Shown piece after piece: positions 1 through 32,000 of a stretch of 32,000 nt of DNA. The stretch's first letter is position 1. Each line of letters starts with the position of its first letter. The stretch covers positions 241,271 to 273,270 of the forward strand of contig NZ_LT963434.1 of the NCBI RefSeq assembly GCF_900199515.1. Direction: 5' to 3'. This DNA comes from Massilicoli timonensis. GTDB taxonomy: Bacteria; Bacillota_I; Bacilli_A; Erysipelotrichales; Erysipelotrichaceae. Position numbers and translations under genes: made by a program. The notes beneath the pieces were generated by a model. That model worked only from the letters and a program-made list of their open reading frames with translations, made no database searches and was not told where the DNA came from.

Positions 1-989
1 CAAGCCGCACCAGCGATGTAGAGGCAAGCGTTGCCCAGATCTTAGAATTAGAAGCAATGGGGTGTGAACTGGTACGCATGGCCGTCATTGACGAAGCCGA
101 TGTCAAAGCCATTCCCCAGATCAAAAAGCAGGTGCATATTCCACTGGTTGCCGATATTCATTTTGATTATCGCATTGCGATCATGGCGGTAGAAGCCGGA
201 ATCGATAAAATTCGCTTAAATCCCGGCAATATCGGTTCTCGTGAGAATGTAGAAAAAGTGGTAGAGGCATGCCGCAGCCATCATGTGCCGATTCGAATCG
301 GCATCAATTCCGGTTCTTTGGAAAAAGATATTCATGAAAAATATGGCAAGCCGACAGCAGCCGGTATGATCGAAAGTGCTAAGCGGCATGTGCAGATCTT
401 AGAAGATCTGGGCTTTTATGACATCGTCTTATCGTTTAAGTCCTCTGATCCAAAGCTTTGCATCGAAGCATACCAAGAAGCGGCAAAACAGTTCCCTTAC
501 CCACTGCATCTGGGCGTGACCGAAGCCGGCACGATCACCTCCAGTGCGATCAAAAGCAGTTATGCCCTAGGTTATCTGCTGCATGAAGGCATTGGCGATA
601 CGATCCGGATCAGCGTAAACGGACATCCGCGCAAAGAGATCCCGATCGTAAAGCAATTATTAAAAAGCGTCGGTTTGCTTGACAATGTACCGAACTTGAT
701 CGCTTGCCCGACCTGCGGCAGGACCCAATGGGATATCAGCAGTGTCGTTGATGAAATAGAAGCTTTTTTACAGACGATCCATGCCGATATCAGCGTTGCG
801 ATCATGGGCTGTGCGGTCAATGGACCGGGAGAGGCCAAGCATGCGGACATTGCGATTGCCGGCGGCAAACAGGAAGGACTATTGATCAAGCGCGGTGTCA
901 TCGTTGAAAAACTGCCGCAGGAACAGATGGTTGCTCGCTTAAAAGAGGAGATACTGACACTGGCAAAATTGCAGGAAGCAGGATCATGA
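1..989 (+). CDS. ispG: 4-hydroxy-3-methylbut-2-enyl diphosphate synthase IspG (GcpE), 5' end cut by window edge
   Basis: Frame is open from nt 3 (SRTSDVEASVAQILELEAMGCELVRMAV...), so the ATG at 57 is internal. C-terminal Fe-S cysteine motifs CPTCGR and GCAVNGPGE are typical of bacterial IspG. Stop TGA at 987-989. Confidence 0.93.
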   Translation, partial: SRTSDVEASVAQILELEAMGCELVRMAVIDEADVKAIPQIKKQVHIPLVADIHFDYRIAIMAVEAGIDKIRLNPGNIGSRENVEKVVEACRSHHVPIRIGINSGSLEKDIHEKYGKPTAAGMIESAKRHVQILEDLGFYDIVLSFKSSDPKLCIEAYQEAAKQFPYPLHLGVTEAGTITSSAIKSSYALGYLLHEGIGDTIRISVNGHPRKEIPIVKQLLKSVGLLDNVPNLIACPTCGRTQWDISSVVDEIEAFLQTIHADISVAIMGCAVNGPGEAKHADIAIAGGKQEGLLIKRGVIVEKLPQEQMVARLKEEILTLAKLQEAGS

Positions 990-1011
990 CGCACTCCCCT
1001 CATTTACAGCT

Positions 1012-1043
1012 AAAAAGCATATCAGCTGAAGATATGCTTTTTT
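1012..1043. terminator. rho-independent terminator after ispG
   Basis: A5, then GCATATC (1017-1023), loop AGCTGAA, GATATGC (1031-1037), then T6 (1038-1043). The A/T-tract symmetry allows action in either direction. Confidence 0.7.
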
Positions 1044-1241
1044 ACTGCTCTGCCATTCAATTACCGTTAGAAAAGTCGATGTGAATTGTCACAAAATTCG
1101 CTTGCAGCCTAACTTGCTTCAAATGTTCTCTATTTTTTATATGAGGATAACCGAAATGATCCGCACCATCTGTTCTTTGCTGATTTACGCATGCCCCAGA
1201 TCATACCTATCGATCTATGCGCAGTCTCATTGATCTCCAGT

Positions 1242-1269
1242 AAAAAAAGATGGCTATTGCTTGCCATCT
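1242..1269 (-). terminator. rho-independent terminator of cshB-nfo
   Basis: Minus strand: AGATGGC (1269-1263), 8-nt loop, GCCATCT (1254-1248), then T6. The nfo stop codon (1254-1256) sits at the loop/3'-arm boundary. Confidence 0.65.
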
Positions 1270-2147
1270 TCTATGATCTTTTCCAATAACCGCGCATCAA
1301 ATGTCCCCGCTTTCAACATTTTGATTTCATGGCGGTAAGGCGGACATTTTTCAACATATGGCGTTTCTAATATTTTGACAACATCTGCCAGTCTTGGATG
1401 ATGCACGATCTGATTGAGCGTATCAAAGCCGATCTTGCCGAATCCGATATTGGCATGGCGATCTTTCCTGGCGCCTCGCTCGTTTTTAGAATCATTGATA
1501 TGAATACAAAGCAGGCGATCTAACCCAATTTCACGATCAAATGCGTCTAAGTACGCGTCAAACTGTGTAAGATCCACCCCACTGTCATGTAAATGACAGG
1601 TATCCATACAAACCCCCAGGCAGGAAGCATCCTCCACCTGTTCAAGGATCATTTTGATCTGCTGCATAGTCGCACCGATCTCACTGCCTTTGCCGGCCAT
1701 CGTTTCCAGTGCGATCTTCACATTACCGAAATCGACCATTTGCCGCACTTCATTCAAACCCTTCACGATCTGCGCGATGCCCGCTTCCTCACCGGCTCCG
1801 ACATGGGAACCCGGATGCAGCACCAATACGCTTGACCCGATCGCTTTGACCCGTTCGACCTCTTTTGCCAGAAATTCGACCGCCAGTTCAAAGGTCGCGG
1901 GATTCGTCGTATTGGCTAAATTGATGATATAAGGCGCATGGGCAATGACATTGGTAAGCGGAATTCCTTTTGCTTCCATCATCTCCCGCATTTCCGCAGC
2001 CTTCATCTTGCTGATAGCAGTGCGTTTCGTATTCTGCGGCGCCCCGGTATAGATCATAAAAGCGTTTGCTTCATAGCTTAACGCTTCTTCTAGCGCACCC
2101 TTAAAATAATCAGGTGCACTGACTGACACATGACTTCCTATTTTCAT
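1254..2147 (-). CDS. nfo: endonuclease IV (AP endonuclease, TIM-barrel Nfo family)
   Basis: 297 aa starting MKIGSHVS, with [12 protein letters not shown] and CxDTCH metal-ligand blocks typical of Nfo. Its ATG directly abuts the upstream helicase stop (…ATGTAAATG…). Confidence 0.93.
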
Positions 2148-3497
2148 TTACATCCCTCTTTTTTCGATCTGTTTCGCTTTTGCACGTTCTTTCTTTTGGC
2201 GCTTGATGTCTTCCTGAATCAACATACGCTTTGCTTTGCGTCTTGCTTGATCCAATTCAGCGCGTCGTTTCACTTTGTATCCCAGTTTGACTTTTTTCTT
2301 TTTTCCGGCTACTTTCTTTATCTGCGTTTCAATCAGGATTTCTTTTTCATTTGGTTTCTTGGTATTGACGCGGATCTCTTGCCAAGCATTGTTTTTAATG
2401 CCTTTCTGTATAAACTGCACACCTTTTTTCGTCAAAAGCTCTACAGCATGCTGATCTTGCTTCTGATACAGCGCATAGCAGATCCCATCACGACCGGCAC
2501 GTGCGGTTCTGCCGCTGCGGTGAATATAGAAATTCAACTCTTTCGGAAAGCCCAAAGAAACAACATGTGTGATACCCTCGATATCGATCCCGCGGGCCGC
2601 CAGATCTGTCGCAACGACATAAGATTTTTTCTGTTCACGCAGTTCCTTCATCGCCTTTACGCGCTCTCTGCTGGTAAGATCACCATGCAGTTCCACTATT
2701 CCATAGCCGTGATCACGCAACAGCTGTGCTGCCGAAGCGGCCTCTTTTCGCGTATTGGCAAAGATCAGGCAGACGTATGGCTGAAATAGCGGCAGCAGTT
2801 CCAACAGTTTTTCTTCATAAGTTTTATGCTTGCAGGGAATGAGCACATGCGTAATAGCGGGAAGGCTTTTTTCATGATCGATCTGAATCACTCGCGGATC
2901 CTTCATATACTTCCGTAAAAAGAATTGCAGCTCCTGAGGAATCGTTGCGGAGAAAGACATCATCTGTAAATGATCGCCCATCTTGCCGGCAATCGCATCG
3001 ACATCTTCCAAAAAGCCGAATTCCAGCGTCATATCAGCTTCATCCACGACAAGGATCCGGGTCTTCTCTAAACGCAGCACTGCTTCCTTTACAAACAGAT
3101 CTTTGATGCGTCCCGGTGTTCCGATCACAAGATGAGGCTGCTGCTTTAACTGTTCCATCATTCTGCTTTTTTCGACACCGCCGGTAATCAGTTTTACCCG
3201 CAGTCCTTCCATGCACGCTTCCATATCCTGTGCATTGCGATAAAGCTGTAAAGCGAGCTCACGGGTCGGCGCGGTGATTACGACCTGGACAAAATCCTTT
3301 GTTGGATCGATCTGTTCCATGATCGGAATCAAAAAAGCATGGGTCTTCCCTGAACCCGTCGCCGATACCCCGATGATGTCTTTTCCTTTGCATGCGTAAG
3401 GAATGACCGCCTGCTGGATCATGGTCGGTTCTGTAAAGCGCTGGTATGCGATAAAACGGCGTGTCGCCTCTTTTAATTGATAGTCTTGATAACTCAT
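2148..3497 (-). CDS. cshB: DEAD-box ATP-dependent RNA helicase with Lys/Arg-rich C-terminal tail
   Basis: Motifs seen: Q (TMIQ), I (SATGSGKTHAF), Ia (PTRELA), Ib (TPGR), II (DEAD), III (SAT), V (ARGID), VI (HRSGRTARAG). Position upstream of nfo matches B. subtilis yqfR(cshB)-yqfS(nfo). Confidence 0.9.
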   Translation of the reverse strand: MSYQDYQLKEATRRFIAYQRFTEPTMIQQAVIPYACKGKDIIGVSATGSGKTHAFLIPIMEQIDPTKDFVQVVITAPTRELALQLYRNAQDMEACMEGLRVKLITGGVEKSRMMEQLKQQPHLVIGTPGRIKDLFVKEAVLRLEKTRILVVDEADMTLEFGFLEDVDAIAGKMGDHLQMMSFSATIPQELQFFLRKYMKDPRVIQIDHEKSLPAITHVLIPCKHKTYEEKLLELLPLFQPYVCLIFANTRKEAASAAQLLRDHGYGIVELHGDLTSRERVKAMKELREQKKSYVVATDLAARGIDIEGITHVVSLGFPKELNFYIHRSGRTARAGRDGICYALYQKQDQHAVELLTKKGVQFIQKGIKNNAWQEIRVNTKKPNEKEILIETQIKKVAGKKKKVKLGYKVKRRAELDQARRKAKRMLIQEDIKRQKKERAKAKQIEKRGM

Positions 3498-3538
3498 TGC
3501 CTCTACCTCATTTCTCTGAATCCTGAAAAATCGTTATT

Positions 3539-3567
3539 ATTATAGCGGTTTTTTCACTTTCTCACAA
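3539..3567 (-). promoter_or_regulatory. sigma-A type promoter for cshB-nfo
   Basis: Minus strand: TTGTGA (3567-3562), 17 nt, TATAAT (3544-3539). Confidence 0.45.
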
Positions 3568-3596
3568 GTAAAAATACTTTTATCGGCGTTTTCCGG

Positions 3597-3625
3597 TTTT
3601 CATTTTTTCCTCTTTCCATTATAAT
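3597..3625 (+). promoter_or_regulatory. sigma-A type promoter for ispH
   Basis: TTTTCA (3597-3602), 17 nt, TATAAT (3620-3625), 33 nt upstream of the ispH ATG. Confidence 0.4.
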
Positions 3626-3658
3626 GAATGCGATGACAAACAAAGACAGGTGATGAAG

Positions 3659-4561
3659 ATGGAACTGATCAAAGTAACGCCCCGCGGCTATTGCAAAGGT
3701 GTGGTACGCGCGATATCGATGGCGAAGCAGGCACGACTAGACTATCCCAATGAAAATATCTATGTACTCGGCATGCTGGTGCACAATCATCATGTCGTAG
3801 AAGCGCTGAAACGCATTGGCATCATTCCTTTAGATGAACCGCACAAGACAAGGGCTCAGTTGTTAGAGCGGATCGATCACGGAGTCGTGATCTTTACCGC
3901 GCACGGCGTTTCTCCGCAAGTCATAAATACCGCCAAAGCAAAGGGACTGATTTGTCTGGACGCCACCTGTCCCGATGTATTAAAGACCCAGGCAGCCGTT
4001 ATAGAACATTTAGAGAAAGGCTATGAAGTCCTGTATATCGGAAAGCTGGGACATCCGGAAGCAGAAGCAATCTGTTCGCTCAGTCCTGCCGTTCACCTAA
4101 TCGAAAATGAAGCGGATCTGAAAGCATTGTCGATAGAAAAACCGCTTTTCGTCACCAATCAGACAACGATGTCTGTCTTTGATATCGAATCGCTGTTTCA
4201 GACGATCAAGGCATATTTCCCCACTGCTCTTTTCTGTGAAGAAATCTGCAATGCAACGCGCATTCGACAGGAAGCCATTGCCCGATTAAAGGATATTGAT
4301 GTTTTATATGTGGTCGGAGATCGCTTTTCCAACAATTCCAATCGGTTGGCACAAATCGCTAAAGAACATGGAATCCCTCACGTATATCTGATCGACGATG
4401 TATTTGCGATTCACAGCGCCCAGCTAAAAGAAGCAAAACGCGTAGCTGTAACAAGCGGTGCATCGACGCCGACCTATGTAACCAATCAGGTCATTGATTA
4501 TTTAGAACATTATGAAGAAAATAAAAAGTATCCTGTTTTTGATCTAGATCTGCTTTTATAA
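3659..4561 (+). CDS. ispH: 4-hydroxy-3-methylbut-2-enyl diphosphate reductase IspH (LytB)
   Basis: MELIKVTPRGYCKGV... is a typical IspH N-terminus with the first cluster Cys. Further Cys residues at CPDV and CNAT. SD AGGTGA (3648-3653) favours the ATG at 3659 over the listed GTG at 3650. Confidence 0.92.
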   Translation: MELIKVTPRGYCKGVVRAISMAKQARLDYPNENIYVLGMLVHNHHVVEALKRIGIIPLDEPHKTRAQLLERIDHGVVIFTAHGVSPQVINTAKAKGLICLDATCPDVLKTQAAVIEHLEKGYEVLYIGKLGHPEAEAICSLSPAVHLIENEADLKALSIEKPLFVTNQTTMSVFDIESLFQTIKAYFPTALFCEEICNATRIRQEAIARLKDIDVLYVVGDRFSNNSNRLAQIAKEHGIPHVYLIDDVFAIHSAQLKEAKRVAVTSGASTPTYVTNQVIDYLEHYEENKKYPVFDLDLLL

Positions 4562-4565
4562 GAAG

Positions 4566-5225
4566 TCATTTGACTTCTTTTTCTTTGTTTTGTGCTAGAA
4601 GTGTATAAAGCAGCTTTGCCAGACCTTTTGGATCTTCCAGCATCGGCAAATGGCAAGTATTCGCTAAAAAATGCAGCTCCAGATGTCGCAAAGCAGCTTC
4701 TCCCAAATGCAGATCATCGATCAAAGTGGGAGAATGGGGATTGCCGCGATCACCGTAAATGACCGTGATTTTCTGCTGAAGCTTGTAAAGATAGGGGCGA
4801 TAATCAAAATCCTCCTGCAGACGTGATCGCAGGGCGGGATGATAGAAAGGCTTTTCTTTATCAAACATTTCTTCCAAAAAATGTCGATAGCGTTCTAAAT
4901 GTACCGGCATCATCAGATTACGATAAAATGCGTTTGCCGGTACAAAATTGGTATCCAGACAGATGATCTTCGGTATCGGCATCGAATAAACGGCAGCCAA
5001 CTGCACAGCGATGATACCGCCCATGCTATGAGCGATGATGGCATCAAATGTTTCATGACGATAGCGATGATACACCCATGCGCTCAAATCTTCAATTTTC
5101 TGTGCAGTTTTGCTGACCGCATGCGGGATCGCTGCGATGACCACTTCTTCCTTTTGCATATAAGAAAGAAGTGATGTATAAATATCTTTATTGCAGTTGA
5201 TCCCATAAAGAAAAAGCAGTTTCAT
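4566..5225 (-). CDS. alpha/beta-fold hydrolase (esterase/lipase-like), function unknown
   Basis: Nucleophile elbow AHSMGG and C-terminal CHLPMLEDP His block. The real start is the ATG at 5225 (MKLLFLYG) behind SD AGAGGGTG. The listed ORF to 5423 is an unsupported N-terminal extension that overlaps ansA. Confidence 0.75.
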   Translation of the reverse strand: MKLLFLYGINCNKDIYTSLLSYMQKEEVVIAAIPHAVSKTAQKIEDLSAWVYHRYRHETFDAIIAHSMGGIIAVQLAAVYSMPIPKIICLDTNFVPANAFYRNLMMPVHLERYRHFLEEMFDKEKPFYHPALRSRLQEDFDYRPYLYKLQQKITVIYGDRGNPHSPTLIDDLHLGEAALRHLELHFLANTCHLPMLEDPKGLAKLLYTLLAQNKEKEVK

Positions 5226-5336
5226 ATGATTCACCCTCTTTTCATCTGCTATCATCATACTATAATCGTCATTGTTTGTCTTGCTTTCTTTGAAAATGTT
5301 TTTTACAATAGGATCGATAAGAAATGAGGGAGTCAA

Positions 5337-6317
5337 TTGAAAAAGATCAAGATATTTGCGACCGGTGGTACGATTGCCGGAAGCGGTGCTGCCGGGAAAA
5401 GCGCCGCATATGAAGCTGGACATGTCGATATTGAGAAGCTGCTGCAGGACTTGCCTGACTTAGGAGAGATTGCACAGGTAAGCATGGAACAGATCTGTAA
5501 CAAAGACAGCAACGATCTGACGCTTTCCGACTGGCTGCTTTTGGCTAAAAAGCTCAATCAGGCAGCATTAGAAAGCGACTTAGATGGTTTTGTCATCACC
5601 CATGGCACCGATACATTAGAAGAAACCGCTTATTTCCTAAATCTGGTGTTCAAGAGTGAAAAGCCGCTTGTTTTGACCGGCGCCATGCGTCCAGCCACGG
5701 CAACCAGCGCCGATGGACCGATGAATTTATATCAGGCAATCGCTTTGGCGGCACATCCTGACAGTGTAGGACAAGGCGTTATCGCCTTATTCTCCGACAA
5801 TATTTTTTCCAGCCGGGATATTCGCAAGACGAGCAATTTCAAAATAGACGCTTTTCAGCATAATGATTTTGCCTGCATCGGCTATATGCGAGATGAGATC
5901 CCTTATTTTTATACACGCTCATTCAAAAAGCATACCGTCGCAACACCGTTTGATATAAGCGCGCTTACTGCACTTCCGAAGGTAGAGATCGTTTCTTATT
6001 ATGTCGGAGCTGATCCTGCGGTTTTGGATCATTATCTTTATCGGGAAAAAGTCGATGGCATCGTAATCGCTGGAAGCGGCAGCGGCAATTATGCAAAAGC
6101 GTGGAAAACCAAATTAGAAGCATTGGCCGCCGTTAATATTCCGATCGTTCGAGCCTCCAGAGTGAGCGGCATCGTGCTTCCCGCCGTGACCATGGATGTT
6201 GCCACGACGATCTGCGCCAATACCCTGACGCCGCAGAAAGCACGCATCCTGCTCATGCTCGCTTTGACAAAAACACATCAGATCGATGCCATCAAAGCGA
6301 TGTTTCAAGAATGCTGA
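5337..6317 (+). CDS. ansA: L-asparaginase (type I-like size, 326 aa)
   Basis: N-terminal FATGGTIAG catalytic Thr motif and the HGTDTLEETA motif. TTG start at 5337 behind SD GAGGGAG. Stop TGA at 6315-6317. Confidence 0.88.
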   Translation: MKKIKIFATGGTIAGSGAAGKSAAYEAGHVDIEKLLQDLPDLGEIAQVSMEQICNKDSNDLTLSDWLLLAKKLNQAALESDLDGFVITHGTDTLEETAYFLNLVFKSEKPLVLTGAMRPATATSADGPMNLYQAIALAAHPDSVGQGVIALFSDNIFSSRDIRKTSNFKIDAFQHNDFACIGYMRDEIPYFYTRSFKKHTVATPFDISALTALPKVEIVSYYVGADPAVLDHYLYREKVDGIVIAGSGSGNYAKAWKTKLEALAAVNIPIVRASRVSGIVLPAVTMDVATTICANTLTPQKARILLMLALTKTHQIDAIKAMFQEC

Positions 6318-6324
6318 TTTTCAA
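6317..6324. repeat. 8-bp target-site duplication, left copy (ATTTTCAA)
   Basis: Identical octamer at 7965-7972 directly outside the right IR. The first base is the last base of the ansA stop codon. Confidence 0.85.
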
Positions 6325-6347
6325 GGCTCTATAACTTTTTCTGGGGT
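6325..6347. repeat. ISL3 left terminal inverted repeat
   Basis: GGCTCTATAACTTTTTCTGGGGT is the exact reverse complement of 7942-7964. Confidence 0.92.
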
Positions 6348-6526
6348 CAGAGCCCCACCTATAACAGTAAAATGGGGTGCGATTCATTCATAGTTTAACT
6401 TCAATCAAATCATGTAAAAAAGCCATCAATTCTAATAACGAATGATGACTTTTTTTGTACCCTTACCTCTTTCTGTGTTATGTTATTTTTGCGAAAAAAC
6501 AATTCTTTGAAAGTGAGGTATCGTAC

Positions 6527-7810
6527 ATGAAAAATCTTATCACAAAATTTTTAAATTTGGAACCTGATGATATTCAGAATATTGATGTATTCTCTCAAGA
6601 CAATCAAGTCTTTGCTCGTATTACGCTTACTAAAAAATTCTACACTTGTCCGAAATGTGGTATCCCTACGAAGCGAATTCATGATTATAACCAACGCACA
6701 ATCTCCCATGCAATCCTTGATGGTATTGATACCACTATTGTTTATAACCAAAGACGTTATTTTTGTCCTTCTTGTAAGAAGTCCTTTATAGAAGATTCTC
6801 CTTTTGTTCATATTGGTAAACGAATTTCTAAATATACTGTTCTTCGTATTATGAAAGAACTGAAAAATCCTAGGATGACCTTTTCTATGGTTGCCTCTAA
6901 CTGCCATGTTTCTGTTTCATCTGTTATGAGAGTATTTGATGAATATGTAGGTATTCCTACTCGTCCTCTCCCTACTATCCTTTGTATTGATGAAGTCTAT
7001 ACTGTCAAATATACTCAGAAAGTATATGCTTGTGTTTTGGTCGATTTTCAATCAAATGAAATATATGACCTTCTTCCTAGTAGAAAAAAACATGACTTAG
7101 CCAATCATTTTACTAAAATTGATAAGAAATATCGTGATCAAGTTCTTTACGTTTCTATCGATATGTGGGAACCTTATCGTGATATTGCTCGTCTTTATTT
7201 TAAAAATGCGAAAGTTTGTGTTGATAACTTCCATGTTGTCAAACTAATCAATTATGCTTTTACTAAAGTTCGTATTCAAGTTATGCGTCAATACGATGTT
7301 GATAGTGATGAATATTATCTTCTTAAAAAATTCTCTTGGCTTTTAAACATGAAATATGATGACATTGATCTTCATCGTCGAATTCATATTCATAAAAACA
7401 TTTCTTACTTTTTTAGTAAAGATGTTCTTGCTATTGATATTCTAAATTTTTTATTGAATTGTGATTGTGAATTAGAGATTGCCTATGCTTTAAAAGAAGC
7501 ATATAACGATATCAATAAACGTTGTAATTCTGAAACGATTGAAGTTGCTTTAAATCGTTTCATCGAAGACATGATCATCTTTAATATTGAAGAATTTAAC
7601 TCTGTTGTTTCTACTTTCAAAAATTGGAAACAGGAAATCATCAATAGTTTTGATATAATCGATCATCGTCGTATATCGAATGGTCCTATAGAATCAGTCA
7701 ATTCAAGAATTAAACTAATCAAACGAAATGCAAATGGATATCGTAATTTCATAAGATTTAGAAAGCGTGTTTTATATTCTTTAAACAAAAATTCTTTTAT
7801 TAACTTTTAG
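6527..7810 (+). CDS. ISL3-family DDE transposase
   Basis: MKNLITKFLNLE... behind SD AGTGAGGT. N-terminal zinc-finger pairs (CPKCG…CPSCKK) and the ISL3 DDE core (CIDEV…SIDMW…NGPIESVNSRIK). The listed start at 6455 lacks an SD. Confidence 0.92.
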   Translation: MKNLITKFLNLEPDDIQNIDVFSQDNQVFARITLTKKFYTCPKCGIPTKRIHDYNQRTISHAILDGIDTTIVYNQRRYFCPSCKKSFIEDSPFVHIGKRISKYTVLRIMKELKNPRMTFSMVASNCHVSVSSVMRVFDEYVGIPTRPLPTILCIDEVYTVKYTQKVYACVLVDFQSNEIYDLLPSRKKHDLANHFTKIDKKYRDQVLYVSIDMWEPYRDIARLYFKNAKVCVDNFHVVKLINYAFTKVRIQVMRQYDVDSDEYYLLKKFSWLLNMKYDDIDLHRRIHIHKNISYFFSKDVLAIDILNFLLNCDCELEIAYALKEAYNDINKRCNSETIEVALNRFIEDMIIFNIEEFNSVVSTFKNWKQEIINSFDIIDHRRISNGPIESVNSRIKLIKRNANGYRNFIRFRKRVLYSLNKNSFINF

Positions 7811-7846
7811 TATTTTTTAGATTTTTCTCTTTGTTTTTTCGCATAT

Positions 7847-7900
7847 AAAAATCAGGTTTCTCATGCCTGTTTATTCTGCATGATTTACCTGATTTTTTTT
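7847..7900 (+). terminator. terminator inside the ISL3 element, after the transposase gene
   Basis: AAAATCAGGT (7847-7857) pairs with ACCTGATTTT (7887-7896). Inner CATGC/GCATG pairing. T8 run to 7900. Confidence 0.55.
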
Positions 7901-7941
7901 ACTTTAGACCCCACTCTATGGTAGACCCCATTTTAGATCTA

Positions 7942-7964
7942 ACCCCAGAAAAAGTTATAGAGCC
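7942..7964. repeat. ISL3 right terminal inverted repeat
   Basis: ACCCCAGAAAAAGTTATAGAGCC is the exact reverse complement of 6325-6347. Confidence 0.92.
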
Positions 7965-7972
7965 ATTTTCAA
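7965..7972. repeat. 8-bp target-site duplication, right copy (ATTTTCAA)
   Basis: Identical to 6317-6324. Confidence 0.85.
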
Positions 7973-7976
7973 TAAA

Positions 7977-8015
7977 AGAGGAGAAAACAAGCATGTCCTG
8001 CTCGTATTCTCCTCT
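7977..8015. terminator. bidirectional hairpin terminator shared by ansA (+) and the dnaG-sigA-trmK transcript (-)
   Basis: AGAGGAGAA (7977-7985) pairs with TTCTCCTCT (8007-8015), 21-nt loop. T-rich tracts follow on both strands. It starts directly after the trmK stop (8016-8018). Confidence 0.6.
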
Positions 8016-8690
8016 TTATAGTTTGTTCGCTTCTGCTATTTTACGCAAGATTTGATCACGTTTCTGTTGAAACAGCGTATATTTTTCATGCTTCGGCGAC
8101 AACTGTTCCAAAATTTCATCTATTTTTTTCATTTGATGCCTTAAAAAAGCAGGATAAAGCGGATCTTCTCGCAGCAGCACGCCGTATTCACATGCATCCT
8201 CACTTAGCTTTTTTGCATTTTCATCAAAGCGAAAACAGATGATCTGATAATAAAAGCCTTCCCAGACCAGTTTTTCCTCAATAATCGTAAAAGGGCGATC
8301 ACTGATCCACTCTCTTAACTGCTTAACATCGTGATTAGACTGTACGATGATCTTTTTATAATGCCGCAGCTTCTCATAACTGTCTTCTAAAATGGTCTGA
8401 ATCGTATCAAAGCCCATTCCAGCTATAATAATTTCCTCAGTATCCTCACCGATCCCCGCTAATCCATTACAGCGGATTGCTTCTACCTTTTCCCCTACTC
8501 CATAACGAGCGATCGTCTTACGTGCATTTTCTAACGGCCCTTCGTTTACATCGCAGGCATACGCTTTCTTGATCATCTTCGCCTTAGCCAATGCACAGGG
8601 AATATAAGCATGATCGGAACCGATATCTGCTAATATGACATCTTCATCGACACATGATGCAATGGCCTGCAATCGTTTTGAAAGCATCAT
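8016..8690 (-). CDS. trmK: tRNA (adenine22-N1)-methyltransferase TrmK (YqfN family)
   Basis: MLSKRLQAIASCV…ADIGSDHAYIPCAL is the characteristic TrmK N-terminus. Tandem ATGs at 8690/8687 lie 1 nt after the sigA stop (8692-8694). Position downstream of sigA matches B. subtilis. Confidence 0.88.
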   Translation of the reverse strand: MMLSKRLQAIASCVDEDVILADIGSDHAYIPCALAKAKMIKKAYACDVNEGPLENARKTIARYGVGEKVEAIRCNGLAGIGEDTEEIIIAGMGFDTIQTILEDSYEKLRHYKKIIVQSNHDVKQLREWISDRPFTIIEEKLVWEGFYYQIICFRFDENAKKLSEDACEYGVLLREDPLYPAFLRHQMKKIDEILEQLSPKHEKYTLFQQKRDQILRKIAEANKL

Positions 8691-8691
8691 A

Positions 8692-9867
8692 TTATGGCTT
8701 ATCCACAAAATCCTTCAAGCGTTTGGAACGGGTTGGATGCTTCAATTTACGAAGCGCCTTCGCCTCGATCTGACGGATTCTCTCACGCGTCACATTGAAT
8801 TCTTTTCCGACTTCTTCTAACGTACGCGTTCTGCCGTCATATAATCCAAAGCGCAGACGCAGCACTTTTTCCTCTCGTTCGGTAAGCCCCTGCAGCACGG
8901 TATTGATCTCATCTTTCAGCAACTGATTGTTCGCATATTCATCCGGGGAAAGCGCTTGTTTATCTTCGATGAAATCACCTAAATGAGAATCATCCTCTTC
9001 CCCGATCGGTGTCTCCAAAGAAACCGGCTCCAAAGCGATCTTTTGAATTTCCCGCACTTTTTCCGGTGAGATATTTTCCATCTTCGCCGCAATTTCTTCC
9101 GCAGTCGGATCACGTCCCAGATCCTGCACGAGCTGCCGCTGGATACGAGTCAATTTATTGATCGTTTCGACCATATGTACCGGGATACGGATCGTTCTTG
9201 CCTGATCGGCAATCGCTCTTGTGATCGCCTGTCTGATCCACCAAGTCGCATAAGTAGAAAATTTGAAGCCTTTGGTATAATCGAATTTTTCCACAGCCTT
9301 GACTAGTCCCATGTTTCCTTCCTGAATCAGGTCTAAGAACAGCATGCCTCTGCCGACATATTTTTTCGCAATCGAAACGACCAGACGCAAATTGGCCGCA
9401 ATCAGCTTGCGTTTTGCTTCTTCATCGCCTTCCTGGATTCTTCTGGCGATTTCCGGTTCCTCGGAAGGATCAAGCAGCTCCACCCGCCCGATTTCTTTCA
9501 GATACATCTTGACCGGGTCATTGATCTTGGTATGCGCAGAATTGGCAAATGACTGCTCTAAAGATTCGATCTCACTGGTCAAACTGTCAAATTCAGAATC
9601 CTCACCGTTTTCATCCAAATCATATAAGTCATCCAGATCATCGCCTAATAAATTGTTTTCTTCCTCCATATCGGAATCATCGATATCCTCATCACTGATT
9701 TCAATATGGTTTTCCTTGAACCACATCAGCAGCGCTTCATTTTCTTCATCAGAAAGCTCTAAATGTTCGATCGCATTCATAATATCCTTTTCATAAAGAT
9801 ATCCTTCCTGCTCATACATCGCTTTCAAATCCTGTTTTACTTCATCTAGTGTTTTGATCTCGCGCAT
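8692..9867 (-). CDS. sigA: primary RNA polymerase sigma factor SigA/RpoD
   Basis: Acidic region 1, then regions 2-4 ([57 protein letters not shown]). The start is the ATG at 9867 behind AAGGAGGT. The listed start at 9912 overlaps dnaG and has no SD. Confidence 0.96.
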
Positions 9868-9893
9868 GACTACCTCCTTACCCGTTTGTTTTT

Positions 9894-11675
9894 TCACTTG
9901 TCTTGCCGCCATTCTCTCATTCCTCCCTTTTTCCGAATCAGAGCATTTTTTTCATCGCCGAGCTTCGCTTTTACCGCTGCATCGCTCACATTGGCGATTT
10001 CCTCGTTTAATTTACGGATCTGCTCATCCAGCAGCAGCATCCGGATCCGGTTCAGCGCATCTGACAACAATGCACTGTCATAGCTTTCCCGTGCCAGTTC
10101 CCATTCCGATATTTCTAGCAGCAGTTTTTTCACCTGCTCCTCTTTGATCACATCTAACAGCGCTGCCACATCCATCTCCGCATGATTGCGGTAGAAATCC
10201 ATGATATAGTATGCGAGCTTTTTGCACGCATCATCAATCAAAAAACCTAACTCATCACGAAAACGATTGCTGGCGCTTTTCGACACGAGCATCTGCGATA
10301 AGATGGTGTACTGGGCGCTGGTCGCTCCGTCCTTTGGTCTTGCTAAAAAGGCATTTCTGACGCTTTTTTCATTTTTCATAAACCGCTTTGGTGCAGACTT
10401 GCTTTCCACACTGCTTCGCATATCAAAGCCGGTAATTTCCTGTAAGCGCACAAAGGCACTTTGTCTTTCAAATTCATTTGGCAAAAGCGCGATCTGTTCG
10501 GCAAGCTCTAATGCGAACTCTTTGCGCTGGGAATAATTCTCCAAGTTATATGTCTGACTTAAGTAAGTAAATAGAAACTCTACCCAGGAAATCGTCTTTT
10601 CACTCATTTTCAGCAGCTCTTCTTTTCCATAAGCCGCAATGATCTCATCCGGATCTAGCCCCAGCTGATTATCGACGATTTCAAAAGGGAGCTGATTGGC
10701 AAGCGCCAATTTTCCGAATTTATAGGTTGCCTGTCGGCCGGCACGATCGCCATCGTAACAAACGATGATCGTCGATCGCAGCAACTTCATTGCCTTGATC
10801 TGTTCTTTGGTGCAGGCAGTTCCCAGTGTTGCGATCGCACTGTGAATACCGACCTTCGCAAAAGCGATCACATCCATCGCGCCTTCTGTGAGAAAGACGC
10901 GTTTTCGCTCCCGCAGCGCGGCTTTGGCACGATGATAATTAAAGATCAGCTGTCCTTTTTCATAGATCGAAGTCTGAGCGGTATTGATATATTTCGCTTC
11001 ATTTCCCTGCTTTGTAGTACGGGCGGTAAAGCCGACCGGATTTCCATAAGCGTCATGGATCGGGATCATGATGCGATCACTGAATATATCGTGGATGCCG
11101 TTGGCGCCGACCGCGCACACCCCGGCCGCAATCAGATTTTCATCACTGTGCTTTTTCGCATGCAGAAACTTATATAAAGCATTGCCTTCCGGATGATAAC
11201 CGATCTCAAACAGTTTGATGATCTCATCGCTGACACCGCGCTGATACAAATATTGTTTGATCGATGCGGCGCTCGACGTGCTTAACTGGTATTGCGTAAA
11301 CTCGATCGTATCCTGATTCACCTTATAAAGCGGCGTTTTTTTCGGATCAGCTTCCACCCGTTGATTTTGTCTTAAGATCGATTCATCCAGTGGTATGCCA
11401 GTGTATTGTGCAACCTTATACACCGCCTCTAAGAAAGAGATCTGTTCATATTTCTGCACAAAGGTAAAAACATTTCCGCCCGTTCCACAGACAAAGCATT
11501 TGAAGATCTGCTTATCAGGGGAAATCGTCAAAGAAGGATCGTGGTCATCATGAAAAGGACAAGTACAGACATAATTCTTGCCCTTTCGCGTCAATGGCAC
11601 ATAATGAGAAATAATATCTACAATATCTGCACGAGCGCGGATCTCATTGATCTGATCTTCACTCAATCGTGCCAC
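9894..11675 (-). CDS. dnaG: DNA primase DnaG
   Basis: CHC2 zinc finger ([34 protein letters not shown]), TOPRIM (EGAMDVI…DGDRAG). GTG start at 11675. Confidence 0.95.
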
Positions 11676-11704
11676 AAAACCACCTTCTTTTGTTCATTTC
11701 ATAA

Positions 11705-13078
11705 TTAAAATGCGATCTTTGCTTCTAAATAAGACTTTAATTCTGTCAAAGGAATACGCTCCTGCTTCATGCTGTCGCGTTCTCTTACGGTAACACAGCC
11801 ATCCTTTTCCGTTTCAAAATCAACGGTTACACAGAACGGTGTGCCGATCGCGTCTTGCCGGCGATAGCGTTTTCCGATATTCTGCGTTTCATCGAATTCA
11901 CAGTTGCCGATGCCGCTGATCAAATGAAATACTTCCATCGCTTTCTCGGAGAGCTGTTTCGATAACGGCAGCACCGCTGCTTTTACCGGTGCCAGCGCCG
12001 GATGCAGATGCAGGACGATACGTGTATCCTTTTCCAGCTGTTCCTCCTCATAAGCATCGCATAAAAAGGCTAAAAACAGTCGTTCCACCCCAACGCTTGG
12101 TTCAATGCAGTACGGTAAAAACGATTCATTGGTAAGCGGATCACGGTATTCCAGATTCTGCTTGCTGGTTTCCTGATGACAGCGCAAATCAAAATCCGTA
12201 CGGTCCGCAATGCCCCAGATCTCACCCCAGCCAAAAGAGAACAGATATTCAATATCGCTTGTGCCGGTGGAATAATGAGAAAGTTCTTCCTTGTCATGCT
12301 CTCGTAAACGCAAATGCGCTTCCTTGATTCCCAAGGCAATCAAAAATTCCTTGCAATAGTTCTTATAATATTCATACCATTTCATATCTTCACCGGGACG
12401 GGTAAAAAATTCCAGTTCCATCTGTTCAAATTCACGGGTACGGAAAATAAAGTTCCCCGGTGTGATCTCATTGCGGAAGCTCTTGCCGATCTGTCCGATT
12501 CCAAAAGGCAGTTTACGGCGCGTGGTACGCTGCACATTCTTAAAATTCACGAAGATGCCCTGTGCGGTTTCCGGACGCAGATAAATCGCATTTTTCGCAT
12601 CCTCCACTACGCCCTGAAACGTCTTGAACATTAAATTGAACTGACGAATATCGGTAAAATCATGACTGCCGCAGTCAGGACAGGCAATCTTATGAGAAAC
12701 GATATAATCCATCATCTTTTCATTCGACCAGCCGCCGGGATTCACTTCGCCGTTTGAAAAATCCTCAATCAGTTTATCGGCACGATGTCTGGTTTTGCAG
12801 TTTTTACAATCCATAAGCGGATCGGAAAAATTGCCGACATGCCCGCTTGCGACCCAAACCTGCGGATTCATCAAGATTGCCGACTGTAAACCGACATTAT
12901 AAGGACTTTCCTGAATAAATTTCTTCCACCATACTTTTTTGATATTGTCCTTCAGTTCAACGCCCAGCGGACCAAAGTCCCAAGTGTTGGAAAGCCCGCC
13001 ATAGATCTCTGATCCCTGGTAGACAAAGCCACTGTTTTTACAATGTGAAACAACGGTTTCAAAACTCTTCTCATTCAT
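11705..13078 (-). CDS. glyQS: glycine--tRNA ligase, single-chain (alpha2) GlyQS type
   Basis: 457 aa, starting [29 protein letters not shown]… with class II motifs ([26 protein letters not shown]). Confidence 0.95.
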
Positions 13079-13150
13079 GCAATTACTCTTCCCTTTCCTT
13101 GTTTTATCTATCTTACGTTTCGCTATTTTTTATACAAAAACTCAAACTAT

Positions 13151-13180
13151 TATATATCACAAAGCCTTTGCCGTTGTCAA
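13151..13180 (-). promoter_or_regulatory. strong sigma-A promoter immediately upstream of glyQS
   Basis: Minus strand: TTGACA (13180-13175), 18 nt ending TGA, TATATA (13156-13151). It leaves a leader of only about 65 nt, with no T-box. Confidence 0.55.
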
Positions 13181-13261
13181 TATCCTTTCCTGCATTCCCT
13201 ATCTGCTCAGCACCTGTTTTCATCTTTATCATTTCCTTCCTCTACTGATCTATTTTCTTAT

Positions 13262-13460
13262 ATAACAGACCTTCTGCTAATAAAAGCAAGCGTCTGTCAA
13301 AACGATCAGTGCACGGCATCCAGAGGAACTGAGCCAAACATCCGGCAGTGTCGGTCCAAGCAACAAATTGAACAGACTAGCTGTGTTGCTCAATACATCG
13401 AGATAAGAAATGATCATGCGCACTAGTATGAAGTAATCTAATGGACCTTCCGATTCCATT
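13262..13460 (-). ncRNA. candidate structured RNA of unknown class (GC-rich island in the recO-glyQS spacer)
   Basis: Minus-strand helices seen by eye:
- Hairpin AAUGG-A-AUC[GGAA]GGUCCAUU (13460-13440).
- 8-bp long-range helix 13425-13418 / 13314-13307.
- 10-bp hairpin 13393-13384 / 13365-13356.
- 3' hairpin ACAGAC…GUCUGU (13297-13265).
Several pairs are G-U on the minus strand and would be C-A mismatches on the plus strand. Confidence 0.35.
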
Positions 13461-13464
13461 TATT

Positions 13465-13493
13465 ATTCTCAACTGATACCAAAGCTTTGACAA
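13465..13493 (-). promoter_or_regulatory. possible promoter for the candidate RNA
   Basis: Minus strand: TTGTCA (13493-13488), 17 nt, GAGAAT (13470-13465). The predicted start, about 13458, coincides with the first hairpin. Confidence 0.3.
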
Positions 13494-13497
13494 CTTC

Positions 13498-13526
13498 AAA
13501 AAAGATTTCCCTTTATCGGAAATCTT
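13498..13526 (-). terminator. rho-independent terminator after recO
   Basis: Minus strand: AAGATTTCC (13526-13518), loop GATAAAG, GGAAATCTT (13510-13502), T-run to 13498. It begins right after the recO stop. Confidence 0.75.
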
Positions 13527-14249
13527 TCAATCCAGTGCCGCGATTTTTTCAAGCAGCTCCACGCTGTTAAACTGTAAGAAGCCATAGCGAGTAAGAAAGG
13601 CAAGCTGACGTTCCAGATCCTGTAAATTCCAGTCTCCATGACTTTCTAACAGCGCATAGTGCGTATAGTCCGCTTTTTGCAGCAAGCGAAACTTGCGCAG
13701 CTCCTCCACTGTCAATACAGCCTCTTGAACCCGCATACATTCTCTGCATACAAAACCGCCATGTTCTACGGAAATGCCGCTTACCTGCTTTGATCCACAC
13801 TTTACACAGCCATCGACATAAGGATCAATTCCCTGCAAATGCGTAAGCTGTGCAGCAAAAAGAGCAGCTGCCGCATAAGGCTTCGTACTATCTTCCAAAA
13901 GATCAAGCGCGTACTTCAAGTGTTCAAACAGTTCTCCCTCTTTTAGCTGCAAAACCGCTTCCAGAAAGAACAAAGCGATCGCCTGCTTGCACAGATCCTC
14001 TCTGATCTTACGGTAATAGGTAAGCATTTGAACACTTCTGAGCGTATAGATCGTCGCATATTCATTTTTCGCATGACAGATACAGGAAACATAGGCGAAT
14101 AACTGACAAAGCGGCGCCTGTTTGCTCTTCATCCGGCGGTGTCCTTTGCCGACAACACTATAGATCCCTTCCTCGCTCATGATTTGCATCAAGGTATCAT
14201 ACTCGCGATAATCCTTGATCGATAAAATAATGCCCTTGATTTCTTTCAT
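13527..14249 (-). CDS. recO: DNA repair protein RecO
   Basis: 240 aa with an N-terminal OB-fold region and a C-terminal zinc motif (CVKCGS…CREC). Position downstream of era matches other Bacillota. Confidence 0.9.
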   Translation of the reverse strand: MKEIKGIILSIKDYREYDTLMQIMSEEGIYSVVGKGHRRMKSKQAPLCQLFAYVSCICHAKNEYATIYTLRSVQMLTYYRKIREDLCKQAIALFFLEAVLQLKEGELFEHLKYALDLLEDSTKPYAAAALFAAQLTHLQGIDPYVDGCVKCGSKQVSGISVEHGGFVCRECMRVQEAVLTVEELRKFRLLQKADYTHYALLESHGDWNLQDLERQLAFLTRYGFLQFNSVELLEKIAALD

Positions 14250-14252
14250 GGT

Positions 14253-15137
14253 CTATTCTTCTAACGCATAGCCGAACTGATGCAGCTTGCTTTGCCGGTT
14301 GCGCCAGTTTTTCTCTACCCGCACATAAAGGGATAAATGACATTTTTTGCCATAAAGCGCCTTCAGTTCTTTCTGTGCGAGCAAACGGATCGACTTGATC
14401 ATCGCCGCCTGCTTCCCGATCAAAATCGCTTTCTGAGAATCACGTTCGACGATGACCAGCGCATCGATCTCCACTTCCTTTTCCTCCTCATGCAATCGCT
14501 CTACGACGACAGCAATCGAATGGGGCACTTCCTCCATCGTTTTCAACAAGACCTTTTCACGAATGATCTCCTGCGTCTGAAAGGTTTTGCCATGGTCGCT
14601 GACCATATCTTTTGGATAAAGCAGCATGCCTTCACTTAAATAAGGTTCGCTTGTTTTCAGCAATTCTTCGATATTTTCTTCTTTTTTGGCAGAAAGCGGA
14701 ATGATCTGTTCAAAGGAAAAACGTTTTTCCCATGAGGCAAGATGCTGCAGCAGTTCTTCTTTTTTCAACAGATCGATCTTATTTAACAGCAAAAAACAAG
14801 GCGTCTGATACTGCTTTAAGCGTTCTAACAGAAAAGCATCCCCGCTGCCGTATGGCTTGCTGGCATCGACGATCAAATAAATCAGATCGACATCCTGCAA
14901 AGAAAGATAAGCGCTTTTATTCAGGGTGCGCCCCAGTTCATGGTGTGGTTTATGAATGCCCGGCGTATCGATAAAGACAAACTGACAGGTGTCGGTCGTA
15001 TAAATGCCTTGGATATTGTTGCGCGTCGTCTGCGGTTTGTCGGATATGATCGAAACCTTTTCCTTTAAGATCGCATTCAATAAAGTGCTCTTGCCGGCAT
15101 TCGGTCTGCCGATGATGGCAATCATCCCGCTGCGCAT
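14253..15137 (-). CDS. era: GTPase Era
   Basis: MRSGMIAIIGRPNAGKSTL (G1), DTPG (G3), NKID (G4), and a C-terminal KH domain. The ATG at 15137 shares one base with the cdd stop (TGATG). The listed extension to 15275 runs through cdd. Confidence 0.95.
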   Translation of the reverse strand: MRSGMIAIIGRPNAGKSTLLNAILKEKVSIISDKPQTTRNNIQGIYTTDTCQFVFIDTPGIHKPHHELGRTLNKSAYLSLQDVDLIYLIVDASKPYGSGDAFLLERLKQYQTPCFLLLNKIDLLKKEELLQHLASWEKRFSFEQIIPLSAKKEENIEELLKTSEPYLSEGMLLYPKDMVSDHGKTFQTQEIIREKVLLKTMEEVPHSIAVVVERLHEEEKEVEIDALVIVERDSQKAILIGKQAAMIKSIRLLAQKELKALYGKKCHLSLYVRVEKNWRNRQSKLHQFGYALEE

Positions 15138-15535
15138 CACAACACGTCCTTTTCCGTAAATGACATCGGCAACAGCTCCTTGATCGTGGTCGATACTTCT
15201 TCTTTGCCGTTGCTTAAATAGATCGGCGTATCCTCTTCCATCAGCTCCACGATCACCTGTCTGCACGCACCGCATGGCGCCGCCAAATATGCGCCTTCGC
15301 TTACGATCGCCAGCGCCTTGATATCCTGCTTGCGATATCCTGCGGAGTAAGCCGCAAACAAAGCGCTTCGCTCTGCACAGTTCGTTAATCCAAACGAAGC
15401 ATTTTCAATATTGGCGCCCTTTACGATCACGCCGTCACGCAGCAGCACACACGCCCCGACACGATAGTGTGAGTAAGGAACATAAGCATGTTCCATCGCT
15501 TCAAACGCATGTTGCAATAACTCTTCTTTTGTCAT
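15137..15535 (-). CDS. cdd: cytidine deaminase
   Basis: 132 aa with zinc motifs CAERSA and PCGACRQ. Its ATG overlaps the dgkA stop (ATGA). Confidence 0.93.
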   Translation of the reverse strand: MTKEELLQHAFEAMEHAYVPYSHYRVGACVLLRDGVIVKGANIENASFGLTNCAERSALFAAYSAGYRKQDIKALAIVSEGAYLAAPCGACRQVIVELMEEDTPIYLSNGKEEVSTTIKELLPMSFTEKDVL

Positions 15536-15879
15536 ATGATCTTTCCTCCTAATATGATCACAAAGATCCCGGCGGCCGCCAAGGAAACAAATAAGACCGC
15601 ACCGGCCATCAGATCTTTGATCGTCTTGACCCGCTCATCATAATGCGGGCATATCAAATCAACACATTTTTCAATGACACTGTTCACAAACTCTAAGGCG
15701 ATGACAAGCGTGCACAATAACAGAACGATCCCCCATTCCCACCGTGCAAGGGGAAGAAACAAACAGAAAAGGATGACCAAAGCGGCGATAAAGCATTGCA
15801 GCTTTACACTGCGATCTTCTAAGATTCCTTTTTTCAAGCCCACAAACGCATAAGCGAATTTATCTTTTAATGATCGCAT
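15532..15879 (-). CDS. dgkA: diacylglycerol/undecaprenol kinase (DgkA family membrane protein)
   Basis: Small three-TM protein with the SVIEKCVD…KD.AAGAV pattern of prokaryotic DAGK. The ATG at 15879 has AGGAG 10 nt upstream. The listed TTG at 15903 has no SD. Confidence 0.85.
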   Translation of the reverse strand: MRSLKDKFAYAFVGLKKGILEDRSVKLQCFIAALVILFCLFLPLARWEWGIVLLLCTLVIALEFVNSVIEKCVDLICPHYDERVKTIKDLMAGAVLFVSLAAAGIFVIILGGKII

Positions 15880-16315
15880 CGATGATCTGCTCCTGTAAAG
15901 CAAACATTTCCCGTTCCTGTTCTTCGCTCATATGGTCATACCCGCATAGGTGCAGCAAGCCATGCGTAAATAAAAAGCCAAATTCCCGCTCTTCACTGTG
16001 TCCATAAGCTTCTGCCTGCCGTTTCAGCGCATCGACATTGATAAAGATATCCCCCAGTTCCCTTTCTCCTTCCATCATCTCATAATCGTCTTCCTGATCT
16101 TTTAATGCGAAGGAAATCACGTCGGTCGGCTTGTCGATCTTGCGATAGGAGCGATTGATCGTACGAATCTGTTCATCATCGACGATCACCAAAGAAACCA
16201 AATAAGATTCTTCCAGTCGCAATACCTGTTCACAGCGTGCCATGATCGCTTCTAAAAGCGGCAGCTGTTTTTCCCATGCAGCATCCTCTAATTGATTGAT
16301 CAGTGTCAGTTCCAT
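15860..16315 (-). CDS. ybeY: rRNA maturation endoribonuclease YbeY
   Basis: Metal motif HGLLHLCGYDH. The ATG at 16315 lies 8 nt after AAGGAG. The listed GTG at 16324 overlaps the SD. Confidence 0.93.
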   Translation of the reverse strand: MELTLINQLEDAAWEKQLPLLEAIMARCEQVLRLEESYLVSLVIVDDEQIRTINRSYRKIDKPTDVISFALKDQEDDYEMMEGERELGDIFINVDALKRQAEAYGHSEEREFGFLFTHGLLHLCGYDHMSEEQEREMFALQEQIIDAIIKR

Positions 16316-16341
16316 ATTGTCCACTCCTTAAATCCTACTCA

Positions 16342-16370
16342 ATTATACTATATCTTTCAAAATAGGTAAA
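16342..16370 (-). promoter_or_regulatory. possible internal promoter for ybeY-dgkA-cdd-era-recO
   Basis: Minus strand: TTTACC (16370-16365), 17 nt, TATAAT (16347-16342). Confidence 0.4.
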
Positions 16371-16400
16371 ACAAAAAAGGCAAGGCTCAGCGCTTTGCCT
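16368..16400 (-). terminator. terminator/attenuator hairpin at the end of phoH
   Basis: Minus strand: AGGCAAAGC (16400-16392), loop containing the phoH stop, GCCTTGCCT (16386-16378) with one mismatch, then T6GT4. Confidence 0.5.
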
Positions 16401-17352
16401 CATCTTCTTCATAGCGGGTAATAATCTTTTGCACCAATGGATGCCTTACGATATCAAGGACGCCCAGTTCCACGAACCCGATGCCCTCGATTCCTTTCAA
16501 TAAGCGCATCGCATGAATCAAACCGCTGTCTTTCTTCGAAATCAGATCGATCTGGCTGACATCGCCGGTAATGACGATTTTGGATTGAAAGCCCATTCTG
16601 GTCAAAAACATCTTCATCTGTGAACGCGTCGTATTCTGTGCTTCATCTAAGATGATAAACGCATGATCCAGCGTTCTGCCACGCATATAGGCAAGCGGCG
16701 CGATCTCGATGATTTCTTTCTCCATCAGTTTTTCAACGCCCTCTTTCCCTAAAACATCGTAAAGCGCATCGTAGAGCGGACGCAGGTATGGATCTACTTT
16801 TTCTTTCAGATCACCCGGCAAAAAACCTAGATTTTCCCCTGCTTCCACTGCCGGACGGGTCAAGATGATCTTGTCGATCTCACCTTTTTTTAACAGGGTC
16901 GCCGCATAGACGACTGCCAGATACGTTTTCCCGGTTCCCGCAACCCCGCTCGCAAACACGATCTGATCCTTCTCCATATGCGCGCATAAGATCCGCTGTC
17001 CTAATGTTTTCGGATAGATCCACTTACCTTGCAGCGTTTTGCCGATCGCTTTGTGATAGGTCGTGTGAAGGCGCGACAGTTTGCCCGCCTGCTGTAAATG
17101 GATCGCATACATGACATCTTGCTCATTGATTTCTATGCCGCTGGCAAGCATCTGATTCAACGCGTCAAACAACGCACAGATCGCCTTTCCCTCACCATGG
17201 TCATCACTGATGATGAATAAATTATCACGCATCGTGATCGCGGCGTCAAAGCCTTTGCGGATCAGCTCCAGATAAGCGTCATGCGGTCCGCACAGCGCCA
17301 ACAAATGATCGATCGTATAATCGTCTAAGCGGTAAGTCAGGTGTTTTTCCAT
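16387..17352 (-). CDS. phoH: PhoH-like ATPase
   Basis: 321 aa with Walker A GVAGTGKTYLA and Walker B ILDEAQN. SD GAAGGAG upstream of the ATG at 17352. Confidence 0.93.
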   Translation of the reverse strand: MEKHLTYRLDDYTIDHLLALCGPHDAYLELIRKGFDAAITMRDNLFIISDDHGEGKAICALFDALNQMLASGIEINEQDVMYAIHLQQAGKLSRLHTTYHKAIGKTLQGKWIYPKTLGQRILCAHMEKDQIVFASGVAGTGKTYLAVVYAATLLKKGEIDKIILTRPAVEAGENLGFLPGDLKEKVDPYLRPLYDALYDVLGKEGVEKLMEKEIIEIAPLAYMRGRTLDHAFIILDEAQNTTRSQMKMFLTRMGFQSKIVITGDVSQIDLISKKDSGLIHAMRLLKGIEGIGFVELGVLDIVRHPLVQKIITRYEEDEAKR

Positions 17353-17367
17353 TGCATTCTCCTTCTG

Positions 17368-18279
17368 CTAACGCGGTGTCGAAATGTCTTGATAACAAGT
17401 ATAGAGCACCGTCATCGTTATTGTACCCCCTTCTTTTTGAAATTGCAAAATATTTTCATCTTCGATGCGATCATCACGCAGAAAGTGCTTGGAAACTTCA
17501 TTGCGGGCACGAAACAGCAATCGATAAAACTGCAAAGGCTTGGGGGCCGCATCCTCTTTCATCGTAACCGTTACTTCTTCAAAGGTATAAGCGAATACGG
17601 TTCCTTCTACATAGATTTGTTCATTTTTACCATTGCTGTTGATCAATACATTTTCGACCAGCACATCGCCTTTTTTCACAAAATCATTGATATGCACTGC
17701 TTTTTCTCCATGCTGTAAAGCGAAAAAAGCGATCACGCCATCCCTTTGCGCGATCAGCCGATCGGCAGCGGGCGTATGGATCTGCGCATGGTCCTTTGCC
17801 GTATAGGAGATCTGTAAGCGGCTGCCGCTGCGGCGTACCTCAAGCCAGTTTAATTGATCCTTGAATTGTTCTTTCAGCTTGTTTTGCAGCTGTTCCTCAT
17901 CTAAACGAAAGCGAGGCAGTGTGATCTGTTCCTCTAAATATGACTGTATCGCTTCCCGCATTCTTATCTCACCGTCCAGCGTGATCGCAAAGGTCGTCTG
18001 CGATAATAGATACCAAAGCGCCGCACACAAAATGATCGCTAACAGCCGATTGGGACGAAACAAGATCGATCGCAGCAGTTTCCATGTCTTGATCGCTTCA
18101 ACACTGGCGTTTGGAAAGCAGGCGGCGATACGGGCATGCTGAAATAAAGACGCATGGAAAATGATCGTATGTTCCTGAAAAGACAGCTCACTGATCGCTA
18201 GACGCTGCGCTTTGACCGTTTGAAAAAAAGCCGTCTTTGTCGCTTTCACCTGCCACTTTTCCATCAGCAGTTTATTCAT
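17368..18279 (-). CDS. yqfD: YqfD-like sporulation protein (single-TM)
   Basis: Position between yqfC and phoH. One central TM (LLAIILCAALWYLL) followed by a beta-rich C-terminal domain, as in YqfD. 303 aa, shorter than the roughly 400-aa Bacillus protein as I recall it. Confidence 0.6.
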   Translation of the reverse strand: MNKLLMEKWQVKATKTAFFQTVKAQRLAISELSFQEHTIIFHASLFQHARIAACFPNASVEAIKTWKLLRSILFRPNRLLAIILCAALWYLLSQTTFAITLDGEIRMREAIQSYLEEQITLPRFRLDEEQLQNKLKEQFKDQLNWLEVRRSGSRLQISYTAKDHAQIHTPAADRLIAQRDGVIAFFALQHGEKAVHINDFVKKGDVLVENVLINSNGKNEQIYVEGTVFAYTFEEVTVTMKEDAAPKPLQFYRLLFRARNEVSKHFLRDDRIEDENILQFQKEGGTITMTVLYTCYQDISTPR

Positions 18280-18478
18280 CGCTCAGCTCGACCTTTCTAA
18301 ACTCGCCCTTGATCCAGATTTCCTCCTCATCCATTGCACTCAAGGAAAGCCGCTTTCCTTCGATACACAACCGGCGCTGTTTCATCTGTATCAGGATCTG
18401 CTCTTCATTTACCGATATAAGCTGCGTATAAGGATATACGCGCATTTGATTGGTATTGATCTGGATCAAGAACATCAC
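18272..18478 (-). CDS. yqfC: YqfC/YabP-family small sporulation protein
   Basis: 68 aa with a YabP-like pattern (…EEQILIQMKQRRLCIEGKRLSLSAMDEEEIWIKGEFRKVE). 8-nt overlap with the yqfD start. The start codon is uncertain because the SD GAGGTG abuts GTG/ATG. Confidence 0.55.
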   Translation of the reverse strand: MMFLIQINTNQMRVYPYTQLISVNEEQILIQMKQRRLCIEGKRLSLSAMDEEEIWIKGEFRKVELSDE

Positions 18479-18504
18479 CTCGCTTCAGTGTATGCGCCGC
18501 TGAT

Positions 18505-18543
18505 CCAAAAAATGAAAGCAGTCCTTCGCTTTTGAAAGACTGC
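18505..18543 (-). terminator. rho-independent terminator after the AlaX-like gene
   Basis: Minus strand: GCAGTCTTTC (18543-18534), loop AAAAGC, GAAGGACTGC (18527-18518) with one U-G pair, then TTTCATTTTTT. Confidence 0.65.
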
Positions 18544-18549
18544 TGTTTT

Positions 18550-19725
18550 TTAGGTTAGGTCCTTTGCCAATTCTTGCAGATAAGCGAGGATCCCTGCCTC
18601 ATAAGCACCGCCGCCCTGCGCCATAAAAGGACTGCCGCCGCCCTTGAAGGCAAAGCGTTTGCCTACCTGCTGAAATAGCGCATTGGCCTTAAAAGTCATC
18701 GACGGTGCATGTGCGATCACCACGTGTGCACGCGCTTCATGATGACATACACATAATAGGCTCTTTTCATAGTTTCGCACCAATATCGAGCACAGGGAAG
18801 TAAACATCTTTGTATCAAGATCATCTATTTCCGCAACGATCAATGGTTCCTGATGTGTTTCAGCCATCTGTTTCGCATACAGCTCCACATACTGATTTTT
18901 CCAGTTCTGCTCTTCCTGCTTAGCTGCTTTCAGTTCATTTTGTAAGCGATCCACGCCCGCTGCGCTCTCTAATAGCGGCACTGCCAGTTTTTTGGCGCAG
19001 CTGCTCAGTGCTTCCAACTGCTTGCCATAGGTGTGAAGCAGCTGATCTCCGCATAAAAAGTAAATCCGGTAGCCGCGCGTCGTTTTTTCAAAGCGCTGAA
19101 ACTTGATCATTTGGATATGGCGAAGGCTTGGCACCTGCACACATCCGCACATATTATAGTCAATATCGCCGATCTTGACCGCGCGCAGCTCCTCATGATC
19201 CGTTTTTTCCAGCGCAACATGGCGAAGCGCCTCTTCCTTGGTAGGATACACGATTTCCACCGGCAGATCCATACAGATATACGCATTGCATAACTGTTCC
19301 AGTTCTTCCATCAGCGCATGATCGAACGCTGTAAAACCCATTTCCGCACCGGCTTCGACCGCATCATTAAAAAATGAAATCGTCGGTGCATGATAGCGTT
19401 TGTTCATGATCCCGCACATCAAATGCTGCGCACTGTGAATTTGCGTCTTGATGCGCCGATATGCCACATCGACCTGCTGGGTCACGACGCCTTCCAAAGG
19501 TTCTTCCACCAAATGATAAATATGTCCGTTTTCCCATTTCAACGCTTTTACCGTGAGATCATTTAAGGTGCCGCGATCAGAAGCCATGCCACCCCCTTCC
19601 ACATAAAACACACTTTCCTCACAGGCGATCCAATAGCCCCTTTCCTCTTTGATACGATCGATGACTTTGCTTTGCAGCGAAGTTTTCATCCAGTCATCAT
19701 AATAGCGATTCAACAATCTCATCAC
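18550..19725 (-). CDS. AlaX-L-type alanyl-tRNA-synthetase-related editing protein (tRNA_SAD + DHHA1-like C-terminus)
   Basis: HxxxH motif (HSAQH). The second zinc motif reads CGCVQV instead of CGGTHV. C-terminal GGGSPFMAQGGG resembles the AlaRS C-Ala/DHHA1 region. The start is ambiguous: GTG 19725, ATG 19722, or TTG 19716, which has the best SD spacing. Confidence 0.75.
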   Translation of the reverse strand: MMRLLNRYYDDWMKTSLQSKVIDRIKEERGYWIACEESVFYVEGGGMASDRGTLNDLTVKALKWENGHIYHLVEEPLEGVVTQQVDVAYRRIKTQIHSAQHLMCGIMNKRYHAPTISFFNDAVEAGAEMGFTAFDHALMEELEQLCNAYICMDLPVEIVYPTKEEALRHVALEKTDHEELRAVKIGDIDYNMCGCVQVPSLRHIQMIKFQRFEKTTRGYRIYFLCGDQLLHTYGKQLEALSSCAKKLAVPLLESAAGVDRLQNELKAAKQEEQNWKNQYVELYAKQMAETHQEPLIVAEIDDLDTKMFTSLCSILVRNYEKSLLCVCHHEARAHVVIAHAPSMTFKANALFQQVGKRFAFKGGGSPFMAQGGGAYEAGILAYLQELAKDLT

Positions 19726-19756
19726 CTCTTTCGTTCATTATATCATAAACAGCCGT

Positions 19757-20269
19757 TCATTTACTTTTTTGTTTCAAATATGCCGCAAAAGCACAGGCAT
19801 CTCTTTGTTGAATGAGTCGATTGATCCCCTTTGCCCGCTCATTTTCCAATATCGGCAGCACTTCCCCTTCTTTCAGCCAGACTACCTCCGCGATCAGCAT
19901 TTGTTCAAGCGGCGTGCGTTTGATCTGTCCGATATTTTCCCCTAAGCGCACCGCATAGAAATGAGAATGGGTTTCCCGCTTGATCAGATAATAACGATCA
20001 ACGATCTCTCCGATCGCTCCAATGATCTCACAGGTATAGCCGCTTTCCTCCATCACTTCCCGATGAATGGCCGCTTCTTCACTTTCGTTCTCCTCAATGC
20101 CGCCGCCGATCGTTTCTAAATGATCGCGCTGCCCAAACGCATCTTCTCCGACGATTCGCAAAAAAGCATATTCATCATGATCATTTACCGCGATCACCCG
20201 CACAGTATGACGCACCTCAGCGATTGCTTGTTTTTTCCATACCGTATCTTCCAGTTTTGCCAAAATCAT
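19757..20269 (-). CDS. NUDIX hydrolase
   Basis: Nudix box GGGIEENESEEAAIHREVMEESG. The ATG at 20269 (MILAKL) lies 8 nt after AAGGAG (20283-20278). The listed GTG at 20278 overlaps the SD. Confidence 0.88.
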   Translation of the reverse strand: MILAKLEDTVWKKQAIAEVRHTVRVIAVNDHDEYAFLRIVGEDAFGQRDHLETIGGGIEENESEEAAIHREVMEESGYTCEIIGAIGEIVDRYYLIKRETHSHFYAVRLGENIGQIKRTPLEQMLIAEVVWLKEGEVLPILENERAKGINRLIQQRDACAFAAYLKQKSK

Positions 20270-20285
20270 CGTCTTCACTCCTTAT

Positions 20286-20315
20286 AAAAGAAAAAACAGC
20301 CACCCGTGTGACTGT
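20286..20315 (-). terminator. intrinsic terminator/attenuator directly upstream of the NUDIX SD
   Basis: Minus strand: ACAGUCAC (20315-20308), loop ACGG, GUGGCUGU (20303-20296), then U5CU4 (20295-20286). The stem is 8 bp including one U-G pair, which is a C-A mismatch on the plus strand. Confidence 0.6.
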
Positions 20316-20420
20316 CTTTTCGGCGACATTGATTTGATAATTTTTTTTGGGGGAGATTCATGCAAATTCCCTTATTTGGGTGGGGGAAGATGGGAATAAG
20401 CACACTCAAATCAATGTCAT
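20286..20420 (-). ncRNA. candidate cis-regulatory leader or small RNA: three-way junction with C-rich loops plus terminator
   Basis: Structure seen by eye:
- P1: 13-bp perfect helix, 20418-20406 / 20337-20325.
- P3: CUUAUU/AAUAAG closing the 18-nt loop CCCAUCUUCCCCCACCCA.
- P2: GGGAAUU/AAU(C)UCCC closing UGCAUG.
- A8 junction, then the terminator.
The promoter-predicted start coincides with the first base of P1. Confidence 0.45.
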
Positions 20421-20424
20421 GTTA

Positions 20425-20454
20425 ATAATACCTAAAATCTATTCTGTTTGTCAA
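20425..20454 (-). promoter_or_regulatory. sigma-A promoter driving the structured RNA / NUDIX operon
   Basis: Minus strand: TTGACA (20454-20449), 18 nt, TATTAT (20430-20425). Confidence 0.55.
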
Positions 20455-20575
20455 TAAATTTCTACTAAAAAAAGTCGCTTTCTTATTATTTTTCTGATCT
20501 TCTACGCATTTTGTGGATAATCCTTCCCTTATTTTCCATTTTTCTATAACCGCATAGTATGAAATGAGGTGAAGT

Positions 20576-21256
20576 ATGAAAAAAATCGGGATCGTCACAA
20601 GAACAGAAGCGCTGGAAGGAATCGAAAGGACCTTTGTGAATGACAGTTATGGAAACGCCATTCGTAAAGAAGGATGGTTCCCCGTATTTTGCAATGAGAT
20701 CGCTTTGGCGAACTGGTATGCCCAAAATCTGGATGCGCTGCTCATACCCGGTGGCTTAGATATAGATCCGCTTTACTATCAAAAGCAATGCGATCCGGCA
20801 ACAAAGCGTTATCCAAACCCCATTGACGCACTGGATTTTGCTTTATTGGAAGCATTCTTACAGGAAGGCAAACCGATACTAGGCATCTGCCGCGGCTTAC
20901 AGGTCATCAATGTCTTTTTTCGCGGTACGCTGAAACAGGATATCAATACCGATGATCATGAACGCGATCATCTTCATGAGGTCACGATCCTGCCCGGTTC
21001 TTTTTTATCCTCTATGCAAAAGCCGGTCATGGAAGTAAACTCTTACCATCACCAGACCATTGACCGCTTAGGAAAAGATTTGCGGGCGATCGCCGTTCAT
21101 CGCGATCAAACGATCGAAGCGATCATACACAAAACATTTTCGATCCTGGCGGTACAGTGGCATCCGGAAAAAATGGAGGACGATGTCATCATTCCTTATT
21201 TTCTGCATGCCTGTGCCACTTGTCGCTTTCCTCTCCACCAGCGCCATAAAAAATAA
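20576..21256 (+). CDS. class I glutamine amidotransferase, peptidase C26 (gamma-glutamyl hydrolase / PuuD-like)
   Basis: Nucleophile elbow GICRGLQVINV and a His in VQWHPE. SD GAGGTGA precedes the ATG at 20576. Confidence 0.85.
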   Translation: MKKIGIVTRTEALEGIERTFVNDSYGNAIRKEGWFPVFCNEIALANWYAQNLDALLIPGGLDIDPLYYQKQCDPATKRYPNPIDALDFALLEAFLQEGKPILGICRGLQVINVFFRGTLKQDINTDDHERDHLHEVTILPGSFLSSMQKPVMEVNSYHHQTIDRLGKDLRAIAVHRDQTIEAIIHKTFSILAVQWHPEKMEDDVIIPYFLHACATCRFPLHQRHKK

Positions 21257-21750
21257 ACGATGATAAGCAAAGAAAGCCAGTTTAGGAAGCGATCCAGCGG
21301 TACTGACATCGCCATTTCCTTGGCAGCGTAGCAGACCAAAAGCGAACGCATAAAACGAGCGATGCCATCACTGAGCAAAAAAGGAAACAGCGGCATGCGC
21401 ATCAGTCCGGCCAAATAGGCAAGCAGAAAGTCAGGAATTGGTGTGATGCCGCCGATGATCACAGCGATGATCCCATAGCGCTTCATGATCCGTTCCCCTT
21501 TATCAATATCCGATGTACTCGCCAAATGCTGCAGGATCTTTCTGCCAAAGCGCCATGCCAAAAAATAGCCGACCGCGCCGCCGAGCATCGTGCCGAAACT
21601 GCCGATCACACAAAAGAACAGCCAGTATGCGGGAAGCTTCAAGCATAGCGGCAGTAACACGACCTCCAATGAAGGGAGCGGTAAAAAGGCCTTCAGGCAG
21701 GCATAAAGAAACAACGCCACATTTTGATAAAGAAAAAACATACCTGTCAT
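21196..21750 (-). CDS. DedA/YqaA-family (VTT/SNARE-associated domain) membrane protein
   Basis: 184 aa and polytopic, with the LPLPSLEVVLLP and GRKIL…RYG…IIGGITPIP pattern of this family. SD AGGTGAG 6 nt before the ATG at 21750. Confidence 0.75.
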   Translation of the reverse strand: MTGMFFLYQNVALFLYACLKAFLPLPSLEVVLLPLCLKLPAYWLFFCVIGSFGTMLGGAVGYFLAWRFGRKILQHLASTSDIDKGERIMKRYGIIAVIIGGITPIPDFLLAYLAGLMRMPLFPFLLSDGIARFMRSLLVCYAAKEMAMSVPLDRFLNWLSLLIIVYFLWRWWRGKRQVAQACRK

Positions 21751-21791
21751 GATGTTCTCACCTGCTACAAGGTATGTTTTTTCTCTTGCTT

Positions 21792-22574
21792 TTATTCGTC
21801 ATCCATACAGGCGAACAGATCATGATAGCATGCACTCGGCGCAAATGCATAGCGTGCACAATCCGCAGCGGTGTGCACACCGCTTTCCACCAAGATCGTT
21901 TCTACACCATGCAGCGCCCCAAAAGCGATGTCAGTTTCCATATTATCGCCCAAAATGATACAGTCTTCTTTTTGCTTATTCAGATAGGCCAGCGTTTCCT
22001 CCAGCATAGGCGCGTATGGCTTGCCCAGCTTTAAGGACTCCTGTTCGCTCGCATAAGCAAGCATTTCTACGATACTGCCGTTCCCGATCAGAAAATGATC
22101 GCCATCCGCCAAGCGTCGATCACAGTTCGTGCCGATCAGCTTTGCCCCATTCCACAACTGTTCAAAGGCCTTGGAATAATCCATATACGTTTTAGAGCGC
22201 GACAAACCGACAAATACAAAATCACTGTGATCATCCACGATCGTAAAACCATTTTCCAGCAATGCTTCCCTTAATCCGTCCTCACCGATATAGTAGGCGT
22301 TACGCCGATCACTCATTCTTGCGACATAACGCGCCGCTGCCATGGCACTGGTAAAAAATTCATCTTCTTTGATGCCATGAAACCCCAACGCTTCCATATG
22401 TGCAACATTCTGCTTCTTCGTGCGCATGGCGTTATTGGTAACGAAGCAATAAGGGATTTTTTCTTTTTGTAAATAGCTGATCAATTCGATCGCACCGGGT
22501 ATCTGCTTTTTGCCCCGATACATCGTTCCATCCAGATCGATCAGCCACGTTTTATGCTTCCATCGTTCTTTCAT
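21792..22574 (-). CDS. HAD-IIA sugar-phosphatase-like hydrolase (NagD/YutF type)
   Basis: Motif I LIDLDGTMY, motif II TNN, C-terminal GDNMETDI. Confidence 0.85.
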   Translation of the reverse strand: MKERWKHKTWLIDLDGTMYRGKKQIPGAIELISYLQKEKIPYCFVTNNAMRTKKQNVAHMEALGFHGIKEDEFFTSAMAAARYVARMSDRRNAYYIGEDGLREALLENGFTIVDDHSDFVFVGLSRSKTYMDYSKAFEQLWNGAKLIGTNCDRRLADGDHFLIGNGSIVEMLAYASEQESLKLGKPYAPMLEETLAYLNKQKEDCIILGDNMETDIAFGALHGVETILVESGVHTAADCARYAFAPSACYHDLFACMDDE

Positions 22575-22601
22575 ATCCTCATTCCTTTCTTTTTTATTAT
22601 A

Positions 22602-23753
22602 TCATGCTTTTGCCTGCGGCTTCAGTTTTTTTCGAAAGCCGATCAGAAACGCAAACGGTGCAAGATTGGCGGCCGCAAACACATAAAGCGTCAGATCATA
22701 GCCCAGCCAATCGATCAAAGCGCTGCTGATCAGCGGCGTCAGTAAACCGCTTAATCCAACAAAGATTGCCAATGCAAATAACTGGGCGCTGCTGCGCAGA
22801 CTGCTTTCACAAATATCTTCGATGATGAGCTTGCTGACGAGGGCGACGATCGGCAGCGTTACGACTTGTAAAAAGGTAATGCCGATGATGAAATAAGGAT
22901 CCTGTGCAAAGCCATACAAAAAGAATTTGATGCCATACATCACGACTGCCACTAATAAAAGCGTATAGGCATTCACCTTTTTTAACAGCCGATTCGCACC
23001 AAGCAGCAGCGGCACCTCCATGATCGACTGTACTGCCCATTTGATTGCGATCACATCGTGGCTTGCCTTTAAGGCGACCATTTTATCCACGACGATATAC
23101 TGATCGCCGTTGCCGATCAAATAGATCATGAAAAAGACAAACACAAAGGCGAGATAACGGCGATTGCGAAACAGCTTTTTGATTTCTTTTAAGCTGTAAT
23201 TGCTTTCAATACGCACATCCTGCAATTTTCGAAAGAAGAACAGCCAAAGCACAGATACGATAAGCAGGCCGATTGCCAGCATGGGAAAAGAAGTGAGCGA
23301 AACGATCTGCCCTGCCGCGATCGCACCGACAGTAAAACCCAGCGCGCCTGCTGCTCTTAGCTTTGGATAATTTTGTTGATCCAACTGAAATAAATAAGTT
23401 TCCGTTAATCCTTGCATGATCTTTGCAAAACCGCCGACCATCGCACATACCAACAAAAGATAAGCAAATAAATCACCGCTGCTTAACACCATCGCCAAAG
23501 CAGACACAGCGAGAATCAAATAACCGATCAGTAAAAAACGCTTCATCTGATGATAGCGATCACAAAGAAGGCCGAAAACGATCTGCCCGATCGTCGCGAT
23601 CACCGCCACAAGCGCCAATACGATGCCCCGCTGCTCAAGGGAGAACGCATGCTCCTTCAAAAAAGGGATCAGCTGGGTCGAAACATAGGAAAATACAAAA
23701 AAAGCCAGGAAATTCTGTATGTATAAAAGCGCGTTTCGCTTCATTGATTTCAC
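22602..23753 (-). CDS. MFS-type transporter, substrate unknown
   Basis: 383 aa with about 12 hydrophobic segments and an MFS-like loop (GLLCDRYHQMKRF) after TM2. Confidence 0.75.
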   Translation of the reverse strand: MKSMKRNALLYIQNFLAFFVFSYVSTQLIPFLKEHAFSLEQRGIVLALVAVIATIGQIVFGLLCDRYHQMKRFLLIGYLILAVSALAMVLSSGDLFAYLLLVCAMVGGFAKIMQGLTETYLFQLDQQNYPKLRAAGALGFTVGAIAAGQIVSLTSFPMLAIGLLIVSVLWLFFFRKLQDVRIESNYSLKEIKKLFRNRRYLAFVFVFFMIYLIGNGDQYIVVDKMVALKASHDVIAIKWAVQSIMEVPLLLGANRLLKKVNAYTLLLVAVVMYGIKFFLYGFAQDPYFIIGITFLQVVTLPIVALVSKLIIEDICESSLRSSAQLFALAIFVGLSGLLTPLISSALIDWLGYDLTLYVFAAANLAPFAFLIGFRKKLKPQAKA

Positions 23754-23786
23754 TCCCTGGCTTTAGTATGTAACGCTTTGATTTGC

Positions 23787-24299
23787 TTATACGCGGGTGA
23801 TTCCCGCAGGGGTAAGGATCAGATCCAGCTTTACATCAAGATCATGCGGCCATGTATCCGCTACCTTTTGAAAGCAGTAAGCAACGCCAATCTTCAACGC
23901 ACTGCATTTTTTCAGATAGCGATCGTAATAGCCCTTTCCATAACCGATGCGATAGCCGTTTTCATCATAGGCGAGCAGCGGCACTAAAATAATGTCGATC
24001 TGTTTTGGATCCACGCTTTTGCCGATCGGTTCTTCAATGCCATAGCGGCCGCGTCTAAAATCATCCGGAACGATCATTTCCATATGCGTTTCATCCAGTA
24101 CCCGCGGATAGCACCAGGTTCCTTTCGCAGAGGGCAGTATTTCCAATTCCGCACGAAAGGCCCGATACGATGCGATCAGCATATCTTCTTTCAACAATGT
24201 TTCCAGCCATCTGGCCGCTTGCTTGGAAGCCTGTTTTCGCTCGCTCTCGCTCAGTTGTTCGCGTTTTTTACGCATATGCTTACGAATTTCATCTTTCAT
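23787..24299 (-). CDS. 5-formyltetrahydrofolate cyclo-ligase (MTHFS)
   Basis: 170 aa starting MKDEIRKHMRKKREQLS…, with the GYGKGYYDRYL signature. Overlaps the sufU stop by 11 nt. Confidence 0.88.
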   Translation of the reverse strand: MKDEIRKHMRKKREQLSESERKQASKQAARWLETLLKEDMLIASYRAFRAELEILPSAKGTWCYPRVLDETHMEMIVPDDFRRGRYGIEEPIGKSVDPKQIDIILVPLLAYDENGYRIGYGKGYYDRYLKKCSALKIGVAYCFQKVADTWPHDLDVKLDLILTPAGITRV

Positions 24300-24705
24300 C
24301 TTCCAACACCTGACGCATTGCCTTCCAGCTTAAAAACGCGCATTCCCTGCGATTGGCCTTCGTTGCGACGTCCGCAAAGATCGCTTCTTCCCCGATTCGC
24401 TCAGCTTCATACGGCTGCTGATCCAGCATGCGTTCATACGCCTCGATCTGCTTTAGTGCCGATTTGCGATCCTGCTTGCGCAGTTCTTCACACATCATGG
24501 AAGCAGCGGCGGTAGCGATCGCACAGGCATGACCGTAAAAGCAGACATCTTCGATCACATCATCTTGTATGTTTACCATCAGTGTCAGATCATCAGCGCA
24601 CGTATGGCTGTAAGCGCGTACCGACACATATCGTTCTTCTTTCCGATAATGACGGGGATGGGTCGCATGTTCCATCAAAAGCGCTCTTTTTTTCATCGGA
24701 TCCAT
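24289..24705 (-). CDS. sufU: SufU/IscU-like Fe-S cluster scaffold/sulfur acceptor
   Basis: MDPMKKRALLMEHATHPRHY… with conserved Cys residues (HTCADDL, GHACAIATAAAS, ANRRECAFL). The ATG at 24705 follows SD GAGGTGA. The listed start at 24762 overlaps sufS. Confidence 0.85.
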   Translation of the reverse strand: MDPMKKRALLMEHATHPRHYRKEERYVSVRAYSHTCADDLTLMVNIQDDVIEDVCFYGHACAIATAAASMMCEELRKQDRKSALKQIEAYERMLDQQPYEAERIGEEAIFADVATKANRRECAFLSWKAMRQVLEDER

Positions 24706-24715
24706 CTGTTTCACC

Positions 24716-25942
24716 TCATTCCATATAAAGATCGACGCAGGCGTCCAGCGTGATCTTCTCACAAAGCGCTAAGAAGCGATCGATTTCTTCGATCGTATTA
24801 TAAAATGCCAGACTGACGCGCAGCGTCGCCTTTGCATCGATCGCCTGCTTCAAAAGCCTTGCACAGTGCTGACCGCTGCGCAAGCAGACGCCATGCTTGG
24901 CGAAATAGGCGGCGGCATCCTGCACATGAATGTGATCGATCGTAAAAGCAGCGATGGGAATCGCACTGTCCTCATTCCATAACGTAACATGAGCGATCTT
25001 TTTTAATCCCGCAAACAGATGTTCTTTTAACTGTTGTTCCTTTGCTTCGATCACATCCAGACCGATCTTTTGCAGATAAGCGCATGCCTCACCGAAGGCG
25101 ATCGCTCCTTCGATCGGCGGTGTACCTGCCTCATAACCTGCACTTCCTTCGCATAATACGATGTGCCCCGCTTCATCGAAATCGCAGTTGCTCGTACCAC
25201 CGTAAAACGCCGGCTGAAGTACGGGGAACAGCTCCTTTTTCAAATACAAGGCGCCGACACCGGTCGTAGCGCCCAATTTATGTGCGCTGCAGGCAAACGC
25301 ATCCACCTTGCTCGCTTTGACATCTGTTCTGCCATGCGCTGCGCTCTGCGCCCCGTCAACAAATAATAATGCGCCTGCTTCATGAACGAGCTCCGCAATC
25401 TGTGCGAGCGGCAGCCGATATCCCAGCACATTGCCGATTTCCGCTAATACCACTGCTTTGACCCGGCTGTGCAGAGAAGCTTTTAATGCCGGCAAAGAAA
25501 AACGGCCATGTGCATCAAGCGGGATATAAGCAACTTCGATCCTTTTGAACTGCTTTAAGTGCAGAAACGGCAAAATACAGGACGCATGCTCCGCATAAGT
25601 CGTCAAAATGACATCGCCGTCTGTCAACTGCGGCAGCAGGGCGTAGGCAAGCTGATTCATCGCCGCCGTAGTGCCGCCGGTAAAGATGATCTCCTCTGCC
25701 TGCGCATGCAGAAAAGAAGCGACCTGTTCCCTTGCCTGTTCATAACGCTTCTCCAGTGCCTGCGCCAATGGATAAGCACTGCGATGCACGTTTACGCTTT
25801 CTTTTTCATAATAGCGAACCAGCGCATCGATCACACAGCGCGGCTTCAATGCCGTTGCGGCATTATCAAAATAGATCAAATCCGGATGCTGATCAAAAAA
25901 AGGATAATTTTTTCGCAGCAGCGCATCTTCCAAAGCAAACAC
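24716..25942 (-). CDS. sufS: cysteine desulfurase SufS (class V aminotransferase)
   Basis: LIYFDNAATALKP, PLP lysine in SAHKLGATTG, active-site RSGQHCA. The start is either GTG 25942 or TTG 25933, which has better spacing from AAAGGA. Confidence 0.92.
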   Translation of the reverse strand: MFALEDALLRKNYPFFDQHPDLIYFDNAATALKPRCVIDALVRYYEKESVNVHRSAYPLAQALEKRYEQAREQVASFLHAQAEEIIFTGGTTAAMNQLAYALLPQLTDGDVILTTYAEHASCILPFLHLKQFKRIEVAYIPLDAHGRFSLPALKASLHSRVKAVVLAEIGNVLGYRLPLAQIAELVHEAGALLFVDGAQSAAHGRTDVKASKVDAFACSAHKLGATTGVGALYLKKELFPVLQPAFYGGTSNCDFDEAGHIVLCEGSAGYEAGTPPIEGAIAFGEACAYLQKIGLDVIEAKEQQLKEHLFAGLKKIAHVTLWNEDSAIPIAAFTIDHIHVQDAAAYFAKHGVCLRSGQHCARLLKQAIDAKATLRVSLAFYNTIEEIDRFLALCEKITLDACVDLYME

Positions 25943-25960
25943 ATCCTTTCTTACCGTATC

Positions 25961-25989
25961 ATTCTATCATTGTTTGACCTTTCCGACAA
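25961..25989 (-). promoter_or_regulatory. sigma-A promoter for the sufS…dedA gene string
   Basis: Minus strand: TTGTCG (25989-25984), 17 nt ending TGA, TAGAAT (25966-25961). Confidence 0.5.
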
Positions 25990-26066
25990 TTCTTTTCCCT
26001 TCCCTTTCCGTTTTTATTCAGTATCGTGTGAAAGCATGGGTTATGCAAGAAAGCATATGGGATAAA

Positions 26067-26095
26067 TTGCATTCCCTATTAAAATCGGCTATAAT
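26067..26095 (+). promoter_or_regulatory. sigma-A promoter for the PrsA-like pair
   Basis: TTGCAT (26067-26072), 17 nt, TATAAT (26090-26095). Confidence 0.55.
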
Positions 26096-26126
26096 GGTAC
26101 GGAAACGATAATAAAGGAGGATATTC

Positions 26127-27107
26127 ATGATCGAAGTGTTAAAAAAACAGTGGTTCGTTGTTCTGATCGCACTGATCTTCACGTCATTTGCGATCTATTA
26201 TATCTATGACACCAATAAAGGCAAATTGCCCGGTAAATCCATAGATGGCAAAGATGTTGTTGCGACGATCGGCGAACAGACGATCACTGCCGATGATCTG
26301 TACGACGGCTTAGACAAAACGATGAGCGGCAGCGTCGCATCCGTTTATTTCAGCCGCTATGTAGCAGATCAAAGCGTAGAAACGACAGATGCACTAAAAG
26401 AAGAAGCAAAGACCAATGCAGAGGGCTATCGCTCTTATGTGGAACAAACCTATGGAACCGCTACGGACGATATGATCGCTGCATCATTAAAACAGCTGAA
26501 TTTTGATTCTTTGGAAGATTACTTCTTGATCGAAGCAAAAAAGACGAAGCTGTATCAGGATTACTATGACAAGCATTTAGAAGAGCTGTTTCAGCCGCTG
26601 TGCGAGGAAAAGAACGGACGGGTGCTCTCACATATCTTGATCAAGATGGATGATGCGGAAAACCCGACGGAGGAAGAATTGGCAAAGATCGAAAAAGTTG
26701 ATGCGGCGCTTGCCGAAGGCGAGGACTTTGGCGATGTTGCGGAAAAATACTCCGACGACAGCAGCGCATCAGACGGCGGTCTGCTCGGTTACAGCGATGA
26801 TGACACCAGTTATGTAACGGCCTTTAAGGAAACGGCGGCTACCTTGAAAAAAGGTGAAGTCAGCGACTGGGTAAAAGTAACTTCTACCAATTATTCCGGC
26901 TGGCACAAGATCTTGTGCGTGGAAGACAGCTATGAAGGGATCATCGAAAATAAAGATGTCAAAGAAAGCATCTATTCGGCGATCGAAAGCGCCAACTCGA
27001 CGATTCGCAGCGAGATCATCTGGAAAGCCGGTAAGAAACTGGACATCTCTTTCGCGGATAAAGAACTGAAAGCAGCCCTATTAGAAGCACTGGGCTTAGA
27101 CGAGTAA
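26127..27107 (+). CDS. membrane-anchored parvulin-type peptidyl-prolyl isomerase (PrsA/SurA-like)
   Basis: N-terminal signal-anchor TM (WFVVLIALIFTSFAIYYIY). Parvulin block RVLSHILIKMDD…GEDFGDVAEKYSDDSSASDGGLLGY…GWHKILCVE. Confidence 0.85.
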   Translation: MIEVLKKQWFVVLIALIFTSFAIYYIYDTNKGKLPGKSIDGKDVVATIGEQTITADDLYDGLDKTMSGSVASVYFSRYVADQSVETTDALKEEAKTNAEGYRSYVEQTYGTATDDMIAASLKQLNFDSLEDYFLIEAKKTKLYQDYYDKHLEELFQPLCEEKNGRVLSHILIKMDDAENPTEEELAKIEKVDAALAEGEDFGDVAEKYSDDSSASDGGLLGYSDDDTSYVTAFKETAATLKKGEVSDWVKVTSTNYSGWHKILCVEDSYEGIIENKDVKESIYSAIESANSTIRSEIIWKAGKKLDISFADKELKAALLEALGLDE

Positions 27108-27120
27108 GGAGGCGATCACA

Positions 27121-27990
27121 ATGAAGAAATTATGGACTCTTGCCTTAGCGGCAGGTTTGCTTGCCCTTAGCGGATGCAGTGATGCTGTGGCTGAGATCAG
27201 CAACGGCAGCGAAGTCGTATTCAGCGTCGGTGATCGATCGGTTACCCGTGAAGATATGTTTACGACTTATAAATCCTCCGGCGCCAGCTATATCATTCAG
27301 GAAGCGACACGCTATATCGTCGATCAGGAAGTCGAAACGACGGAAGAAATGGAAAAACAGGCACAGGAGGAGCTGGACAACTTTAAGAACACCTACGGTG
27401 ATCAAAGTGAATCTTATATCAAACTGGGCGGCTATCAGGATGAAAATGACTATCGCGACCGTTATCTGCTCTTAAACATCAAGACCAAGCAGCTGCCTTA
27501 TGTGTTCATCAAGGACAATTTCAAGAGCCAGGCAGAAAAATATCACCCGATGAAGGTGCAGATCTTAGAAACAACTGAGTTAGGCAATGCGCAGAGCGCA
27601 CTGGAAGCGATCAAAAACGGCGGTGATTTTGAAGAGAACGTCACTGCCTATGGCGATACCACCAACTTCAAGGGCGAAGCGGAGATCATCACTTCTCAGA
27701 CAACTTCTCTGCCGGAATCGATCTTTGAGCAGTTAAAGAAGAATACCAAATCCGATTATCTGTTTGATGAAGTGCTTTCCGATACGACCACCGGTAAATA
27801 CTATGTGATCCGTGTGATCCATGCCGATCCAAATGATTTTAAGGAAGAAGCAATAGAGGCAATGGCTTCGATCTCCACGATGCAGACGACTGCCTTTACC
27901 CATTATCTGAAAAAATATGACTTCCGCATTTATGACATCGACATCTATCAGGATATCAACGAATCACAGCCTGACTATATCGTACAGTAA
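27121..27990 (+). CDS. PrsA-like foldase lipoprotein with degenerate parvulin domain
   Basis: Lipobox LALSGC at residues 15-19. SurA-N-like region, then a parvulin-like block in which the usual His positions read KVQIL and YYVIRV. Confidence 0.7.
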   Translation: MKKLWTLALAAGLLALSGCSDAVAEISNGSEVVFSVGDRSVTREDMFTTYKSSGASYIIQEATRYIVDQEVETTEEMEKQAQEELDNFKNTYGDQSESYIKLGGYQDENDYRDRYLLLNIKTKQLPYVFIKDNFKSQAEKYHPMKVQILETTELGNAQSALEAIKNGGDFEENVTAYGDTTNFKGEAEIITSQTTSLPESIFEQLKKNTKSDYLFDEVLSDTTTGKYYVIRVIHADPNDFKEEAIEAMASISTMQTTAFTHYLKKYDFRIYDIDIYQDINESQPDYIVQ

Positions 27991-28011
27991 AAACTGCTTC
28001 GGCAGTTTTTT
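27988..28011. repeat. 24-bp direct repeat (target duplication of the IS1182-family element), left copy
   Basis: TAAAAACTGCTTCGGCAGTTTTTT is identical to 31770-31793. It comprises the stop codon of the PrsA-like gene plus its entire terminator hairpin. Confidence 0.85.
27989..28011 (+). terminator. rho-independent terminator of the PrsA-like operon (copy 1)
   Basis: AAAAACTGC-TTCG-GCAGTTTTTT, with a UUCG-type tetraloop. Confidence 0.75.
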
Positions 28012-29519
28012 CAGACTGTTGACAAAGTGGTACTTAAAAGTAAGTATCGCTTTTCTTTTTTAGTAAAATAATTTGAAATGGTATATTTTATTAGATTTAT
28101 TAGATTTTGTGCAGGTTTAGAGCTATTTTTCCATCTCCACCTTGCCATTCTTTTCAGATTATGACACGCAAAAATCATCAGCGCTTGATGCTGATTTTTT
28201 AGTAGCCCTTTTAACCTTGTATATCTTAGATTATGGTGTTCCTTACAATCGCCAAATACTCGCTCAATGCTTTCTTTTCGTTTCGGATAGATTTCCTTCC
28301 ATTCAGGTGTATGTCGTATCTCATCCATTACTTCTTCTCGATACTCTTCCCATACATGACGTGTGATTACCTTTTGATGATTCTTTGATTGCGTACATTT
28401 TTCTCTAAATGGACAATTCCTGCAGTCTTCCGGATTTGATTTATACTCCTTATATCCTAGTTTGTTTGTTGTGCTGTAATGCAGTACCTTATCATTTGGA
28501 CACAGATAACAGTCAAAGCCTTCATCATATACCATTTCGTAACTGTTCTTTTTGAAAAACCCTTTCTTCGTCATTGGCCTTTTATAAGGAACATACATTT
28601 TTTGCTTATGTTCCAGTATGGTCTTACAAATTGCCGGTGTAATATATCCTGCATCTAAACATATATTCTTTATCTGTTCTCTATATTTTTCGCTCATTAC
28701 CTCATATGCCGGAAAAAAGGATACGCTGTCATGCACATTCCCTGACACGCATAATGTGTAAATTACAAATCCATTCTTATCGCAGAATGTCTGATGAGAA
28801 TATGCAAAGCATTTTTCTTTTTCCCCTTTATGAAAACATCCGCTTTCTGGATCCGTTCTGCTTACCTTGATGTGCTTTGTTTCTACATCTCTTTTCAGCT
28901 TGCCACTTTCTTCATCATAATTCAGCTCTTCTTGTTTATTGGCTTTTATTGGCTTTTTCCCATGCTTTTCACGGTCTTTATTGATCTCTGCCAATAGTTC
29001 ATCTTCATACACTTTCTTTGCGATCATGACCTCTTCATCTGTATACTTATTTTTATTGGCGTTTGCTTTCTGGTGTGTGGAATCTCCAAATACTGTTTCC
29101 ATATCTACGAATCCATAGCCAATAGCCTGTTTTAGTATCTGATCAAATATCTGTTCAAATACCTGACTGTCTCCATATCTTCGTATATAATTTTGACTCC
29201 ATGTCGAATAGTTGGGCACTTGTTCTTCCATTGAGATCCCAAGAAACCAGCGATATGCCAAATTGACCTGTATTTCTTTACACGTTCTTCGCATAGATCC
29301 TATACCAAATATGATATTTATAAAAATCATTTTGAAAAGTACCACAGGATCGATGCTTGGTCTTCCAAAATCACTATATAGATGTTCGACTAATGGATAA
29401 ATAAAACTCCAATCTATACAGGATTCCAGTTTCCTTACTTCATGATCTTGTGGTACTAGTCCTTCTATTGTATTCAATATGATACTATCGTTTTTGCTAT
29501 TTCTTTTGGTCATTGCCAT
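28011..29519 (-). CDS. IS1182-family transposase
   Basis: 502 aa with an N-terminal InsH/DUF772-like block (LVPQDHEVRKLESCIDWSFIYP…GRPSIDPVVLFKM…LAYRWFLG). Cys-rich CYLCPNDK…CRNCPFREKCT and a C-terminal DDE region. The ORF runs through the IR. Confidence 0.8.
   Translation of the reverse strand: MAMTKRNSKNDSIILNTIEGLVPQDHEVRKLESCIDWSFIYPLVEHLYSDFGRPSIDPVVLFKMIFINIIFGIGSMRRTCKEIQVNLAYRWFLGISMEEQVPNYSTWSQNYIRRYGDSQVFEQIFDQILKQAIGYGFVDMETVFGDSTHQKANANKNKYTDEEVMIAKKVYEDELLAEINKDREKHGKKPIKANKQEELNYDEESGKLKRDVETKHIKVSRTDPESGCFHKGEKEKCFAYSHQTFCDKNGFVIYTLCVSGNVHDSVSFFPAYEVMSEKYREQIKNICLDAGYITPAICKTILEHKQKMYVPYKRPMTKKGFFKKNSYEMVYDEGFDCYLCPNDKVLHYSTTNKLGYKEYKSNPEDCRNCPFREKCTQSKNHQKVITRHVWEEYREEVMDEIRHTPEWKEIYPKRKESIERVFGDCKEHHNLRYTRLKGLLKNQHQALMIFACHNLKRMARWRWKNSSKPAQNLINLIKYTISNYFTKKEKRYLLLSTTLSTV
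28012..28029. repeat. IS1182-family terminal IR (transposase 3' end)
   Basis: CAGACTGTTGACAAAGTG is the exact reverse complement of 31752-31769. It encodes the last transposase codons. Confidence 0.88.
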
Positions 29520-29545
29520 ATGTAATCACTCCTAGCCGCGTCTTT

Positions 29546-29633
29546 ATTATACCATTTTTTATGATACGATCGGATATATAAAAAACAAGAAGTGCCTCAT
29601 GTTTTGCGAACTAGGACGAGGTCATCTTCTTGC
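29546..29633. repeat. long direct repeat flanking the IS1634-family insertion, left copy
   Basis: 29553-29633 is identical to 31614-31694 (81 bp). It extends to 88 bp with one mismatch (c29552 vs a31613). Confidence 0.88.
29580..29632 (-). terminator. terminator-like hairpin upstream of the IS1182 transposase promoter (second copy at 31641-31693)
   Basis: Minus strand: CAAGAAG…CCUC…GAGG…CUUCUUG, then U6. It is followed by the extended -10 TGGTATAAT (29554-29546) and SD AGGAGTG before the ATG at 29519. Confidence 0.4.
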
Positions 29634-31606
29634 GGGAGTTTGACACCTAAAAAAATAACAATATTCAAATAAAGGCTTAATCAAAAGCTTTTTTTATACT
29701 TTTTTTGTCAATTTTTTAGTTTTTGTATAGCGTATTGTGCCGTATTGTGTTATAATGTCGTTAGGTGGTGATCCTTCTATGCGTATCAATATTGTCAAAT
29801 CTAAGAATGCTGAACAACTATATATTATTCACTCTTACAGAATAAACGGTAAGAATACTTCCAAAATCTATAAAAAACTTGGCTCTATGGATCAACTCCT
29901 TCCTCTTCATAACAATGATCGTGATCAGGTCCTTGCCTGGGCCAAAGAGCAGGCTCGTCTTGCTACCGAACAATATGATCAAGAAAATGAAAAAGTTTCT
30001 ATATCTTTTCATCCTAATCTACATATCAAGAAAAATGAACAACATTCTTTTAATTGCGGTTATTTGTTTCTTCAATCTATTTGCTCTCAGCTTCGCTTCG
30101 ATAATATCTTCCGCAACATGAAAACCCGTCATAACTTCACTTTCCCTATTCAATCCATCTTCTCCGATCTGATCTATTCTCGTATCCTTCATCCTTCCAG
30201 TAAAAAGAGCTCTTATGATTTCGCTCACACCTTGCTGGAACAGCCTAAATATGATATCCATCATATTTACAGAGCGTTATCTATTCTCGCTCAAGAATCT
30301 GATTATATTCAATCCGAAGTTTATAAGAACTCTCACTTCATTCATCATCGTAATACAAAGGTCCTTTATTATGACTGTACCAATTACTATTTTGAAATTG
30401 AAGAGGACGATGATTTAAGAAAATATGGAAAATCAAAAGAACATCGGCCAAATCCAATCGTTACGATGGGACTGTTTATGGATACCGACGGGATCCCTTT
30501 GGCTTTCGATCTGTATCCCGGTAATCAAAATGAACAGAAAACATTGAAGCCTTTAGAACAGAAGATCATTCGTGATTTTGATTGCAGTGAGTTTATCTAT
30601 TGCAGTGATGCCGGTCTAGGTTCTCAAGATAATAAACTGTTCAATGATATGCAAGGACGTTCTTATGTTATTGCCCAATCCTTGAAGAAACTGAAGAAAG
30701 AAGATAGAGAAATTGCTTTGGATCCTACTCAATTTAGAAAAGTAGGAAGTAATCGATTGATCGATTTGCGTGAATTAGACGAAAGCGATCCATCTGTTTA
30801 CGGAGAGATTTATTATAAAGAAGTACCTATCGAATCAAAGAAACTATCTGAAACGATGATCGTAACCTATTCGCCTAAATATCGTGCTTATCAAGCAAAT
30901 ATACGTCAAAAGCAATTAGAACGAGCACAAAAACTATTAAATACAAGCAAGAACATTAGAAAAGAGCGGAAGAACCCGAATGATCCGGCTAGATTCATAA
31001 AGAAAACATCCGTTACAGAATATGGAGAAGTCGCTGATCAAGTTATTTATGAACTAGATCAGGAAAAGATAGGACAAGAAGCAATGTATGATGGTTTCTA
31101 TGCCGTTACAACGGATATAGATGGAAGCATAGAAGAAATTATTCAGATCAACCAAAGAAGATGGCAGATAGAAGAATGCTTTCGTATCATGAAAACAGAG
31201 TTTGAGGCAAGGCCGGTATATTTACAAAGAGAGGATCGGATCAAGGCGCATTTTCTGATCTGTTTCATATCACTGTTGGTTTATCGTTTACTGGAAGAAA
31301 AGTTAGATAAGGAATATAGCGTAGAACAGATCATACATACATTACGAGAAATGAATGTATGTGAGATAGAAGGATATGGATATATACCGACTTATAAACG
31401 AACCGATCTAACAGACAAATTACATGAATTGTTTGGATTTTATACAGATACCCAGATTATCAAACAGAAGAAAATGAGAAATATTATCCACAAATCAAAG
31501 AACAGATAAAAAAATACCACATATCGTTACAAAACGAAAACTCAAGATTAGCCTTTATTTATCAGCTTTTCTTGAGTTTTTTCATTGTCTAGGTGTCAAA
31601 CTTGGG
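29634..31606 (+). mobile_element. IS1634-family insertion sequence (1973 bp) nested in the IS1182-family element
   Basis: 13-bp perfect IR core AGTTTGACACCTA (29637-29649 / 31590-31602), set 3-4 nt in from each end. One long transposase ORF. Flanked by the 81-88-bp direct repeat. Extended -10 TGTTATAAT upstream of the gene. Confidence 0.82.
29779..31509 (+). CDS. IS1634-family (IS4-like DDE) transposase
   Basis: MRINIVKSKNAEQLYIIHSYRINGKNTSKIYKKLG… is the typical IS1634-family N-terminus. DDE region (YYDCTNYYFE…CSDAGL…RRWQIEECFRIMK). The ATG at 29779 follows GGTGGTGA. Confidence 0.8.
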   Translation: MRINIVKSKNAEQLYIIHSYRINGKNTSKIYKKLGSMDQLLPLHNNDRDQVLAWAKEQARLATEQYDQENEKVSISFHPNLHIKKNEQHSFNCGYLFLQSICSQLRFDNIFRNMKTRHNFTFPIQSIFSDLIYSRILHPSSKKSSYDFAHTLLEQPKYDIHHIYRALSILAQESDYIQSEVYKNSHFIHHRNTKVLYYDCTNYYFEIEEDDDLRKYGKSKEHRPNPIVTMGLFMDTDGIPLAFDLYPGNQNEQKTLKPLEQKIIRDFDCSEFIYCSDAGLGSQDNKLFNDMQGRSYVIAQSLKKLKKEDREIALDPTQFRKVGSNRLIDLRELDESDPSVYGEIYYKEVPIESKKLSETMIVTYSPKYRAYQANIRQKQLERAQKLLNTSKNIRKERKNPNDPARFIKKTSVTEYGEVADQVIYELDQEKIGQEAMYDGFYAVTTDIDGSIEEIIQINQRRWQIEECFRIMKTEFEARPVYLQREDRIKAHFLICFISLLVYRLLEEKLDKEYSVEQIIHTLREMNVCEIEGYGYIPTYKRTDLTDKLHELFGFYTDTQIIKQKKMRNIIHKSKNR

Positions 31607-31694
31607 ATTATAACATTTTTTATGATACGATCGGATATATAAAAAACAAGAAGTGCCTCATGTTTTGCGAACTAGGACGAGGTCATCTTCTTGC
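31607..31694. repeat. long direct repeat flanking the IS1634-family insertion, right copy
   Basis: See 29546-29633. Confidence 0.88.
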
Positions 31695-31751
31695 TTTTTT
31701 ATTTTATCATATCTTTCCCTATCAGAAAAGAAAAAAACTGTTGACTCCTTT

Positions 31752-31769
31752 CACTTTGTCAACAGTCTG
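31752..31769. repeat. IS1182-family terminal IR (transposase 5' side)
   Basis: CACTTTGTCAACAGTCTG is the reverse complement of 28012-28029. Confidence 0.88.
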
Positions 31770-31793
31770 TAAAAACTGCTTCGGCAGTTTTTT
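31770..31793. repeat. 24-bp direct repeat, right copy
   Basis: Identical to 27988-28011. Confidence 0.85.
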
Positions 31794-31794
31794 T
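31771..31794 (+). terminator. duplicated copy of the PrsA-operon terminator (copy 2)
   Basis: AAAAACTGC-TTCG-GCAGTTTTTTT. Confidence 0.7.
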
Positions 31795-31795
31795 C

Positions 31796-32000
<205 letters not shown>

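Follow-up and report, generated by a model that had tools for sequence, protein, structure and literature searches.

The window, that is, the whole 32,000-nucleotide stretch of DNA analysed here, carries on its minus strand a NUDIX hydrolase gene preceded by a near-consensus promoter, a compact structured RNA and an intrinsic terminator. The elements of this region, in the order in which they would be transcribed, are:

20449..20454, minus strand: -35 hexamer TTGACA
20425..20430, minus strand: -10 hexamer TATTAT, 18 nt past the -35 hexamer (homologue spacer, 17 nt)
20418, minus strand: predicted transcription start, a G, first base of P1
20406..20418, minus strand: P1 5' strand GACAUUGAUUUGA (GACATTGATTTGA), from the window fold and covariation
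20401..20405, minus strand: junction J1/2, GUGUG, conserved in neither length nor sequence (0-9 nt across the family)
20395..20400, minus strand: P2 5' strand CUUAUU, assigned by homology; a shifted register, AUUCCC/GGGAAU, is also possible in the window
20377..20394, minus strand: loop L2, CCCAUCUUCCCCCACCCA, 18 nt, with the conserved core UUCCCCCACCCA at 20388-20377
20371..20376, minus strand: P2 3' strand AAUAAG, from its pairing with CUUAUU and covariation
20352..20370, minus strand: window-specific insert with a possible hairpin GGAAUU-UGCAUG-AAUCUCC (P3 below), not a part of the family
20341..20355, minus strand: second conserved, single-stranded C-rich element, CUCCCCC + A8 (family consensus (CU)CCCCAAA)
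20325..20337, minus strand: P1 3' strand UCAAAUCAAUGUC (TCAAATCAATGTC), from the window fold and covariation
20286..20321, minus strand: intrinsic terminator GAAAAGACAGUCAC-ACGG-GUGGCUGUUUUUUC + UUUU, from the terminator scan
20278..20283, minus strand: Shine-Dalgarno (SD) sequence AAGGAG of the NUDIX gene, 2 nt past the U-tract
19757..20269, minus strand: NUDIX hydrolase gene, 170 aa (Pfam NUDIX, E = 3.4e-10), ATG at 20269

The promoter hexamers (TTGACA at 20454-20449 and TATTAT at 20430-20425, with an 18-nt spacer) match the consensus at 11 of 12 positions, and P1 begins six nucleotides past the -10 box. Both boxes and a predicted +1 at about 20418-20420 had been pointed out in a preliminary description of this DNA. 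An equally placed TTGAC(A/T/G) is found in 13 of 14 aligned homologues; the contig of the fourteenth, L162, ends at that point, and TTGACA is present in its twin, L163. Every sequence that extends to this point shares one layout, TTGAC(A/T/G), 17-18 nt, TAnnnT and 6-7 nt, and the predicted promoter is part of the conserved RNA unit. Because the distance from the -10 box to the first structural base is fixed (6 nt in the window, 6-7 nt in the homologues), transcription is predicted to start at about 20418. The RNA gene would then be about 133 nt long, running from 20418 to about 20286 on the minus strand.

The fold energy of the 151-nt stretch is -46.5 kcal/mol, compared with -28.1 ± 3.7 kcal/mol for shuffled versions (z = -5.0), and none of 200 shuffles was as stable as the native fold. 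P1 is the perfect 13-bp helix that the preliminary description had proposed, with GACATTGATTTGA at 20418-20406 paired with TCAAATCAATGTC at 20337-20325 and 68 nt enclosed. The other parts listed there are likewise present, namely CUUAUU/AAUAAG with its 18-nt loop, the CC-A8 segment (CUCCCCC + A8 at 20355-20341), and a terminator placed before AAGGAG and the ATG, whose stem-loop (20321-20290) runs into a U-tract and then the SD. The terminator starts 3 nt past P1 and has 14 pairs, the A/U extension and G.U pairs included, with a UUUU tail in the terminator scan. The two enclosed hairpins of the earlier model held up in part: the P2 pairing exists, but P2 and P3 both claim G20371, leaving P3 at most GGAAUU/AAU(C)UCC, and the minimum-energy fold of the window takes the other register, AUUCCC/GGGAAU, rather than combining P2 with P3. 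Since the 12 other lineages all lack P3 and have 4-11 unpaired nucleotides in its place, the family is not a three-way junction as had been suggested.

The preliminary description had proposed a search for the motif upstream of NUDIX genes in relatives, with a covariation test; this search was run and homologues with compensatory changes were found. Relatives of the NUDIX protein are few (9 clusters, one of them a named Erysipelotrichales). An equivalent RNA arrangement lies upstream of NUDIX relatives with 46-51% identity at loci L001, L002 and L008-10, and in three MAGs (L018-L020, a Breznakia sp. and two Erysipelotrichaceae) whose NUDIX proteins show 40-46% identity. The protein-anchored genome scan gave at least three true relatives among the matches listed, and it underestimates RNA prevalence. 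A NUDIX-independent scan used the pattern TTCCCCCACCCA-N16-28-CCCCAAA, which in full occurs in at least 119 stretches of metagenome contigs. Among the matches listed, six further lineages carry all helices (L090, L099, L157/L122/L102, L162/L163, L164/L131/L101 and L167) and were separated from chance matches by a stem test, model R1 and tblastn; the other metagenome matches listed have neither helices nor NUDIX. Viral contigs were also considered as carriers, and a slightly shorter pattern gave 8 matches, all without helices and attributable to chance. Additional carriers, L200 and L201, came from contigs encoding radical-SAM proteins like that of L167.

The same RNA is thereby present in at least 13 distinct lineages from Erysipelotrichales genomes and metagenomes, and its range so far appears to be Erysipelotrichales only. 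The element was not found, and gave no model match, in five NUDIX lineages (L003-6, L011-13, L014, L015 and L016-17), where the NUDIX gene mostly overlaps an upstream PCC-domain gene. The radical-SAM locus of the cultured species Dielma fastidiosa holds neither the RNA nor a NUDIX gene.

The family has a simple architecture. Most relatives begin with P0, a 4-6-bp hairpin at the 5' end that often carries a GNRA loop; the window is without P0 and has an unusually long P1 instead. P1 varies from 6 to 13 bp and in one clade has an outer extension of 3-4 bp; P2 measures 6-11 bp and is interrupted in some members by a bulge or an internal loop. The P2 loop contains UUCCCCCACCCAU, J2/1 contains the single-stranded (CU)CCCCAAA, and a linker of 1-14 nt leads from P1 to the terminator. 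Terminators of 8-14 bp, not conserved in sequence, are found in every homologue: a G+C-containing stem-loop followed by a U-tract is present in the window and in all 14 homologues, and the stem-loop energies among the latter range from -8.6 to -18.7 kcal/mol. The near-invariant unpaired segments are the P2 loop UUCCCCCACCCAU and the following segment CUCCCCCAAA, both runs of C. Of the 14 aligned sequences, 11 have an identical L2 core, UUCCCCCACCCA, and all have a C-rich one, while CCCCA of the second element is found in 14 of 14 and the next A in 13. This near-identity of L2 extends across lineages with NUDIX proteins that are only 40-50% identical.

Covariation was scored on an alignment of 14 sequences fitted by hand to the structure (A4). 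It contains 37 pairs, 28 of which change on both sides, and all 319 cells pair (100%). The covariation score is 0.636 versus 0.138 for shuffles, none of 500 of which reached the observed value, and slid partners score at most 0.083. Covarying columns number 10 of 13 in P1 across the 14 sequences and 10 of 14 in P2, a 6-sequence subset gives the same picture, and on this alignment P0, P1 and P2 covary strongly. The alignment has 17 G.U cells, which place the RNA on the same strand as the NUDIX gene. RNAalifold applied to a plain MAFFT alignment of 12 members predicted zero pairs, because helices that differ in sequence and length are misaligned; as MAFFT was unable to align such helices, the hand alignment (with N-padding) was used together with independent single-sequence folds. 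These minimum-energy folds, which require no alignment, contain P1 and the terminator in all 14 sequences and P2 in 13 of them. We are highly confident that a genuine conserved RNA gene is present here.

Neither the window as a whole nor the five homologous loci searched gave a match for this RNA in Rfam 15 (4227 families) at the gathering threshold, which bears out the earlier failure to assign it to a known class. At E <= 10, region 20150-20650 of the window gave chance-level matches only, such as BTnc231 and SSRC8, with RsaE and ykkC-type families absent from the list. Full-text searches of the literature on NUDIX-associated motifs and on Erysipelotrichia ncRNAs returned no description of it. 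Rfam 15 and the literature searched do not include this family, which resembles a known kind of RNA, the C-rich small RNA (sRNA).

Genomic context ties the RNA closely to the NUDIX gene. In 11 of 13 lineages the RNA is followed by a NUDIX gene in the same orientation, as it is in five of the six lineages that were found independently of NUDIX, the exception being L167. In 9 of 13 lineages a gap of 2-30 nt, without a promoter, separates the end of the terminator from the NUDIX SD, and NUDIX expression there probably depends on read-through. In the window itself, the promoter scan found no promoter-like site between terminator and SD, and the gene is probably transcribed by terminator read-through. 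At other loci the spacing is wider: the NUDIX start codon lies about 45 nt past the terminator in L090 and 230-320 nt past it in L164/L131/L101, where the intervening sequence varies between near-identical strains. In L164, NUDIX stands about 250 nt past the terminator, behind a promoter-like TTGATA-18-TATTAT. In L001/2, RNA and NUDIX are found together in another context, behind a PCC gene. The NUDIX protein has only generic matches, which assign it to no substrate class: MutT, NudE and RppH models match alike and weakly, NCBIfam scores fall far below the curated cut-offs, and PDB matches are weak.

The linkage is separable. In L167 the RNA, with an 11/12 promoter and a terminator, is followed directly by a convergent TIGR01212 radical-SAM gene, and NUDIX is absent. 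L200 and L201 encode radical-SAM proteins with 96% and 78% identity, respectively, to the L167 protein, and all three loci share the gene order MFS, HAD, VTT, GATase (divergent), RNA and radical SAM (convergent), again with no NUDIX. This synteny equals that of the upstream side of the window and of L008, minus the NUDIX gene. Relative to L167, L201 shows a compensatory change in P1, from GACACCC/GGGUGUC to GGCACCC/GGGUGCC (A-U to G-C), with L2 and J2/1 unchanged. Two species-level lineages keep the RNA, promoter and terminator without NUDIX, so that selection has maintained the RNA, with a compensatory P1 change, in species without a cis target gene. There are lineages with the RNA but no NUDIX and lineages with NUDIX but no RNA.

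The preliminary description had favoured a riboswitch or attenuator. In such a cis-regulatory NUDIX leader, whether a riboswitch or a protein- or RNA-dependent attenuator, binding at the C-rich loop and junction would alter termination, translation or the stability of the read-through mRNA. We judge this reading rather unlikely, but it keeps substantial weight because the terminator abuts the SD in 9 of 13 lineages, which leaves no room for a promoter and is a classic cis-leader signature. The structured domain does lie upstream, on the same strand, of a consistent gene family (NUDIX, 11/13 lineages), even though the metagenome search used the RNA pattern alone, and RNA and NUDIX have moved jointly behind the PCC gene in L001/2. 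Conserved unpaired nucleotides between covarying helices are typical of aptamers, and riboswitches are known to act on NUDIX genes: ykkC subtype 2c senses nucleoside diphosphates, controls NUDIX and HAD hydrolases, and likewise places a structured RNA and terminator upstream of NUDIX (PMC7266159). The present RNA differs from that class in having no ykkC-type Rfam match, another architecture, no alternative fold, and copies without NUDIX.

The evidence on switching runs against a leader of this kind. The complementarities on which mutually exclusive terminator and antiterminator folds had been built, GGGUGG (20305-20300) with CCACCC and CACAC (20310-20306) with GUGUG, exist in the window, but they are window-only and not conserved. 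The long P1 (6-13 bp, and longer by the outer extension in one clade) does not compete with the terminator: all 14 minimum-energy folds contain both. When the 5' half of the RNA is taken away, 13 of 14 sequences still form the terminator, and the 5' half of the terminator has no conserved alternative partner in the interval before its 3' half is made. A cis anti-SD role, with CUCC pairing GGAG, was considered and rejected, as CUCC is missing in five lineages (L001, L020, L099, L157 and L162). With window-only pairings, a compatible P1 and terminator, no conserved partner for the terminator 5' half and these gaps in CUCC, a terminator/antiterminator or anti-SD mechanism is unsupported; mutually exclusive pairings overlapping a sensor domain, as in riboswitches generally, are lacking. 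A riboswitch would also be expected only as the leader of a regulated gene, whereas this RNA is found as an orphan in L167, L200 and L201, is maintained with compensatory change where NUDIX is absent, persists in L164 where NUDIX has its own promoter-like site, and is lacking from five NUDIX lineages. The strong NUDIX linkage and the abutting terminator are what speaks for the riboswitch or attenuator proposal.

A conserved promoter-RNA-terminator unit, a rigid scaffold in which only the unpaired C-runs are invariant, the lack of a predicted switch and the orphan copies are together best fitted by a trans-acting small RNA. With moderate confidence, and by analogy with known sRNAs, we propose that the RNA is a stand-alone small RNA that pairs with mRNAs through its C-rich segments. 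The preliminary description had offered as its alternative a stand-alone sRNA, about 130 nt long, whose C-rich loops are exposed, and comparative evidence now favours that alternative, with pairing in trans as its conjectural part. Pairing with G-rich SD sequences is known for Firmicutes sRNAs that have multiple C-rich regions, among them RsaE/RoxS and other Rsa RNAs (PMC4409812, PMC2790875), and C-rich regions are the seed type of such sRNAs (PMC4409812).

In the proposed mechanism, the near-consensus sigma-A promoter would start transcription at the first structural base. The long closing helix P1, preceded by a short P0 in most relatives, would hold hairpin P2, and this scaffold would keep the P2 loop UUCCCCCACCCAU and the unpaired CUCCCCCAAA single-stranded. 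The two exposed C-rich segments could then serve as seeds for trans pairing with G-rich mRNA sequences, for instance Shine-Dalgarno regions. The intrinsic terminator would end the RNA, and the fraction of transcripts that reads through would produce NUDIX; RNA and enzyme would therefore be co-expressed, but no switch would operate. Within the 32-kb window, a scope that gives little power, complements of the two C-rich elements were not enriched and matches were fewer than in shuffles. Pairing of L2 with the glycine codons (GGN-GGN-GGN) of IGGGIE, an invariant motif in NUDIX, was also considered and rejected: the third positions vary freely and the complementarity is lost.

The closest analogue is RsaE/RoxS (RF01820, Bacillales). 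Both are Firmicutes RNAs of roughly 100-130 nt with an apparent promoter of their own and an intrinsic terminator, and the present RNA shares the multiple unpaired C-rich regions that mark RsaE/RoxS-type RNAs of about 100 nt, one in a hairpin loop and one single-stranded. We suggest that it works like RsaE/RoxS. It is not a member of RF01820, since the model gives no match and the CCCCUUUGUU duplication is absent, as the preliminary description had said of this signature. Where RsaE has the duplicated CCCCUUUGUU (PMC4409812), this family has UUCCCCCACCCAU and CUCCCCCAAA. It differs further in its long P1 enclosing the C-rich parts, in the 5' hairpin of most members, often with a GNRA loop, in its occurrence in Erysipelotrichales and in its tight linkage to NUDIX, which is probably read-through-dependent. 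Transcription of RsaE/RoxS is under the control of ResD/SrrA and Rex. A Rex operator, as known for roxS, was sought as well: a near-perfect box is found only in L157/L122 and a degenerate one in L099/L163, and it is absent elsewhere, the window included.

In one subclade (L157/L122/L102, L099 and L163, but not the window), the same intergenic region carries a second C-rich RNA candidate. It resembles the family in its strand, in a 5' hairpin, in a closing helix around a C-rich segment, in a single-stranded C-rich segment and in a terminator with a C-rich loop, and differs in having RsaE-like CCCCUUU motifs and no inner P2 hairpin. Its match to RsaE is sub-threshold (23.1 bits against a gathering score of 79).

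SreA and SreB of Listeria are terminated riboswitch transcripts, controlled by a ligand, that also act in trans. They offer a partial parallel in that the 5' end of an mRNA could yield both a short terminated RNA acting in trans and, by read-through, the transcript of the downstream gene. SreA and SreB are bona fide ligand-controlled riboswitches, whereas here no switch is predicted and orphan RNA genes exist.

A less likely alternative than the cis leader is that the RNA acts in trans by binding a protein, either as a decoy or sponge that shows three to four CCCA/CCCCA units, as CsrB shows GGA, or as a substrate or partner of NUDIX, for example in 5'-end processing. The unpaired CCC(C)A repeats (CCCCCA-CCCA in L2, CCCCAAA in J2/1 and an extra UCCCCACAAU in L001/2), displayed on a rigid, covarying scaffold, are consistent with such a role, as is the persistence of the RNA without NUDIX. 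The NUDIX protein does match RNA pyrophosphohydrolase models weakly, among others, but these matches are generic, with MutT, NudE and RppH scoring alike far below the curated cut-offs. We know of no bacterial protein with a suitable C-run specificity, which weighs against a decoy.

Somewhat more doubtful still is that a rigid scaffold brings the UUCCCCCACCCAU loop and the CCCCAAA junction together into a single surface that binds a small molecule or a protein, the RNA and NUDIX being a functional pair and the RNA no base-pairing sRNA at all. The GNRA tetraloop in many P0 hairpins and a 13-nt loop stricter than many sRNA seeds would also fit a tertiary-structured RNA that binds a ligand or a protein. 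Were the partner a small molecule, the family would constitute a novel riboswitch-like class, linked to a NUDIX hydrolase and not based on classic antitermination; were it a protein, the partner would possibly be the NUDIX enzyme itself, for example in 5'-end decapping or pyrophosphate removal on this RNA.

That the elements are chance hairpins around an ordinary promoter, 5' UTR and leaky terminator without function is extremely improbable: although each element is common alone, promoter-like and terminator-like sites being about as frequent in shuffled sequence in the promoter and terminator scans, the comparative data (fold z = -5.0, 28 covarying pairs, a loop nearly identical across lineages, a fixed promoter-RNA spacing, and pattern matches outside the family that have neither helices nor NUDIX) refute this reading.

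Erysipelotrichales are common gut bacteria, and regulatory RNAs of this order are not described in the literature searched. The data presented here support well a new RNA family in this order, defined by a fixed promoter/terminator unit, three covarying helices and a near-invariant 13-nt loop. The tight but dispensable linkage to NUDIX is a testable lead to the function of both the RNA and the enzyme. If the RNA is a C-rich sRNA, RsaE/RoxS-type regulation would reach beyond Bacillales into another order, by way of an unrelated family of sequences, and this family would provide an entry point to post-transcriptional control in Erysipelotrichales.

In one subclade of the homologous loci (L numbers; contigs from Erysipelotrichales genomes and metagenomes), a second candidate C-rich RNA was identified ∼200 nt upstream of the main C-rich small RNA and on the same strand, together with a palindrome:

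L157 ∼5575-5705, plus strand: second C-rich RNA candidate (also in L122 and L102)
L099 ∼11035-11215, minus strand: second C-rich RNA candidate
L163 ∼545-730, minus strand: second C-rich RNA candidate
L157 5833-5852, plus strand: palindrome TTGTGAATAGGAATTCACAT (same position in L122; weaker in L099 and L163)

The GATase gene is divergent, and the second candidate is antisense to its 5' leader; an extended -10 box, TG(G/C)TATATT, precedes the candidate. Its 5' hairpin, GCAAGG...CUUGC, is accompanied by a helix, CUGUACGG/CCGUACAG, that encloses AUAUCCCCUUUUGAA; in L099 this helix contains a G.U pair on the candidate's strand; read on the opposite strand, the same pair would become an A-C mismatch. 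3' of the helix lie UCUUUCCCCUUUA and then a terminator with the loop (A/U)UUCCCCC. The match to RsaE (RoxS, RF01820), the C-rich sRNA family of Bacillales, is sub-threshold (23.1 bits, against a gathering score of 79).

The centre of the palindrome lies ∼63 nt upstream of the predicted start of the main RNA. It is one mismatch away from TTGTGAA-N6-TTCACAA, the Rex-type operator, and is similar to CRP/FNR sites as well. The palindrome is limited to the L157/L122/L099/L163 subclade, and none is present in the window.

Further elements were found in or near this region in the same relatives:

L099 10720-10790 and 10910-10980, plus strand: direct repeat of ∼70 nt in the GATase/RNA intergenic region
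L157 8880-9079, plus strand: T-box leader (127.7 bits)
L099 2954-3152, minus strand: T-box leader (109.4 bits)

Each repeat copy is made up of AAAAAAGACCCGAAGGTCTTTTTTT, a terminator-like hairpin, and then GAGAAAGGGGAGGTTAACTACACCTATAG; TGTGAAA motif clusters lie close by, and one similar copy is present in L157. Both T-box leaders exceed the gathering score set by Rfam; they are located a few kb away from the main RNA and are unrelated to it.

The genes flanking the RNA and the NUDIX hydrolase gene were also compared:

Ends at window 21256, plus strand: GATase/peptidase C26 gene
Ends at window 21196, minus strand: VTT/DedA-family gene
Window 18550-19725, minus strand: gene for a 391-aa protein, next after NUDIX

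The first two are convergent and overlap by ∼60 nt (21196-21256), an arrangement shared with L008, L164, L090, L200 and L201. The 391-aa protein contains a tRNA_SAD domain. Its matches are to alanyl-tRNA synthetase, in the C-terminal half, and to AlaXM editing proteins; none of them reaches its curated cut-off. Its gene follows NUDIX in the window and L007 only; in other lineages a convergent radical-SAM gene occupies this place.

At window 20270-20278 (minus strand), the mechanical ORF list starts NUDIX at GTG 20278, within the SD; ATG 20269 was taken as the start because it agrees with the N-termini of all homologues and with SD spacing. In L001/L002, the main RNA and its promoter are placed between NUDIX and a PCC-domain (PF03479) gene. 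In RNA-less NUDIX lineages (L003-L006, L011-L013 and L016-L017), NUDIX begins either 13 nt downstream of the PCC gene or inside its end, with an overlap of 11-17 nt, an arrangement suggesting that the two genes are translationally coupled there.
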